A stretch of DNA of 63,974 bases, counting the filler, from Actinomycetota bacterium (GTDB lineage: Bacteria; Actinomycetota; CADDZG01; JAHWKV01; JAOPZY01), in NCBI GenBank assembly GCA_025963875.1. It is 8 parts of 8 records of this genome, joined end to end, with 100 filler letters (N's around TTAATTAATTAA, not from the genome) between each part and the next. Parts side by side here need not be neighbours in the genome. Positions count along the whole stretch, not along the records: positions 37,380 to 44,617 come from JAOPZY010000224.1; 7 more parts are not named here. One strand, 5' to 3'. The first letter of the stretch is position 1; the number at the start of each line of letters is the position of its first letter. Positions 1-63,974 of this stretch are shown one piece after another. The translations under genes and the position numbers were made by a program. The notes beneath the pieces were generated by a model, which saw nothing but the letters and a program-made list of their open reading frames with translations, ran no database searches and was not told the origin of the DNA.

Positions 1-368
1 GTCCCGACGCCTGAGCCGACCCCGTACTCGCGGCCGACGTCACCGGGCGGCCCGGAGGCATCGGCAAAGCTGTCGATCCGGGCCGGACGGCCCGTCTGGA
101 AAACGAGCGTGCTGACGTTCTTCCCCCCAAGGCTCCACCGGCGCCCAACGGGAACGTGGTGGCCTGTCCTGCCCCAGACGGCGACGATGATCGCCCCGTC
201 GGGCTCGTAGCGGCCCAGGCTCGCGTACTCGACGGACATCAGCCGGCCGGCCTCCTCGGTGACCGCCGCGAACAGCTCCTCCGGCGCCACCCCGCGCGCC
301 ACCAGCGTCGCGACCCGCCGCAACGCCGCCTGCTCCTCGGCCAGCACACGCAACTGCTCACCGCTCAA
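1..368 (-). CDS. GAF-domain sensor protein / histidine kinase N-terminus (runs off window edge)
   Basis: Manual minus-strand translation EEQAALRRVATLVARGVAPEELFAAVTEEAGRL...TGRPARID, typical of actinobacterial GAF sensor kinases; not in ORF track; TTG start uncertain. Confidence 0.7.
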   Translation of the reverse strand, partial: MSGEQLRVLAEEQAALRRVATLVARGVAPEELFAAVTEEAGRLMSVEYASLGRYEPDGAIIVAVWGRTGHHVPVGRRWSLGGKNVSTLVFQTGRPARIDSFADASGPPGDVGREYGVGSGVG

Positions 369-552
369 CGGCGCTCGCCATCCCCTCGATCGCGCGCCAC
401 ACGTAGAAGCGCCAGGCGCACAACCATTTATTAAAGAACTCTATCCATCCAAGACCCCCCAACCGGTGTACGGGCGTTTCCCCCGATGGTAGCGTCCGCA
501 ATAACAGCAGGGCGCCGGTCTAGGCGCCCCATCAGAGCCGGGGGGCTTGATC

Positions 553-1551
553 ATGAGTATTGGTGGGAAAAGGCTGAATGCCGTCCGCAGCAAGTACGTT
601 CGCCCGTGGGGTCGGGGGCCCGGTAGAAGGCTTCTCACCCGGCTCGCTGTCCTTCCGGTTGCCGCGCTCGGCGCGGTCGCGCTGGTGGCCCCGCCTGCCA
701 GCGCCGCTGCGTCGTGCACGACGAACTGCACGGTGTGGAACCCGGCGACGCAGCCTACGGGGCAATTGCCCTACAACGACGGCAAGTCCGTCGAACTGGG
801 GCTCAAGTTCCACTCGGACATCAACGGGACCGTGCAGGGGGTCCGCTTCTACAAGGCCCCGTCGGAGGGAGGCTCCCACCTTGGGCACCTGTGGAGCGCC
901 ACGGGCACCCAGCTCGCCGAGGTGACGTTCTCCGAGACCGCGTCCGGCTGGCAGCAGGCGACCTTCCCCGCCCCCGTGGCCATCACGGCCGGTACGGACT
1001 ACTGGATCTCCGAGTTCGCGAGCGACGGCAACTACATCGCGACGACCATGTGGCCATATCCACAGGACAACTCGCCGTTGCACGGGACCGCCGCCGCCTA
1101 CCACTACTTCGGAGGATTCCCCGACACGCCCTCGGCGAACAATGCGAACTACTGGGTCGACGTCGTGTTCCAACCGGCGATCGCCGACGTGTCGATCACG
1201 AATCAGGCGCCCCCCCTTGTCCTCCTGGGTGACCGGATCACCTACAGCATCGGCGTGCGCAATGCCGGGCCCGCAACCGCCACGGGCGTGACGGTCACCG
1301 ATCCGATGCCGAGCGGCTCCACGTTCGTCTCGGCGTCCTCGTCCCAGGGCACGTGCTCCCAGGCGCAGGGGAAGGTGACGTGCTCGCTCGGATCCCTCGC
1401 TCCGGGCGCCACCGCCACCGTCACCATCAAGACCGACCCCAAGCTGCTCGGCCGGGTGAACGACACCGCCACCGTGCATGCGACGGAGATGGACCCCAAT
1501 CCAGCCAACAACTCCGCAACCGCCAGCACTACGGTGCTGCTGTCGCTGTAA
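553..1551 (+). CDS. Secreted protein with DUF4082 and DUF11 (Ig-like) domains
   Basis: Signal peptide ending ASAAA; VELGLKF...GVRFYK...NYWVDVVF (DUF4082); ITYSIGVRNAGPATATGVTVTDPMP...DPNPANN (DUF11). Confidence 0.8.
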   Translation: MSIGGKRLNAVRSKYVRPWGRGPGRRLLTRLAVLPVAALGAVALVAPPASAAASCTTNCTVWNPATQPTGQLPYNDGKSVELGLKFHSDINGTVQGVRFYKAPSEGGSHLGHLWSATGTQLAEVTFSETASGWQQATFPAPVAITAGTDYWISEFASDGNYIATTMWPYPQDNSPLHGTAAAYHYFGGFPDTPSANNANYWVDVVFQPAIADVSITNQAPPLVLLGDRITYSIGVRNAGPATATGVTVTDPMPSGSTFVSASSSQGTCSQAQGKVTCSLGSLAPGATATVTIKTDPKLLGRVNDTATVHATEMDPNPANNSATASTTVLLSL

Positions 1552-1554
1552 CTG

Positions 1555-2346
1555 TCACGAGGTTGTTGCGTACCTGACCTCCAGAAGCGAGAACACCCCG
1601 AAGGCGGCGAGGCCTCCGGCCATCACTGCCAGCAGCAGCGGGCCAAAGGGCTCGGCGGCGAGCGACTTGAGCACGCCGTCGATGCCCTTGGCGTGCTGGG
1701 GGTCGAACGTCACGGATGCCTGGACGACGAAGTAGCCGATCAGGGTGAAGATGGCGCCGCGGGCCGTCATGCCCACGACGCCGAGGGTCTCGACGATGCG
1801 GCGCGCCGCCGCCGGAGCAGAGCTCAGGTCGACCTCCCGGTCGTAGGACTTCCGGAGGCCCTTGACGAAGAGGACGACGCCCCCGACCCCGAATCCCACC
1901 CCGGCGGCTCCGACCAGGAGACGGCCGCCGGCGGCGCGCATGACCTGGGCGGTGACGTCGACCACCTCCTTGTTGCCGCCGCCCACCGGCTCGTGCAGTG
2001 CCACAGCGACGGCGGTCCCGGCAAGCCCGGCGTAGACCAGGGCCTTCCCGGCGGCGACGAGACGGTCGGCCGCGGACTCCCGCGAGCGGGAGGCGATCAT
2101 GGCCTCGAGGGCCGCAAGTGCTGCGAAGCCCACGACGATCCCGATCATGAGCAAGCGTCCCAGTGGTTGGCGGGCAATGCTCTCCAGGGCTCCGGAGGTG
2201 TCGGCGGGCCCGCCAGGGCGCCCATCTGCGATCTCCGCGGCGAGCAGGGCCGTGGCGAGGTAGACGAGCCCTCGGCACGCCAGCCCGAAGCGGGCGAACG
2301 CCCGCACCCAGCGCTTGGCTGCCTGCTTCGTGGAGGCGGCGGTCAC
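1555..2346 (-). CDS. DUF1206 family membrane protein
   Basis: ARFGLACRGLVY, GALESIARQPLG, GIDGVLKSLAAEPFG motifs; GTG start overlaps the upstream gene's stop (GTGA). Confidence 0.8.
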   Translation of the reverse strand: MTAASTKQAAKRWVRAFARFGLACRGLVYLATALLAAEIADGRPGGPADTSGALESIARQPLGRLLMIGIVVGFAALAALEAMIASRSRESAADRLVAAGKALVYAGLAGTAVAVALHEPVGGGNKEVVDVTAQVMRAAGGRLLVGAAGVGFGVGGVVLFVKGLRKSYDREVDLSSAPAAARRIVETLGVVGMTARGAIFTLIGYFVVQASVTFDPQHAKGIDGVLKSLAAEPFGPLLLAVMAGGLAAFGVFSLLEVRYATTS

Positions 2347-3158
2347 ATGAGATCGACCAACAGCGACAGACACGTCGGGCTGCCGTCGGCGAGCTCGAAC
2401 TCGTCGAGAGCGGTGGCGTGGACCTCGAACCCCCGGGCCTCGAGCTCGCGGTGGACGGGGTGGCCGCCGGCGGCGATGACGAACCGGCCGATGGCGACGA
2501 CATTGCCGGCCTCCCGGTCGTCGTCCGGCACGACCACGCGGTCCAAGCCCTCGAATGCCGGCTGGGCCACCACCTCCTCCGGCCCCAGGACCACCCCGTC
2601 GCCCACGCCGGTCGCGGCGGTCTGGAGGTGCAGTGCCCACGAGGGGACCTCGGCGGTGCGGACCTCGCAGCCGAGCGGCTCGGCGAAACGCCGCAGCGCC
2701 TCGATGCCCTCATCGTTCGTGCGGCGCGAGCGACCCACGACGATGCGCCGGCCGATCCGCAGGAGATCGCCGCCCTCCAGCGTCCCGGGGGCCTGCACGG
2801 CGTCGATCAACTGGACCAGGGGGTTTGGGGGAGCTACTCCCCCAAGGAGGAGGGGCTCCAGGACTTTTGCGATGGCCTCTTCCTCGCCACGGCGTGACTG
2901 CGCCCCGAACCTCCCCAGCAGGGCCCTGCCCTCGACGACGATCGCCGGGTCCTGGGTGAAGCAGGCGTCGGGATGCGCCTCATCGGGAGCAAGCTCAATG
3001 ACCTCGACGCCCGCCGCCTCCAGCAGGCGGCAGTAGGCCGCATGCTGGGCCCGGGCTCGCTGCGGGTCGATACGCTCGCGCTCCGGGTGCCTCGACTCCG
3101 CTCGGACGAAGGAGTCTCCCGGGGGCCGGACGATCGCGACGGTACGCCGTCCCGTCAC
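2343..3158 (-). CDS. Dimethylarginine dimethylaminohydrolase (amidinotransferase/pentein family)
   Basis: ARAQHAAY, PDACFTQD, SRRGEE, LEGGD, RTNDEG, LHL and GSPTCLS catalytic Cys motifs. Confidence 0.85.
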   Translation of the reverse strand: MTGRRTVAIVRPPGDSFVRAESRHPERERIDPQRARAQHAAYCRLLEAAGVEVIELAPDEAHPDACFTQDPAIVVEGRALLGRFGAQSRRGEEEAIAKVLEPLLLGGVAPPNPLVQLIDAVQAPGTLEGGDLLRIGRRIVVGRSRRTNDEGIEALRRFAEPLGCEVRTAEVPSWALHLQTAATGVGDGVVLGPEEVVAQPAFEGLDRVVVPDDDREAGNVVAIGRFVIAAGGHPVHRELEARGFEVHATALDEFELADGSPTCLSLLVDLM

Positions 3159-3171
3159 GGGGCCGCTGCGA

Positions 3172-4299
3172 TCACGGCGCCAACGCCGGCGGCGCCTTGG
3201 CGGCGCGGAACACCATGATGTCGCCGTAGCCGAGCCGCCCGACCAGCGACCGCAGTTCGCTCAGGTCGGCCTCGAGCGCCATGGCTTCGGTGTGCCGCCC
3301 CTCCGCCGTGGCCCGGTCGGCGGCCCGCTCCAGGCCCTCGGCCAGCTCCCCGTGGCCGAGGGAGGCGAGCCAGTCACGCTGGGAGCAGTAGAGCTGGGGC
3401 TCGAAGCCGTGCCGGCGCGCAGCCCGCTCCACCGCAGAGAAGTTGACCTCGGCCGTCACGTCCCGCAGGCCGGGATCGGCAAGCGGGTCCTCCCCGAAGC
3501 CGTCCGGCCCGTAGGTGACGATCGTGCCGCGGGGGTTGCGCAGCCAGAGGTCGGGCTCGACGTCACCGTAGTCCACGATCAACAGATACCCGCCGGCGAC
3601 CGCCGCAGCGGCCTCCCCCATCCACCCCTCGACGCCCACGCTGACCTCCAGGCGGTGGCCGGGGGGCAGCCAGGACGCCGCGGCCTGGGCGGCGGTGATG
3701 AGGGCCGGGTCGGAGAGCGGCCCAAGGTGCTCGACCAGCCGGCCGCCCTCCGCCGCCACGTACACCTCGCAGACGTCGCCCGACTCCGTCACCTCGAGCA
3801 CGTGCACGGGGAAGTTGTCCAACACCTCGTGGGCGATAACACACCCACATCCCACCTGGTTGTGCGAGTCGGGCCCGAGCTGCTGCGACCATTCGGCCGA
3901 GGCCGCCAGCGCACCGAGCCGCCGGCGCTGCAGCTCGGAAATCTCCTCGAAATGCTCGACGAATCGCCACCGCAGCGACGCTCCGAAGTCTCCGAGATCA
4001 CCGGCGCACGCCAGGACGCCGGCGGCGAGGTCGGCGCGGCCGGCCCCCACCTCGACGACGGTGAACCGATCGGGCCTCCCCATCGCCTCCCACATGCCGT
4101 TGAGCTCGCGCGCGACCAGCCTGCCGAACCACGGCGTCAGGGACGGGGACGTGCCGTAGTCCCCGCCCGAGCCAGGCACCCGGGTGGCGTAGTAGCCGCC
4201 CTGGGGGTGGTACAGAGCGAGGCGCATGAAGGCCTCGAACGGGAGGGGGCCGCCGGCGCGGATGCGTTCGTGGACCTCCTCCAGCACTGGCCGCATCAT
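3172..4299 (-). CDS. SAM-dependent methyltransferase, MidA/NDUFAF7 (DUF185) family
   Basis: FMRLALYHPQGGYY, DYGTSP, VVEVGAG, HEVLDNFP, DYG, DVTAEVNF motifs. Confidence 0.9.
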   Translation of the reverse strand: MMRPVLEEVHERIRAGGPLPFEAFMRLALYHPQGGYYATRVPGSGGDYGTSPSLTPWFGRLVARELNGMWEAMGRPDRFTVVEVGAGRADLAAGVLACAGDLGDFGASLRWRFVEHFEEISELQRRRLGALAASAEWSQQLGPDSHNQVGCGCVIAHEVLDNFPVHVLEVTESGDVCEVYVAAEGGRLVEHLGPLSDPALITAAQAAASWLPPGHRLEVSVGVEGWMGEAAAAVAGGYLLIVDYGDVEPDLWLRNPRGTIVTYGPDGFGEDPLADPGLRDVTAEVNFSAVERAARRHGFEPQLYCSQRDWLASLGHGELAEGLERAADRATAEGRHTEAMALEADLSELRSLVGRLGYGDIMVFRAAKAPPALAP

Positions 4300-4466
4300 C
4301 GTCGCTTCCGGCCCGCAACATTAGAAATATTTAACGTAGTCATCTTTTCTCAAGAGATAGCCGATAACAGAACCTAGATTAACGAGTCGAAACAGATTCG
4401 TAACATTTGTATTGCAACAGAGTTTTGCCAGTTTCCGGACGGGTGGGCGGACGGGAGGCAGCATCC

Positions 4467-5576
4467 ATGATGAACTTTCGCGAGCATCCGGCGCCGTGGC
4501 GGCGGCTCGACATCCCAACCACGGTCATCAGCCCAGCCATCAGCCCCGCCCCCCGCGACGCCTGGGAAGTGGTGCTGCGCTCCGACCCCAACGCATTGGA
4601 ATCACAGTCGGCGGCCTGGACGGACGCCGCCTGCGCCACCGGATCCTTCGAGGACGCCAGCCGGCTGTACGAGACCGTCGACGGACGCCTGCTCGTCCTC
4701 CCGATGCTGCGCCGGCGACACACGATCGGAGCCCTGTCGGTGGAGGCCTCGAATCCTCCCGGCTGGGGCGTCGGTGGCCTGCTCGCGCCGGGCGGCCCCA
4801 CGCCGGCCGAGGTGGCGACCGTGTTCAGCGAGCTCGCCGCACGCCGGGTTCTGACGCAGCGCCTCTGGCCGAACCCGCTGGCGGCGGCGTCGTGGGAAGC
4901 AGGGGCGCCAGCGAAGGCCAAGGCCACCGAGCGCGTCGCCCATCTCATCGACCTGGCCGGCGGCTTTGATCACGTGTGGTCGAAGCTTGCCCAGAAGTCG
5001 TCTCGCCGGGGGGCCCGCCATGCGGAGCGTGAGGGCGTCACGGTCGAGTGCGACAACACCGGACGCCTGATCCCCGAGTTCTACGGCCTCCACTGCCAGG
5101 CAGTGAACCGCTGGTCCCACCTCCAGCACGAGCCCGAGTGGATGGCGCTCCGGCGTCACCGGCACAACGACCCCCCGGAGAAGTTCGAGGCCATCGCCCA
5201 CTGTCTCGGGGAGCGCTGCCAGGTGTGGGTCGCCCGGATCGGGCGGACACCCATCGCCTCGATGATCGTCCTGCAGGGCAACAACGCCTACGACTTCCGC
5301 GCCGCGATGAACGAGGACTACACGAGCTACCGGGCCAACGACCTGCTGCTGCGCCTCGCCATCTCTGACGCCTGCAGCGCCGGGTGCGGCTTCTACTACC
5401 TCGGGGACTCCGGCCACTCGGTCTCGCTGGCGCGGTTCAAGGAGCGCTTCGGTGCCAGGCCGTACGACTACGCCGAGTACCTGCTCGAGCGGCTGCCGAT
5501 CTCCACGGCGGAGCGGAGCCTGAAGCGGGCGGTGAAGCGGGCGGTCGGCTTCCGCGATTCGGGCCTGATCGGCTGA
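4467..5576 (+). CDS. GNAT/FemAB-like (CelD/BcsL-type) acyltransferase
   Basis: HLIDLAGGFDHVW, RRGARHAEREGV, ANDLLLRLAISDAC, LARFKERFGA. Confidence 0.75.
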   Translation: MMNFREHPAPWRRLDIPTTVISPAISPAPRDAWEVVLRSDPNALESQSAAWTDAACATGSFEDASRLYETVDGRLLVLPMLRRRHTIGALSVEASNPPGWGVGGLLAPGGPTPAEVATVFSELAARRVLTQRLWPNPLAAASWEAGAPAKAKATERVAHLIDLAGGFDHVWSKLAQKSSRRGARHAEREGVTVECDNTGRLIPEFYGLHCQAVNRWSHLQHEPEWMALRRHRHNDPPEKFEAIAHCLGERCQVWVARIGRTPIASMIVLQGNNAYDFRAAMNEDYTSYRANDLLLRLAISDACSAGCGFYYLGDSGHSVSLARFKERFGARPYDYAEYLLERLPISTAERSLKRAVKRAVGFRDSGLIG

Positions 5577-5578
5577 CG

Positions 5579-5923
5579 TCAGACTGCTGTCGGATGCCGC
5601 GGCTCGTAGAGCATCACATCGACGTCGCCGGGCAGCACCATGGTCGTAACGATGCCGAAGCGTTCCTCGTGGGGCTCGTCGCGGAACTGGACGCCCTTGG
5701 CCCGCAGATCGGCCACCGTGGCGTCGATGTCGTCGCACATCAGCGTGAGCTGGTGGGACGGCTGCTCCGCCGGATGCACCGCCAGCTCCGCAGGCGGGAG
5801 GGCGAAGATCAGCCAGCCACCCCCGGCGTCGACACTGTCCCAGCCCATGACGTCGTTCAGGACCGCCCGCAGGGCGCCGGCCTCCGGCGAGTGCAGCAGG
5901 ACGTGGGCACCCGTGATGGCCAT
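5579..5923 (-). CDS. VOC/glyoxalase family protein
   Basis: ITGAHVLL, VDAGGGWLIFALPPAELAVHP, MCDDIDATVADL. Confidence 0.85.
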   Translation of the reverse strand: MAITGAHVLLHSPEAGALRAVLNDVMGWDSVDAGGGWLIFALPPAELAVHPAEQPSHQLTLMCDDIDATVADLRAKGVQFRDEPHEERFGIVTTMVLPGDVDVMLYEPRHPTAV

Positions 5924-5934
5924 GACCCCCGCCC

Positions 5935-6354
5935 TCAGCCCTTGGGCTCGAGCACGACCACCGGGATGGTGCGGCTCGTCTGCTGCGCGTACTCGGCGAA
6001 CTGGGGGTACTCCTTCGCCTGCCTGGCGTAGATAGCTTCACGCTCCTCAGGAGTGGCCACCCGTGCCGTCACGTCGACGGCGTCGGTGCCGACCTCAATC
6101 GAGCAGATCGGGTTCGCCTTCAGGTTGTGGAACCAGTCCGGGTTGCGGGGGGCTCCGCCCTTGGAGGCGAAGACCACGTAGTTGTCGCCTTCCTTCCGGT
6201 ACATGAGCGGGTTGACCCGCTCCGTGCCGCTCTTGGCGCCGGCGTGGTGGAGAAGCAGGACCGGCTTGCCCTCAAAGAATCCGCCCACCTTGCCTTCGTT
6301 GGTTCGGAACTCCTTGATGATCGACGTGTTCCAGTCGTTGGGGTTCGTAGCCAC
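5935..6354 (-). CDS. F420-dependent (deazaflavin) nitroreductase, Ddn family
   Basis: NTSIIKEFRTNEGKVGG, GAKSG, ASKGGAPRNPDWFHNL, RTIPVVVL. Confidence 0.9.
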   Translation of the reverse strand: MATNPNDWNTSIIKEFRTNEGKVGGFFEGKPVLLLHHAGAKSGTERVNPLMYRKEGDNYVVFASKGGAPRNPDWFHNLKANPICSIEVGTDAVDVTARVATPEEREAIYARQAKEYPQFAEYAQQTSRTIPVVVLEPKG

Positions 6355-6419
6355 AACTCCTCCTTCTCTTCGCCTTCTCTTCGCCCGAATGGACAACCAC
6401 CAAGGATATCCCGCAGGGC

Positions 6420-6626
6420 CTACGGCGGCTCCGGGACGTAGTGACGGGAGCCGTCGACGGGGTCGACCCAGACCCGCATGATGCGCCCGGTGGACGGGTC
6501 GCGGAACGACTCCTCGGTGGGAACCCAGCCCGGCGCAGCCACCGGGCTCTCGCCGTGGCGGCGCAGGCCGATCCAGCCCACCACCGCGATCACGGCGATG
6601 GCCAGCACGATGACGAGGCCGATCAC
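6420..6626 (-). CDS. Small single-TM hypothetical protein
   Basis: N-terminal TM helix then PGWVPTEESFRDPSTGRIMRVW; GTGA-coupled to the upstream YbjQ gene. Confidence 0.7.
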   Translation of the reverse strand: MIGLVIVLAIAVIAVVGWIGLRRHGESPVAAPGWVPTEESFRDPSTGRIMRVWVDPVDGSRHYVPEPP

Positions 6627-7003
6627 GTGCGCTGGCTCACCACGACGGCCGTGCCGTAGGCCACGATCTCGGTGAGGCTCTCGCCGATCTCCGAGGAGTC
6701 GAAGCGCATGCCGACGACGGCGTTGGCCCCCATGATGCGGGCGTTCTCGATCATCCGGTCCATGGCGTGGCGCCGGCTGTCCTCCAGCAGCTCGGTGTAC
6801 TGGGTGACCTCGCCGCCCTTGATGGTCTTGAACGCGGCGCCGAGGCCCTTGAGCGCCCCCATGCTACGGACGATCAGGCCGAAGCAGCTCCCGACGTAGC
6901 GGTCGATCTTCCATTCGGGGAACTCGAAGGTGGTGGTGACCGGCAGCGCGGCGTGGGCGGGGGGGGCGCCGGTGGAGCCCCGTTGGTCCTGCGGCTGGCT
7001 CAT
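6623..7003 (-). CDS. YbjQ/UPF0145 family protein
   Basis: GGEVTQYTELLEDSRRHAMDRM, GANAVVGMRFD, AYGTAV. Confidence 0.9.
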   Translation of the reverse strand: MSQPQDQRGSTGAPPAHAALPVTTTFEFPEWKIDRYVGSCFGLIVRSMGALKGLGAAFKTIKGGEVTQYTELLEDSRRHAMDRMIENARIMGANAVVGMRFDSSEIGESLTEIVAYGTAVVVSQRT

Positions 7004-7143
7004 GGTGGGCCTCCTCTCGGTTGGTGCTCAACGATACGGCGAGCGGACGGTCACCCAGTTTCCGTCAAAAGGGCCCGCCAGCACACTTTTTGACGGAATC
7101 TGCGAAAGACATCGTGGCGCACTGGGGCGGATAGCCTGGAGAC

Positions 7144-7758
7144 ATGAGCCTGTCGATCCTGCTGTCCGCGTTTGCCCTGGGGCTTGTGCTCGCCAGCTCG
7201 CCCGGGCCCGTGCAGGCGGTGCTCCTCGCCGAGTCCGCCCGGGGCGGGCGACGCCGGGGGTTTGCCGCCATGCTGGGCGCCAACGCCACGTTTGCCGCCC
7301 TGCTTGTGGCCCTTGCCGGGGGCCTGGCGCTCGTGGCGCCGACGGGCGCGGCGGCCCGCTTCATCCGCCTGGGCGGCGGCATCTTCCTCCTGCTGCTCGC
7401 CGCCGACACCTGGCGCGGCGCCACACGGCGGCAGGCCGACGTGGCGCGGCACGGGCTGGCGCCGGGGCCCAGGGGCGTGCTGGCGGTACTCCTCAATCCG
7501 GGGGCGTGGATCTTCCTGGGAACCACCGCCGCGGCCCTCATGGCCGATGCCCTCCGCCGCGGAGGCCGCGGCTTCGCCTTCCTCACCGCCGCGGCCATGA
7601 CGGCCGGCATTGCCGTCATCGACGGGGCCTTCGTGCTGCTCGCCTCGGAGGGCCGGACACGGCTCGGCGCTCTCGGCGGCGCCCGCCTCGCCTACGTCCT
7701 CGCGGCCGCGCTGGCCTTGTTCGGGATCGTCTTCATCGCCTCGGCGGCCCTGGGGTAA
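7144..7758 (+). CDS. LysE family translocator
   Basis: SPGPVQAVLL, LLNPGAWIF, multiple TM segments. Confidence 0.8.
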   Translation: MSLSILLSAFALGLVLASSPGPVQAVLLAESARGGRRRGFAAMLGANATFAALLVALAGGLALVAPTGAAARFIRLGGGIFLLLLAADTWRGATRRQADVARHGLAPGPRGVLAVLLNPGAWIFLGTTAAALMADALRRGGRGFAFLTAAAMTAGIAVIDGAFVLLASEGRTRLGALGGARLAYVLAAALALFGIVFIASAALG

Positions 7759-7848
7759 GCGCCTCCCCGGCCGGACGTTGGGGCCCGGGCGCGCACTGGC
7801 GCGCGCTGGACTCCTAAGGTTCCGCCCGCATCAGGCCGGCAGGCCGCA

Positions 7849-8580
7849 TCAGGCCTGGAGACGCTCGTGGACGAGGCGGACCGACATGGCGCCTTCGCCG
7901 GCGGCCGAGGCGAGGCGCTTGACCGACCCGCTGCGCACGTCTCCGGCGGCGAAGACCCCCGGGCGGCTGGTCTCGAGAAGGAGCGGTGTGCCGCCGTTGC
8001 CTTCGGCGGAGGAGGCCGCTGCCTCGCCGGTGAGGACGAAGCCATGGTCATCGAGAGCCAGTTCGCCGTTCAGCCACGCCGTCTGCGGCTCGGTGCCGAT
8101 GAAGACGAAGAGCGCCCGGACGGGCAACCTGGTCCGCTCGCCGGTAGTCGTGTCCTCCACGACCAACAACTCCAGGACGTCGTCGCCGACCAGCTCCCGG
8201 ACCTCCGCGTTGTGGTGGACCTCGATCTTGGGGTTCTGTTCGATCTGATCGACGAGATACCGCGACATGTCCCGGCCGAGTTCGTCATGGCGAATGAGCA
8301 GGTGGACCTTCGTCGCCGCGGTCGAGAGGCTGACCGCCGCCTGCCCTGCCGAGTTGCCTCCTCCCACGACCGCGACCGGAGCGCCGCGGCAGACCTGGAC
8401 CTCAGCCTCGGTCGCGGCGTAGTGGACGGATATCCCCTCGAAGCGCTCGAGACCGGGCACGTCCAGCCTGCGGTAGCGCGCGCCGGTCGAGATCAGGACC
8501 GCACGGGACGTGATCGTCGTGCCGTCGTCGAGGTGGACGACCTGGTAGCCGTCCCGGGTCCCCAGCCCCCTGGCTTCCGC
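7849..8580 (-). CDS. Thioredoxin-reductase-like FAD oxidoreductase, C-terminal part (5' cut by contig break)
   Basis: VVGGGNSAGQAA, MSRYL, ETSRPGVFAAGDVRSGSVKR. Confidence 0.85.
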   Translation of the reverse strand, partial: AEARGLGTRDGYQVVHLDDGTTITSRAVLISTGARYRRLDVPGLERFEGISVHYAATEAEVQVCRGAPVAVVGGGNSAGQAAVSLSTAATKVHLLIRHDELGRDMSRYLVDQIEQNPKIEVHHNAEVRELVGDDVLELLVVEDTTTGERTRLPVRALFVFIGTEPQTAWLNGELALDDHGFVLTGEAAASSAEGNGGTPLLLETSRPGVFAAGDVRSGSVKRLASAAGEGAMSVRLVHERLQA

Positions 8581-8680
8581 NNNNNNNNNNNNNNNNNNNN
8601 NNNNNNNNNNNNNNNNNNNNNNNNTTAATTAATTAANNNNNNNNNNNNNNNNNNNNNNNNNNNNNNNNNNNNNNNNNNNN
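8581..8680. other. Artificial contig spacer; identical spacers at 19795-19894, 26448-26547, 31530-31629, 37280-37379, 44618-44717, 61120-61219
   Basis: 100-nt block of Ns with central TTAATTAATTAA (stops in all six frames); genes are cut at the edges. Confidence 0.98.
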
Positions 8681-8994
8681 CCCTGCGGCTTCACGCGACC
8701 GAGCACCTTCACCTCCGGGGGAGTCATGAACTACGGTGCTGTGATTCTCCCCCGCCCAGCCGCCGATCGCGAGCATCGCGGCCGACTTTATGCCGGCTCA
8801 CCTAGGCTCCCAACCTCCTCCTCCGGCCCCCCGAATGGCCCGGAGCTCCCGAGAAGCCATACTGCCGAGACTCGCCGTTTTGCGACAGCCTCCATGTGGG
8901 GGAAATCTCTGCCATCACGACCCTCGAGCGCCGGACAGTCGGAGGGCCGCTGGGTTCGTTAGCGTTGGCCGGATCGGGGCATAACGACACCGCT

Positions 8995-9339
8995 ATGGCT
9001 GCGAGGGGTGACGAGCAGGCGAACTTCCCGGCGACTCCTCCGCCGGAGCTCAAGGTCGGCCGGACCCGTACCAGCGGGGCGTGGGTGGTGGTCATCTTTG
9101 CTCTGCTCGTCGGCCTGCTCATGCTGGTCTTTATCCTGCAGAACGGCACGAGCCAACGCATGGCGTTCCTCTGGCTGCACTTCACCGTGCCCCTGGGCGT
9201 CGGCTTCCTGCTTGCCGCGATTTTGGGCGGTCTGGTTGTGGTGCTCATCGGAGTCGCTCGTATTACCCAGATCCGCCTGGTGGCCCGGCGCCACGTTCGG
9301 GCCGAGCATACCCAGGCAACGACGCCGCCTCCCAGCTAG
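8995..9339 (+). CDS. LapA/DUF1049 family membrane protein
   Basis: RTRTSGAW...LVFILQN...PLGVGFLLAAILG...RITQIR. Confidence 0.85.
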   Translation: MAARGDEQANFPATPPPELKVGRTRTSGAWVVVIFALLVGLLMLVFILQNGTSQRMAFLWLHFTVPLGVGFLLAAILGGLVVVLIGVARITQIRLVARRHVRAEHTQATTPPPS

Positions 9340-9478
9340 CTCCGAGACCTCTGCTGAGGCATCCTGCTGGGCGATTCCAGGCTCCCGACTGTGGGGATTG
9401 AATCCTGGCAGGCCGGTGGCCGGGGGCCTGCCGCCGTACGGGCCGGAGCGGATCGTGCGGGGGGCGTTTGGCGGTGCT

Positions 9479-10351
9479 CTACGCCGGCCAGTTGCCCGGG
9501 AAAGTCGCCGCGCAGATACGGTACGAGAGCTCGGTGTCACCGACCGGACGGGCTGCGTACCACATGTGCAGCGCGCCGTTCTTCAGGCGGACCGCGCAGG
9601 GCGTGTGCACCGCGAGGTCGTGGTGCCCGTTGTCGTCAGGGCCGAACACGCCTCCTCGCCGCTCCCACCCGGCGCCCTCCGAGGAGCTGGCGAGGGCGAT
9701 CCCGACGTGCTCTCCGTCGTCGCTGGCGTAGAACATGTAGAGCTTCCGGCACACCTCCAGCACGCACGGGTGGCTGGCCGCGAGTTCCCCTGCGTTGGTG
9801 TCTAGGACGGGGCCGAGGCGATCCCAGGAAGCGCCCGAGTCGGAAACCGCTGCCAGCACGGCGCCATGGCGGCCCTCGTTGGCGCCGTCATAGCCGGAGT
9901 AGAAGAGCCACCACCGCTCCCCGGTGACGAGGAGGCACGGGTGGGTCGCCGCCAAGGCGTCCTCTTCGCCGCGTTGCATGACGGTGCCGTGGCCGGTCCA
10001 ACGGTGCCCGTCGGCCGAGATGGCCATGTGCACGCGGGTGTGCTCACCATCGGATCCGCCATACGCCATGAGGTACCCGCCGGGGACTCGTACGACGCAC
10101 GGAGACTCAACCCCGAATTCATCCGTGTCCCCAACGAGGCCTGGTTCGACAGCGACGCCGACGTGCTCCCATTTCGACCCCACCGGCTGCACCGCTTCGA
10201 TGATCCGCCCAGTGGTTCCGTCGTGGCCGGAGTACCACATGCGCAGCGTGCCGTCCCTCTCCTCCAGGACCCAGGGTCTGCTTGCCCGGGCACTGTCAAG
10301 GTCGCCAAGGGATCCTGGCGAAAAGACCTCCCCCTCCTGCGTCCACTCCAC
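9479..10351 (-). CDS. Five-bladed beta-propeller glycoside-hydrolase-like protein (GH43/32/130 superfamily)
   Basis: Five repeats of PxV...M(W/F)Y(S/G/A)..D...I..A.S..G..W. Confidence 0.7.
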   Translation of the reverse strand: MEWTQEGEVFSPGSLGDLDSARASRPWVLEERDGTLRMWYSGHDGTTGRIIEAVQPVGSKWEHVGVAVEPGLVGDTDEFGVESPCVVRVPGGYLMAYGGSDGEHTRVHMAISADGHRWTGHGTVMQRGEEDALAATHPCLLVTGERWWLFYSGYDGANEGRHGAVLAAVSDSGASWDRLGPVLDTNAGELAASHPCVLEVCRKLYMFYASDDGEHVGIALASSSEGAGWERRGGVFGPDDNGHHDLAVHTPCAVRLKNGALHMWYAARPVGDTELSYRICAATFPGNWPA

Positions 10352-10363
10352 CGCCGGCCCCCT

Positions 10364-10756
10364 TTAACGTGCCGTCGTGGCGATCATGGGTTCCCGAGCG
10401 GCGTCTTGAGTAGCCTCCCGGAATGGGTGCCTGCCCTTGGCAAGGTGGGCCGGCCTGCCCGATCTCTTCTCAGTGAACTCCCTCAGCTGCCTGGAGAGCT
10501 GGTGGGCCGTCATGTCGATGCAGCTCCCGGGATCACCCGCCGTGGCCTTGGCTCTGAAGGTTGGTCCGCCGGCCAGGACCGTGATCTCGACCACGTAGCC
10601 GTCGTTATGCTTGTGGTTGCTCTCCCCGTACATCTCGACATCGATCGCGGTTATCGCCGGAAGGAATCTGGAGAGCCGCAGCACCTTCTCGGTGGCGAGC
10701 TCTTTGAGCGACGACGACGGCACGTGGTGGTGCCGACCGTGGACCGTGACATTCAT
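10364..10756 (-). CDS. Ribosome hibernation factor HPF/RaiA-like, short form
   Basis: MNVTVHGRH, EKVLRLSRF, VEITV, FRAKA..DP..CID..L.RQL; AGGAGAG RBS. Confidence 0.75.
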   Translation of the reverse strand: MNVTVHGRHHHVPSSSLKELATEKVLRLSRFLPAITAIDVEMYGESNHKHNDGYVVEITVLAGGPTFRAKATAGDPGSCIDMTAHQLSRQLREFTEKRSGRPAHLAKGRHPFREATQDAAREPMIATTAR

Positions 10757-10815
10757 GAAGATCTCTCCTCTGATGGAGTGCCTTGGCGGCTCCATCGCCA
10801 GCGATCTCATGCACA

Positions 10816-10844
10816 AAACGAAACGAGACAGTCTCGTTTCGTTT
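10816..10844. promoter_or_regulatory. Perfect 14-bp inverted repeat, candidate repressor operator
   Basis: AAACGAAACGAGAC-A-GTCTCGTTTCGTTT, about 60 nt upstream of the HPF-like start. Confidence 0.55.
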
Positions 10845-10931
10845 GGAGCCTATCACGATCCCGGCCGCGTGCCAAGGGTGAGGTCGGTATGGGTAGCCAC
10901 GGCCAGCGCCGTAGGGCACCCCGCCGGCGCG

Positions 10932-12545
10932 TCAGCCCGCCAAGGCCTCCGCCTCGTCTTCGGCGTAGCCGGATATCAGCGCCGCGAGCGCGAGCTCCTC
11001 CAGGTCAATCGGCGGGGCGTCGGAATGGGTGAGCCGGCGGGGCAGGTACCGGACGACGATGACCGCCGACACGGCGGCCAGGACCGCTCCCACGACGCCG
11101 GCCAGGTGGAACCCGTCGACGAAGGCGAGGTCGGCATTGCGGGCCAGGACGACGCCGGCGGCACGGGGCAGGCTCCCGGCCACCTGGAGGGCCCCCGCCA
11201 GCGACGATTGGGCCGTGGCCTGGGCTGCGGGAGCCAGGGCATGCAGCGGCCCATGGAGCCCGCTGGCATAGCGGGAGGCGGCAAGGCTGCCGAGCACGGC
11301 GACGCCGAGGGCGGCGCCGAGCTCACGCGTGGTGTCGTTCATCGCCGAGCCGGCCCCGGCCCGCCGTGGCGGCACCGCCGACATGATCGAGGCGGTCATG
11401 GGAGAGATCGACAGCGCCATGCCGCCGACGATCGGCACCAGGCACGCAACGACGTAGAGGTACGACGTGTGCAGCCCCAGGCCCAGGAGTGCCAGCAGCC
11501 CGGCCGCGACCAGCACCATGCCGGTCCCTACGGCCCGGTGGGCGCCGAAGCGGGCGGTGAGACGGGGGGTCTGCGGGGCGACCACGATCATGATGAGGGC
11601 GATCGGCACGAAGCGCACCGCCGTCGAGAGCGCGCTGTAGCCGAGCACGAGCTGGAAGTACAGCGTGAGAAGGAAGATGACGCCGTACAGGGCGAGGAAG
11701 ACGAGGATCATGCCGCCCGTGCCGATGGAGAACGCCCGGTTGAGGAAGTACCGGATCTCCAGCGTGGGATGTTCGATCCTGAGCTCCCATGCCACGAAGG
11801 CAGCGAGCACGGCCACCGCGGCGGCGAACGAACCGAGGGTGGCACCGCTCAGCCAGCCGCTGCTCGGGGCTTGGATGAGGCCGTAGACCAGCGCCACGAT
11901 GCCGATGGTCGACAACACCGCCCCGACGGGATCGAGCGGCGCCTGTTCGTGGTCGCGGGACTTCGGCACGAAGAACCTCCCGCCGATCAGCGCCACGAGG
12001 ATCAGCGGCACGTTGATGAGGAACACGGAGCCCCACCAGAAGTGGGCGAGGAGCAGGCCGCTGGCAATCGGCCCCAGGGCACCCGCAGCGCCGGTGACGC
12101 TTGCCCAGATGGCGATGGCCTTCGGGCGCTCGTGCGCCGGGAAGACGTTGATGAGGATCGACAGCGTCGAGGGCATGATGAGGGCGGCCCCGGCCCCCAT
12201 CACCGCCCGGCAGGCGATGAGCTGCCACATGGCGTGCGAAGCGGAGGCCAGCCCGGCGCCGGCAAGGAACAGGACGAACCCGAGCTGGAGGGCTCCCTTG
12301 CGACCGTAGCGATCGCCCATCGAGCCCGTCGAGAACAGCAGGCCGGCGAAGACCAGCGAATAGATGGCGACCACCCACTGGAGCTGGGCGCCGCTGGCAT
12401 GCAGCACGCGGGCCAGGGTGGGCAGCGTGACGTTCAGGCTGGAGTTGCCCACGAAGACGATGAGAAGGCTGAGGCACAGAACGGCGAGCGTCCACCAGCG
12501 GCGGTCGAATTCGGTCGAAGAAGCGGGGGCGGGGGTGGCGTCCAT
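10932..12545 (-). CDS. MFS drug:H+ antiporter, DHA2 (14 TM) family
   Basis: RRWWTLAVLCLSL, GSMGDRYGRK, WGSVFLINVP, RELGAALGVA. Confidence 0.92.
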   Translation of the reverse strand: MDATPAPASSTEFDRRWWTLAVLCLSLLIVFVGNSSLNVTLPTLARVLHASGAQLQWVVAIYSLVFAGLLFSTGSMGDRYGRKGALQLGFVLFLAGAGLASASHAMWQLIACRAVMGAGAALIMPSTLSILINVFPAHERPKAIAIWASVTGAAGALGPIASGLLLAHFWWGSVFLINVPLILVALIGGRFFVPKSRDHEQAPLDPVGAVLSTIGIVALVYGLIQAPSSGWLSGATLGSFAAAVAVLAAFVAWELRIEHPTLEIRYFLNRAFSIGTGGMILVFLALYGVIFLLTLYFQLVLGYSALSTAVRFVPIALIMIVVAPQTPRLTARFGAHRAVGTGMVLVAAGLLALLGLGLHTSYLYVVACLVPIVGGMALSISPMTASIMSAVPPRRAGAGSAMNDTTRELGAALGVAVLGSLAASRYASGLHGPLHALAPAAQATAQSSLAGALQVAGSLPRAAGVVLARNADLAFVDGFHLAGVVGAVLAAVSAVIVVRYLPRRLTHSDAPPIDLEELALAALISGYAEDEAEALAG

Positions 12546-12600
12546 GGTTGGTCCTTCCGGAGCGTGCGAGGGAGCGGAGGGGGAACCTGTTGTGCTATAA

Positions 12601-12651
12601 CTGGAACCGAGGTTCCGGTAGCCCCCAGAATACGGAATGAGGCTTCCGGTT
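12601..12651. promoter_or_regulatory. Two TetR-type operator palindromes between the divergent MFS and TetR genes
   Basis: CTGGAACCGAGGTTCCGG and ACGGAATGAGGCTTCCGG, immediately after a TGCTATAA extended -10-like element. Confidence 0.6.
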
Positions 12652-12664
12652 GTCAAGGAGAACT

Positions 12665-13303
12665 TTGAGCGCCATCGAAGAGCACCCGTCCCGGCCCCAG
12701 CGGGCCGATGCGCGCCGCAACCGCGAGCGGGTCCTTGCCGCGGCGGCCGAGCTCTTCGCCGAGGAAGGTTGCAAAGTGCAGATCGAGCAGGTGGCCCACC
12801 GGGCAGGGGTCGGCGTCGGTACGGTCTGCCGGAACTTCCCGACCAAGGTCGACCTCGTGGACGCGGTGGTGACCCAGGGCTGCGAGCTACTGCTCGACGA
12901 GGCCCGGGCGGCCCTGGACCAGGCGGATGCAGGTGCCGCGCTGCGTCGATTCTTCGTCAGGATGGCCGACTTCCAGACGACCCATCGTGCGCTCGCCGAG
13001 GAGATGTCCGCTGCGATCCCGGCGAGCGCCGTCCCCGTCAAGCAGGCACTCCACGAGGCAGTTGCCGAGCTGATGGAGAAGGCTCAGGGCGCCGGCGCCA
13101 TCCGTTCCGACATCGGGGCGGGCGATGTCACGATGCTGCTCTCCGCCATCTCGCATGCCACGGCGCTCACCGGTGATCCCGAGCTGCGTGACCGCTACAT
13201 CTCCATCGTCCTCGACGGGCTCCGCCCCCACGACGCAAGCCCGCTGCCGGGCCGGCCCGTTCACATCTCCGAGATCCAGAAGTCGAAGCCCCGGCCCAGG
13301 TAA
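12665..13303 (+). CDS. TetR family transcriptional regulator
   Basis: RADARRNRERVLAAA, VAHRAGVGVGTV.RNFPTK; AAGGAG RBS before TTG. Confidence 0.9.
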   Translation: MSAIEEHPSRPQRADARRNRERVLAAAAELFAEEGCKVQIEQVAHRAGVGVGTVCRNFPTKVDLVDAVVTQGCELLLDEARAALDQADAGAALRRFFVRMADFQTTHRALAEEMSAAIPASAVPVKQALHEAVAELMEKAQGAGAIRSDIGAGDVTMLLSAISHATALTGDPELRDRYISIVLDGLRPHDASPLPGRPVHISEIQKSKPRPR

Positions 13304-13316
13304 CCACCTCTGGTCT

Positions 13317-13784
13317 CTACGGAGATCCGGCGGCCTCGCAGGAGCCGGCGACTCTCCAGAGGGCCTTGGCCACCACCTGCAGCTCCCTCGGGCTGAGCTG
13401 GTCGACGAAGTGTGCCCGCACCCCGCGCACGTGGGTCGGCGTCAGTTGCTTCAGGACCTCACTGCCCGCCTCGGACAGTGCGGCCTCCACGACCCTCGCG
13501 TCGCCGGTGCTGCGGCTGCGGGTGACGAGGCCGCGAGCCTCCAGCGCCTCCACCCGGCGTGTGACGGCGCCCGGTGAGATGAGGACCGCGCCGGCAAGGT
13601 CGCTCATGCGCATGCGCCGGCCCTCGGCCCGGGACAGGAAGGCCAGCACCTCGTAGCCGGCGAGGGAGATGCCGTGCTCGTCGAGCAGCTCGCGGTCCAG
13701 CAGGGCGGTGACCTCGGCGTGCGCCTTGAGAAAGGCAAGCCAGGCTTCCATCTCCTGCAGGGTGAGTCCAGGCAGCGGGCGCAT
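13317..13784 (-). CDS. MarR family transcriptional regulator
   Basis: LDRELLDEHGISLAGYEVL, MRMSDLA, VTRRVEALEARGLV.R, DAR. Confidence 0.9.
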   Translation of the reverse strand: MRPLPGLTLQEMEAWLAFLKAHAEVTALLDRELLDEHGISLAGYEVLAFLSRAEGRRMRMSDLAGAVLISPGAVTRRVEALEARGLVTRSRSTGDARVVEAALSEAGSEVLKQLTPTHVRGVRAHFVDQLSPRELQVVAKALWRVAGSCEAAGSP

Positions 13785-13804
13785 TCCTCTACGGTAGCGG
13801 GATG

Positions 13805-13865
13805 TACTTGCACTTGCAAGCATTGCAGTCTACGCTGCAACGACAGCAGTTGCATCTGAAAGTAT
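13805..13865. promoter_or_regulatory. Probable MarR operator sites in the divergent promoter
   Basis: Imperfect palindromes CTTGCACTTGCAAG and AGTTGCATCTGAAAGT. Confidence 0.45.
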
Positions 13866-13908
13866 CGGCACTCCCGCTCGTGCGGCGGCCGAGGAGGAGG
13901 CGACAGAC

Positions 13909-14271
13909 ATGAGGACATCCTTGACGCCGGAGGAACTGGAATATCTGACGGGCGAACGGCGGCTCGGGAGGCTGGCGACCGTGCAACCCGACGGCTTTCC
14001 CCACGCCGTCCCGGTCGGGTGGCGCTACAACGCAGACCTGGGCACGATCGACATCTCGGGCCTGAACTTCGCAGCCACCAAGAAATTCCGTAACGTCGCT
14101 GCCAATCCGAAGGTGGCCTTCGTCGTCGACGACGTGCTGCCCCCGTGGCGACCGCGGTCCGTGATGATCCAAGGATCGGCGGAGGCGCTGGAGGCACCGG
14201 AGTCCGGGGAGGCCCTCATCCGGATCACTCCCCGAAATGTCATCTCCTGGGGGTTGGAGCCCGCGAAATAA
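13909..14271 (+). CDS. PPOX class F420-dependent oxidoreductase
   Basis: RLGRLATV..DG.PH.VPVG, KFRNV..NPKVAFVVDD, PWRPR. Confidence 0.9.
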   Translation: MRTSLTPEELEYLTGERRLGRLATVQPDGFPHAVPVGWRYNADLGTIDISGLNFAATKKFRNVAANPKVAFVVDDVLPPWRPRSVMIQGSAEALEAPESGEALIRITPRNVISWGLEPAK

Positions 14272-14337
14272 GTGGGCCCGGCACGACGCGGGAACGGTTA
14301 GCCTTGGTCCACCTGGGGGCCATTGACGGCGTAAGGA

Positions 14338-14706
14338 TTGGACGTGGACCAAGAGCGGCAGCGCGCGTTCGAGCCAGAGGATCTCAGCAGGTTCTTCCTG
14401 GAGCGAGCGAATGCCGGCGACGTGGAAGGCCTCGTGGCGCTGTACGAATCTGGAGCGGTGCTGGCGTTCCCGCCTGGCCGGCTGTCGGTCGGGAGTGACG
14501 CCATCCGGGAGGCATACGAGAAGCTGCTCGCCGGCAAGCCAACCTTCAGCGCGGGAGAGCTTCAGCCGGCTATCCGCAATCAGACGGGAGACCTTGCCCT
14601 GACGTCGACGCGCCTTGCCGGCCGGGGGGCAACGGCCGAGGTGGCGCGCCGCCAGCCGGATGGATCCTGGCTCTGGATCATCGACCAGCCGGCGTTTCTG
14701 GGGTAG
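14338..14706 (+). CDS. SnoaL/NTF2-like (DUF4440) protein
   Basis: ERANAGDVEGLVALYE, TAEVARRQPDGSWLWIID. Confidence 0.85.
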   Translation: MDVDQERQRAFEPEDLSRFFLERANAGDVEGLVALYESGAVLAFPPGRLSVGSDAIREAYEKLLAGKPTFSAGELQPAIRNQTGDLALTSTRLAGRGATAEVARRQPDGSWLWIIDQPAFLG

Positions 14707-14853
14707 GCGACATCCAACTATCCTGACGAATGGCCCGTTTCGCACCGTGGCGTGAGGGAAAGATCCTCTGTGCTTCCACAGCAGTCCGCGGCTGGCAACC
14801 AGGCAGTTTGACAATGAGGAGCGGCGGACCCTCCCGGCCATTTCTCCCCCGAG

Positions 14854-15369
14854 GTGATGCTCATGTGTGCAACTGTGCCGGACCTCGCAGAGCAAGCTGC
14901 CCAGGCGACTGACGGGTGGCCCGACCGGGCGACAGCCGGTCGCCGCCGAGTGGCCGAGGAGGCATGCCTCCGGCCCGCAGGCTTCGTCGGGCTGCTCGGG
15001 ATCGCCATGATCCACTTCGTCGATCTGCCGAAGACCTGGAAGGAGAAGCCGCTCATCGGCGCACTCTTCCTGGCCTTGATCGTGGGATGCGTGCTGGCCG
15101 CGGGGATGCTGCTGTGGATGCCCAGGCGAGGGTGGCAAGCCGCCGGTGTCCTTGGAGCACTTGCGTTCGGGTCGTACGTCGTGAGCCGCACCTGGGGGCT
15201 GCCCACGTCGACCAACGACATCGGCAACTGGACCGAACCGCTCGGCCTTGCCGCGCTGTTCGTTGAGGGCATGCTCGTCGCGATGAGCGTCTGGGCCATG
15301 GCGGCGCTTCGGGGAGGACCCGGGCCGGGGATCCGCCATGCGGGTCCAATGCTAAGTCGACGACGGTAG
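14854..15369 (+). CDS. Hypothetical four-TM membrane protein
   Basis: TM segments with IH..DLP, SRTWGLP, DIGNWTEPLG; start uncertain. Confidence 0.65.
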   Translation: MMLMCATVPDLAEQAAQATDGWPDRATAGRRRVAEEACLRPAGFVGLLGIAMIHFVDLPKTWKEKPLIGALFLALIVGCVLAAGMLLWMPRRGWQAAGVLGALAFGSYVVSRTWGLPTSTNDIGNWTEPLGLAALFVEGMLVAMSVWAMAALRGGPGPGIRHAGPMLSRRR

Positions 15370-15592
15370 AACGGCGGACCCTAAATCTAAAGACCTTCGC
15401 CCAAATCAACGACGGCAGGGGAGCTCCTGGCAAGGCAGCAAATGGGAGCGACAGTCGCGAGGCGCGGCGGATTTTTCCCGCTCAGCGGGAAGTATTCGAC
15501 ACGCAGGTCCTTGTGCCTGCTCGTCGAAGATCTGGCGAACGGCCGCAGCCAGCGCCGCCTCCACGGAGGCGAGACTCAGGAGCGACGGTATT

Positions 15593-16030
15593 TTAGGGAT
15601 GCTCCGCCGGTTTCCGGTCTCGCAGTCTCCGGCTGAGCTTGAGCACCCTTGCGTAGGTGGTCTCCCGGTCGAAGTGCTCCGCCGTCACGTCCTGCGGATC
15701 ATCGACGCACTCCATGCCGGCGTCGACCTTCGTGAGGGTGAACACCCTGAGCGCCGGTAGGGGAGGACGCACGACGACCAGGCGGCGGCCCTGCTCGCGG
15801 GCACGCTCCGACGCCGTGAGGAGCACGGAGAGGCCCGTCGAGTCGATGAAGCTCACGCCGGTCAGATCGATCACCAGCAGCGTCGGCTTGGCATCCTCCA
15901 GGCCGAGTACCGCGTTCTGCAGCGACGGAGCCGTGAAGATGTCGAGTTCACCCAGGACCGCGACGCACTCCCGGTCGGACGAACGGTCGATCTGGATCCG
16001 AAGCTGAGGGGCAGGGTGCGTGCCGATCAA
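15593..16030 (-). CDS. STAS-domain anti-sigma factor antagonist
   Basis: GELDIFTAP, IDLTGVSFIDSTGL (phospho-Ser motif); start uncertain. Confidence 0.85.
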   Translation of the reverse strand: MIGTHPAPQLRIQIDRSSDRECVAVLGELDIFTAPSLQNAVLGLEDAKPTLLVIDLTGVSFIDSTGLSVLLTASERAREQGRRLVVVRPPLPALRVFTLTKVDAGMECVDDPQDVTAEHFDRETTYARVLKLSRRLRDRKPAEHP

Positions 16031-16215
16031 CCCCCGCAACCACGTACAACGTAGAGACGCAACCGGCCACCTTCCCAAAAAGCGCTGCGCGTCTGGTGCG
16101 GAGCCGACCCTGTGCCCTCGGACTATGTTCCGGCTGGGAGATTTCGCCTATCAGAACTGTAGTACGACTCGCCCGAAATCACAAGACCGGGAGCTTCACG
16201 CCAATAGGGCTTTCC

Positions 16216-16980
16216 TTACCAGTCCTGTTCCGTCGGACGGATCAGGACCTCGTTCAGGGCGACGCGGCGCGGCCGGGTCACGATGTAGGCGATGGCGTCG
16301 GCGACGTCCTCGGGCTCGAGGCCCTCGATGCTGCCGAGGCGCTCCCTGGCTGCCTCCCGCACCCCGTCGCGGATGTGGTCGGTCAGCTCCGTGCGGACCA
16401 CCCCAGGCTCCACCACGGATACCCGGAGGTGGCGGCGAGCGAACTCCTGGCGGGCCGATTCACTGAACCCGCCGACGCCGAACTTGGTGAGGTCGTAGAC
16501 GGCGGCGTTGGCCCGGGCGACGCGGCCCGCCACCGAGCTCACATTCACCAGATCCGCCACCCGCCTGGGCGCGGCGTCGGCGGCGGCCAGGAGGTGGGGG
16601 ATGGCGGCGTGGGTGATGTTCAGCAGGCCGCCCAGGTTGAGGCTCACCATGCGCTGCCATTCCTCGAGCGGCGCCTCGTCCATGGGACCCAGCAGCATTA
16701 CGCCGGCGTTGTTGACCACGATGTCGAGGCGACCCAGGTCCGCCACGGTTTGTTGGACGGCGGCCCTGGCCTGATCGGCATCGGTCACGTCGGTGGGCAG
16801 GACGAGGGCACGACCCCCGTCGCTCTCGATCTCCTCGGCGAGGCGCTCAAGGCGATCCTTGCGGCGGGCGAGGAGTGCCACGGCGGCTCCGTGGGCCGCC
16901 AAGGCCCGGGCCGTCGCCTCACCGATGCCGCTGCTCGACCCGGTGACGAGCGCCACCGTCCCGCTCAGTTCATCGCTCAT
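16216..16980 (-). CDS. SDR family oxidoreductase
   Basis: TGSSSGIG, NNAG, YDLTK (YxxxK). Confidence 0.92.
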   Translation of the reverse strand: MSDELSGTVALVTGSSSGIGEATARALAAHGAAVALLARRKDRLERLAEEIESDGGRALVLPTDVTDADQARAAVQQTVADLGRLDIVVNNAGVMLLGPMDEAPLEEWQRMVSLNLGGLLNITHAAIPHLLAAADAAPRRVADLVNVSSVAGRVARANAAVYDLTKFGVGGFSESARQEFARRHLRVSVVEPGVVRTELTDHIRDGVREAARERLGSIEGLEPEDVADAIAYIVTRPRRVALNEVLIRPTEQDW

Positions 16981-17038
16981 GGGGTTCTCCGTTCAGTTGG
17001 CCTCCCCCACTCCCATTCTTGCCCGGCGCTGCTCGACC

Positions 17039-17779
17039 TCAACTCGGGGCCGGGGCCTCCGCCACTGCCTTGGCCCACAGCCCGTAGCCGGCGTCGTTGG
17101 GGTGGAACCGGTCCCGTGCGAAGTAGGTCGCCGGATGCGCCCGGAACGCCGGGCCCGTTTTCCCGGCGATGTCCACGTATACCGCCCTGGGGGTCCGGGC
17201 TGCGAGGTGGCGAACGTCGGTGTCCAGCGACCGGCCCCGCCAGCCGGCGACGGCCCGCAGGGGCTGCGCCAGGCGGGGCGGCGCCCCCATGTCGGGCACC
17301 CCCAGGATCACGACCCTCCTGACCGATGACGGCAGTTCGACGAGGACCCGCTCGTAGTCACGCCGGAAGGCGCCCCGGGACGTGAGGTGGGTCGTGTCGT
17401 TGGCCCCGACGGTGATGAAGACCATCGTCGGATGGATCGCCGCCAGCACCGGGAGCTGGTGATACAGGACGTCGGCCACCCGGTCGCCGGACCTGGCCAG
17501 CACGGTCATGCGGACCGGCTTCCCTATCGCTGCGGCAGCCTGTTCGGGCAGTGTCCCGGGCAGGCTGGTGGCGCCGATGCCGGCGCCGATCGAGTCCCCC
17601 AGCCAGACGACGGTGTCGACGGGTGCGCCGGGGGGCCCTGCCGCAGCGTCGGTGACCAGCGGCGGACCCCCGGCGAGATGCGCGCCCCCTCGGGCCACCA
17701 TCACCTCGGCGACCAGGAGGGCAACGAATGAGACGATCAGCGCCGCCGAGGCCAGCACGCACCGCCGGATCGCCCTCAC
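17039..17779 (-). CDS. SGNH/GDSL hydrolase, membrane-anchored
   Basis: GDSIG, GAND, DRFHP motifs; GTGA overlap with the upstream gene. Confidence 0.85.
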   Translation of the reverse strand: MRAIRRCVLASAALIVSFVALLVAEVMVARGGAHLAGGPPLVTDAAAGPPGAPVDTVVWLGDSIGAGIGATSLPGTLPEQAAAAIGKPVRMTVLARSGDRVADVLYHQLPVLAAIHPTMVFITVGANDTTHLTSRGAFRRDYERVLVELPSSVRRVVILGVPDMGAPPRLAQPLRAVAGWRGRSLDTDVRHLAARTPRAVYVDIAGKTGPAFRAHPATYFARDRFHPNDAGYGLWAKAVAEAPAPS

Positions 17780-18171
17780 GCCGGGCCCGAGGCGCCCCGC
17801 CGGACCGCGAGTGCCCAGAGCACGAGCGGGATCTGCAGGGGGAGCCGCCCGTAGGCGATCGCCTGGTCGACGGCCGGCCGGGACCGCCAGTCGACGGCCA
17901 TCTGGATGTTGGCGGGGAACACCGCCACGAAGAGCACAGCGGCCACGGTCGCTCCGAGGCGCCGGGTCCGGGGCAGGGCGACGGCCGCCGCGCACGCCAG
18001 CTCGACCACCCCGCTCGCCAGCGTCCACGGCCGTGCCGGGCCGGGGATCGCGTGCGGGACGATGGCGTCGTAGAAGCCCGGGATGGCGAAGTGGGACACA
18101 CCGGCGACGCCGAGGAGCCCCGCGAGGCCGAAGGCGGGGGCAGGGGAGCGAAGGAGGGATGGCAGGGACAT
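17776..18171 (-). CDS. DoxX-like membrane protein
   Basis: HF..P.FYDAIVP, SGVVEL, VFPANIQMA, RLPLQIPL. Confidence 0.85.
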   Translation of the reverse strand: MSLPSLLRSPAPAFGLAGLLGVAGVSHFAIPGFYDAIVPHAIPGPARPWTLASGVVELACAAAVALPRTRRLGATVAAVLFVAVFPANIQMAVDWRSRPAVDQAIAYGRLPLQIPLVLWALAVRRGASGPA

Positions 18172-18291
18172 CACCCGCAGTATGCGGGGTATGTTCGGAT
18201 AGGCGGTCCTCGCCTTGGATCCGGGAGCCCCCGGAGCCGCGGCGGGACGGGTTTCGGGTTGTCCCCCACCGAAAGCGCCTACATTGGGCCC

Positions 18292-19152
18292 GTGGATACC
18301 GCCCTGGCGATCGACATCGGTGGCACCAAGATGGCCGCCGGGATCGTGGACGAGGACGGTGCGCTCCTTCATCGGGCCGAGGCGCCGACCCCCGCCACCG
18401 CCGACGCCGAGGTGCTCTTCGCCGCCTTGCTCGGCGTCATCGAATGCCTCCCTCCGGCGGCCCCCACGGTCTGCGGAGCCGGGTGCGGCGGTCCGATGAC
18501 CAGAGGGGGCGAGGAAGTCTCGCCGCTCAACATCCCGGCGTGGCGCCATTTCCCGCTCCGACGCCGCCTGGCGCAGGCCACCGGCCTGCCGGTCGCCGTC
18601 GACAACGACGCCAAGGCGCTCACCCTCGGCGAGGGCTGGGTGGGCGCAGCGGCGGGGGAGCAGAACTTCATCGGCATGGTCGTCTCCACAGGGGTCGGCG
18701 GGGGCATCGTGCTCGAGGGGCGCCTGCTCGACGGCGCCCACGGGAATGCCGGCCACATCGGCCACATGCTCGTCGAGCCCGGCGGGCGGCGGTGTGTCTG
18801 TGGCTCGAGGGGCTGCCTGGAGGCGGAGGCCTCGGGCACCGCCATCCGTGCCATCACCGGCCAGCCTCCGTCGGAGGCACCGCCCCGCGTCGTGGCCCGG
18901 ACCGGCATGTTCGTGGGCCGGGCGGTCGCCTCGGTGGCCAACCTGCTGGACCTTCGCCTGGCGGTGGTCGCCGGGTCGGTGGCCCTCGGTTTCGGGCAGC
19001 CGTTCTTCGACGCCGCCCAGCGGGAGATCGACGCCCTCGCCCGGCTGGAGTTCTCGGCGGGGACCCGCATCGTGCCGGCGGGCCTCGGCGCCGCCGCCCC
19101 GCTGATCGGCGCCGCCGCCGTGGGCTTTCGCGGCGCCCTGGCCGGAGGGTGA
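18292..19152 (+). CDS. ROK family sugar kinase (glucokinase-like)
   Basis: DIGGTK, DNDA, STGVGGG, GHIGH, CVCGSRGCLE. Confidence 0.9.
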   Translation: MDTALAIDIGGTKMAAGIVDEDGALLHRAEAPTPATADAEVLFAALLGVIECLPPAAPTVCGAGCGGPMTRGGEEVSPLNIPAWRHFPLRRRLAQATGLPVAVDNDAKALTLGEGWVGAAAGEQNFIGMVVSTGVGGGIVLEGRLLDGAHGNAGHIGHMLVEPGGRRCVCGSRGCLEAEASGTAIRAITGQPPSEAPPRVVARTGMFVGRAVASVANLLDLRLAVVAGSVALGFGQPFFDAAQREIDALARLEFSAGTRIVPAGLGAAAPLIGAAAVGFRGALAGG

Positions 19153-19222
19153 GGCCGAGGATAGTCCGCGATCGCGCATCTGCGCGCGGAAAACGACTTA
19201 CCTTCAGGCTGCGGCCAGGAGG

Positions 19223-19794
19223 TCAGACCAAAGGGATCAACAGCGAGCGGCCGGCGAAGGCTGCGGTGCGGTCCATGCCGTCGAGATACTGCTTGTAGAT
19301 GAAGGAGATGTCCCGCACGTGCCAGAGGGCCTGGGCGTTGACCCAGGCCGTCTCGCGGGCTGCGTCGATGCCGAAGTTGCCCGCGATGTTCTCCAGCCCG
19401 GCTGCGGCTCTCTGGTCCAGTTCGAGGATGAGCCCCGACTCGAAGGACTGCCGGATCTGCGGGTCCAGGGCGGCGAGCAGCCGGTTGACCTTGTTGAAGT
19501 CGGCTTCGTGGCTGCCGCTTTCCGGCGCCGTCCCGAGGTCCCGGCACGCGGTCACGACCGCCAGTGCGAGATCGTGGTTGATGTGGGCGTTCATCCCGGC
19601 GAGGGCGAACTGCATGGGAACCACCGAGGTGTCGGAGCGCCGGGAGAACAGCACGTTCCAGGCCCGGCAGGCCGTGGAAGGGTTCACGCAGGACCCGTCG
19701 ACCGCTCCGAGGTAGAGGTTGGCGAAGACGATGTCGAGGTGCTCCATGAAGGCCGGGTCGGCGAAGAATCCCTGGGTCACCTGCGCCTTGACCG
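19223..19794 (-). CDS. DUF5995 family protein (5' cut by contig break)
   Basis: LDIVFANLY, QFALAGMNAHINHDL, DFNKVN. Confidence 0.75.
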
Positions 19795-19894
19795 NNNNNN
19801 NNNNNNNNNNNNNNNNNNNNNNNNNNNNNNNNNNNNNNTTAATTAATTAANNNNNNNNNNNNNNNNNNNNNNNNNNNNNNNNNNNNNNNNNNNN

Positions 19895-20199
<305 letters not shown>

Positions 20200-20351
20200 C
20201 GTGTCTCCATGGTAAGCAGGCCCGCCTTCGCGGTCTCCGTCGGCGTCGCCTGCCTCGATCTGACCAGCTTCGAGCAGTACGTCTGGTTCTCCTTCGCTTC
20301 GGCCCGAGGAGCCTTTGGGGCCCCGGCCACGCGGCGCGCCCGGCCGAGGCG

Positions 20352-20644
20352 TCAGATCAACGAGGGGCCGTCGCGCACCAGCTCGCGGTCGGGCAGCTCG
20401 TTCACACGTCGCAGGTGTGGCCCAGCCGCAGCCGAACGGTTCGGGTGGCAACCAGGTTCCTGCCGGTCGGGCTGTCCGTCGGCGTGGCCATCAGCGGCGC
20501 CTCGCCGTCCCAGTCGAAGGACAGCGGCACCAGGTACGGCGCACCGTCCGCCGAGGCACTGGCCACCCAGACATCGATGTCATGGGTGAGCCGATGGTCG
20601 GTGTCGCGACGACGCTGAGGGCGGGAGCGGGGGTTGGCACTCAC
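20352..20644 (-). pseudogene. Pyridoxamine-5'-phosphate-oxidase-like gene with internal deletion/frameshift
   Basis: [20 protein letters not shown]...LGHTCDV* followed directly, in another frame, by the family-type C-terminus [13 protein letters not shown]. Confidence 0.65.
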
Positions 20645-20997
20645 GGGTCCTGGAGCAGCCCGAGCACGTTGCCGTCGGGGTCGGTGACGGTGGCCACCAG
20701 GCGGCCGCCACCGACGTCGTGCGCGGGCTCCTTCACGGTGGCACCCGCGGCGGTCACCTCGGCCAGCTTCGCCTCGATGTCCGGCACGTGCCAATAGGCC
20801 ACCGGCGAGGTCATGCCCTGCGGTCCACCGCCCGGCACCAGCCCGATCTGCTGACCGGCGGCCTCGAAGCCGACGTAGTAGGGCCCGTCGGTCTGCGGCG
20901 GTACGCCGAGCAGGGCGGCGTACACCGCCTTGGCCGTCGCCAGGTCGGATACGGGATGCAGCACGGTCTTGATTCCCTCGGTGGAAGAGTCGGCCAT
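20641..20997 (-). CDS. VOC family protein
   Basis: GIKTVLHPVSDL, YWHVPDIE, DVGGGRLVATVTDPDGN. Confidence 0.9.
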   Translation of the reverse strand: MADSSTEGIKTVLHPVSDLATAKAVYAALLGVPPQTDGPYYVGFEAAGQQIGLVPGGGPQGMTSPVAYWHVPDIEAKLAEVTAAGATVKEPAHDVGGGRLVATVTDPDGNVLGLLQDP

Positions 20998-21035
20998 GGT
21001 CACTCCTGAAGTCGTGGTGGTGATGTCCATGGCGG

Positions 21036-21485
21036 TCACTCTAACTGCGGCCCGGTGACCCGCGCTTCTCGATTCCTGATCGGTTTGGTCACCTGTTTCG
21101 CCACGCACGACGGCATCCCCGCTGTCGCGTGCGCCTCGTGGCGCCGGTAGGTGCTGGGCGGCACGCCGACAAGCTCGGTGAAGCGAGTGCTGAAGGTACC
21201 CAGCGACGAGCAGCCAACCGCGAAGCAGACCTCGGTGACGCTGAGGTCGCCACGACGCAGCAGCGCCATCGCACGCTCGATGCGCCGCGTCATCAGGTAG
21301 CCGTACGGCGACTCGCCGTAGGCGAGCTTGAACTCGCGGCTGAGGTGCCCGGCCGACATGTGCGCGCCGCGGGCGAGCGCCTCGACGTCCAGCGGCTGCG
21401 CGTACTCCCGGTCGATCCGGTCGCGGACGCGGCGCAGCCGCGCGAGGTCGAGCAGGTGCTGCGCCGCGGCGGTTCTGCTGGTCAC
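21036..21485 (-). CDS. AraC family HTH regulator
   Basis: RRVRDRIDREYAQPLDV, YGESPYGYLMTRRIERA, VGCSSLGTFS. Confidence 0.9.
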   Translation of the reverse strand: MTSRTAAAQHLLDLARLRRVRDRIDREYAQPLDVEALARGAHMSAGHLSREFKLAYGESPYGYLMTRRIERAMALLRRGDLSVTEVCFAVGCSSLGTFSTRFTELVGVPPSTYRRHEAHATAGMPSCVAKQVTKPIRNREARVTGPQLE

Positions 21486-21651
21486 CTGCGAGATCTTGCC
21501 ACGTCGCGCCGGAGGTGCCGAGCGCCGCTGGCGTCCCACCCCAGTCCGCGTCCGCTCTGGCCCGGTCTGCTCCGCTTACGTCCTCGACCTGTTCAGGCCC
21601 TGCGGTATCCGCCACTCGTCCCACGTCAGCACGTCTCGTTTGCAGTCAAAA

Positions 21652-21960
21652 AGGTGTGGCTCCCAAGTGGTCGATGGTGATTGCACCAATCTGGCCAGGT
21701 GACCCGTTCAGCTGAACTCAGCGAGGCTGCGTGGGCTGGGATCGAGCCGTTGATGCCTCAGGCGGTGGGTCGTAGTCGTCCGTGGCGTGATCTTCCGGGG
21801 CGGTTCGGGCCGTGGCAGACGGTGTGGAAGCGGCATCATCGCTCGCGACCGATGGCACGTGGGACAAGCTGTTGCGCTGATTCAGGCAGAGGCCGACGGG
21901 GCCGGTCGGGTGGACTGGAACGTGTCGGTCGACTCCTCGATCGTGCGGGCGCACCAGCGT
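21652..21960 (+). mobile_element. Degenerate IS5-family transposase remnant
   Basis: ELSEAAWAGIEPLMP...PWRDLPGRFGPWQTVWKRH, then frameshifted DWNVSVDSSIVRAHQ. Confidence 0.8.
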
Positions 21961-22114
21961 TCGCGGTGTCGAAAGACAAGAATCCGCGCGGTCGTCTTCA
22001 TCGTGATCGTCGGTGACAGCCTCGTCGAAGCGGCCGTGCTCGCTCCCGCATGCCGCACGGGCCGGAACGGTCCCACCGTCCCGGCCCGTGCGCGTGACTG
22101 TCGTGCTGTGGTTC

Positions 22115-23533
22115 CTACGTCCCCGGCGCGCTGTCGCCGTAGGTACCGCCGGTGTTCAGACTCGTGTCGCGGCGGTTGCCCATCTCCGAGTCGTACTCGA
22201 CCTGCAGCTCCTCGGGCCAGCTGATCTGGTCCCAGCTGCCGATCGCGTACGTCATGTTGTACGGGCCGTCCGCGGGCGTGTTGAGGAACGTCGGCTCCAC
22301 CGACTTGAAGTACGCATCGACGTCGGCCGGCAGCGTCGTTGGACTGTCTGTGAACAGCAGCGGCGCGTGGAAGCCGAGGTGGGAGAGCGGCGACGAGGCG
22401 ACGGCGCCCGCCCAATCGTTGATGTTGACGAGCGTGAAGCCGTGCCCGGGCCCGGTGATTTTCCAGCCGAATTCACCGGCCGAGTCCCACATCTTCGAGA
22501 ACGCGATCGCGGTCTCCTCCGGCGTGTCGGCCGGCGGTGCGTTGTACGCGACGTTGTCGTCGTTCGTGACCCGGATCACGGAACCGTACTGGGCGAGCTT
22601 GCTCGCAACCGACGAGGAGATCTGGCCAGGGCCGCCGAACAGGTAGATGCGTGCCTGCCCGTTGCGCCGCTTGAGTGCGTCGACCGTCGCCTGCGGCACC
22701 GAGTCCTTCGTCACCCAGAAGAGACCCGTCGCCATGTGCGAGACCCAGTGCGTCGCCGGGAGCACGAACTGGTAGGCGTCCGTCGAGCCGATCACGACGT
22801 CCATCATCCCGTTGTCCATCGTCGGGATGCCCGTGTCCGGATTCGTGATCGACCCGTAGAGCTGATCGACCTTGTTCGCCAGATCGGGGACGGAGCCGGC
22901 TGTCACGTCGACGTACTTGATGCCGATCTGCTTGAGCTGGTTCTGCACGGCCGGGTTGGACGCGGCACCGACCAGGAAGGCATCCACGTTGTTGTACCGG
23001 TCGATGCCGGACGGGCCGAGGCGCTTGATCTCGTTCAGCGTGATGTCCGGGACGCCGTTGTTCGTGACGTACAGGACTGGAGCGTCGTCCGGGAAGTGGA
23101 TGATCGGCGTGGCAGTGATCGCCGTCAGCGGATCGTCCGTCGTCAGCAGCGTGACCGCCCGCGGCCGATCAGGGGTGCCGTTCGGTGCGTTCGTCGGCAG
23201 TGCTGACGGCCAGATGTGCTGGGTGACCGAGACCGCTTCCTGGAAGGGGTCGGCGCCGAAGATGCGCGTGGTCGTCTTCGTCGCGATCGTCGGCGACAAC
23301 GTGGGCGACCCGGGGGGCGGCGGCACCTGCACCCCCACGCCACCGGCGGGGACACCGAAGGGATAGAGGTTGGGGTCGGGCGCCCCCGGCGGTGCCGTCG
23401 TTGTCGGGGCGGTCTGGCGTGCCACTGCCGCGGTTTCGCCTGACGCCGAGAGGACTCGGGACCCAAGCCCGAGTGCGAGGGCGACGACGCCGATGGTGCC
23501 CGTGACGGCGAGGACGCGGGATTTCTTGTGCAT
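22115..23533 (-). CDS. Secreted cell-wall-binding-repeat (CW_binding_2-like) protein
   Basis: Signal peptide, Pro-rich linker, TKTTTRI.GADP, APVLY, IYLFGGPGQIS, HAPLLFT. Confidence 0.65.
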   Translation of the reverse strand: MHKKSRVLAVTGTIGVVALALGLGSRVLSASGETAAVARQTAPTTTAPPGAPDPNLYPFGVPAGGVGVQVPPPPGSPTLSPTIATKTTTRIFGADPFQEAVSVTQHIWPSALPTNAPNGTPDRPRAVTLLTTDDPLTAITATPIIHFPDDAPVLYVTNNGVPDITLNEIKRLGPSGIDRYNNVDAFLVGAASNPAVQNQLKQIGIKYVDVTAGSVPDLANKVDQLYGSITNPDTGIPTMDNGMMDVVIGSTDAYQFVLPATHWVSHMATGLFWVTKDSVPQATVDALKRRNGQARIYLFGGPGQISSSVASKLAQYGSVIRVTNDDNVAYNAPPADTPEETAIAFSKMWDSAGEFGWKITGPGHGFTLVNINDWAGAVASSPLSHLGFHAPLLFTDSPTTLPADVDAYFKSVEPTFLNTPADGPYNMTYAIGSWDQISWPEELQVEYDSEMGNRRDTSLNTGGTYGDSAPGT

Positions 23534-23695
23534 GACTTGCTCCTTGTCGTAGATGGATACGCCCGAGAGGCTGGGCCAGTCTCCTTTGACTTGCCCGGCG
23601 TGTCGTCCGGGACAGCATCAAATTCCGGGCGACGGCTACCTGGAATCTGGTCTTCCGGCTAACCGGTAACCGTGCCGCGCGGGAACTACGCGCGA

Positions 23696-23800
23696 TTAGG
23701 TGATGTCGGTCATCGCCGCGGTTGGGCTCAATCCCACGAGCTCCCTCGCGGTTACCATCCGCCGGAACCGTGGGTGCGCTGTCCGCTCGATCGGTGCCAT
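23696..23800 (-). mobile_element. Tn3-family transposase N-terminal remnant
   Basis: Manual translation MAPIERTAHPRFRRMVTAREL..LSPT resembles the actinobacterial Tn3 start (IERTAYPRF); stop after 34 codons. Confidence 0.6.
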
Positions 23801-24047
23801 GGCCCCCGGCTCCTCAGTGACGCCCTACTCCATGCCCATCCGAACGCTGCCAAAGACCCGCCCGTAGGCGCTGATGCGCGAGGGCCCGTGGTGGCTTCGA
23901 AAGCCCGTTTGGGCCTTATCTTGGCTGGACCCCTGGGAAGGCTCCCCCACTCGTCTTGGGCCGTCGTTTGACCGCCACCGGCCACACTCGAAGGTCGGCT
24001 CTTGTTGAGAGCGGAAAGGCCGCTCCGATGAGAACGGGAGGTGCTGC

Positions 24048-24118
24048 ATGAGCACCGTCACCGTCGTTGGGAACCTCACCCGGGATCCCGAGCTGCGCTA
24101 CACCGCGACCGGCCAGGT
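24048..24118 (+). pseudogene. ssb: Single-stranded DNA-binding protein N-terminal fragment
   Basis: GGAGG RBS then MSTVTVVGNLTRDPELRYTATGQ, after which similarity is lost. Confidence 0.75.
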
Positions 24119-24429
24119 GTCCCATCCGATGTCGTCACGTCGACTGTCGGGGACGAATTTCGCCACTACTCACGGAACGTGGCCAGCCCACCCGTTTGTG
24201 CCCGACTCTTTCCAACCGATTGTCCGGGTTTCCGGCCCGGTGCCCGCACAACCGCAGAATTCTCACAGCATTGGCAGGAACGCCGTAGGGCCGGACGAGC
24301 CACCACTCAGAGTGCTGAATGGCATCCACTCTGGGATTCGACTCGCTATGTTGCGACACCCTGATAGCAACATATTTCTTCCGCACCTCTTCTGTCGGCC
24401 CTCGGGGACCGTCGGCGGCGGCTTGGGTG

Positions 24430-24637
24430 GCCTCGAGTGCGGGGTCGCGTTCAACGAGCTTCCCGCATTCGAAGCGGGCGCCGGCGCGGACGAGCGCGAC
24501 GAGGCGGGGTGCGTTGACGGCGCGCCAGCGTTTCTGGGCGGCCTCGATCAGCTTGAATGCCATGGCGATCCCGGCGGCCTTGGAGCCGGGCCCCTTGGTG
24601 ACCTTGGTCCGGTGCCTGACGTGGCGAAGTCGACTCT
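24430..24637 (-). mobile_element. IS256-family transposase C-terminal remnant
   Basis: RHRTKVTKGPGSKAAGIAMAFKLIEAAQKRWRAVNAPRLVALVRAGARF. Confidence 0.85.
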
Positions 24638-25518
24638 AATTCGGTTGGACCTTCCATAAACGCGGTGGCGTGATCGGCGACCCACTGGCGAAACGATCGC
24701 GGCGCCGATCCGAGGATGTCGACCACCGCAGAGGTGATGAACGCCGGCCCTCCAATCGTTGCGCCCCACGCGGCGAGCAGCATGTCCACGACCGGACGCG
24801 GCCAGCTTCCCTCCGTCTCGCTTCGAAACTCGTCCGGCGACAGCTCCTCAAATTTGATCCGACGCCCCAAGACGTCACCGATGATGCTCACCTGCTCTGC
24901 CTGACTCAGTGACTCGGGGCCGGTGAGGACGTAGTCGCCCCCAGCATGTCCGTCCTGATACAGGGTCCGCGCCGCGACGGCTGCGACGTCGCGGTCATCG
25001 ACGGGTGCCGTCTCGGCAGCACCGTAAGGCCACCGGACGACACCGTCGGCGCGAATCGCGGTCGCCCACCAGAACACCGCGTTCGACGCGAGCATCCCCG
25101 GCCGGATGATCGTCGACTCGAGCCCGGCGGCCGCGATGAGCCGCTCAATATCGGCGTGGAGCACCGCCATCGGATTCGGTTGCTGGAAGAAAGGGTGCGG
25201 GGTTTGGTGCGGTGATGAGAGAAAGACGACACGCCGCGCGTAGGTTGCGAGACGCTCGACAACTGCCGGAGCAGTCGTCGGCGGGGCGGTCCAGACGAGG
25301 AAGACGGCACCGACACCTCGCAGTCCTGGGTCGAGCGATTCGGGCACGGTGAGGTCGCCGGTGACGACTTCGACGTTCGCTGGCAGCGTCGCCGCCGCCT
25401 CGGAATGCGTGAGGGCGCGGACCGGCACGCCCGCGTCGATCAGCAGGTCGACGACGGCGCGCCCGACCCGGCCGGTCGCTCCGGTGACGAGCACCGGAGG
25501 CACTCGCGTCCGTGTCAT
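24451..25518 (-). CDS. NmrA-like NAD(P)H-binding protein, reading through into the IS256 remnant
   Basis: VLVTGATGRVG, IIRPG, YVLTGPESLS, FRQWVADHATAF; no stop at the usual family end. Confidence 0.8.
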   Translation of the reverse strand: MTRTRVPPVLVTGATGRVGRAVVDLLIDAGVPVRALTHSEAAATLPANVEVVTGDLTVPESLDPGLRGVGAVFLVWTAPPTTAPAVVERLATYARRVVFLSSPHQTPHPFFQQPNPMAVLHADIERLIAAAGLESTIIRPGMLASNAVFWWATAIRADGVVRWPYGAAETAPVDDRDVAAVAARTLYQDGHAGGDYVLTGPESLSQAEQVSIIGDVLGRRIKFEELSPDEFRSETEGSWPRPVVDMLLAAWGATIGGPAFITSAVVDILGSAPRSFRQWVADHATAFMEGPTELESTSPRQAPDQGHQGARLQGRRDRHGIQADRGRPETLARRQRTPPRRARPRRRPLRMREAR

Positions 25519-25734
25519 GAGGACCTCGACATCGTCCGTCGTAGGCGCACGGAGTGAATCATGCCACCTTCTTGGGAGCAGATGAAGATCATTACGCGGC
25601 GTTGTTGACGGGTTGATTCGAGGCGGCGGGCGTGCACCGGAATGAGTCACAGTTCCCCCTGGCCGTACGCCAAGGCGCATCCGCCGGAGAGCACAAGCGC
25701 AAGGGTAACGGGGCGATAGGCATGGCTCCGAGAT

Positions 25735-25855
25735 GTGATGCTCCCAACCCGCTGTACGTGTCGCTGCCCCACGCCAAGACCGAACCGGTGGAGGTGAGCG
25801 TCAAAGCGAGCTGGTACCCGGCGCCGACGGCGGTGACCTTGGTCCCGGAGGCAGA
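25735..25855 (-). pseudogene. RCC1-repeat protein fragment
   Basis: GTKVTAVGAGYQLALTLTSTGSVLAWGSDTYSGLG, one isolated RCC1 repeat. Confidence 0.55.
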
Positions 25856-26168
25856 TCAACCAGGACGGGGGCCAGACTGGTTACGGTCATCAGACGCCGC
25901 AGCGGAATCCGGCGCCACCGTGCTGGCACATCAGCCGGCGTGGGGATGGCCCGTCTGGACAAGGAGCTCAGGCGGACGTTGGGGCATCCCACAAGGCATG
26001 GTGTCCTCACCTTTCGTCGCCGTCGCCCGCCCAGCCTGACGGTCCTGCCGGACAGCCTCCACGACGAGGCTCTGTCTTGCGATGTGAGAACGGGGCCCCT
26101 ACCTCCAAAGGCGGGGTCGAACATGTGCCGAACCCGCACCGGTCGGTTCCACAGCGTCCTCGCGTCCG

Positions 26169-26447
26169 CTATTGAGCGTGCCCCTCTTCGTGCAGTCGGG
26201 GACGCGGCCTGGACCGTTGCCGGCCCGAGGGTCGGGCGATCGGGATTGCCGCGTCGATGAGGGCTGCGGCGACGGTGCGTGCTGTGTTGGCAACACTGGG
26301 GTCGTGGTCCATCCACGCGGAGATGCCGGCGCCGTCGTAGAGCAGGACGAGCTGTTGCGCGAGGCGTTCGGGATCCGGTGCCCCCGCCTCCCGGGCGAGG
26401 TCGACGAACAGGGAGCGGACCCAGTTCCGGTAGTCCTCGGTGATCTC
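26169..26447 (-). CDS. TetR family regulator C-terminus (5' cut by contig break)
   Basis: Manual translation YRNWVRSLFVDLAREAGAPDPERLAQQLVLLYDGA. Confidence 0.7.
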   Translation of the reverse strand, partial: EITEDYRNWVRSLFVDLAREAGAPDPERLAQQLVLLYDGAGISAWMDHDPSVANTARTVAAALIDAAIPIARPSGRQRSRPRPRLHEEGHAQ

Positions 26448-26547
26448 NNNNNNNNNNNNNNNNNNNNNNNNNNNNNNNNNNNNNNNNNNNNTTAATTAAT
26501 TAANNNNNNNNNNNNNNNNNNNNNNNNNNNNNNNNNNNNNNNNNNNN

Positions 26548-26883
26548 CGAAGAGGTCCTCGTAGTCGGCGAGGTCGTAGCCGAAGAGCGGGAACGACTCG
26601 ATGCTGGACCCCCGCCCGAGGACGACCTCCGCCCGACCGCCCGAGATGGCGTCGAGCGTGGAGAAGCGCTGGAACACCCGGACGGGATCGTCCGAGCTCA
26701 GTACCGTGACCGCCGACCCGACGCGGATGCGGGTCGTGCGTGCGGCGATCGCGCCGAGCACCACGTCGGCGGCCGACAGGGGGAAGTCGTCCGTGTGGTG
26801 TTCACCGATCCCGAAGAAGTCCACGCCCACCTGGTCGGCGAGCACGCCCTGTTCGACGACGTTGCGGATCGTTTGGGCGTGCG
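26548..26883 (-). pseudogene. LLM-class flavin-dependent monooxygenase, part downstream of the intron insertion
   Basis: [51 protein letters not shown]. Confidence 0.85.
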
Positions 26884-28842
26884 GTGTGTCCCGAAAGCGA
26901 GGTGGTTTCGACGTAGAAGGTCGACAGGCCACAGAGCGTGCTGTGCCAGTGATGGAGGTAGGTCCTCCGGGTTCGCCGTGCAGGCGGAGAGCCCAAACCG
27001 CCCCCAAGCTGCTGCGGTCAAGAGCCGTGGTGGTGAGCGTTGGGGGAAAAGGCCCGCCACCAGCGGGTCAGGTGAGCGACGAGAAGACGAGCATGTGCAA
27101 ACCACTGCTGACGCATCGAAACAAACAATGACGGCATCGAAACCGGGGTGGTGCGCGAACCCCGGGACAAAGGCGCACCGAGCGGTGCGCCCTCAATCAG
27201 GGGGCTTCCCTGCCTGCCGCCCTGGTGGTGCCCGGTGTATAGGTGGCGTGAGCTCGTCGCAGGCGCTGGCATGGAACGGGAGAACCTGCCGCCTCCGAAC
27301 CGTCATCCGGTCTAAATGGGCCAGCAATGCCCCCCGGGTGCGAGAGGGAGACCCTCAAGCGGCGGACACCGCAAGAGGCAGAGTACCGGGAGGAGCAGGG
27401 GCGGACCGGCCCGTAGTAGCGAGGAAGGCCCCGTAATGGGGCTGGAGCCAAGGGAGCCGGGCAGGTCAGGTCGCCAGGAGGCCAACCCGCAAGGGAAGGA
27501 GCCGATGGGTGGACCGAAGCTGAAGGTGAAGTCGTTTGAGATCCCCAAGCGCCTCGTTGCCGAGGCGTGGGAGAAGGTCCGTGCCAACGACGGAGCCCCG
27601 GGGGTGGACGCCGCCAGCATCGCCGAGTTCGAGGCCGACGAGGACAGCAACCTCTACAAGCTCTGGAACCGGATGAGCTCAGGCAGCTACCTCCCGAGGC
27701 CCGTGCGGGCGGTGGATGTCCCGAAGGACCATGGGGAGGGGGTCAGGCGACTCGGTGTGCCCACGGTGGCGGACCGGATCGCCCAGACCGCAGCAGCGAT
27801 GCTGCTGGAGGAGAGGCTGGAGCCGATCTTCCACCCCGACAGCGACGGCTACCGTCCCGGGCGAGACTGCCACGACGCCCTGGCCAAGGCCCGTCAGCGC
27901 TGCTGGAAGCAGGACTGGGTGCTCGACCTGGACATCCGGGCCTTCTTCGACAGCGTGCCCCATGACCTCCTGATGGGCATGCTCCGGCACCACACCGAAT
28001 CGCGCTGGGTCCTGCTGTACGTCGAGCGGTGGCTGGTAGCCCCCATGCAGATGCCCGACGGGACCCTCGTCGAGCGGGAGAGGGGAACCCCGCAGGGCTC
28101 CCCGATCTCGCCCCTGTTGGCCAACCTGTTCATGCACTACGCGTTCGACACCTGGATGGCCGACCACTGGCCATCCTGCCCGTTCGAGCGCTACGCGGAC
28201 GACATCGTTGTCCACTGCGACACCGAGCAGAAGGCCCGCAACCTCTGGGCCGCCATCGCCAACCGGCTCGGGGCCTTCCGCCTCGAGCTGCACCCCGAGA
28301 AGACGAAGATCGTGTACTGCAAGGACACGAAGCGCCGGGGGGACTTCGAGCACACCAGCTTCGACTTCCTCGGCTACACCTTCCGGGGGCGCAGGGTCAA
28401 GGGCCGACAGGGCTACTTCGTCGGCTTCAACCCTGCCATGAGCGGCAAGGCACGGAAGGCGGTCAACCAGAAGGTCAGGGCCTGGCACCTCAACCGCCGC
28501 AGCGGAACGGATCTGTCCGGCCTCGCCGAGGACATCAACCCCAAGGTCCGAGGCTGGATCAACTACTACGGAGCCTTCTACCGCTCCGCGTTGTACTCCC
28601 TTGCGGGCCACATCGAATCGCACCTGATGCGGTGGGCCATGCAGAAGTTCAAGCGACTCCGGGGCAAGCCCAAGCGGGCATGGGCCTGGCTCAACGCTGC
28701 ACGCCAGCGAAAGCCTCGCCTGTTTGTCCACTGGTGGATGCTCCCAATCACCGACCGCCGACCTGTGGGAGCCGTATGACGGGAGACTGTCACGTACGGT
28801 TCTGCGAGCGCCTGGGGGTGAGATTCCCCCGGGCGACTCACC
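26884..28842 (+). mobile_element. Group II intron (about 1.96 kb)
   Basis: 5' GTGTG; domain V GAGCCGTATGACGGGAGACTGTCACGTACGGTTC (28769-28802); domain VI ending ACTCACC; removal restores the host reading frame. Confidence 0.9.
27505..28779 (+). CDS. ltrA: Group II intron reverse transcriptase/maturase (no endonuclease domain)
   Basis: GAPGVD, RRLGVPTVADRIAQ, DLDIRAFFD, GTPQGSPISPLLAN, RYADD, FDFLGY, RGWINYY. Confidence 0.95.
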   Translation: MGGPKLKVKSFEIPKRLVAEAWEKVRANDGAPGVDAASIAEFEADEDSNLYKLWNRMSSGSYLPRPVRAVDVPKDHGEGVRRLGVPTVADRIAQTAAAMLLEERLEPIFHPDSDGYRPGRDCHDALAKARQRCWKQDWVLDLDIRAFFDSVPHDLLMGMLRHHTESRWVLLYVERWLVAPMQMPDGTLVERERGTPQGSPISPLLANLFMHYAFDTWMADHWPSCPFERYADDIVVHCDTEQKARNLWAAIANRLGAFRLELHPEKTKIVYCKDTKRRGDFEHTSFDFLGYTFRGRRVKGRQGYFVGFNPAMSGKARKAVNQKVRAWHLNRRSGTDLSGLAEDINPKVRGWINYYGAFYRSALYSLAGHIESHLMRWAMQKFKRLRGKPKRAWAWLNAARQRKPRLFVHWWMLPITDRRPVGAV

Positions 28843-28915
28843 ACAGCGGCCGGTCGTCATCGTCGTGGGTGACATCGCCGAAGGTGTCGAGGCCGAGGAC
28901 GAGCGGGAAGTTCAC
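28843..28915 (-). pseudogene. LLM monooxygenase 5' part, upstream of the intron insertion
   Basis: Manual translation VNFPLVLGLDTFGDVTHDDDDRPL. Confidence 0.85.
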
Positions 28916-28924
28916 CTGGTGCCT

Positions 28925-29575
28925 CTATGCGGCTCTCGCGCGCACGGCGAGCTCGAAGTCGGCTCGGCGCAGCGACGCGCCGAAGACCGGACCGCCGGGT
29001 TCCAGGAGGCGACCGGCGCGCAGGCTGTCCAGCCGGACGGTGTCGTAGCCAACCTGATCGATGACCTCCGCCACGGCCTCCACCGCTCCCGGGTCGTCGC
29101 CGGCGACGCCGAGCGCGCGGCGTGCCGGCGAGCCCGCAGGTCGGCGCCAGTCTTCGAGGTCGTGGTAGCCGATGTGGTTGAGGGTCTTGACGATCGTCGA
29201 GCGGGCAAGCCGGCGCTGGACGATCTCGCTGCTGGAGTATTGGCGATCTTCGAACATCTCCTGAACGCCATCGACGGGCGGCCAGTAGTTCATCGCGTCA
29301 ACCACGAGCTTGTCGGCCACCAGGTCGGCGTCGAAGGTCGCGAACTTGTGGAGTGGGATCGCCAACACGACGATGTCGGAGTCGTCCACAGCATCGGCTG
29401 CCCATCGCGGCTCGGCTCCCGGCACCAGCACCTGGGCAATGAGTGCGATCCTCTCGGGGCTACCCGAGGCTGCGATGGTCACGTGGAAGCCGGCGGCGAT
29501 CGCGACCCGCGCGATCACCGGGCCGACGTGGCCCGCACCGAGCACGGCGATCCGTGGCAACCGCAGAGGCGGCAA
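28925..29575 (-). CDS. NADP oxidoreductase, F420_oxidored family
   Basis: GAGHVG, VVDAMNYW, VKTLNH, GRLLEPG. Confidence 0.85.
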   Translation of the reverse strand: MPPLRLPRIAVLGAGHVGPVIARVAIAAGFHVTIAASGSPERIALIAQVLVPGAEPRWAADAVDDSDIVVLAIPLHKFATFDADLVADKLVVDAMNYWPPVDGVQEMFEDRQYSSSEIVQRRLARSTIVKTLNHIGYHDLEDWRRPAGSPARRALGVAGDDPGAVEAVAEVIDQVGYDTVRLDSLRAGRLLEPGGPVFGASLRRADFELAVRARAA

Positions 29576-29577
29576 CG

Positions 29578-30204
29578 TCAGAATCCGATCGACTGCCGGA
29601 TGAGGACGATATGAATGCGGCCCGGCAGTTCCTGGTGGATCTCGAGAACCTTTCCGACGTAGCTGTTCTGGCCGTAGACCGCAATCGCGCGAGCGTCCTC
29701 CAGTGGAAGGCTGTGCTTGTAGATGCGGTCGTGTGCCGCTTCCAGGTTGGGAACGAGTTTCTGCGCGCCGACGACGAAGATGACGTTGGCGGCTCCCCAG
29801 GCGTAGGAGGCGAGCTGGCTGCCCGAGGCCGAGGCGATGACCAGCGTGCCGTCTTGCGTGACCGCGTGGACGCTGCCGAGGGCGTAATCGGGCTGGCCGC
29901 CGATGGCCTTCATTTCCTGCAGCTGGGTCGCGAAGTCGAGCCCCATCATCTTCGTGCGCGCCGATTCGTAGGGTCCGCCGTCGTTGATCGCGTCCGCGAT
30001 CCCGGTCTCCTGCAGGGTCACGGACGTGTTGGTCATCACGGAGGACCCGTTGGGGATGCGGGCGAGGACGGCGCTGCGAGCGGCGTCCAGGTCATCGACG
30101 ACTTCGACGCTGAACCCGTGCTCTTCGAGGGCAACGACGGCCGACGCTAGCGTCTGGTCGTCAGGCAGCGCCGTGTAGCGGTCAGGTGCCTCGGTTGTAG
30201 TCAA
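29578..30204 (-). CDS. LUD-domain (LutC-like) protein
   Basis: SVTL, ALGSVHAVT.DG.LVIASASGSQL, VVGAQKLV. Confidence 0.85.
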   Translation of the reverse strand: MTTTEAPDRYTALPDDQTLASAVVALEEHGFSVEVVDDLDAARSAVLARIPNGSSVMTNTSVTLQETGIADAINDGGPYESARTKMMGLDFATQLQEMKAIGGQPDYALGSVHAVTQDGTLVIASASGSQLASYAWGAANVIFVVGAQKLVPNLEAAHDRIYKHSLPLEDARAIAVYGQNSYVGKVLEIHQELPGRIHIVLIRQSIGF

Positions 30205-30318
30205 CGGCGGTCCTCCTTCATGTGCGTGTCGTTCCGGTCATGGTGGGGCCGCTGGGGCGCGTGTCGCATCCGCCACCGGTCAGTCGTCGTGGCCCGTTAG
30301 CGGCAGGTAACATCGGAC

Positions 30319-31529
30319 ATGGCCATGCTTTCTCCCCTCCCAGCACGCGCGGCAGCGCTCACGGGCCGGCGCAGGGAACGCGACGAGCTCGACCGGCTCA
30401 TCGAAGCTGTTCGAGCGGGAGAGAGCCGGGCGCTGGTGGTGCGCGGCGAACCCGGTGTGGGCAAAACGGCGCTGTTGGACTACATCGTCGAGCAGGCGTC
30501 GGGCTTCCGTGTCGCGCGCGCGGCGGGTATCCAATCGGAGATGGAACTTGCGTTCGCCGGGTTGCACCAGTTGTTGGCGCCGATGCTGGATCACCTCGAA
30601 CGCCTCCCGAGTCCTCAGCGTGATGCCCTGCGCACCGCGCTCGGCGTCAGCCCCGGGCCGGCACCGGATCGCTTCTTCGTCGCCCTGGCCGTTTTGAGCC
30701 TGCTGTCCGAGATAGCCGAGGAGCAGCCGCTGATCTGCCTGGTGGATGACGAACAGTGGCTAGATCGTGTCTCAGCGCAGGTGCTCGCCTTCGTCGCACG
30801 CCGCCTGGATGCAGAAGGCGTCGGCCTGGTCTTCGCGGCGCGCGTTGCGAGCGACGACCTGGCGGGGTTGCCAGAGCTCGTCGTCGAGGGTTTGCGCGAG
30901 GGCGACGCGGGGACGCTCCTCGACTCGGTGCTCACCGGCCCGCTCGACGCGCGGGTCCGCGACTGCATCCTCGCCGAGACGCGCGGCAACCCCCTGGCGC
31001 TGTTGGAGCTGCCACGGGGGTTGACACCGGCGGAGCTGGCGGGCGGGTTCGCGCTCCCCGACGCGATGCCGCTCTCAGGGCGGATCGAGGGGACCTTCCG
31101 GCGCCGGCTCGATGCTCTTCCGCCCCAGGCACGGCGCCTGCTGCAGCTCGCGGCGGCCGATCCGCTGGGCGAGCCGTCGCTGCTCTGGCGAGCAGCCGAG
31201 CGGCTCGGGATCGGGACCGAGGCTGCAACGCCCGCGGTTGAGGCCGGACTCATCGAGTTCGGCGCCCGCGTCCGGTTTCGTCATCCGCTGGTTCGCTCGG
31301 CGGCCTACCGGTCGGCGTCACTTCAGGAGAGACAGGACGTGCACCGAGCCCTTGCCGAGGTCACCGATCCGCAGATCGATCCCGACCGCCGCGCCTGGCA
31401 CCGCGCCCAGGCCACGCCAGGGCCCGACGAGGACGTCGCCGAGGAGCTGGAGCGCTCGGCCGGCCGAGCGCAGGCCCGCGGGGGCCTGGCTGCGGCGGCC
31501 GCCTTCCTCGAGCGGGCGGCGATGCTGAC
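30319..31529 (+). CDS. LuxR-family large ATP-binding regulator N-terminus (3' cut by contig break)
   Basis: GRRRE, GEPGVGKT, VDDEQWLD, GNPLAL, FRHPLVR. Confidence 0.9.
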
Positions 31530-31629
31530 NNNNNNNNNNNNNNNNNNNNNNNNNNNNNNNNNNNNNNNNNNNNTTAATTAATTAANNNNNNNNNNNNNNN
31601 NNNNNNNNNNNNNNNNNNNNNNNNNNNNN

Positions 31630-32206
31630 CACCGGCACCTGGAGCTTCACCCTCACCGTGCTCCCGCCGGGCCCACCGCCGTCAACTTCCGGCTACTGGC
31701 TGGTGGCCTCCGACGGTGGGATCTTCTCCTTCGGGAACGCCGGGTTCTTCGGCTCCACCGGGAACATCCATCTCAATAAGCCGGTCGTCGGCATGGCGTC
31801 CACCCCCGACAGCCGGGGCTATTGGATGGTCGCCTCCGACGGCGGCATCTTCGCCTTCGGCGACGCCGCCTTCTTCGGCTCGATGGGCGGCACCCCCCTC
31901 AACCAGCCGATCGTCGGCTTGGCCCCCTCTCACACCGGTGAGGGTTACTGGATGGTGGCGTCCGACGGCGGCATCTTCGCCTTCGGCGACGCGGGCTTCT
32001 TCGGCTCGACCGGCGGCATCCGGCTCAACCAGCTGGTGACCGCCATGAGCGCCACACCGACTGGTGCCGGCTACTACATGCTCGGCCGGGACGGCGGCAT
32101 CTTCAACTTCGGTGACGCCGCCTTCTTCGGCGCCCTACCCGGCCTCGTCAAGGGGCCAGCGGCGGCCATTCCCAAGGTCGGGATGGCGATCTCCCAGACC
32201 CGCTGA
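31630..32206 (+). CDS. C-terminus of a surface protein with YW(L/M)[11 protein letters not shown] repeats (5' cut)
   Basis: Four repeats GY(W/Y)....DGGIF.FG.A.FFG, a C-terminal module common in Acidimicrobiia-like proteins. Confidence 0.8.
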
Positions 32207-32231
32207 AAGGGCGAGTGCGTATCCTCGATGT

Positions 32232-32663
32232 GTGACGTCGGACGAGGAGCTTCGCCACATCTTCCGTGAGGTCCGGACCATCGCGGTGGTCGGGGCATCG
32301 ATGCACGAGCACAAGCCGTCTCACTACGTGCCGCGCTATCTCCAGGAACAGGGCTACCGCATCGTCCCCGTCAATCCCCTGCGCCATTCGCAGGGCGGCG
32401 AGATCCTCGGCGAGCGCGTGTACCGCCGGCTGGAGGACGTCGACATCCCCTTTGATGCCGTCGAGGTCTTCCGCCCCCCAGCCGAGGCAGCGGCGGTCGC
32501 CCGCAGCGCAATCGCCTGCGGGGCCGGCGTCCTGTGGTTCCAGCTTCAGACCCAGACGGACGAGGCCGTGCGCCTCGCCGAGGAGGCGGGCCTCAGGGTG
32601 GTGACCGACCACTGCATGATGCCGGAGCACCGCCGGCTGTTCGCTTCTCCGGGGGACCGATGA
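32232..32663 (+). CDS. CoA-binding protein (YccU-like)
   Basis: TIAVVGAS, YLQEQGYRIVPVNP, VFRP, VLWFQ. Confidence 0.9.
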   Translation: MTSDEELRHIFREVRTIAVVGASMHEHKPSHYVPRYLQEQGYRIVPVNPLRHSQGGEILGERVYRRLEDVDIPFDAVEVFRPPAEAAAVARSAIACGAGVLWFQLQTQTDEAVRLAEEAGLRVVTDHCMMPEHRRLFASPGDR

Positions 32664-32693
32664 GTTCCGTCCCACCGCACCGTCTCGTTTGCA

Positions 32694-32966
32694 GTGAGTC
32701 ATCGACGGCCGGGATTCGAGCGCCGGGTGATCACCCTGGCGCCCGGGACAAGCCGCCCCTTCGATACGGCGGACTGGGCCGACGCACTCGTCGTCCTCGA
32801 ATGCGGCGAGGTGGAGCTGGAAGCCTTGAGCGGCTGCCGTATCCGCCTTCAGCCCGGCGCCATCTTCTGGCTGGCCGGTCTGCCGCTGCGATGCCTGCAC
32901 AACCCCGGGCAGCAACCGGCGGTGCTGGTGGCAATATCCCGGAGAAAGTCGGCCGGCGATCGATGA
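32694..32966 (+). CDS. Small cupin-like hypothetical protein
   Basis: ALVVLECGEVEL...GAIFWL...LHNPG. Confidence 0.6.
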   Translation: MSHRRPGFERRVITLAPGTSRPFDTADWADALVVLECGEVELEALSGCRIRLQPGAIFWLAGLPLRCLHNPGQQPAVLVAISRRKSAGDR

Positions 32967-33026
32967 TTCGCCGTCCCTCTTCGTGTCTCATCTTCTGACA
33001 AGCACAATGTGCGAAGGAGGGCAGAC

Positions 33027-33485
33027 ATGAAGACCGTGCAATTCAAGGCCACGCTCGAACTCGCCGGCAAGACGGCGACGGGCATCGAGGTCCCCGAGGC
33101 CGTGGTCACGAGCCTCGGGTCGAGCAAGCGGCCTGCCGTCCGCGTCACCATCAAGGGCTACACCTACCGCAGCACCATTGCGTCGATGGGCGGCCGCTAC
33201 ATGGTGGGCGTCAACGCCGAGAACCGTGAGGCGGCCGGGGTCGCCGCCGGAGACGAGCTGGAGGTCGACATCGAGCTTGACACGGAGGCCCGCGAGGTCA
33301 CCGTGCCACCCCAAGTGGCCCAGTTCCTTGAGGGTGACGCCGCCGCCAAGCAGTTCTTCGAGGGGCTGTCGTACAGCCGCAAGCGGCTCTTCACGGTTCC
33401 CATCGAGCAGGCCAAGACCCCCGAGACCCTCCAGAGGCGCCTCGACAAGGCGCTCGACGCGCTGCGGGAGGGCCGCCTCCCCTAG
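33027..33485 (+). CDS. DUF1905 + YdeI/OmpD-associated protein
   Basis: TGIEVP, YTYRSTI, AENREAAGV, LSYS, AKTPET..RR. Confidence 0.88.
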   Translation: MKTVQFKATLELAGKTATGIEVPEAVVTSLGSSKRPAVRVTIKGYTYRSTIASMGGRYMVGVNAENREAAGVAAGDELEVDIELDTEAREVTVPPQVAQFLEGDAAAKQFFEGLSYSRKRLFTVPIEQAKTPETLQRRLDKALDALREGRLP

Positions 33486-33506
33486 TCCGTACGGCAGAAT
33501 GAGCCC

Positions 33507-35000
33507 GTGAGCCCGTCGGGGATCCTTGCCTACCACGAGGCATCGAAGCATTCGCCAGAGAGCGTCCGGCGCTCCAGCCGGGGCCTGGACTGGGCCAACA
33601 AGCCCTTTCCCTACAAGGACTATCCCCGAGGCCTGCCCAGCATCGATCTTCCGATGCCCGGCGTCCCGCTTCCGGTGAGTGCCTTGGACGCCGTGGCAGG
33701 GCTGGGTCCCTCCTCGGCACGGGAGCTGGACGCCGGCGAGCTCGGACGCCTCCTCAACTACGGCGCCGGCGTCATGCGCAAGCGGCCGATCTCCGAGACC
33801 CAGGCGATGTACTTCCGGACCTACGCGTCGGCCGGCGGCCTGTACCCCGTCGAGGTGTATGCCGTCACGGGGGACCTCCCCGGGGTGGGGCCCGGCCTGT
33901 ATCACTACCATCCCCGGCGGCGTGCCCTCGTGGCCCTGCGAGCGGGGGACCACCGTGGGTCGCTCGTCGAGGCGACCGCCTCCGAGCCCGCCGTCCCCGA
34001 GGCGCCGTTGACCCTGGTGCTGACCGGCATCCCCTGGCGGACTGCGTGGAAGTACGGCGCGCGCGGCTTCCGCCATCTGTACTGGGACGCCGGCATGATC
34101 CTTGCCAATCTCCTGGCGCTCGCCGCCGCCTCCGGGCTGCCGGCCCGGGTCGTGATGGGCTTCGACGATGCCGCCGTCGAGCGCCTCCTCGGGATCGACG
34201 GCCGGCACGAGTTTCCGTTGTGCCTGCTCACAATCGGTGGCGGGTCCACGGCCCCGGCCGCCGCCGAGGTCCCTGACCTCGCGCTGGCGACGCGTCCCCT
34301 GTCCGCCGAAGAGATCGAGTACCCGCAGATCGTGGCGGCACAGGATTCGGGTCGCCTCCAGGCCGGCGAGGTGGCTGGCTGGCGGGGGAGCGGTGCAGCG
34401 GCCGCGCGGCCGGCGCTGCTGGGCGCGGCTCCGGGCCCCCACGACCTGCTGGAGAACGTCATCCGCCGCCGCGGCTCCGCCCGCTCGTTCGACCGCAAGC
34501 CGATGCCCGTCGATGCCCTCACCAGCATGCTCGCCCCGGCCACCAGTGGCGTGCCGGCCGACTATGCACCCGCCGGGTCCCGCCTGGTGGAGCCCTACCT
34601 CATCGCCAACCGGGTGGACGGTCTGGGAGCGGGCGCCTACCGCTTCGACGGGGAGAAGCTGCAGCTGCTAGCCAGCGGCGACTTCGCCCAGGAGGCCGCC
34701 TATCTCTGCCTCGAGCAGGCGCTCGCCCACGACGCCGCGGCGACGCATTTCCTCATGGTGGACCTGGAGAAGGTGCTCGGCCGCTTCGGCGACCGCGGCT
34801 ACCGCCTGGCGCAGCTGGAGGCGGGAATCGTCGCCGGGCGCATGTACCTGGGGGCCGAGGCCCACCGTCTGGGAGCCACCGGCCTCACGTTCTACGACGA
34901 CGACGTGACCCGGTTCTTCGCTGATGGGGACCGGCCGAAGAGCTGCATGCTCGTCCTGGCCGCCGGCCCCGCCACCCGCCACCTGCTGCCGTTAGCCTGA
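33507..35000 (+). CDS. SagB/ThcOx-like two-domain nitroreductase-fold dehydrogenase
   Basis: YHEASKH, LDWANKP, SAGGLYPVE, WKYGARG, RRGSARSF, GATGLTFYDD. Confidence 0.85.
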   Translation: MSPSGILAYHEASKHSPESVRRSSRGLDWANKPFPYKDYPRGLPSIDLPMPGVPLPVSALDAVAGLGPSSARELDAGELGRLLNYGAGVMRKRPISETQAMYFRTYASAGGLYPVEVYAVTGDLPGVGPGLYHYHPRRRALVALRAGDHRGSLVEATASEPAVPEAPLTLVLTGIPWRTAWKYGARGFRHLYWDAGMILANLLALAAASGLPARVVMGFDDAAVERLLGIDGRHEFPLCLLTIGGGSTAPAAAEVPDLALATRPLSAEEIEYPQIVAAQDSGRLQAGEVAGWRGSGAAAARPALLGAAPGPHDLLENVIRRRGSARSFDRKPMPVDALTSMLAPATSGVPADYAPAGSRLVEPYLIANRVDGLGAGAYRFDGEKLQLLASGDFAQEAAYLCLEQALAHDAAATHFLMVDLEKVLGRFGDRGYRLAQLEAGIVAGRMYLGAEAHRLGATGLTFYDDDVTRFFADGDRPKSCMLVLAAGPATRHLLPLA

Positions 35001-35004
35001 CCGC

Positions 35005-35628
35005 TCAGGCGAGGCGGACCGCCTCGTCGTAGTCAAGCCGCGGCAGGCGATCCTTCCAGGCGTCGGGGCCAGGCACGCCGATGTTGACCACCAGGATGGA
35101 GTGCCACGTGCCGTCGGCGAAGAACTCCTTGTCGACGCCGGCGGCGTCGAAGCCGCCCATCGGGCCGGCCGCGAGGCCCATGGCCCGGACGCCAAGGAGG
35201 AAGTATCCGGCCTGCAGGGTGGCATTGAATTTCGCCTGCCGCTCCCGGAGATCATCGTCGGCAGCGAAGTAGTCCTTCATGCCAGGACGGTGCGGGAACA
35301 GCCGGTCCAGGTGCTCGTGGAACGACGCATCCGCCGCCAGCACCGCGACGACCGGGGCACTCCGGGCCTTTTCCCGGTTGCCCTCGGCGAGGTGGGCGAT
35401 CAGCCGCTCCTTGGCCTCGGGCGAGCGGATGAACAGAATGCGCAACGGTTGCGCGTTCCCGCCTGTGGGCGCCCACTTCACCAGGTCGTAGATGGCGGCA
35501 AGCTGCTCGTCGTCAACCGGTTCGTCACTGAAGGTGTTGGCGGTCCGGGCGTTGGTGAACAGCAGGCCCTGGGACTCCTCATCGAGAACCAGGCGGGGTG
35601 GCTGCAGGTCGGTCGTCGTGTCGTTCAT
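35005..35628 (-). CDS. Malonic semialdehyde reductase-like nitroreductase (RutE family)
   Basis: LFTNARTAN.F, KWAPT..N.QPLR, GPMGGFD, RLPRL. Confidence 0.85.
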   Translation of the reverse strand: MNDTTTDLQPPRLVLDEESQGLLFTNARTANTFSDEPVDDEQLAAIYDLVKWAPTGGNAQPLRILFIRSPEAKERLIAHLAEGNREKARSAPVVAVLAADASFHEHLDRLFPHRPGMKDYFAADDDLRERQAKFNATLQAGYFLLGVRAMGLAAGPMGGFDAAGVDKEFFADGTWHSILVVNIGVPGPDAWKDRLPRLDYDEAVRLA

Positions 35629-35743
35629 CGGGGCTCCTTAGGTCGTGTGTCTGGCCGGTACGTTTCTTCCGCTAGCGTATCACAATCAGCTAGCTTTTTC
35701 GAAGTTCCTTCTATTATGGAGGCTGACCGTCTACACTGGTGGT

Positions 35744-36103
35744 ATGCCTGCGAGCCGAACCGACCACCACCCCCACACCTGCGATCGTCAGTTGACGCGT
35801 GCGTTCGGGTTCCTGGGGAAACGATGGAACGGCGTGCTTATCGGTGCGCTGTCCGGCGGACCGGCGAGCTTTACCGAGCTCTGCCGGGGAGTGCCCGGCA
35901 TCAGCGAGTCGGTCCTGTCGGATCGCCTCAGCGAGTTGGCCGCCGCCGGCCTGGTCCACCGTGAGGTGGTCGAAGGCCCCCCCGTGGGAGTCCACTACCA
36001 GTTGACGCTGGCGGGCCTGGCGTTGATCCCGGTCCTCCAGGATCTTGCCCGATGGGCGCACGAAAACCTGCCCGAACCGCAACCGGTTGCTGCCGCCCGC
36101 TGA
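35744..36103 (+). CDS. HxlR family winged-helix regulator
   Basis: FGFLGKRW, GISESVLSDRLSEL, GPPVGVHYQLT; divergent from the nitroreductase. Confidence 0.88.
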   Translation: MPASRTDHHPHTCDRQLTRAFGFLGKRWNGVLIGALSGGPASFTELCRGVPGISESVLSDRLSELAAAGLVHREVVEGPPVGVHYQLTLAGLALIPVLQDLARWAHENLPEPQPVAAAR

Positions 36104-36125
36104 CCCAGGTCAGCCCCGACGCGAA

Positions 36126-36153
36126 GAGGCCCGGACCGCAAGGTCCGGGCCTC
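36126..36153. terminator. Hairpin between the convergent HxlR and lon genes
   Basis: GAGGCCCGGACC-GCAA-GGTCCGGGCCTC, perfect 12-bp stem with GNRA loop. Confidence 0.75.
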
Positions 36154-36172
36154 GTTCATTGTCGAGCTGGTG

Positions 36173-37279
36173 TTACGCGGCCTGCGCCGGGGTGTGCTCG
36201 GCCACCTTCGGTGCCTCGAGCGCCACCGCCAGGACCTGGGCGACCTCGCTCGCCGAGTGGAAGGTCATCTGCTCCTTCACGCTCTCGGGCAGTTCGTCGA
36301 GGTCAACCTCGTTGCGGGCCGGGAAGACGACCTCCTTGAGGCCCGCCCGGTGGGCGGCCAGCACCTTTTGCTTCAGGCCGCCGATCGGCAGGACCCGGCC
36401 CTGCAGCGTGACCTCGCCGGTCATGCCGACGACGCTGCGAACCGGACGGCCGGTCAGGAGGCTGACCAGGGCGGTCGTCATCGTGACGCCCGCCGACGGC
36501 CCGTCCTTCGGCACCGCTCCCGCCGGCACGTGCAGGTGGAAGGTCCGGTTCTCGAAGGCCTTCGGGTCGATCCCGAGCTCCGCCGCGTGGCTCCGCACGT
36601 AGGAGAGGGCGATCTGCGCCGACTCCTTCATGACGTCACCCAACTGGCCGGTCAGGGTCAGCGAACGCTCACCCTCGGCGACATTGGCCTCGATGTAGAG
36701 GACATCGCCGCCGAGTCCGGTGACCGCCAGTCCGGTCGCCACACCCGGCACCGCGGTGCGTTCCACTGAGTCGGGGGTGAACCGCGGTCGGCCGAGGTAC
36801 TTCTTGAGATCAGCGACGTCGATCGTCAGTGACTCTTCCGGAACAGCCCCGGCGCTCTCGGAAGATACTGCTGCCGACGATTTCTCGGACCTCACCAGCG
36901 TGTCGTAACCCAGTTCGGCGCCGTAACCCAGATCGGACACCACCGCATCGGATTCACCTGCGGCCGAGCCGATTACATCCTCGGACAGCCGAGTCGCCGC
37001 CTTGCGCAACGCCTTCGCGATCAACCGCTCCATCTGCCGCACTCCGGCTTCCCGGGTGTAGTTGGCCGCGATCTCACGCAGTGCCGCGTCGGTGACGGTG
37101 ACCTCCTCGGCGGTCAGCGCATTGCGTTCCAGCTGCCGTGGCACGAGGAAGTCGCGGGCGATGGCCACCTTGTCGTCCTCGGTGTAACCGTCGATGGTGA
37201 TCAGCTCCATCCGGTCCAGCAGCGGGCCGGGGATGGTGTCCATGACATTCGCCGTGGCGATGAACAGCACGTCGGACAG
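36173..37279 (-). CDS. lon: Lon protease C-terminal half (5' cut)
   Basis: FIATAN, PLLDRME, YTREAGVR, PKDGPSAG, MTGEVTL.G.VLPIGGLKQK. Confidence 0.95.
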   Translation of the reverse strand: MSDVLFIATANVMDTIPGPLLDRMELITIDGYTEDDKVAIARDFLVPRQLERNALTAEEVTVTDAALREIAANYTREAGVRQMERLIAKALRKAATRLSEDVIGSAAGESDAVVSDLGYGAELGYDTLVRSEKSSAAVSSESAGAVPEESLTIDVADLKKYLGRPRFTPDSVERTAVPGVATGLAVTGLGGDVLYIEANVAEGERSLTLTGQLGDVMKESAQIALSYVRSHAAELGIDPKAFENRTFHLHVPAGAVPKDGPSAGVTMTTALVSLLTGRPVRSVVGMTGEVTLQGRVLPIGGLKQKVLAAHRAGLKEVVFPARNEVDLDELPESVKEQMTFHSASEVAQVLAVALEAPKVAEHTPAQAA

Positions 37280-37764
37280 NNNNNNNNNNNNNNNNNNNNN
37301 NNNNNNNNNNNNNNNNNNNNNNNTTAATTAATTAANNNNNNNNNNNNNNNNNNNNNNNNNNNNNNNNNNNNNNNNNNNNGAGGTCGCCTGGGCGATCATG
37401 GCCGAGGTGCTGGCCGTCCGCGCCGGCCACCGGGCCGGCTTCCTCCGTGACCGCAAGGGTCACATCCACCCCCGCGCCGACTCCGTCTCCGAATCAGCTG
37501 AGACCGGCAACGCCACGTCCGCTGCGGCCTCGGTGGGGGCTGCGTGACGCGAGCGTCAGCCCCCACAACCGACGGTCTCGACTTTACCAAGGGCAACTAT
37601 CCAGACGTTGCAGCGCGCCTGGAAAAGTGGCGCTTCCCAGAGCGTCGTATCCACCACTCTTCGTGGGCGTATTGCCTGGTAGTCATGTGGACTTTGTGAT
37701 TCCGGAACAGTTAGGGTTTGTTTCCGTGTAACCACGGGGCGTCGCTAGAGGAGGGGGATTAGAA

Positions 37765-38319
37765 GTGCTGATTGAGAACGAGTTCACCATTCCAGCACCG
37801 GTGGACCAGGTGTGGAAGTACATGAACGACTTCCCGCGCGTCGCGCGGTGCATGCCGGGCGCCGAGATCGTCTCGGCAACCGATCGCCAGGTGAAGGGCC
37901 GGGTCAAGATCAGCATGGGCCCGCTCAAGCTGGCATTCTCCGGAGTCATCGACATCCTGGAGAAGAACGACGGCTCCCACCGGGTGGTCATGAAGGCCAC
38001 GGGCTCGGAGGAGAAGGGCAAGGGCCAGGCCTCCGCCACGGTGACGTCGACGATGCAGCAGGCCGGTGGCGGCACCCGGGTGATGCTCTCCCAGGACATC
38101 CAGATGACCGGTGCCATCGCCCAGTACGGCCGAGGCATGATGCAGGACGTCATCGGCTCGCTCATGAAGCAGTTCGCCAACTGTGCAGCCGGTGACATCG
38201 CAAAGCCCGGGGCCGCCGGCAAGGGCGCCGGCAAGGTCAAGGCGATGAGCGGTTTCTCACTCATGCTCATCTCCGCTAAGGCCTTCTTCAAGAACATCTT
38301 CAAGTTCGGAAAGAAGTAG
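37765..38319 (+). CDS. coxG: CoxG/SRPBCC family protein with C-terminal amphipathic tail
   Basis: IENEFT.PAP, ARCMPGA, GPLKL.FSG, KATG.E.KGKG.A, GAIAQYGRGMMQDV; tail ISAKAFFKNIFKFGKK. Confidence 0.8.
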   Translation: MLIENEFTIPAPVDQVWKYMNDFPRVARCMPGAEIVSATDRQVKGRVKISMGPLKLAFSGVIDILEKNDGSHRVVMKATGSEEKGKGQASATVTSTMQQAGGGTRVMLSQDIQMTGAIAQYGRGMMQDVIGSLMKQFANCAAGDIAKPGAAGKGAGKVKAMSGFSLMLISAKAFFKNIFKFGKK

Positions 38320-38399
38320 GGCAGTCTTAGTAGGGGTAACGCACCCCTCGTGCGTTTACATAGCGTCGGGGAGTCGGCGCGAGAGAAGAGGGAGGGTCC

Positions 38400-38672
38400 A
38401 TGGGTGGTCCAGGAGGGCTTTTCGCAGCGGGGCTTTTGGTCCTACTGCTGGTGGCAGCAATCCCGTACCTGGTTTCGCTACAGCGGGTGATGAGTGCCAT
38501 CAACAGTATTCGGGGCCATGTCGATGGCATCCTCGAGAACGGCGTCATCCTCACGGGTGAGCTTGACGGGGTGCCGGAACTGCTTGAGATCACCGACAGC
38601 GTGGTCAAGGAGGTCGCCGTGGGCGCCACCCGCTACGCCAATGCGGTGGATCGGGTGGTGCGTGGCGGTTAG
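38400..38672 (+). CDS. Hypothetical single-TM + helical protein 1 (90 aa)
   Basis: GGAGG RBS; N-terminal TM ending YL, then amphipathic helix. Confidence 0.75.
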   Translation: MGGPGGLFAAGLLVLLLVAAIPYLVSLQRVMSAINSIRGHVDGILENGVILTGELDGVPELLEITDSVVKEVAVGATRYANAVDRVVRGG

Positions 38673-38745
38673 GAGCGGCCTCTCCTGTCATGAGGTACCC
38701 GTTTCAGAGGAAGCACAACCTTTGATGGAGAGGAGGAAGGCCTAG

Positions 38746-39009
38746 ATGAGCATTTTCGGATGGCTCGACCTGGTGTTGATCGCCGTGGTCGTCATATCGC
38801 TGACCAGCTATCTCTACCGCATCATCGCCCAGCTGAACCACGTCACCTTCACCTTGGGCACGATCATCGCCGGTGTGGCGGCGATCGCCAACCAGACCCA
38901 GACCGTGCCGCCGGTGGTGAGTAACGTGAACAACAACCTCGCTCCCGTCCGTGCAAAGGCCGACGCCCTCGCGGGTCGGGCCGGAGGCAGTCGGCGCGGA
39001 CACACGTAG
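38746..39009 (+). CDS. Hypothetical single-TM + helical protein 2 (87 aa)
   Basis: AGGAGGAAGG RBS; TM ending YL then heptad I/L/V pattern. Confidence 0.8.
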   Translation: MSIFGWLDLVLIAVVVISLTSYLYRIIAQLNHVTFTLGTIIAGVAAIANQTQTVPPVVSNVNNNLAPVRAKADALAGRAGGSRRGHT

Positions 39010-39090
39010 GACTGATGGTCAGTAACGTGTCATAGACGTTCACGGGAGAACCAAAGGAGGCACCGGTATGGAGGGAAGGAGGTTGAGCCC

Positions 39091-39378
39091 ATGGTAACGC
39101 TAGCGGCGAGTCTGTTGGCCAGTCCGACGCAGGCCAATCTCACCGGCTGGTACATCGGATTCGTCATCACGACGATCGCAATTGTCATCGTCGTCATCGA
39201 GGTGCAGGCCATCCTCGTCCTCGCCCGCAACATCGGGGTGCAGGCGCAGGAAGCGATTCGGGGGCTGGAAGCATGCTGGACCAATACGGCCCCGTTGTGG
39301 GATCTGCAGACCACCATTGATCACGCGTCAACCATCGTCAATGACCTGCTCACGGTTCGAAAGTCTCTCGGGGGGTGA
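39091..39378 (+). CDS. Hypothetical single-TM + helical protein 3 (95 aa)
   Basis: AAGGAGG RBS; TM, then helix with NT..L. Confidence 0.8.
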   Translation: MVTLAASLLASPTQANLTGWYIGFVITTIAIVIVVIEVQAILVLARNIGVQAQEAIRGLEACWTNTAPLWDLQTTIDHASTIVNDLLTVRKSLGG

Positions 39379-39388
39379 TGGGAGGAAA

Positions 39389-39739
39389 ATGATTGCACCA
39401 CTCGTTGCAGTTGCTGCACATCTCCCGGCAGCCTCGTCTGTGCCGGGGTACGCCCCCGAGGAAGTGACCTGGTGGTGGATGGCCGTCGGTCTCGGCCTCG
39501 TCGTCGTCCTCGTCGTCATCGGCGTGCTGACGTTGCTTATCCGTCTCGTCCAGGACATTGACCGGGGTGTGGAGGGCGTCGTCGAGACGCTCGGCCAGAC
39601 CGCCCGGAACACTGGCGAGAGCTTCCTGATCGCCGACACCGCGGGTCAGGTCGATGCGGTGCTGGCCGAGGGTCTGAATCACCACCTGTTCCTCACCCGG
39701 GTTCTGTCGGGCTCTGGCAAGAAGGCGGTGCCGCGCTAA
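39389..39739 (+). CDS. Hypothetical single-TM + helical protein 4 (116 aa)
   Basis: GGAGG RBS; WWWMAVGLGLVVVLVVIGVLTLL, DIDRGV, ARNT; TAATG overlap with the next gene. Confidence 0.8.
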   Translation: MIAPLVAVAAHLPAASSVPGYAPEEVTWWWMAVGLGLVVVLVVIGVLTLLIRLVQDIDRGVEGVVETLGQTARNTGESFLIADTAGQVDAVLAEGLNHHLFLTRVLSGSGKKAVPR

Positions 39740-40083
39740 TGAGTACACTTCTCGTCGCATTCTCGCTGATAGACGTCATCCTGCTGGTCGGCGTTCTGCT
39801 CATCTACCTGAACTGGGTAGCCGGCCTCCTGCAGAAGATCGACGATGGGCTGGCCACCACCGTGGACATGGTGGTCCAGATCGTCGGCCACGCCGAGCCG
39901 ATCGTGCCGGGTCTCCAGCAGATCAACCGGACGCTCGGGATCATCTCCGGGGCGCTCCCCCTGCTCTACCGCCTCGCGGAGCGGATCGAGGGTGTGGCCG
40001 CCGGCCGCATCGCCACCGGCTCCAACACCGCAGGCACGATGAGCGGCACCGGCAACTACACGGGGGTTGCCGGCATCAAGTAA
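39739..40083 (+). CDS. Hypothetical single-TM + helical protein 5 (114 aa)
   Basis: TM ending YL, HAEPIVPG..INRT..I.GALPLLY..AE. Confidence 0.8.
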   Translation: MSTLLVAFSLIDVILLVGVLLIYLNWVAGLLQKIDDGLATTVDMVVQIVGHAEPIVPGLQQINRTLGIISGALPLLYRLAERIEGVAAGRIATGSNTAGTMSGTGNYTGVAGIK

Positions 40084-40358
40084 CTGGCTTCAGGAAGTAA
40101 GTCGAGCTGGGGCAGTGGGGTTTGCGGTAGCGGTTGCGTTTCACAGGTCGACGTGGACGGATCACGAGGTGGGGAGCCGGTGACGGCCAGGGCTCGGGGG
40201 GCCCGGTCGGCATCTCGGCTGCGGGGCCCACCTCTGGCTCCGGCACTTTGCAGGACGGCACCAGGTTTGTTCCCTATGTGGGGCGTTTCGGGATCCGGGA
40301 TGGTTCGATCGGGCCGGGTCCCTACAAGAGGAAGGTGAAGGGGGTCAAGTTGGAGCGT

Positions 40359-40931
40359 ATGCGCAGGCTCATGAAGACCGAGGGGGGCCAGGGAGCAGTC
40401 GGCCTCGTCGTGGTCGTCGTGGCAGTTGTTGTGTCGTTCTACCTTCTGTTCAGGACCGTTCGAGTGGCCGACCGGATCAACGCCAAGGCCTCGACGATCC
40501 AATCGGGTGCCACCAGCATCAAGGGTGACACCTCCGTTATCGGGCAGCTCACGCACACGAACGACGTCGCGTCGTCGATTCTGAAGACCGCTGGCGGCGC
40601 CGCACCCGACGGCAGCCAGTCGCTGCAGGCCAAGCTGAACACGATCATCGCCACGGCCAAGTCCATCGACAACTTCGCGGTGTCCGTCAACGGCACGGCG
40701 ACCGCCATCAACGGCACGGCCCACGCCATCAACGGCACGGCAGCTTCTATCCTCAACACCGCCAACGCCATCAACGGTGACGCGACGGCGATCAAGGCTG
40801 GACTGGACCAGGCAGTCACGCAGGCAGGACTGATCCTTGGCGACGCAGACACCATCAAGGGCGAGGCGCGGTCCATCCGCACGTCCACGTGCAACATCGA
40901 CAAGGCCACCGCGCAGAAGTGCAGCGGGTAG
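40359..40931 (+). CDS. Membrane-anchored heptad-repeat protein 6
   Basis: EGGQ + TM; tandem (A/S)INGTAx heptads; two C-terminal Cys. Confidence 0.8.
   Translation: MRRLMKTEGGQGAVGLVVVVVAVVVSFYLLFRTVRVADRINAKASTIQSGATSIKGDTSVIGQLTHTNDVASSILKTAGGAAPDGSQSLQAKLNTIIATAKSIDNFAVSVNGTATAINGTAHAINGTAASILNTANAINGDATAIKAGLDQAVTQAGLILGDADTIKGEARSIRTSTCNIDKATAQKCSG
40686..40790 (+). repeat. Imperfect 21-nt tandem repeat encoding INGTA heptads
   Basis: TCAACGGCACGGC occurs three times at 21-nt spacing, followed by degenerate copies. Confidence 0.8.
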
Positions 40932-40983
40932 GCCTCAGCCTCCCGATGTCAAGACGAGCTACGGATAAGAAGGAGAACTGAGG

Positions 40984-41610
40984 ATGGCGCAGCGTCCAGC
41001 AGCATATGCACCGGACATCGCCGCTCCACTGATGAGCGCGAACCGGTGGCTGAAAGTGTGGGTTTCCATCGGGGTCCTCGTGGTCCTGGTGGTCATCGGC
41101 TTCCTGCTCGGCATCATTTCGGCCCTTGAGGCCATCGACAGGTCACTCGGCACCACGACGGGCAACGTGACCGGCATCAACGGCGACGTGAACCCGCTGC
41201 CAGGTCACGTGGCGAACATCAACGGCACCCTGGAGAAGATCGACGCCTCGCTGAAGCCCATCCCGGCCCAGGCAGACGCGATCATCGGCTCACTGACCGA
41301 CATCAACTCGCAGCTGACCACGATCGACCCGTCCCTGAAGGACACCGAGGGCACCCTGGTCACCACCGAGTCGGGCCTGAACGCCATCGAAGGCGTCCTG
41401 GTCAACATCGAGAACCCGGTCGCCCGAGGCATCCTGAGCGACGTCGGCCAGATCGTGGGCGACGGCAGCAAGGGCCTCATCGCTATCCAGAACGACCTGG
41501 TCGACGCAAAGACCAACCTGAACAGCAACGGCAACATCCAGGCCCACGCATCCGACATCTGCAACAGCACCGCCATCAGGCTGCTGGGTGGCAACCTGCC
41601 CTGCGGCTAG
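40984..41610 (+). CDS. Membrane-anchored heptad-repeat protein 7
   Basis: TM then I/L heptads rich in N/T/D; two C-terminal Cys. Confidence 0.8.
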
Positions 41611-41641
41611 AGACAGCTAAGCGCCTTCAAGGAGGAAATGC

Positions 41642-42247
41642 ATGAGAGGCTTTCGCAACGGTGAACGGGGGCAGGCGGGTATCGCCCTCATCATCGTGAT
41701 CGCCTGGGCGCTGTCTGCGGTGCTGATCCTGACCCGGACGCTGGTGGCTGCGCAGGAGATCAACAACAAGGTGACGGACATCACATCCAAGCTGGCGGGC
41801 GCCAAGGGGGACACCTCCTACGTCTCGCAGCTGAACAAGACGGAGAACACGGCGAACTCGATCCTCCAGGCTGCCCAGCCGCTCACGGGCCAGCTTGAGA
41901 TCGTGAAGAACACGGCGGCCCACATCCAGACGCAGGTGGATGGGATCACCCCGCCGGTGGTGGACATCAACAAGACGGTGCACGTGATCCATGACCAGGT
42001 CGGCTCGATCCTGGCGACGGCTCAGAGCATCAACGGCACGCTGACCGCGATTCGCAACACGCAGTCGAGCGTGATCCTGACCGACGTGGTGAACATCAAG
42101 GCCGACACGTCGTCGATCATCCAGAACGTCCACACGATCGACGCCAACCTGTGCCACGCGAACTACGGGGTCGCACTGGGAATTCTCAGCGCCGGCCACG
42201 GTGGCGACCCGGGGTGCAACAACAACACGATTCACCCTGCGGCCTAG
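41642..42247 (+). CDS. Membrane-anchored heptad-repeat protein 8, paralog of protein 6
   Basis: AAGGAGG RBS; ERGQ + TM; RT...IN.K...I...KGDTS...QL..T...A.SIL shared with protein 6; two C-terminal Cys. Confidence 0.8.
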   Translation: MRGFRNGERGQAGIALIIVIAWALSAVLILTRTLVAAQEINNKVTDITSKLAGAKGDTSYVSQLNKTENTANSILQAAQPLTGQLEIVKNTAAHIQTQVDGITPPVVDINKTVHVIHDQVGSILATAQSINGTLTAIRNTQSSVILTDVVNIKADTSSIIQNVHTIDANLCHANYGVALGILSAGHGGDPGCNNNTIHPAA

Positions 42248-42270
42248 TTCGTCCGCCGGGACCCGCTTCT

Positions 42271-42298
42271 CCAGCACCCCCCACGAGGGGGGTGCTGG
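42271..42298 (+). terminator. Hairpin after the eight-gene membrane cluster
   Basis: CCAGCACCCCCC-ACGA-GGGGGGTGCTGG, perfect 12-bp stem. Confidence 0.65.
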
Positions 42299-42379
42299 CG
42301 TTGTGGGGAGGTTAGGTGTCTATCGCGCACATGCGCGCGGTAGCGGACTAACATCGGCCTCCCGCAGTATCTTGAGCCC

Positions 42380-42991
42380 GTGATCTCGGGCATCGTGCTG
42401 GCTGCTGGTACGTCGTCCCGGCTCGGCCAGCCCAAGCAGCTCATGGACCTCGGGGGACGGCCGGTCCTCCAGTACGTCCTGGAGGCGGGGGCCGCGGCGG
42501 GGCTGGATGAGCTGGTCGTCGTCCTGGGGCACCGGGCGGAGGACGTGGCGGCTGCGCTCAGCCTTCCGCCCGCCGCCAGGACGGTCGTGAACCCCGACTA
42601 CGCCACGGGCCAGGCGAGCTCGATGCGAACGGGGCTGGCCGCCGCCTCCCCCTCGGCCCAGGCGGCGTTGCTGCTCCTGGGCGACCAGCCAGCGATGCGC
42701 CCCGCCGACATCCGGGCCGTCGTAGACGCCTACCGGTCCGGCGCGGGCCCGATCGTCCAGGGCAGCTATCGCGGCGAGCCCGGCCACCCCGTGCTGTTCG
42801 ACCGGAGCGTATGGCCGGACCTGCTCGCCGTCGAGGGGGACCGGGGGGCCCGGGATGTGATCAAGGCCCACCCCGACTGGGTGACGCGGGTCGACCTGAA
42901 CGCGGACCTCCCGCCCGACCTTGACACGATGGACGACTACGAACGTATGAAGCAGTTGGGCGATGACGGCCCCCTTCAGCGCCTTCTTTGA
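42380..42991 (+). CDS. mocA: Molybdenum cofactor cytidylyltransferase-like nucleotidyltransferase (MocA family)
   Basis: LAAGTSSRLGQPKQL, NPDYATGQASS, LGDQP, GHPVLF, GDRGAR, DLDT. Confidence 0.8.
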   Translation: MISGIVLAAGTSSRLGQPKQLMDLGGRPVLQYVLEAGAAAGLDELVVVLGHRAEDVAAALSLPPAARTVVNPDYATGQASSMRTGLAAASPSAQAALLLLGDQPAMRPADIRAVVDAYRSGAGPIVQGSYRGEPGHPVLFDRSVWPDLLAVEGDRGARDVIKAHPDWVTRVDLNADLPPDLDTMDDYERMKQLGDDGPLQRLL

Positions 42992-43073
42992 GTGCTGAGC
43001 AATGCATATGCGTGTTCATCACCCAAAGAAGGTTGCAGGGCGTCCAGGGAGCCGGTGTCGTTCGGCACGGGTC

Positions 43074-43304
43074 CTAGCGGCCCTGGAGGGCCTGCTCGAT
43101 CTCCCGGTACTCGGGATGGCGCTTCGTGGCCTTCTTGGAGAACACCAGGTCGCCGTCGACCATCACCTCGAAGACCCCGCCGCCGGAGGGGATCAGGGTC
43201 AACTCGGTGATGTCGCGGGGGCGGTCCGCAAGGAGCTTGGCCGCCAGACCGACGGCCCTGTCCGTGTAATTTCAGACGACGCAGTATTCGATGCTGATCT
43301 TCAC
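43074..43304 (-). CDS. SelW/SelT/SelH (Rdx) family selenoprotein, 76 aa, Sec at codon 11
   Basis: Manual translation MKISIEYCVV-U(TGA 43272-43274)-NYTDRAVGLAAKL...LIPSGGGVFEVMVDGDLVFSKKATKRHPE; GGGGGAG RBS. Confidence 0.9.
43239..43257 (-). promoter_or_regulatory. Bacterial SECIS element
   Basis: mRNA hairpin GGCCGUC-GGUCU-GGCGGCC starting 14 nt after the UGA; GGUCU as in the E. coli fdhF SECIS apical region. Confidence 0.75.
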
Positions 43305-43365
43305 AGCTCCCCCCTTTCGCCTCGGCCGGTGGGCGGGTTGTCCTCCCATCCATCGTACCGGGCTG

Positions 43366-44589
43366 CTAGAGGGCGGTGACCTCGTAGCCGTCGTCCTCGA
43401 GCCGGGCGATCAACTCTTTGATGTGGTCCGGCCCCCGGAGCTCGACCTGGATCGACACCTCGACGTCGCCGAGGCTGGAGTGCAGCACGCCCTCACGCCG
43501 GTGCTCGATGCCGACGACGTTGACGCCCACCTCCGCGATGGCGCCCGACAGACGCTGTAGCTCGCCGGGGCGGTCTCTGAGCCGGGTGCGGAAGGAGAAG
43601 TAGCGTCCGGCCGACGTCATGCCGAAGCGGATCACCCGGAGCAGCAGCAGCGGGTCGATGTTGCCGCCCGAGAGGATCACGACGGCGGGGAAGGTGATCG
43701 GGGAACGCCGCCGCATGGCTCCCGCCACGCCCACGGCCGCCGCCGGCTCGACCAGCAGCCGGGCACGCTCGGTCATGAGCAGCAGTCCCTCGGCGATCTC
43801 GCCCTCGGTGACGGTCACGACATCGTCCACCAGCGCGCGGACATGCTCGAACGTGAGGTCCCCGGCCCGCTTGGCCGCGAGGCCGTCGGCGATGGTGGAG
43901 ATCTCGGGGAGCGTCACCACCTCGCCGGCCTCGAGGGAGCCGGTAAGCGTCGCTGCGCCGACCGGCTCGACGCCGATGATCCGCAGATCGGGCCGCAGGG
44001 CCTTGGCCGCCGCAGCGATGCCCGACACGAGGCCCCCGCCCCCGATGGGCACGATGATCGACTTCACATCGGGCACCTGCTCCAGGATCTCCAGCGTGAT
44101 CGTCCCCTGCCCGGCGATGACGTCGCGGTGGTCGAAGGGGTGCACCATCACCGCACCGGTCTGCTCAGCGAACTCCCGGGCTGCGGCATGGGACTCGTCG
44201 TAGATCGAGCCCTCGAGCACGACCTTGGCGCCGTACTTGCCCGTCGCCTCCACCTTGGGCAGCGGCGCCCCCGCGGGCATGAACACCGTGGAGGTGACGC
44301 CGAGCAGCGATGCCCCGAGGGCGACGCCCTGGGCATGGTTCCCGGCGCTGGCGGCAACGACGCCCCGGGCACGCTCCTCGGGCGACAGGTTCGCAATTCG
44401 GTTGTAGGCTCCCCTGATCTTGAAGGAACCGGTGCGCTGGAGGTTCTCGCACTTGAGCAGGGTGGTACCTCCGGCCATTCTCGACAGAATCCGTGACGGC
44501 CACACCGGTGTCCGCAGGCACACCTCCTCCAGGCGCCTGCCTGCTTCCCGGATCTCGTCCAGGGTCACGAACTCACCCGTCGATGTCAT
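43366..44589 (-). CDS. ilvA: Threonine ammonia-lyase with C-terminal ACT domain
   Basis: KCENLQRTGSFKIRGA, ASAGNHAQG, GGGGL, SGGNID, DRPGEL. Confidence 0.92.
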   Translation of the reverse strand: MTSTGEFVTLDEIREAGRRLEEVCLRTPVWPSRILSRMAGGTTLLKCENLQRTGSFKIRGAYNRIANLSPEERARGVVAASAGNHAQGVALGASLLGVTSTVFMPAGAPLPKVEATGKYGAKVVLEGSIYDESHAAAREFAEQTGAVMVHPFDHRDVIAGQGTITLEILEQVPDVKSIIVPIGGGGLVSGIAAAAKALRPDLRIIGVEPVGAATLTGSLEAGEVVTLPEISTIADGLAAKRAGDLTFEHVRALVDDVVTVTEGEIAEGLLLMTERARLLVEPAAAVGVAGAMRRRSPITFPAVVILSGGNIDPLLLLRVIRFGMTSAGRYFSFRTRLRDRPGELQRLSGAIAEVGVNVVGIEHRREGVLHSSLGDVEVSIQVELRGPDHIKELIARLEDDGYEVTAL

Positions 44590-44717
44590 GCGGGGATTCT
44601 GCCATCTCCTGGCGGTANNNNNNNNNNNNNNNNNNNNNNNNNNNNNNNNNNNNNNNNNNNNTTAATTAATTAANNNNNNNNNNNNNNNNNNNNNNNNNNN
44701 NNNNNNNNNNNNNNNNN

Positions 44718-45985
44718 ACGAGGTCCCCTTCCGGAACGGCCGTCTGCTCCCGCGTTCCAAGGTCCCGCACGGTGACGATCCCCTGCTCCTTCTCCTTCGG
44801 CCCCCGCAGCACCGCGTAGGGGATGCCACGAGACGAGGCATAGCCAAGCTGCTCCCCCATCCGCTCCCCCCCGAGGTACACCTCGGCCGGGATGCCGGCT
44901 GCCCGCAGCGCCGAGGCCGTCGCAAGCGCCTCGGGCCTGGCGTCGGCGTCCCACACGGCCAGGAACACCTTGGCGGGCGAGACGACGCCCTCCTCGCCCC
45001 GGCTAACCAGTGGGATGATCCGCTCGATCCCGAGGGACCCTCCGACCGCGGGAATCGACCGGCCGGCGAACATGCCCACCAGGTCGTCGTAGCGGCCCCC
45101 GGACGAGATCGCCGAGGTCGAGCCTTCGACATAGACCTCGAAGATCGGCCCGGTGTAGTAGCTGAGCCCCCGGGCAAGCACCGGCGAGAACTGGATCACG
45201 CCCTCGCGCAGCAGGGGACCTGCGAGGTCGATGAGCCGGTCGACCTCGTCGAGACCGCTTCGTCCCGTGTCCGAGGCGCCCAGGCGATGCCGCAGATCCT
45301 CCTCCGGCCCTGCGACCCCCGCCAGCAGGGGTGCAACGTCCGCCAGCCCCCGCCCCCGCAACTCCTCCGCAACCCCGGCCTCGCCGATCTTGTCGAACTT
45401 GTCGAGAGCAATCAGGACGTCCGCCTCGCGGGCCGGGTCGATCCCGTACGACTCGATCAGGCCCCGAAGGACCTTGCGGGAGTTGAGCCGCACCTCGAAG
45501 CCCTTCAGCCCTACGGCCGCAAGGGCATCGGTCAGCACGAGGATGGTCTCGGCGTCGGCCAGGCCGAACTCCGGCCCGACGACGTCGATGTCGCACTGGT
45601 AGAACTCCCGGAACCTTCCCCGCCCTGGCCGGTCCGCCCGCCACACCGGCGCGACCTGGTAGCGCTTGAAGATCCTGCCCGTGCGGCCCTGGTATTCGGC
45701 GACCACCCTGGCCAGCGGCACCGTGAGGTCGTAGCGAAGGGCAAGGTCCGCCTCTTCCCCGGCCCTTTTCCCCCTCTGGGCGATTTGGAAGATCAGCCGG
45801 TCGCCTTCCTCGCCGTACTTGCCCTGCAGGATCTCCAGCCGTTCGATGGCGGGCGTCTCGAGCGGGGCGAAGCCGTAGGACTCGAAGATGTCCCGCACCG
45901 TGGACAGGACCTTCTCGCGCGCCTTCACCTCGGCGGGCAGGAAGTCCCGCATCCCCGACGGCGGCCTGGTGTTGGGCGGCTCCAT
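44718..45985 (-). CDS. hisS: Histidine--tRNA ligase (3' end cut)
   Basis: GMRDFLP, LRYDLTVP, WRADRP..GRFREFYQCD, RGLSYYTG, GGRYD. Confidence 0.95.
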
Positions 45986-46002
45986 GCGTGCTGCGGCGGG
46001 CG

Positions 46003-46674
46003 CTACGAGCCCGCCTCGGCGACCGGGGAAAGGTCGATGAGCCGGGACAGCTCGAAGCGGATACGGGACCCACCGCGGGGCAGGCCCTCGAAGCCTCGCC
46101 AGAGCAGGGTCAACAGGTACGTGACGACGGCCGACCGTTCCAGGAACTTGGTCTCCAGCCACCACGCCACTACCGACTCGACGCCGCCGAGCAGGACATG
46201 GGCGTAGACGGGGGCGCCCTCGGGAGAAAGGTCCGCCTCCTTCAGCACCACGCCGATGGTGTCGGCCAGCCCGTCGGCGATGGTGCTGCGGACCTCCTTG
46301 AGGCGGTCGACGATGCCGGGGTCGAGCTCGGCGGAGGTCTCCGCCAGCAGGTGGAAGGCCTCGGGGTTCTCCTCGGCGAAGCGGAGGTACGCGTCGATGC
46401 CACGCCGCAGTGCGTCGAGGGGGGCCTCCGCCTTGCCCATGGCCTCCCCCAGCCTGCGCATCATCGACTGGAGATGATCGTCGAGCACCTCCATGTAGAT
46501 CTCTGCCTTGCCGCCGGGGAAGTGGCGGTAGAGCATCGGCTTGGTGACCCCGGCCCGGTGGACGATCTCGGACACCTCGGTCTTGCGGTAACCCTTCTCG
46601 CCGAAGACCTCGGTCGCGGCAAGCAGCAGGCGCAGGCGCCGCTCGTCTCGGGAAAGCCGCATTCGCATGGGCAT
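46003..46674 (-). CDS. TetR family regulator, candidate fatty-acid synthesis regulator
   Basis: RLSRDERR..LL.AA.EVF, AGVTKPMLYRHF. Confidence 0.9.
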   Translation of the reverse strand: MPMRMRLSRDERRLRLLLAATEVFGEKGYRKTEVSEIVHRAGVTKPMLYRHFPGGKAEIYMEVLDDHLQSMMRRLGEAMGKAEAPLDALRRGIDAYLRFAEENPEAFHLLAETSAELDPGIVDRLKEVRSTIADGLADTIGVVLKEADLSPEGAPVYAHVLLGGVESVVAWWLETKFLERSAVVTYLLTLLWRGFEGLPRGGSRIRFELSRLIDLSPVAEAGS

Positions 46675-46675
46675 A

Positions 46676-46693
46676 AAGTTACCTTAGGTAACC
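46676..46693. promoter_or_regulatory. Palindromic operator, copy 1
   Basis: AAGTTACCTTAGGTAACC, abutting the TetR start. Confidence 0.7.
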
Positions 46694-46737
46694 GGTAATA
46701 ACTCATTACCCGGCGTCGGTCTGATGTATAAGGGGGG

Positions 46738-47286
46738 ATGGACAAGCTTCCGGCCAAAGTCCAGCAGCTCCCCGCGAAAGTCCAGCGCGCCGCCAAGTGG
46801 AGCGAGTCGGCGTATCGGGAAGTCTACTCCCGGTACATCAAACCGGTGAACGCGTACATCCTCCGCCGCGTCCGCAACCACCACGACGCCGAGGACCTGA
46901 CGGCCCAGGTGTTCGTCCAGGCCCTCGACCATCTCGACCCGGAAAAGGCGGGCACGGACGAGGTGGCCTCGTGGCTGTTCACGTCGGCCAGGAACGCCAC
47001 GGCCAATCACACCCGCCGGCGGCGCTACGTCGTCTCGGTGGAGGAGATCCCGGAGCCCGCCGACGAGTCGGAGGACCCGGGCGAGTCTGTGCTCGACGAC
47101 GAGGTGCTCAGCCGGGTGCTCGAGGCCATCAGCCACCTCCCGGAGGAGCGCCGCAAAGCGCTCATCCTGCGCTTCGTCGAGCAGCTCCCGCACGCGGAAA
47201 TCGCCGAGATGCTCGGCCGGACGGAGACCTCGGCGCGGGTCCTGCTGCACCGGACCATCGCCCATCTGCGCCGCGAAGTGTCGTAA
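46738..47286 (+). CDS. ECF RNA polymerase sigma factor
   Basis: DAEDLTAQVF, WLFTSARN, LPEERRKALILRF, EIAEMLG. Confidence 0.92.
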   Translation: MDKLPAKVQQLPAKVQRAAKWSESAYREVYSRYIKPVNAYILRRVRNHHDAEDLTAQVFVQALDHLDPEKAGTDEVASWLFTSARNATANHTRRRRYVVSVEEIPEPADESEDPGESVLDDEVLSRVLEAISHLPEERRKALILRFVEQLPHAEIAEMLGRTETSARVLLHRTIAHLRREVS

Positions 47287-47357
47287 AGGAGGGAAAGTTC
47301 TCCCTCCCGCTTCGCGACGCTTTGGACGTTCGTACACCCGGAAAACCACGTCCGTGG

Positions 47358-47375
47358 AAGTTACTTGAGGTAACC
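47358..47375. promoter_or_regulatory. Palindromic operator, copy 2
   Basis: AAGTTACTTGAGGTAACC, 100 nt upstream of fabD; 16/18 identical to copy 1. Confidence 0.7.
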
Positions 47376-47475
47376 CGTAACACTTCGGCCACGCGCGTGT
47401 CGTATTGAGTATGAAATCCAACCAGAGGTCTGCGGTACGCGTTTTTGCACATCGCGGCGACATCCAGGTGACCAC

Positions 47476-48459
47476 ATGATCGGCTGGATGTTTCCCGGCC
47501 AGGGGTCGCAGCGACCCGGCATGGCCGGGGCCCTCGAAGCCTGCGGGGAGCTGCTCGAGATCGCCGGTCAGATCCTCGACGCCGACCTTGCCCGCGTGTG
47601 CACGGCGGTGCCCAACGGCAGTTCCCGAGGGACCTTCCCCGCCGACCTCCTGCAACCCGCCCTCTACGTCACCGCCACCGGCGCCAGTCGCGCCCTGTCG
47701 AGCCGGGGCTTGTGCCCCGACGCCGTCCTGGGCCACAGCCTCGGCGAATACGCCGCCCTCACCGCTGCGGGGGCGCTCGCCTTCGGGGACGGCCTGCGGC
47801 TGGTTTCGCTGCGGGGCAAGGCCATGCTGAACGCCGCCCGGCGCAACCCGGGTGGGATGGCCGCGGTGATCGGCCTCGACACGTCGGTCATCAAGGAAAT
47901 CTGCGACCGCATCGACGGTGTATGGGTGGCCAACCTGAACAGCCCGAACCAGACGGTCATGTCCGGCACCGACGAGGCGCTGGCGCAGGCTGCCGAGGCC
48001 TGCAAGGAGGCCGGCGCCAAGCGGGTGGTTCGTTTGGAGGTGCCGATTCCGGGTCACTCTCCCTTAATGGAGGCCGCCGCGCTTGAGGTTGAGGCACTCC
48101 TTGCCGATATTCAGGTGAAAGAACCAATCTGCCCGTTCTATTCGTGTGTGGACACCGGACCCCACACGAACCCGGCGGAAATCAAGGCCCTGCTGGTCGC
48201 AGCGATGACGTCGTCGGTGCGCTTCTTCGAAACGCTGACGGCCATGCAGGCCGGCGGGGTCACCTCCCTGGTGGAGGTCGGTCCTGCCCGGGTCCTGTGC
48301 GGCCTGGCCCGAACCTCGGTGCCGGACCTTCCGACGGCGTCGGTGGGCAGCGACGCGGACGCCGAGGCATTCCGCCTTGCGGCCACCGAGGAAGCCACGG
48401 AGAAGACGGATGCCGCGGGCGAGCCGAAGCCGGCAGAGCGCGTTGCCGTCGACGACTGA
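47476..48459 (+). CDS. fabD: Malonyl-CoA:ACP transacylase
   Basis: FPGQGSQ, GHSLGE, AN.NSP.Q.V.SG, HSPLM. Confidence 0.92.
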   Translation: MIGWMFPGQGSQRPGMAGALEACGELLEIAGQILDADLARVCTAVPNGSSRGTFPADLLQPALYVTATGASRALSSRGLCPDAVLGHSLGEYAALTAAGALAFGDGLRLVSLRGKAMLNAARRNPGGMAAVIGLDTSVIKEICDRIDGVWVANLNSPNQTVMSGTDEALAQAAEACKEAGAKRVVRLEVPIPGHSPLMEAAALEVEALLADIQVKEPICPFYSCVDTGPHTNPAEIKALLVAAMTSSVRFFETLTAMQAGGVTSLVEVGPARVLCGLARTSVPDLPTASVGSDADAEAFRLAATEEATEKTDAAGEPKPAERVAVDD

Positions 48460-48479
48460 TGTAGGAGCGATCTACCCCG

Positions 48480-48827
48480 ATGCAATTGAAAGGATCAGGT
48501 GACGAATTGAGTATTGTCCTGGAGCCCCTCGGGAGCGAGCCGGGCCCTCTCGAGGCATGGGGGGAGCCGCTCGACGACGTATTCGGCGAGGGCCTCTCGA
48601 TGGACGAGCGGCTGGTCGTCTCCCCCTGCGAGGGCGCGCTACGCGACCGTCGTAGCAAAGAGGGCGAGTACGTCCTTGCCGGCGACGTCGTCGCCAAGGT
48701 TCGCGGCACCGACGGCGAGCTCGTCCCGGTGCACTCTCCCTTCGCCGGCTGGGTGATGGGCTACCTCGTCCCCCACGGCTCGCCTGTGAGGAGAAAAGAA
48801 CCGGTGCTGTGGCTTCGGAAGCACTAA
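48480..48827 (+). CDS. Biotinyl/lipoyl-fold (barrel-sandwich hybrid) protein lacking the attachment Lys motif
   Basis: VVSP.EG...EGEYV..GDVV...V.SPFAG.V...V..G..V...EPV. Confidence 0.6.
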   Translation: MQLKGSGDELSIVLEPLGSEPGPLEAWGEPLDDVFGEGLSMDERLVVSPCEGALRDRRSKEGEYVLAGDVVAKVRGTDGELVPVHSPFAGWVMGYLVPHGSPVRRKEPVLWLRKH

Positions 48828-48832
48828 CGGGA

Positions 48833-49855
48833 ATGCGAGTCTCGATCCGGGGCATCGGCAAAGCGGTGCCCGACCGGGTCGTCACCAATGCGGAGGTAGC
48901 GAAGCGCCTCGGCGTCGAGCCGGACTGGATCGAGTCCCGGACCGGGATCCGTGAACGCCGCTACGTGTCGGACGGCGAGTCCACCGCCACGCTCGGCTTG
49001 ACCGCCGCCCGGCAGGCCATGGAGCGGGCGGGGATCGCTCCTGCCGGCATCGACTGCGTCGTGGTGGGGACGTGCTCACCCGAGCACCAGTTCCCCTCGA
49101 CTGCCTGCGTGATCGCCCACGAACTGGGCATGACCGCCGCACCGGCCTTCGACCTCTCGGCGGCATGCTCGGGCTTCGTCTACTCGCTGGCGGTCGCGGC
49201 AGCCCTGACCGACGGCATCGGCGCCCGGCGGGTGCTCGTGATCGGGGCCGACGCCCTCTCCAAGAACCTGAATCTCGACGACCCCGTGACGGCTCCGCTG
49301 TTCGGCGACGGCGCCGGGGCCGTGGTGATCGAGCGGGACGAGTCCGCCACGCCCATGCGGTTCTCGTTGGGGGCCGACGGCGCCGGCGGCGAGCAGGTGT
49401 TCATCACCGCCGGCGGCAACCACAAGCCGTCCACCCCCGAGACCCTCGCCGAGCACCAACACTGCATCACCATGCACGGGCGGGAGGTCTACCGGTCCGC
49501 GGTGCGGACGATGACGGCGCTGGGAGCCGAGATGGGGGCCGGCGGGTTCGACCTGCTCATCGCCCACCAGGCCAACCGCCGGATCCTCACCGACTGCGCC
49601 GCCGCCCTCGACGTCGACATGTCCAAGGTCTACATGAACATCGACCGGTACGGGAACACGTCGGGCGCCTCGATCCCCGTCGCCATGTGCGAGGCCTGGG
49701 AAGCGGGGTTGCTCTCGCCGGGCGACCGCCTGCTCCTGCTGGCCTTCGGCGGCGGCTACACCTGGGGCGGCGCCATGATCCACTGGAACCTCCCGTCCCC
49801 CGGAAGCGTCAACGGCGTCGCCAAGGAAGCACTGCTCGGGGTGGGCCTCCCGTGA
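48833..49855 (+). CDS. fabH: Beta-ketoacyl-ACP synthase III
   Basis: WIESRTGIRERR, AACSGF, FGDGAGA, HQAN, GNTSGAS. Confidence 0.93.
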   Translation: MRVSIRGIGKAVPDRVVTNAEVAKRLGVEPDWIESRTGIRERRYVSDGESTATLGLTAARQAMERAGIAPAGIDCVVVGTCSPEHQFPSTACVIAHELGMTAAPAFDLSAACSGFVYSLAVAAALTDGIGARRVLVIGADALSKNLNLDDPVTAPLFGDGAGAVVIERDESATPMRFSLGADGAGGEQVFITAGGNHKPSTPETLAEHQHCITMHGREVYRSAVRTMTALGAEMGAGGFDLLIAHQANRRILTDCAAALDVDMSKVYMNIDRYGNTSGASIPVAMCEAWEAGLLSPGDRLLLLAFGGGYTWGGAMIHWNLPSPGSVNGVAKEALLGVGLP

Positions 49856-50577
49856 GCGCTCTCCAAAACCGGGTCGGCTTCGTCACCGGCGCCAGCCGGG
49901 GCATCGGGCGGGCCTCCGCGCAGGCCCTTGCCGAGGAGGGCGTCCGGGTGGCCATCGGGTACCGGGAGGACAAGGAGGGCGCGGCTGCGGCATCGGCACT
50001 GTGCCCCTGCTCGATCATGGTGCGCATCGACGTCACGAGTCCCGAGAGCGTCGCCAGTGCCTTCGACGAGATCGAGAAGGCGCTGGGCCCGGTGGAGGTG
50101 CTCGTCAACAACGCAGGGCTGCGCCGCGACGGCCTGCTCATGCGCTTGAAGGAGAAGGACTGGGACGACGTCATCGCCACCAACCTCACCGGCGCCTTCC
50201 GCTGCACCAAGCGAGCCCTGCCCGGCATGCTGAGAGGGCGGTGGGGAAGGATCATCAGCATCGGCTCCGTCGCCGGCTCCGTCGGGAACCCGGGGCAGGC
50301 GAACTATGCAGCGGCGAAGGCCGGCCTCGTGGGCTTCACGAAGTCCGTGGCCAGGGAGGTGGCCGGCCACGGCGTGACCGCCAATGTGGTGGTGCCCGGC
50401 CTCGTGGACACCGCCATGACCCTCAACCTGCCGGCCGCCCAGCGGGAGAAGCTCGTCGAGCGGATCCCGATGGCCCGCACCGGCACGCCGGAGGAGGTGG
50501 CGGAGGCGGTTCGGTTCTGCGCCCGGGCGTCGTACATGACCGGCAACGCCGTCACGGTCGACGGGGGAATCGCATAA
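49852..50577 (+). CDS. fabG: 3-oxoacyl-ACP reductase
   Basis: TGASRGIG, NNAG.RRDGL, GQANYAAAKAG. Confidence 0.92.
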   Translation: MSALQNRVGFVTGASRGIGRASAQALAEEGVRVAIGYREDKEGAAAASALCPCSIMVRIDVTSPESVASAFDEIEKALGPVEVLVNNAGLRRDGLLMRLKEKDWDDVIATNLTGAFRCTKRALPGMLRGRWGRIISIGSVAGSVGNPGQANYAAAKAGLVGFTKSVAREVAGHGVTANVVVPGLVDTAMTLNLPAAQREKLVERIPMARTGTPEEVAEAVRFCARASYMTGNAVTVDGGIA

Positions 50578-50685
50578 GAACGCTTTGAGGTACACAAGCC
50601 GGAGTAGATGAAGGCACCTGTGGTAGAAACCGGCAGGGGAAAGGATCCTTGTGGGGGCCGGTCTGGGGATCGAGAGGAGAACGAA

Positions 50686-50949
50686 ATGGGTAGTGCTGAC
50701 AGCAACAAGGAGATTCTGGAGGCCCTGCGTGAGGTCCTGGTGGACCGCCTGAAGGTCGAGGCGGAGGCGGTGACGCCCCAGGCCAACCTGTTCGACGACC
50801 TCGGGCTGGACTCGATCGACCTGATGAGCGCGGTGATGGCCATCGAGGAGCGCTTCGAGATCGAGGTGTCCGACGCCGAGCTTGAGAACGTCACGACCGT
50901 GGGGGAGGCAGTGGAGATTCTCGGTGCCAAGGTCGCCGCAAGTGCCTGA
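50686..50949 (+). CDS. acpP: Acyl carrier protein
   Basis: DDLGLDSID, IEERFEIEV; GAGGAG RBS. Confidence 0.92.
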   Translation: MGSADSNKEILEALREVLVDRLKVEAEAVTPQANLFDDLGLDSIDLMSAVMAIEERFEIEVSDAELENVTTVGEAVEILGAKVAASA

Positions 50950-52177
50950 GAGACGCCGCATCGCCGTCACCGGCATCGGGCCGGTCACGCCGATCGGGAC
51001 GGGGGTCGAGGACTTCTGGGCCGCCATGATTGCCGGCAAGTCCGGCGCCGGGCCGATCACCCGCTTCGACGCCACGGACTTCAAGTCCAAGGTGGCTGCG
51101 GAGATCAACGGCTTCGAGATCACCGACTACCTGCCGGCGAAGAACGCCCGCCGGCTCGACCGCTTCTCGCAGCTCGCCTACGCCGCGGCGACCCTCGCCC
51201 TGGCCGACGCCCGTATGAAGCCGTCCGACCCCGACCCCGCCCGGGTGGGCATGGTGATCGGCAGCGGCATCGGCGGCATCGGCCTGTGGGAGGAGGAGCA
51301 CACGGCGATGCTGAAACGCGGCCCACGCTTCGTGAGCCCGTCGCTCATTGCCATGATGATCCCGAACGCAGCAGCCGGATCCCTGGCCATCGAGTTCGGC
51401 TTCACCGGGCCGAACGAGTGCACCGTCACCGCCTGCGCCTCGAGCGGCCACGCCATCGCCAGGGCGATGGACTACATCCGCAGCGGGGCCGCCGACGTAG
51501 TGCTGGTCGGCGGGGCCGAGTCGTGCATCTCGCCGATGTCGGTGGCCTCGTTCTGCTCCGCCCGGGCCCTCACCACCCGGAACGACGACCCCGAGCACGC
51601 GTCGAGGCCCTTCGACCGCGACCGTGACGGCTTCGTGATCGGCGAGGCGGCCACGGTACTGGTCTTCGAGGCAATGGAGCACGCCCGCAACCGCGGTGCC
51701 CGCATCCTGGCCGAGGCCATCGGCTACGGGCTGTCCTCGGACGCCTACCACGTCGTCGCACCCCATCCGGACGGAGCCGGCGCCTCGGCGGCCATGACCG
51801 CCGCGCTGGCCGACGCCCAGCTCGCCCCTGGGGAGGTGGGCTACATCAATGCCCACGCCACCTCGACCGAGCTGGGGGACGCCTCGGAGGCCAAGGCGGT
51901 GCGCAAGGTCTTCGGCAGCCAGCCGCCGCCCACATCGGCCACCAAGTCCATGACCGGGCACCTGCTGGGGGCCGCGGGGGCCACCGAGGCGGCGGCGTCG
52001 ATCCTGGCGATGTTGCGGGGGAAGCTGCCGCCGACGATCAACTACGAGAACCCCGATCCCGAGTGCGACCTGGACGTCGTGCCGAACAAGGCACGGGACG
52101 CGAAGGTCGACGTCGTGATGTCGAACTCGTTCGGCTTCGGCGGCCACAACGTCTCGGTGCTCTTCGGCCGGCACTGA
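50942..52177 (+). CDS. fabF: Beta-ketoacyl-ACP synthase II
   Basis: VTACAS, SRPFDRDRDGFV, NAHATST, KSMTGH, SNSFGFGGHN. Confidence 0.94.
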   Translation: MPERRRIAVTGIGPVTPIGTGVEDFWAAMIAGKSGAGPITRFDATDFKSKVAAEINGFEITDYLPAKNARRLDRFSQLAYAAATLALADARMKPSDPDPARVGMVIGSGIGGIGLWEEEHTAMLKRGPRFVSPSLIAMMIPNAAAGSLAIEFGFTGPNECTVTACASSGHAIARAMDYIRSGAADVVLVGGAESCISPMSVASFCSARALTTRNDDPEHASRPFDRDRDGFVIGEAATVLVFEAMEHARNRGARILAEAIGYGLSSDAYHVVAPHPDGAGASAAMTAALADAQLAPGEVGYINAHATSTELGDASEAKAVRKVFGSQPPPTSATKSMTGHLLGAAGATEAAASILAMLRGKLPPTINYENPDPECDLDVVPNKARDAKVDVVMSNSFGFGGHNVSVLFGRH

Positions 52178-52186
52178 AGCTGTCGC

Positions 52187-52234
52187 GAGGTTTCGTAACG
52201 ATTTGTTGCCTGACGACAAAAACTTACGAAACCT
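52187..52234. repeat. Long AT-rich inverted repeat between fabF and acpS
   Basis: GAGGTTTCGTAA...TTACGAAACCTC outer arms with inner TTTGTTG/CGACAAA. Confidence 0.7.
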
Positions 52235-52237
52235 CCG

Positions 52238-52597
52238 TTGATCCTTACGGGGATCGACGTCGTGCAGGTCGCGAGGCTGGAGTCCGCCCTGGAACGCTGG
52301 CCCCGCCTGGCGGCGCGGCTGTTCACCGCTGAGGAGCTCCGTTACGCCGCGACCCGCCCCCGCCCCGCCGAATCGCTGGCCGCCCGGTTCGCTGCCAAGG
52401 AGGCCACGATGAAGGCGCTCGGCGAGGGCTGGCCGAAGGTCTCGTGGCAGGACATCGAGATCGTCCGGGGCGAGGGCCGTCCGGAGCTCAGGCTGACCGG
52501 GCGGGCCGCCGCCCTCGCGGGCGACGGCCGCCTGGCCGTTTCGCTGGCCCACGACGGCGGTGTCGCCGTGGCCCAGGTGGTTCTGGAACTGCCCTAG
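52238..52597 (+). CDS. acpS: Holo-ACP synthase
   Basis: GIDVV, LAARFAAKEA..KAL, VSLAH. Confidence 0.93.
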   Translation: MILTGIDVVQVARLESALERWPRLAARLFTAEELRYAATRPRPAESLAARFAAKEATMKALGEGWPKVSWQDIEIVRGEGRPELRLTGRAAALAGDGRLAVSLAHDGGVAVAQVVLELP

Positions 52598-53289
52598 GAA
52601 GCGGCGACCGTCTCCGACCGCACGGCCGGCTCGTTGCGGCGCCTGCCCCCGGACTTGAGAGCGACGGCTGCCACGATGACGCCGAACAGCCCCACGACGA
52701 TCCCCAGCACGCCGAGCGTGGTCGCCCTCGAGGCTTTGCCGGCCGCCTGGATCTGAGCCGCCTGCAGCGACGCGATGCGCGGGTCGAGGTTGGTCAGTTT
52801 GGCCGCGAGCTCGCCGTTGGACGGGTCCTTGGCCGGGAACTGGATACCCCCGGCGTCGGCGACGTTGCTGAAGGCCTTGTCCGACGAGGTGAAGGTCTCG
52901 TCGATGTTCTGCCCGGCGATGGAGCCCGTGAAGTGGAAGGCGTAGGTTCCCGGCCGGGTCGGCGTGAGCGCCGAGTCGTACTCGCCCTGGGTGCCGTAGG
53001 TCGCGCCGAAGGCGGGGCGCAGGGCCAGCGTCTCCCCCTTCTGACCATTGAAGACCGGCGTGACGTTCAGGGTGTCACCGAGGTTGGTCACCGGCTTGCC
53101 GGCTGCATCGGCGAGGAACACCTGCACGGCGTTGCTGAATCCGGAGTAGGTGGGCTCGTTCTTCCAGCCGACGGTGAACGTGTACGCCCCGATGGTGCGG
53201 TGCTCGTGGGCGAGGGCTGGTGCTGCGAAGGCAACGACAGCGGTAAGGGCTGCAGCGGCGACTGCCGCGCGGCAAAGCGCATGCGACAC
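52594..53289 (-). CDS. Exported, C-terminally anchored protein with N-terminal His (candidate Cu-binding)
   Basis: Signal peptide ALA|HEHR, Ig-like beta core, C-terminal TM. Confidence 0.7.
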   Translation of the reverse strand: MSHALCRAAVAAAALTAVVAFAAPALAHEHRTIGAYTFTVGWKNEPTYSGFSNAVQVFLADAAGKPVTNLGDTLNVTPVFNGQKGETLALRPAFGATYGTQGEYDSALTPTRPGTYAFHFTGSIAGQNIDETFTSSDKAFSNVADAGGIQFPAKDPSNGELAAKLTNLDPRIASLQAAQIQAAGKASRATTLGVLGIVVGLFGVIVAAVALKSGGRRRNEPAVRSETVAAS

Positions 53290-53322
53290 GGGAGGTTCCT
53301 TTCGGTCGAGGAGTGAGCAGGC

Positions 53323-53925
53323 TCAGCTACCGGCCGGCACCGGCGGAGCCCTTCCCCTCGAAGCGTCGCAAAGGAACCGGAGGGCCGGGACAGCGAGGCC
53401 GTCCGGCACGTTGCATCCTCCACCGGCCCTCGGTGCCCGCCGCCCTCGCAGGGCGGATCCGAACGCACCGGCCGCCCGGGCCAGCCACCGAAGCAGCAGA
53501 GCTCCTGCGACGGCCACGAGCAACTGGATGGCGACCCCGAGCACGAACAGGTGGTGGGCGAACATGCCCGAGACACCGGCTCCCGACACCAGGCGCTCCC
53601 CCGCCTCGAGAGCGGTGAACGCCCCCACCTGGATGAGCGCGAGGCGCGTCGCGAGCTGGCGTGCGCTAAAGCGGATCGGCAGGGTGCCCCTGAGGCCCGC
53701 CCGGAAACCCCGGACCGCCACGACAGCGAGGCCCAGCACCTCGAGCAGGAGGGCGACGACGAGGGCGCTGTGCCAGTAGGAGTGGCCGGTCTGGGCGAGA
53801 TAGGTGTCCCGCTGGGCGCCCCCGGGGAGAGCCGCGAAGTACGCGAGCGAGTGGCCCGCCACGACGCCGGCGAAGGCAACGCCCGCCATCCATGGCCCCG
53901 GTCGGGCGCCCGGTCGCCTGTTCAT
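53323..53925 (-). CDS. His-rich hypothetical membrane protein
   Basis: TMs with GHSLAY, GHSYWH, HH; C-terminal RGRAPP. Confidence 0.65.
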   Translation of the reverse strand: MNRRPGARPGPWMAGVAFAGVVAGHSLAYFAALPGGAQRDTYLAQTGHSYWHSALVVALLLEVLGLAVVAVRGFRAGLRGTLPIRFSARQLATRLALIQVGAFTALEAGERLVSGAGVSGMFAHHLFVLGVAIQLLVAVAGALLLRWLARAAGAFGSALRGRRAPRAGGGCNVPDGLAVPALRFLCDASRGRAPPVPAGS

Positions 53926-53935
53926 GGTCGTAAGG

Positions 53936-55375
53936 CTACCGGTGGAGCCCGTAGCGAGCCAGCACCGCCGGGGCGGCCGGGAACACCTGCGTCAGGATGT
54001 CGATGAGGTTCGGCGGGCGGGCGATGCGATAGGCGTACCGGGCGACGTACTGGCGCAGGGCGCAGTCCACCTGCTCGGGCGGACCGAGGGCCGCAAGGGC
54101 CTGGGGCGTCTGGGCGTAGACGCCACGGTAGTAGCTCGATGCGTGCGCATTCCAGTAGGTCATGGGCTGGCCCGCCATGCCCTTGGCGTCGGCAGGCATG
54201 GGGGTCGCGATCCAGGCGGAAAGGGTGTGTTCGTAGCCGTACTCCGCCCAGCTTGCCAGGCCCTCGTCCAGCCACGGGTCGCGGGCCTGGTCGTCGGTGA
54301 CGAGGGCGTAGAACCACTCGTGGCCCAACTCGTGGCTCGTCGTCCGGCCCAGCGTGCCGGGGCCCTGCATCACATGCATCGGGTACTCGATGCCGGACGT
54401 CCCCGGCCCGTAGGTGAGGGCAAGGCTGTAGCTCGGCCATGGATAGGAACCGAAACGGCGGGCGTAGGAGGCGATGACGTCCCGCACCTTCGTCAGGTAC
54501 GGCTGCGGCGAGTCGCTGAGGCCCTGCGCCACTCCGACGGTGACGGCGACCGGCGTGGCCCTCCCACCGTCGGTGGTCCCCGTCGCCAGGGTGAACATCC
54601 CCGCCGACAGCCCCACGTCGGGCACGCCGACGGCGCTGAAGTGGCCCGGCCGGTCGTTGACCCCGGTCGCGAGGACCGTCCAGCCGTCGGGGGCGGTGAC
54701 CGTGAGATCGAAGTCCGCCGCCGGGGAGGTGGTGGCCTCGGCGTAGGCGGTGGTCGGCGGGTCCGTCGCCCACCCGACCCCGGGCTCCCACGGGAGCAGG
54801 GGGAAGAAGGTCCCCATCCGCACCGCCGGCCCGTCGTCGCCGATCCGGTCCCGGACGTTGCCGGGCAGGGTCAGGCGCCACGGCATCGACACCGTCACGG
54901 ACTGCCCGGCGGCGAGGGGGCGAGGGAGCGGAACGGTCATGGTGGTCGGGTCGGGCTGGCTGGGCGTCGCCGGTGACCCGTCGACCGTCACGGCCCCCGG
55001 CGCCAGGTGCGCCCCCTCCTGCGTGAGGACCGGCCCATTCGGCCAGAGGCGGAACACGAGGTGGTCGATGGGTTGGTCAGGGGTGAAGACCACCGTCATG
55101 TCGCCCGACGCCACGTGCTCCACGGGCCGGATGTCGACGGTGAGTGTGTAGCGGGGCCGGTCGGCCCTGGGGCCCGCTCGTGGGGGCGCGGCGGGACAGC
55201 CTCCGGTTGCCGCTGGGAGCGGCGTCGCCACTGCCGGGGTCGGACTGGGACTGGGACTGGGACTGAGGGAGGGGGTGGGGATGGGGAGGGCCACCGCCCT
55301 GGGTGGCACCGTCGCGTGGCAGGCGCTGCCTGCGAGCGCGACGACCACGAGGACGGCCAGCCCGGCCCGGCTCAC
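53936..55375 (-). CDS. M1-family zinc aminopeptidase, probable lipoprotein
   Basis: GIEYP, HELGHEW, WLDEG; LAGSAC lipobox-like; PS-repeat linker. Confidence 0.85.
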   Translation of the reverse strand: MSRAGLAVLVVVALAGSACHATVPPRAVALPIPTPSLSPSPSPSPTPAVATPLPAATGGCPAAPPRAGPRADRPRYTLTVDIRPVEHVASGDMTVVFTPDQPIDHLVFRLWPNGPVLTQEGAHLAPGAVTVDGSPATPSQPDPTTMTVPLPRPLAAGQSVTVSMPWRLTLPGNVRDRIGDDGPAVRMGTFFPLLPWEPGVGWATDPPTTAYAEATTSPAADFDLTVTAPDGWTVLATGVNDRPGHFSAVGVPDVGLSAGMFTLATGTTDGGRATPVAVTVGVAQGLSDSPQPYLTKVRDVIASYARRFGSYPWPSYSLALTYGPGTSGIEYPMHVMQGPGTLGRTTSHELGHEWFYALVTDDQARDPWLDEGLASWAEYGYEHTLSAWIATPMPADAKGMAGQPMTYWNAHASSYYRGVYAQTPQALAALGPPEQVDCALRQYVARYAYRIARPPNLIDILTQVFPAAPAVLARYGLHR

Positions 55376-55382
55376 CGGAGGT

Positions 55383-56204
55383 CTAGACGGAACGCCGGTA
55401 CTTGTTCACCGAGAGCGGGACGAAGACGACGAGGATCCCCACCACCCAGCCGATGGACGCCCAGAGGTGGTAGGCCTGCGACGGCCACCCCTCCAGCAGG
55501 GCCCGGAGGGAGTCGACGGTCACGCTGACCGGGTTGATCTTCGCCCAGGCCTGCAGCCAGCCCGGCAGACTCGACGCCGAGACGAACGCCGTGCTGGCGA
55601 ACACCAGCGGGAAGATCCACACAAAGCTCGCCGCTTGCGTGGACTCGACGTCGCGCACCGCGAGCCCGATCCAGGCCGAGATCCACGAGAAGGCAAGGCC
55701 AAACGCCAGAGCCAGCACGACCCCGGCCACGGCGGGGACGATGCTGGTGTGGATCCGGAACCCGACCAGGTAGCCCACGATGGTCATGAGCAGGACCACG
55801 AACGCGTTGCGAACCGTGTCCGACAGCGTCCGGCCCGCCAGCACCGCGGAGCGGGCCATGGGCAGCGAGCGGAAACGGTCCACCATGCCCTTCGTCAGGT
55901 CCTCGGCCAGGCCCACACCGGTCTGCGTGGAGCCGAAGATGACCGTCTGGATGAAGATGCCCGGCATGAGGTAATCGACGTACGGATACGGGAAAAAGGG
56001 CAACCGGATGGCGTTCCCGAAGACGTACCGGAACAGCAGGACGAACATCACCGGCTGGATGGTCGAGAACACCAGGAGGCTCGGCACCCGCACGTAGCGG
56101 ATCAGGTTGCGTTTCGTGACGGCCAGGATGTCCGAGACTGTGTTCGCCACGGTGCCGTGGTGGACTACCGGCGGCGCCGGGGCCTCGACGTCGATGGCGC
56201 TCAC
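55383..56204 (-). CDS. ABC-2 transporter permease (DrrB-like)
   Basis: QPVMFVLLF.YVFG, DRFRSLPMARSAVL.GR, NPVS. Confidence 0.9.
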   Translation of the reverse strand: MSAIDVEAPAPPVVHHGTVANTVSDILAVTKRNLIRYVRVPSLLVFSTIQPVMFVLLFRYVFGNAIRLPFFPYPYVDYLMPGIFIQTVIFGSTQTGVGLAEDLTKGMVDRFRSLPMARSAVLAGRTLSDTVRNAFVVLLMTIVGYLVGFRIHTSIVPAVAGVVLALAFGLAFSWISAWIGLAVRDVESTQAASFVWIFPLVFASTAFVSASSLPGWLQAWAKINPVSVTVDSLRALLEGWPSQAYHLWASIGWVVGILVVFVPLSVNKYRRSV

Positions 56205-57211
56205 GCCCGCCCCCTTCCCCGCCGGCCGCCGCGGGCAGCCGCGGCCTGGCCGTTCGCGGGCGCCTCCTCGGCGGCGTGTCCGGTGAGGGTCATGAAGACG
56301 TCGTCGAGCGTCGGGCGGCGGAGAGCCAGGTCCGTGAATTCCACGCCCGCCTGGTCCAGCCGCCGGACGGTCTCGGCCAGCACGTGTCCCCCGTGCTCGC
56401 CGACGGGGACCGTGATCCTGCGGGTGATCTCGTCGACGTGCGGAGCCCCCGTGCCGAGGCCCGACAGCTGCGCCACGGCGACCTCGAGCTGCGACGGGTC
56501 GGCGACCACCACCTCGATCACCTCGCCGCCCACCCGGGACTTGAGCTCGTCGGGGGTCCCCTCCGCGATGACGTGCCCGCCGTCGATGACCGCGATCCGG
56601 TCGGAGAGGACGTCGGCTTCCTCGAGGTACTGCGTGGTGAGCAGCAACGTCGTCTCCTCCTGCACCAGCTCCCGGATGATTCCCCAGAGCTGCATGCGGC
56701 CCCGCGGGTCGAGCCCCGTGGTGGGCTCGTCGAGGAAGAGCACCTGCGGGTTGGCGACGAGGCTGGCCGCCAGGTCGAGGCGGCGGCGCATGCCACCGGA
56801 GTAGGTCTTGGCCTGCCGGTCGGCGGCCTCGATGAGGTCGAAGCGCTCGAGCAGCTCCACCGCACGCTTCCGGGACTCCGGCTTCCCGATGTGGTTCAGC
56901 ACGCCGACGAGCTCGAGGTTCTCCCGTCCGGTCAGGTGCTCGTCGACCGCCGCGTACTGGCCGGTCAGGCCGATCACCGACCGGAGGGTGGCGGCCTCCT
57001 TGACCACGTCGTAGCCCGCCACCCGGGCCTCCCCGTCATCGGGCGGCAGTAGCGTCGCGAGGATGCGGACCATGGTGGTCTTGCCGGCTCCGTTGGGGCC
57101 CAGCAGCCCGAACACGGTGCCGCGCGTGACTTCGATGTCGACGCCGTCGAGGGCGCGGACCTCACCGAAGTACTTCTTGAGTCCGTGAACGATGATCGCC
57201 GGTTCGGCCAA
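56201..57211 (-). CDS. ABC transporter ATP-binding protein (DrrA-like)
   Basis: GPNGAGKT, YSGGMRRRLDLA, FLDEPT, TTQYLEEAD. Confidence 0.92.
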   Translation of the reverse strand: MAEPAIIVHGLKKYFGEVRALDGVDIEVTRGTVFGLLGPNGAGKTTMVRILATLLPPDDGEARVAGYDVVKEAATLRSVIGLTGQYAAVDEHLTGRENLELVGVLNHIGKPESRKRAVELLERFDLIEAADRQAKTYSGGMRRRLDLAASLVANPQVLFLDEPTTGLDPRGRMQLWGIIRELVQEETTLLLTTQYLEEADVLSDRIAVIDGGHVIAEGTPDELKSRVGGEVIEVVVADPSQLEVAVAQLSGLGTGAPHVDEITRRITVPVGEHGGHVLAETVRRLDQAGVEFTDLALRRPTLDDVFMTLTGHAAEEAPANGQAAAARGGRRGRGRA

Positions 57212-57394
57212 ACGAAGTCCCCTCAGTCGCTCGCCCGTTCGCCGTGCGGGTGATCTCCCCGGCACTCGTCGGGCATGGCAAGGAAGTACCGATGATTCCA
57301 CACCTTTGGCACGTCTGCCCGACACGAGCCCGGAAAGGGCTGCGCCGGGCCTTGAAGGCCCGGCGCAGAGACCGAAGTGTGCGGCCCCGGGGAT

Positions 57395-57844
57395 CTAGCG
57401 GATCTGGCCCTTCAGGCAGTTGGCGAAGCCGGTCATCATGGCGCCGGCGACGTCCTGCATCATGCCCCGGCCGTACTGGGCCACGGCCCCCGACATGTTG
57501 ATGTCCTGGCTGACCTTGACGTGGGTAGAGCCGCCCTGGTCGGTGATCTGGGCGACGACGTTGGCGTCGGCCTGGCCCTTGCCCTTCTCCTCCCGACCGG
57601 TCGCCTTCATGACCACGCGGCCCGTCTGGTTGTCCAACTCGGTGATGGTGACCGTTCCAGAGAAGGTGAGGTCCATGGCCCCCATCTTGACCTTCATCTT
57701 GCCCTTGAAGGTCTTGTCGTCGACGATCTGGGTGAGTTGGGCGCCGGGCAGGCACTTGGCCACCTTCTCGACGTCCAGCAGGTACGCCATCACCTTGTCA
57801 GGCGCGGCGGGTACGGTGAACTCGTTCTCGATGATCATTCCCAT
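57395..57844 (-). CDS. CoxG/SRPBCC paralog without C-terminal tail
   Basis: IENEFTVPA, CLPGA, VMKATG.EEKGKGQA, AQYGRGMMQDV; AGGAGG RBS. Confidence 0.85.
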   Translation of the reverse strand: MGMIIENEFTVPAAPDKVMAYLLDVEKVAKCLPGAQLTQIVDDKTFKGKMKVKMGAMDLTFSGTVTITELDNQTGRVVMKATGREEKGKGQADANVVAQITDQGGSTHVKVSQDINMSGAVAQYGRGMMQDVAGAMMTGFANCLKGQIR

Positions 57845-57960
57845 CTTGAACCAACCTCCTTTTGCGTGCTTCGCCCTGCCGCGTTGGCAGCGACTCCAGG
57901 GTCCCCGCGGCGCGAGGCCTTAAGGGATGTCTACCCACATTCCGGTCCGAGGTGATGTCG

Positions 57961-58033
57961 TGGAGCTGAGGCGACTCGAACGCCCGGCCTCCTGCATGCC
58001 ATGCAGGCGCTCTACCAGCTGAGCTACAGCCCC
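57961..58033 (-). tRNA. tRNA-Ala(GGC)
   Basis: GGGGCTGTAGCTCAGCTGGTAGAGCG...GGC anticodon...GTTCGAGTC...CAGCTCCA; G3:U70; CCA not encoded. Confidence 0.96.
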
Positions 58034-58086
58034 GCGGCCCACCACCATAGCACCGCCCCCATGGCGCCTCCACGAACGCCGGGACC

Positions 58087-58776
58087 TCAGTCCCCGGCCG
58101 GCTCCCCCGCACCTCCGGACTCCGGCGGATCCCGCGGAGGATCACCCGGACGCCCCGACGGCTCTCCCCCGTCGGCTCCGGGAGCGCCGCCGCCCCGCCC
58201 ACGGCCCCGGCGGCGCCGGCGCAGACGGCCGCGCCGGGCGATTGGAGCCGCCTCCCTGGGGAGGTCGGGCCCCTCGTCGTCGCCGGTGACCTCCGCCGGC
58301 GCCTCGGCCGGTGCCTCCCCCGCCGCTGGCGGCTCGCGGCGGCGTCGGGCGCTCTGGCGCTCGGCCTCGTCGGGGGCGATCCTCACGATGAGGCGGTACT
58401 CCTGGGGCGTGGCGGGATACCCGTACTCCTCACGCATGGAGTCGATGATCTCTTCGGCGACGAGGCCGTCGGCGGGGAGGGTCTGCAGGACGCGGGGACC
58501 GCGGTCCGCCATCTGCTCGAGCGCCGATGGCTCGGCCCGCGAGGCGCCGGAGCGTCGCCGTCGCCGTCGCCCGCTCGACCGGCGGGCACCCTCGGCTCCG
58601 GGAGGCGTCGCCCCCTGCTGCTGACCGCCCTGCGGGGCCTGCCTCTGGCGGGGGCCGCCCTTTCTCGGTCCGCCCTGGGGCTTCGGGGCGGCCTCGGCTC
58701 CCGGAGCAGACGCGCCGGATCCATCGCCACCGGCCGCCCTCCGGGTGCCACCCCGGCGCCGCCTACCGCGCGACAT
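58087..58776 (-). CDS. Hypothetical Arg/Gly-rich disordered protein with a small ordered core
   Basis: Follows rsfS by 6 nt; core LPADGLVAEEIIDSMREEYGYPATPQEYRLIVR flanked by RRRR tracts. Confidence 0.55.
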   Translation of the reverse strand: MSRGRRRRGGTRRAAGGDGSGASAPGAEAAPKPQGGPRKGGPRQRQAPQGGQQQGATPPGAEGARRSSGRRRRRRSGASRAEPSALEQMADRGPRVLQTLPADGLVAEEIIDSMREEYGYPATPQEYRLIVRIAPDEAERQSARRRREPPAAGEAPAEAPAEVTGDDEGPDLPREAAPIARRGRLRRRRRGRGRGGGAPGADGGEPSGRPGDPPRDPPESGGAGEPAGD

Positions 58777-58782
58777 GCGCCC

Positions 58783-59193
58783 TCATGCGCTGCCTCCGGC
58801 CATTCCTTCTTTCCCCAGTTCCGCCCTGGAGACCTCGACCGTCCCGTCCTCACCGACGTCGATACGGTCTGCATCGCGCCAGAGGCGCTCCAGCTCGTAG
58901 TACTCCCGTTCCTCGGTGTGGAAGACATGGACCACGAAGTCCAGGTAGTCGAGGAGCACCCAGCGGGCCTGGCGGTCGCCCTCCCGGCGGTACGCCTTGA
59001 CGCCCTCGGCTCCGAGCTGCTCCTCGATCTCCTCGACGATGGTTGCCACCTGGCGCTCGTTGCGCCCTGAGCAGATCACGAAGTAGTCGGTGATCCCGAT
59101 CAGGGACCGGACGTCGAGGATGACGATCTCCGTGGCCAGCTTCGATGAGGCCGCCCGCGCGGCCGCCAGCGCCTGCTCCATCGAGTCACTCAC
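58783..59193 (-). CDS. rsfS: Ribosome silencing factor
   Basis: DYFVICSG.NERQV, WVLLDY.DFVVHVF, YYELERLW. Confidence 0.95.
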   Translation of the reverse strand: MSDSMEQALAAARAASSKLATEIVILDVRSLIGITDYFVICSGRNERQVATIVEEIEEQLGAEGVKAYRREGDRQARWVLLDYLDFVVHVFHTEEREYYELERLWRDADRIDVGEDGTVEVSRAELGKEGMAGGSA

Positions 59194-59218
59194 TGCTTCC
59201 GCCTTGACATCCCGCCTT

Positions 59219-60082
59219 TCATGTCCCGTTGTCTGCCTGACTCTCGTTTGCCTGACCGACGAAGTCAGATCCGAGTATCACGGTCACGTCAACCACCAAT
59301 CCGGATTGTGAAGAGGATTGCGGGGCAGCTTGCCCCGACACCGCGACGGTCCCCGTACCCAGGGCTTCCGTCGCCTCCCCCCCGATCCGTTTGGAGGCCT
59401 CAGTGCCAGAGTAAACGACGATCCGCGTCGTGGCGCTGACCCCGCCGGCGGCGGGCGCCTGCCGGGCCGTGACAAAGCCACTCGCCGCCAGGAGGAGCGA
59501 CGCCTGGCGGGCGGCGGTGGTCGACCCCGTGCTGTCGCGCAGCTCCACCCGCCGGCCGAACGCCCGCTCGCCGGTCAGGCGGGCACCCGCCAGGTGGGCG
59601 GAGACCAGCGCCTGGACGTCCGAGGGCGTGGGACGCAGCGGGAGCCGGTCATAGGCGGCGCCCCCGGCAAGCTGCGGCGGCGAGGGATCTGCGACGTTCG
59701 CCGACCGGTCGATTGCGATGCCGAGCAGCCCCGATACCGCCGCGGCCGCCAGCGGCCGCCCGCCTCGCGCCCGAGCCTGCTCCAGGGTGAGGGATCCGTA
59801 CCCCGGCACCTGGGCCGAGGTCTGCGGGGAGAGCGCAAGCCCGTACCGGGCGGGCTCGGAGCCGCCGGTCACCACCAACGCCAACCAGGACGGCCCGATC
59901 AGGAGGGACACGTGCGTGGAGGCCGAGGGGGAGATCGCGGCCGGGCTGGTCCCCGAGGCGCCCCTCAAGGCGCCGGATGAAGGCGGGGCCATCCCGCGCG
60001 GCCGGGGCGAGCCGCACGCGGCGCCGAGGACGGCCGGCGCGATCAACGCCGCCACCAGGCGGCGGTATGGGTGTCGGATCAA
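59219..60082 (-). CDS. Lipoprotein with LytR C-terminal-like domain (degenerate LCP-like)
   Basis: LGAAC lipobox; RVELRDSTG...T.IVVY...DVTVILGSDF. Confidence 0.6.
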   Translation of the reverse strand: MIRHPYRRLVAALIAPAVLGAACGSPRPRGMAPPSSGALRGASGTSPAAISPSASTHVSLLIGPSWLALVVTGGSEPARYGLALSPQTSAQVPGYGSLTLEQARARGGRPLAAAAVSGLLGIAIDRSANVADPSPPQLAGGAAYDRLPLRPTPSDVQALVSAHLAGARLTGERAFGRRVELRDSTGSTTAARQASLLLAASGFVTARQAPAAGGVSATTRIVVYSGTEASKRIGGEATEALGTGTVAVSGQAAPQSSSQSGLVVDVTVILGSDFVGQANESQADNGT

Positions 60083-60696
60083 TCTCCGGGGTGCTCGTAG
60101 AGGTGCCGCTCCTCGATATAGGAGGCAACCTCGGGCGGGACCAGGTAGTGGATCGGCCGGCCCTCTCGCACCCGGCGGCGGATGTCGGTCGACGAGATCG
60201 CGAGCGCCGGGATCTGGATGACGCTGACCCGGTCGCCGAAGCGGCCGAGGTCGAGCTTGCCGAGGTCGAACTCGGGCCGGGTGGCGGCAATGAAGCGGGC
60301 GGTCTGCAGCACCGCGTCGGGGTCCTTCCAGGTGAGGATCTCGAGGACGGCGTCGGCGCCCGTGATGAAGAAGAGGTCGGCGGCGCTGTGGAACTCACGG
60401 AGGGCACGGAGCGTCTCGGCCGTGTACGTCGGCCCACCCCGGTCGATCTCGAGCCGGGACACCGAGAAATGGGGGTTGGAGGCGGTCGCCAGCACGGTGA
60501 GGAGGTAGCGGTCCTCGGCCGGGGTGACCTGCCGCTTCTGCCACGGCTGGCCCGCCGGGACGAAGACGACCTCGTCGAGCCCGAACTGCCACCGGGCCTC
60601 CTCGGCGCACACCAGGTGCCCGATATGGACGGGATCGAAGGTGCCGCCCATGATGCCGAGCCTGCGGCGTCCGTTGCCTTCCGTGGTGCCCTCCAA
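60079..60696 (-). CDS. nadD: Nicotinate-nucleotide adenylyltransferase
   Basis: GGTFDPVHIGH, FFITGADA, ISSTDIR; start uncertain. Confidence 0.95.
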   Translation of the reverse strand: MEGTTEGNGRRRLGIMGGTFDPVHIGHLVCAEEARWQFGLDEVVFVPAGQPWQKRQVTPAEDRYLLTVLATASNPHFSVSRLEIDRGGPTYTAETLRALREFHSAADLFFITGADAVLEILTWKDPDAVLQTARFIAATRPEFDLGKLDLGRFGDRVSVIQIPALAISSTDIRRRVREGRPIHYLVPPEVASYIEERHLYEHPGD

Positions 60697-60734
60697 GCCG
60701 TTGCGCGATGAGCAAACAGAGTTGCACTCATCCC

Positions 60735-60925
60735 ACATCCTCGCCCTGCGGCGAAGAGGTGCTGGTCCTACACCTTTCGGCTGCCAGCTTGACGCTTCAC
60801 TGGGGAGCACCGGCTCACCGTGGCGAGCCTGCGACCTCTCCCCTCCACGTCCGTTTTGTGTCTCCGCCCCACTGGCGGCGACGTTGTTGCCTTTGGAACC
60901 GTTTCCCTGGCTTGGTTTTCGCCCG
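60735..60925 (-). ncRNA. Candidate structured cis-regulatory RNA upstream of nadD (family not recognised)
   Basis: Several hairpins and mutually exclusive helices in a 190-nt region upstream of the conserved NadD domain. Confidence 0.35.
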
Positions 60926-60926
60926 A

Positions 60927-61119
60927 CTACAGGATCAGCCGCGGGAGCGGCCCCGTGTCCACCAGTTCGGGGGCCGTGACCTCGGAGCTGCCGCCGCCGG
61001 ACACCAGCGACATGACGAGCCGGTAGACCTGGTCGGGCTTGGGTATGGACGTGAGTTCCCGCAGACCGTCGTGGGTCCCGGCCGAGTCGAGGCTGATCGT
61101 GCCGTAGCCCAGGAGCCGT
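60927..61119 (-). CDS. Bacterial PH-domain (bPH_2-like) protein C-terminus (5' cut)
   Basis: Manual translation RLLGYGTISLDSAG...IPKPDQVYR. Confidence 0.65.
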
Positions 61120-61219
61120 NNNNNNNNNNNNNNNNNNNNNNNNNNNNNNNNNNNNNNNNNNNNTTAATTAATTAANNNNNNNNNNNNNNNNNNNNNNNNN
61201 NNNNNNNNNNNNNNNNNNN

Positions 61220-63237
61220 CCCGGCGCGAGCACCGCCGCCTCGCCGAAAGCGTACGGGTCGCGCATCCAGCTCTGCGTCTGCCCACGTCCGGTGTAAAAG
61301 ACCTCGATCCGCTCGCCGTGCACCTCCTGCAGCCCGCGCAACGCGAAAGCGTACCGGTCGTCGTCCTCCATCGAGTCCCAGCGCGACGCATCGTCGGCCC
61401 AGGTGTAGCTCGCCAGGACGACGCCGCCCGGGCTGCCATCGATGGGGTGCGAGGGGTAGTACATGAAACGGTTCGGGTTGTCGCTCACCGATCCGCCCCC
61501 GACCACGTTGGTGGCAGGCTGCGCGGGTGGCGGCGTCGTCGAGTAAAGAGCATGGAAGGCCTTCTGCCCAGCCGGGATCGCGGCCTCGTCGACCGCGGGG
61601 TCGGCGCCCAGGGAGCCGACGCGCCCGCCCCGCCCGGCGGCTGCCTGGTACCGCTGGTAGAGGCCGGGGGTGATCCCGTTCAGCTCACGCCTCCAGTCGT
61701 CCTCGCTGAACTCCCACCAGCGCTTGGAGAACTCCAGCAACACCTTGGTCGCCGAGTCGTAATGCAGCTCGATGACCGAGCGCCGCTTGGGATACGAGAA
61801 CAGCGGGGCAACTTCGACGTGGCGCAGGCTGGAGAACGGAATCGTGATGATGGCCACGTCCGCCGTGAACGTCTCCGTGGCTACACCCAGGCCCTTGTTC
61901 TCGGCATCGGACTCGCTGACCGTCTGGATCCACACCGCCGGTCCGTTCGGACCCACGTGGGCCGCCTGCGAGCCGTCCTTGCTCGGATCCCAGTACTCGA
62001 TTCTGGTCATGCGGCGGTCCATGCGGATCTCGTCTTTCAGCATCGGCAGCAGGGTGTAGGGAAGCCGCCAGCTCCCACCGTCGATCTCCCAGTAGGTCAA
62101 TTGGGGGTTGATCGTCGCGAGCTCTTGGAAGCTGTGGATGAACGAGAGCGGCATGCGTGAGGTGAGGTTCTCAAGCGTGCCGATCGCCTCGATGGTCTGG
62201 TCGCCCAGGCCTGCCTGCTGACTGAGGAATCCCCACATGGAATAGTGATCGAGATCGTAGATGAGGCGTGCCCATCCCTCGACCCAGGCCTCCACAGGCT
62301 GCTTGTTGACTCGCCCGCCTGGGGTGACATCCGAGAAGTAGTCGCGGGCCGGGTCCAGCGCGGCGTTGAGGAGGTCGCCCGTGACGTGGCCGGCCTCGGT
62401 GCCGGGCAGCTGGAAGCCGCTGCTGATCACCGTCGGATCGGCAGCGTACTCGCTGCGGCGGGCTTGCTGGTCGTTCGTGCGGATCCACGTGTGACTCGCG
62501 TGGTCGGGCGCCCGGAACGCCGTCTTGTCCGGTCCGCGGCGCCACAGGGTGCCGTCGAAGGACTGGTAGGTGACAGCAGGCACCGGGGCATCCTCCTTGC
62601 CCGTGCCCGCCGCGACGTCCACGTTGTAGAAGAGGCGGCGGGGCAGGCCAAGCTTGTCGATCAACGCCAGCGTGAGGGGGTGGATGTCAGGGATCCGCAT
62701 GGCGCCGGCCTCGGCGTACTGGGCCTTGTCGGCGAACGGCGCCACGTCGCGCTCGGGGCCGGCGTGGAAGGTCTTGATCCGCCCCCCGACCCGGTTGCCA
62801 TTGGCCTCGATGATGGTGACGTGGTGGCCTGCCTGCTTCAGCAGCAGCCCGGCGGTCAGTCCTGCAATGCCCGCTCCCACGACGAGCACGTCCCGTGGCC
62901 TCCTGGTCTTGGGCAGGGCGTCGTCGATCAGGACCTTCAAGTACTGCAGCTTCAGGTCCTCCCCTCCGGGACCGACCAGGAGCATGGCTCGCGCCGCGCG
63001 GAGGCATGCCTCCCATCGGGCGCTGTCCTGGACGGGGGCCTGGCTGAGCGTGCGGAGGGCTGGGGCGGCTGGCAGGGATGCCAGGCCTGCGGCGCCGGCC
63101 GGGGTGGTGCTGGCCGGGGTGGTGCCGGCGGTCAGTCGCCGCCCGAATGCGGGCACAGCTGCGAACAGACCGAGGGCCTTCAGGAAGCTGCGGCGGCCGA
63201 CACTGCCGCGACGTTGATGCTCTGATCCGAAACCCAT
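61220..63237 (-). CDS. Tat-exported L-glutamate-oxidase-like flavin amine oxidase (3' cut)
   Basis: RRSFLK Tat motif; [37 protein letters not shown]; closely resembles recalled Streptomyces LGOX. Confidence 0.8.
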
Positions 63238-63974
63238 GACTCCCCCTCCGGCGGCTTATGAATATTGAGAGCTTCCGCGGTTTCTACCGATTCTCGGGGT
63301 CGCCGTCAAGGGACCAATCGGATCTTTCTGGACGCTTTGCATCGGGAATGAAGAACCCGAGGCCGTCATGGATCTCTGCAAGGCGATTTCGTGGTAATGG
63401 TTGGCCCCGAACCCGGTCGTCCGAGAAGTCCGCCAGCGTATTGAAGCGTATTGATGGTTTTCGATCGCGGCATACTCGGCACCGAACAGGGGGACGCCGC
63501 GGCGGGTGAGCGCGACCAGTCCATGCGGCCAAGAATCGCGATAATTTGTTGTCGCTTGCGTCCGGCGAGATCCACGGCGCATGGCGCGGAACCGGCATCG
63601 GAAAGGCTGTGGCTTCGGCATTTGTTCGAGGACCTGAGCACCCGCGGCTTTCGGTGCCACTGGGTGATGCTCGCCCAGAAATGAAGCCTCGCAGCGGCTT
63701 GCAAGGCTCCGGTGCGTTGCCTCTGAGGCAACCATCAACACCCATCTCTGGACGTGAACCCTTGCCTCCAGCAAGTGTGGGCGGCAGAGCACCGTGGTCC
63801 AAGTTCGCAGGTAATAACGAGTCGAACAATGCCACCCAAGCGTCAATGCCTGTCGCTAGCCACGAGGATGGGACCCCCCCTTGGCCACCAGCATGGGACC
63901 CCCTCCCAGTCCGCGGAGCCGGTTGAAGCATCGTCTACGGAGCTTCATCCGCTGTCAACGTGAGGGGGGTGCCC

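Follow-up and report, generated by a model that had tools for sequence, protein, structure and literature searches.

An eight-gene set of putative membrane-anchored helical proteins between coxG and a mocA-like gene in an Actinomycetota contig, with relatives in cox and hydrogenase loci

The window analysed here is a stretch of 63,974 nucleotides from an Actinomycetota bacterium, made of contigs chained by N-runs and the ttaattaattaa linker, so that the true gene context of the genes described below is the 7.2-kb contig at 37380-44617 alone. This contig carries the 3′ end of an xdhC/coxI-type gene, coxG, eight ORFs that we call P1-P8, a hairpin, a MocA-like gene and, on the strand opposite to this row, ilvA (Table 1). 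All ten same-direction ORFs claimed by the initial annotation, from CoxG to the MocA-like protein, were found, and the clear ribosome-binding sites it ascribed to most of them were borne out by a purine-rich, RBS-like stretch ahead of nine of the ten; the stretch ahead of the MocA-like start is not purine-rich. It was also correct that the catalytic genes are missing: neither this contig nor any other in the window carries coxM, coxS or coxL, and the link to CODH therefore rests on synteny in relatives. No hydrogenase gene was found within the window. In four soil RNA libraries from four studies, contigs span coxG to P8 (mostly at 95-99% likeness) and bridge the gene boundaries within the row, which is not proof of transcription.

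Table 1. Features of the contig, in positions of the window
Feature	Coordinates	Strand	Description or basis
xdhC/coxI-type CODH maturation gene, 3′ end, truncated by contig start	37380-37544	+	frame-0 reading to stop; synteny
coxG, 184 aa	37765-38319	+	SRPBCC domain, Gly/Ala/Lys linker, C-terminal hydrophobic helix
P1, 90 aa	38400-38672	+	single TM and helix; counterpart of 4th interposed ORF of 1l-type loci
P2, 87 aa	38746-39009	+	counterpart of 5th interposed ORF
P3, 95 aa	39091-39378	+	counterpart of 1st interposed ORF
P4, 116 aa	39389-39739	+	counterpart of 2nd interposed ORF
P5, 114 aa	39739-40083	+	counterpart of 3rd interposed ORF; start overlaps P4 stop (39739)
P6, about 190 aa	40359-40931	+	basic N-tail, TM, 7-residue I-N-G-T-A-type repeats, C-terminal Cys pair; alternative starts 40335-40371
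P7, 208 aa	40984-41610	+	N-in TM by charge, Pro-broken helices, C-terminal Cys pair
P8, 201 aa	41642-42247	+	P6 paralog, C-terminal Cys pair
Hairpin, GC-rich, 12-bp stem	42271-42298	+	directly 3′ of P8 stop
MocA-like molybdenum cofactor cytidylyltransferase, 203 aa	42380-42991	+	PF12804, TIGR03310

The genes that flank P1-P8 belong to the setting of a molybdenum enzyme. The 55-aa fragment at the contig start has no Pfam match of its own, and we place the contig start inside an xdhC/coxI-type gene because of synteny with two related loci (L001 and L002; proteins 80-99% identical) that read XdhC-YHS, XdhC, coxG, P1-P8, mocA; there the gene upstream of coxG combines XdhC_CoxI and XdhC_C, and the XdhC-YHS gene stands before it. 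CoxG matches PF06240 over residues 6-142 (63.8 bits, cut-off 22.2; E 1.8e-17), and the 42 residues past this match, read from the sequence, complete a protein with a COXG/SRPBCC domain, a linker and a C-terminal membrane helix. The MocA-like protein has a PF12804 match (134.5 bits, E 4.9e-39), and its best NCBIfam match is TIGR03310 (155.9 bits, E 1.1e-45, below the equivalog cut-off of 186.45). In the form I cox cluster of L051, a homolog with 53% identity lies immediately 3′ of coxG, and this synteny supports a probable role in the molybdenum cofactor. The hairpin noted ahead of the MocA-like gene is real: the 146-nt stretch folds at z -3.9 against shuffles, the hairpin persists in L001, where a compensatory change turns an A-U pair into G-C, and L002 has a different GC hairpin at the same position after P8. 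A scan for T-run terminators did not detect it, and it is likely a terminator or an RNA end-stabiliser that works without a U-tract.

By profile comparison, P1-P8 appear as paralogs of one Pfam-less family, with hhalign probabilities of 97.9% between P2 and P5 and 99.9% between P6 and P8, although the profile similarity of TM-plus-coiled-coil proteins may be inflated by composition. As the initial annotation had it, no enzyme motif is recognisable: all eight fall below every Pfam and NCBIfam cut-off, and the only conserved metal-type motif in them is the terminal Cys pair of P6-P8. A described family of similar build is DUF948 (PF06103), in which a TM near the N-terminus precedes a helical region and which has no assigned function in Pfam. 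P1, P6 and P7 score 13.7-16.1 bits against it and the best homologs 26.7-29.1; since all of these lie below the gathering cut-off of 37.2 bits, P1-P8 are not members by Pfam's rule. Some sources label homologs 'YoxC'.

Each of P1-P8 has one hydrophobic stretch near its N-terminus, in agreement with the single TM originally assigned to them; in P1-P5 it is one hydrophobic 19-mer with a mean hydropathy of 2.4-3.1. The periodic helices and heptads described in these proteins held up unevenly. In a test for heptad-type periodicity (about 3.5 or 7.0), P1, P2 and P5 and the long proteins P6 and P7 were beaten by 0-3 of 1000 shuffles, whereas the signal is weaker for P3, P4 and P8 (34-51 of 1000). 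The flanking charges differ between the small and the long proteins. P1-P5 average 0.2-0.4 K+R on the N-flank versus 1.3-2.7 on the C-flank, and from these counts alone their helical parts would be cytoplasmic. P7 shows the reverse (1.57 versus 0.61), which would place its helical part outside the cytoplasm; the counts are ambiguous for P6 (2.85 versus 2.65) and P8 (2.78 versus 1.96), and the trio P6-P8 is probably extracytoplasmic. Such opposite orientations are unexpected for small and long paralogs, if homology extends over their TM and first helix. They also make it doubtful that all eight proteins form a single stalk, as first proposed, with the helices of P1-P5 predicted in the cytoplasm and that of P7, and probably those of P6 and P8, outside.

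The long proteins form a conserved trio whose gene order is always P6, P7, P8, and we found no description of it in the literature. The C-terminal Cys pair reported for them is present and recurs in most homologs. P6 and P8 contain a variable number of short Ala/Thr/Asn/Gly-rich repeats, and the several prolines in the helical part of P7 argue against one continuous coiled coil; its AlphaFold2 monomer is predicted all-helical at low confidence (pLDDT 55, pTM 0.22). Within one locus the distance from the TM end to the first Cys is nearly equal among the three proteins, and it co-varies across 13 loci with r 0.96-0.98, a correlation that takes in close relatives and so represents about four classes rather than 13 independent points.

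The gene row is conserved far beyond chance, with 26 P7-related loci recovered by a search of genome contigs; the P4 profile matched 7103 clusters among the 8000 candidates scored. Among the 16 of these 26 loci that we annotated for neighbours, hydrogenase or hyp genes occur in eight, cox genes in three and RuBisCO genes in two. L017 and L018 have no redox genes within about 10 kb. The initial annotation had made its case depend on a link to redox genes, and the homolog clusters do adjoin cox, [NiFe]-hydrogenase and RuBisCO genes. These neighbours also bear on the view that P1-P8 belong to the general stress proteins of the envelope or membrane (DUF948/YtxH-like, with LEA-like repeats) in dormant, desiccated cells and share no more than a location with persistence genes. 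RuBisCO and FtsH-type genes among the neighbours, the weak DUF948 matches of several members, the name 'YoxC' given to homologs and the variable repeats of P6 and P8 would suit such proteins; the DUF948 scores (13.7-29 bits) remain below the cut-off of 37.2, however, and a fixed five-plus-three order, one-to-one orthology and insertion in structural operons would be unexpected of them. We regard this explanation as quite improbable.

In relatives, the module stands in cox loci that do contain the catalytic genes. A form I coxL (AYXCSFR loop) adjoins the homologous module in six loci (L008, L020, L051, L062, L063 and L064). L008 reads coxL (AYRCSFR), xdhC-YHS, coxG, P1-P8, while in L051 a P-type set lies 4-10 kb from a group made up of coxE, coxL (AYRCSFR), two xdhC genes, coxG and mocA. 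The complete five-gene set lies within the cox operons of three further genomes, all three with an AYRCSFR coxL, in the orders coxM, P3, P4, P5, P1, P2, coxM, coxS/L (L062), coxG, P3, P4, P5, P1, P2, coxM, coxS, coxL (L063) and coxM, coxS, coxL, coxG, P1-P5 (L064). It follows coxG directly on the contig studied here and in L008, L063 and L064; the CoxG of L063 has just 146 aa and no tail.

Group 1l hydrogenase loci carry short TM ORFs, and the comparison with these that had been suggested as a check was positive. Four 1l-type loci (L052-L055) place small TM ORFs between the small and the large subunit genes, and in L053, whose layout is the one published for group 1l (bioRxiv 10.1101/2020.08.06.239558), all five ORFs match P-family HMMs at 41-70 bits. 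TM1, TM2, TM3 and TM5 score best with P3 (41.7 bits), P4 (70.3 bits, aligned end to end), P5 (42.3 bits) and P2 (46.1 bits), respectively; TM4 reaches 42.1 bits with P1 and slightly more, 44.2, with P6. The five are followed in L053 by an endopeptidase-sized ORF without a Pfam match, a NifU-Rieske gene and hypF, and the homology to ORFs interposed between hydrogenase subunit genes also holds in L052, L054 and L055. This set has been named HylTM1-5, and in print the tube-like scaffold that would hold a cytosolic enzyme at the membrane is an AlphaFold3 model only (PMC13554262). Judged by homology to the interposed ORFs of actinobacterial 1l-type loci, P1-P5 belong to the HylTM1-5 set; calling them part of a candidate novel system is thus too strong. 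Their presence in both cox and hydrogenase loci suggests one shared, putative way to hold trace-gas enzymes at the membrane.

Adjacency was counted by hand in a sample of 301 Actinomycetota genomes, 24 of which have a P4-like gene. In at least 21 of these 24 carriers, no more than 12 kb separate a family member from a hydrogenase subunit gene or form I coxL. The P4-like gene itself has a listed large-subunit match within 12 kb in at least 13 genomes, a small-subunit gene nearby in at least one more (G153, locus L005) and a CoxL that passes the TIGR02416 cut-off nearby in at least six; in G004 a P6-P8 set is near coxL and a P3-P5 trio sits amid unrelated genes. Every one of the 24 carriers has a PF00374 match or a CoxL passing that cut-off, features that occur in 155 and 63 of the 301 genomes, respectively.

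These counts raise the question of which enzyme is served. The module could serve a [NiFe]-hydrogenase encoded elsewhere in the genome, in the way proposed for the HylTM proteins, its place in cox loci reflecting only co-regulation or co-transfer of trace-gas genes. The family was first noted with hydrogenases (bioRxiv 10.1101/2020.08.06.239558), and trace-gas genes are reported to be often transferred (PMC13554262). Sampled genomes with hydrogenase adjacency (at least 14) likewise outnumber those with coxL adjacency (at least 6-7), and the close relatives G001 and G002, in each of which the sole P4 copy is cox-linked, carry a hydrogenase on another contig. That hydrogenase, however, has adjacent subunit genes with no interposed small TM ORFs, and NifU and DUF5947 partners. 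We take this to be the layout of group 1h, for which interposed small TM ORFs are not known to be required. Against the hydrogenase also speak the placement of the five-gene set between coxG and coxM, or right after coxL-coxG, in cox operons, and four genomes (G004, G217, G218 and G305) that carry the family and have no PF00374 match at E 1e-10. On balance we consider service to a hydrogenase unlikely.

Our preferred reading, to which we give a probability of roughly 0.55, is that this contig represents the distal end of a cox cluster for form I Mo-CODH, with an inserted eight-gene membrane scaffold module for Mo-CODH and CoxG. The eight genes, of one membrane-anchored helical family placed between coxG and mocA, would encode two assemblies. 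P1-P5, which correspond in a CODH-linked setting to the five small membrane proteins of the HylTM1-5 arrangement, would each have a very short N-terminus outside, one TM and a cytoplasmic helix of 50-90 residues, and would most likely come together at the inner membrane face as a hetero-oligomeric bundle or tube of helices. This bundle may dock Mo-CODH, the soluble trace-gas oxidase in this case, next to CoxG, the menaquinone shuttle tethered to the membrane, and could have a part in quinone transfer. The elongated paralogs P6-P8 would most likely line up side by side and in register in a hetero-oligomer that is probably trimeric, with their basic N-tails inside and a 140-235-residue heptad-rich part and disulfide-capable Cys pair outside the cytoplasm; candidate roles are to stabilise or position the TM bundle or to contact the wall. 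Of the scaffold for a Mo-enzyme envisaged in the initial annotation, the membrane scaffold itself gains from the cox and hydrogenase linkage and the HylTM-type match, while the novelty of P1-P5 is overstated and the one eight-protein stalk is doubtful. A maturation platform at the membrane, for the insertion of Mo, Cu, S or Ni and no part of the working enzyme, would fit the position of P1-P8 among the accessory genes xdhC, coxG and mocA on this contig, and other loci place the family beside hyp, coxD- and coxE-type genes. We nevertheless hold it to be very unlikely, given that the 1l-type ORFs stand between two structural genes, that the L063 set lies between coxG and coxMSL, and that conserved metal-type motifs are confined to the terminal Cys pair of P6-P8.

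The proposed Mo-CODH scaffold can be set beside three known systems. It resembles HylTM1-5 in its five consecutive genes for short single-TM proteins (roughly 85-120 aa; 87-116 aa here), and the cytoplasmic topology predicted for P1-P5 from charge agrees with the published tube model (PMC13554262). It differs in that P1-P5 lie between coxG and mocA and not between hylS and hylL, that the gene order on this contig is rotated (P1, P2, P3, P4, P5 as opposed to P3, P4, P5, P1, P2 in L053), and that three long paralogs accompany the five. CoxG of Mycobacterium smegmatis, described as the route from soluble Mo-CODH to menaquinone, has the same SRPBCC domain, flexible linker and C-terminal membrane helix as the CoxG of this contig, but the accessible part of its description mentions no small TM partners (PMC12202499). 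By published description, the best functional analogy for P1-P5 may be HucM of the Huc hydrogenase. This coiled-coil tube of helices is associated with the membrane, serves as the scaffold of a soluble trace-gas oxidase of high affinity, and has been proposed as a passage for menaquinone. Unlike P1-P5, HucM is one protein that forms a homotetramer; its C-terminal part builds the tube, whose association with the membrane is peripheral only (PMC10017518).

The 63,974 bases of the window are eight contigs joined end to end, with a ttaattaattaa linker flanked by N-runs at each of the seven joints, so that genes on the two sides of a joint are not neighbours. On the contig at 37380-44617, all ten co-oriented genes listed in the initial annotation (coxG, P1-P8 and a MocA-like gene) were recovered. 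In line with its remark that most of them have clear ribosome-binding sites, nine of the ten starts follow purine-rich stretches; the MocA-like start has none. The CoxG tail that it described is present as well: a Gly/Ala/Lys linker and then a hydrophobic C-terminal helix follow the SRPBCC-type match. The MocA-like protein scored best with the NCBIfam model TIGR03310, at 155.9 bits and thus below the cut-off of 186.45. P1-P8 stayed below every cut-off of both Pfam and NCBIfam, the top Pfam score among them being that of DUF948 (13.7-16.1 bits versus a cut-off of 37.2). The hairpin noted ahead of the MocA-like gene was also found; it is retained with a compensatory change in L001, while L002 carries a different GC hairpin at the equivalent position 3′ of P8. 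A scan for T-run terminators missed the window hairpin, and its three matches equal the shuffle expectation. Elsewhere in the window there are a group II intron maturase gene and a second CoxG-family gene without the C-terminal tail, the latter on another contig beside an ABC-2 transporter pair.

Coordinates of the features in the window and in related loci (L numbers)
Feature	Position	Strand	Details
Paired 44-N runs with ttaattaattaa linker	window 8581-8680, 19795-19894, 26448-26547, 31530-31629, 37280-37379, 44618-44717, 61120-61219		
Group II intron reverse transcriptase/maturase	window 27316-28779	+	RVT_1 and GIIM
coxG	window 37765-38319		PF06240, E 1.8e-17, residues 6-142
P1-P5	window contig 37380-44617		short ORFs; 90, 87, 95, 116 and 114 aa
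P6-P8	window contig 37380-44617		longer ORFs; about 190, 208 and 201 aa
Repeat region of P6 and P8	window 40359-42247		columns 130-230 of the homolog alignments (A3, A4)
Hairpin	window 42271-42298		perfect 12-bp stem, 3′ of the P8 stop
MocA-like gene	window 42380-42991		PF12804, 4.9e-39
Threonine dehydratase gene (ilvA)	window 43366-44589	opposite	PALP and ACT
Second CoxG-family gene	window 57395-57844	-	149 aa; PF06240, 8e-21
Repeated KRGGGVCPPDTP unit	L002 2-400		contig start, 5′ of the XdhC-YHS gene
CoxG preceding five-gene set	L063 3729-4166		146 aa
Two single-TM ORFs	L022 11188-11688	-	82-83 aa, one P1-like
DUF4383 membrane protein genes	L006 4306-4731; L009 14335-15350; L013 7672-8139; L019 6675-7175; L022 6428-6862; L024 13328-13807		within a few kb of module
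FtsH-type AAA/M41 protease gene	L004 7494-8846; L005 457-2016		beside module
RuBisCO large and small subunit and CbbX-type AAA genes	L006 1069-4071; L023 16438-19644		within 5-8 kb of module

Judging by gene order, the contig at 37380-44617 carries the tail end of a cox cluster. Its first 165 bases translate as the C-terminus of some protein, and in the two nearest related loci (L001 and L002, with proteins 60-99% identical to those of the window) an XdhC-YHS gene and an XdhC/CoxI gene lie upstream of coxG. The start of the L002 contig translates as a repeated KRGGGVCPPDTP unit, for which a tandem repeat or an artefact of assembly could account. The related locus L008 has a coxL whose loop is of form I (AYRCSFR), followed by xdhC-YHS, coxG and then directly by P1-P8. 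In L051, from the relative G004, the row reads coxE, coxL (AYRCSFR), two xdhC genes, coxG and mocA; there coxG abuts mocA, and the opposite strand carries a P-type set at a distance of 4-10 kb. The synteny of these four loci places the eight genes of the window lineage between two genes that are neighbours in a form I cox accessory row. In G004, two P6-P8-type sets lie 8 kb from each other, and a P3-P5 trio is on a separate contig amid unrelated genes (L060).

As the initial annotation had it, the catalytic coxMSL genes are missing from this contig, and no coxM, coxS, coxL or hydrogenase gene was found on any of the window contigs. Beyond the window, coxL and hydrogenase genes were sought in the relatives G001 to G005. 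Both G001 and G002 encode a [NiFe]-hydrogenase on a separate contig, with adjacent subunit genes and NifU and DUF5947 partners, and G002 also holds two coxL fragments, both with AYRCSFR. A rival reading, that the module serves such a hydrogenase encoded elsewhere, is rather unlikely.

The complete P1-P5 set was found within form I cox operons in three further genomes, all three with AYRCSFR in coxL. The orders are coxG, P3, P4, P5, P1, P2, coxM, coxS, coxL, coxE (L063); coxM, coxS, coxL, coxG, P1, P2, P3, P4, P5 (L064); and coxM, P3, P4, P5, P1, P2, coxM, coxS/L, coxD-type, coxE (L062). In L019 and L020, P6-P8 and P3-P5 stand immediately 5′ of coxM, coxS and coxL. CoxG adjoins the set directly in four lineages (that of the window, L008, L063 and L064). 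The L063 CoxG stops with the SRPBCC domain and lacks the membrane tail, prompting the question of whether the small TM proteins substitute as a tether. A module acting as a maturation platform would sit well beside xdhC genes, mocA and hyp genes; with the sets also lying next to the structural cox genes, we regard this as quite improbable.

For the wider association, 26 loci were retrieved with the P7 profile (a 9-row alignment), and 16 of these, chosen for their longest flanks, were annotated; L001 and L002, annotated later, and the short or edge-cut L003, L007, L011, L015, L016, L021, L025 and L026 were excluded from the tally. Hydrogenase or hyp genes are present in eight of the 16 (L005, L009, L010, L012, L013, L014, L022, L024), cox genes in three (L008, L019, L020) and RuBisCO with CbbX in two (L006, L023). 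All three are absent from L004, L017 and L018, and L051, an extension of L004, reaches a cox cluster. Trace-gas oxidation and form IE RuBisCO are reported to go together, and the two RuBisCO loci are in line with this. DUF4383 membrane protein genes occur near the module in 6 of the 16 annotated loci, and a protease gene of FtsH type in two loci.

A P4-like gene is carried by 24 of the 301 genomes of the phylum sample. Distances were compared by hand among the matches listed, so the following counts are lower bounds: at least 13 of the 24 genomes have the gene no farther than 12 kb from a hydrogenase large-subunit match, and at least 6 have it within 12 kb of a CoxL that exceeds the TIGR02416 cut-off. 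In a further genome, G153 (that of L005), a small-subunit gene is 3.6 kb away from it, and in G004 the distance from a P6-P8 set to coxL is 6 kb; G166, G218 and G257 have no same-contig partner among the matches listed. A match to PF00374 (hydrogenase large subunit) or a CoxL above the cut-off is present in all 24 genomes, and sample-wide in 155/301 and 63/301, respectively. The genome-level enrichment of PF00374 (20/24 versus 155/301) is weak on its own, since many of these matches come from other hydrogenase groups or are weak and Nuo-like. Unpublished genomes are G005 (L017, L037), G053 (L056), G153 (L005), G125, G023, G244, G093, G273 and G179; on them rest the L005 and L017 rows of the 16-locus tally, the locus L056, and three of the 24 genomes counted (G053, G125, G153). 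Without them the association stands at 11/14 loci and 18/21 genomes. Another rival reading, that P1-P8 are general stress proteins, is very doubtful.

Profile comparisons suggest that P1-P8 are eight paralogs of one family. Profiles built from related loci were compared all against all, and the hhalign probabilities were 96-97% among P1, P3 and P4, 98% for P2-P5, 97% for P5-P7, 93% for P2-P7, 95% for P1-P6, 99.9% for P6-P8 and 98% for P7-P8, with the likeness spanning the TM helix and the subsequent helix. Because composition can inflate these scores, the family-specific pattern of matches to the 1l-type ORFs described below counts for more in our reading. The P4 profile matched 7103 clusters at E ≤0.001 among 8000 candidates scored, all of them unnamed or 'hypothetical' and free of any Pfam domain; P7 has 57 homolog clusters and P8 272 representatives at E ≤0.001. 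PDB profile matches of the P6, P7 and P4 alignments were no stronger than E 4e-6 and comprised only coiled coils (designed or generic), fragments of TAA stalks, and chemoreceptors; they were judged compositional and set aside. An ESM Atlas query with the P7 homolog P0004 returned solely 'hypothetical protein' clusters of Actinomycetota, with structure rows at TM <0.5, and an AF2 monomer of P7 was all-helical and unreliable (pLDDT 55, pTM 0.22).

In the 301-genome sample, drawn from the phylum to which G004 belongs, the P7 profile gave weak matches just 5′ of hydrogenase large-subunit genes. One such locus, L053, is part of a 2.86-Mb contig and has a small subunit gene (PF14720 and PF01058), five ORFs of 93-104 aa and a large subunit gene (PF00374), followed by an endopeptidase-sized ORF for which a Pfam scan gave nothing, a NifU-Rieske gene and hypF. 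This layout equals that of group 1l, outlined in the available text as HylS, HylTM1-5, HylL, HupD and a Rieske-type HylE (bioRxiv 10.1101/2020.08.06.239558; PMC9561532). The best profiles for the five ORFs are, in order, P3 (41.7 bits), P4 (70.3), P5 (42.3), P1 (42.1) and P2 (46.1), the fourth scoring slightly higher still with P6 (44.2 bits); L052, L054 and L055 show the same pattern. The P4 alignment covers the full length, and intermediate sequences link the P4 group with the 1l-type group. The comparison with the short TM ORFs of group 1l that the initial annotation proposed thus gave a match, and by profile similarity P1-P5 correspond to the five interposed ORFs of 1l-type hydrogenase loci. 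In L022, where the small and large subunit genes are adjacent and genes for a TPR protein and a CooC-type ATPase are also present, two short ORFs resemble the 'two small proteins (82-92 aa)' of group 1m clusters, as far as the available text describes them (PMC9561532).

The charge pattern argues for a short N-terminus outside and a helical part inside the cytoplasm in P1-P5, whose homologs average 0.2-0.4 Lys/Arg N-terminal of the TM versus 1.3-2.7 C-terminal of it. This predicted topology agrees with a 2026 AlphaFold3 model in which, by the portion of the article available, HylTM1-5 are tube-like scaffolds tethering the cytosolic enzyme to the membrane (PMC13554262). P7 is reversed (1.57 Lys/Arg before the TM, 0.61 after), with many acidic residues after the TM, and P6 and P8 are ambiguous. 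Most P6-P8 homologs end with a Cys pair of variable spacing (7-37 residues), which fits an extracytoplasmic disulfide loop better than a metal site. Within a locus, the three proteins have almost the same distance between the end of the TM helix and the first Cys (146/147/140 in the window, 181/186/187 in L017, 195/202/210 in L009), and this distance co-varies across 13 loci (r 0.96-0.98), which represent about four length classes and include several close kin. The differences stem from gained or lost 7-residue repeats of I-N-x-T-A type, with about 8 to 20 units in P6 and P8 homologs. Because the trio lengths shift together, we read P6-P8 as probably assembling side by side and in register; prolines in the helical part of P7 caution against a simple continuous coiled coil.

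The stretch recurs nearly word for word in at least 20 soil metagenome runs from at least 14 studies, one of them marked as its possible source and at least 13 others besides. Contigs from four soil RNA libraries, each of a different study, span coxG to P8, mostly at 95-99% likeness, and single ones bridge coxG-P1-P2-P3, P4-P5-P6, P5-P6-P7 and P6-P7-P8. They are compatible with expression of coxG-P8, and do not prove it, as strand, ends and level are not readable and DNA carry-over is possible. Cover is thin or missing past about 42300 (the 3′ part of mocA, and ilvA), and we do not count this as evidence on the operon end or on transcription. The metagenomes and RNA libraries together place the eight-gene module in common soil bacteria.

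Most likely, P1-P8 belong to the HylTM family and form a membrane scaffold module that Mo-CODH uses here along with CoxG. A far bolder version, which we consider improbable, would unite them in a single machine spanning the membrane: on the cytoplasmic side a five-helix tube would dock Mo-CODH (or hydrogenase) with CoxG, and, joined to this tube via a shared TM bundle, a 20-30-nm hetero-trimeric disulfide-capped stalk of P6-P8 would pass out through the cell wall, its length tuned per lineage by gain and loss of 7-residue repeats. If true, such a machine could hold trace-gas oxidases at defined envelope sites or, alternatively, offer a hydrophobic gas or quinone path across the envelope of monoderm soil Actinomycetota. 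Published works on HylTM concern hydrogenase; in the literature available, partly in excerpt, no experimental work on HylTM1-5 was found, and among works on group 1l TM proteins, CoxG and menaquinone, and atmospheric H2 and coiled coils, the five-gene set in cox clusters and P6-P8 are undescribed, though supplementary 1l gene tables may list such ORFs. Our comparisons delineate an unnamed and very large family of tiny membrane proteins that is part of hydrogenase loci of the group-1l type as well as of form I cox operons. They lead to a testable proposal, that both main atmospheric trace-gas enzymes of soil Actinomycetota share one membrane-docking module, and newly expose a putative three-protein stalk, P6-P8, whose member lengths co-evolve. 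To our knowledge, electron handover from soluble high-affinity CO dehydrogenases and hydrogenases to the membrane has been solved only for Huc, with its HucM tube; for mycobacterial Mo-CODH it is partly solved, through CoxG. In the accounts as available, CoxG is a carrier that is tethered to the membrane, extracts menaquinone and passes it on to the soluble enzyme (PMC12202499), and HucM is a coiled-coil tube that does a comparable job for Huc (PMC10017518).
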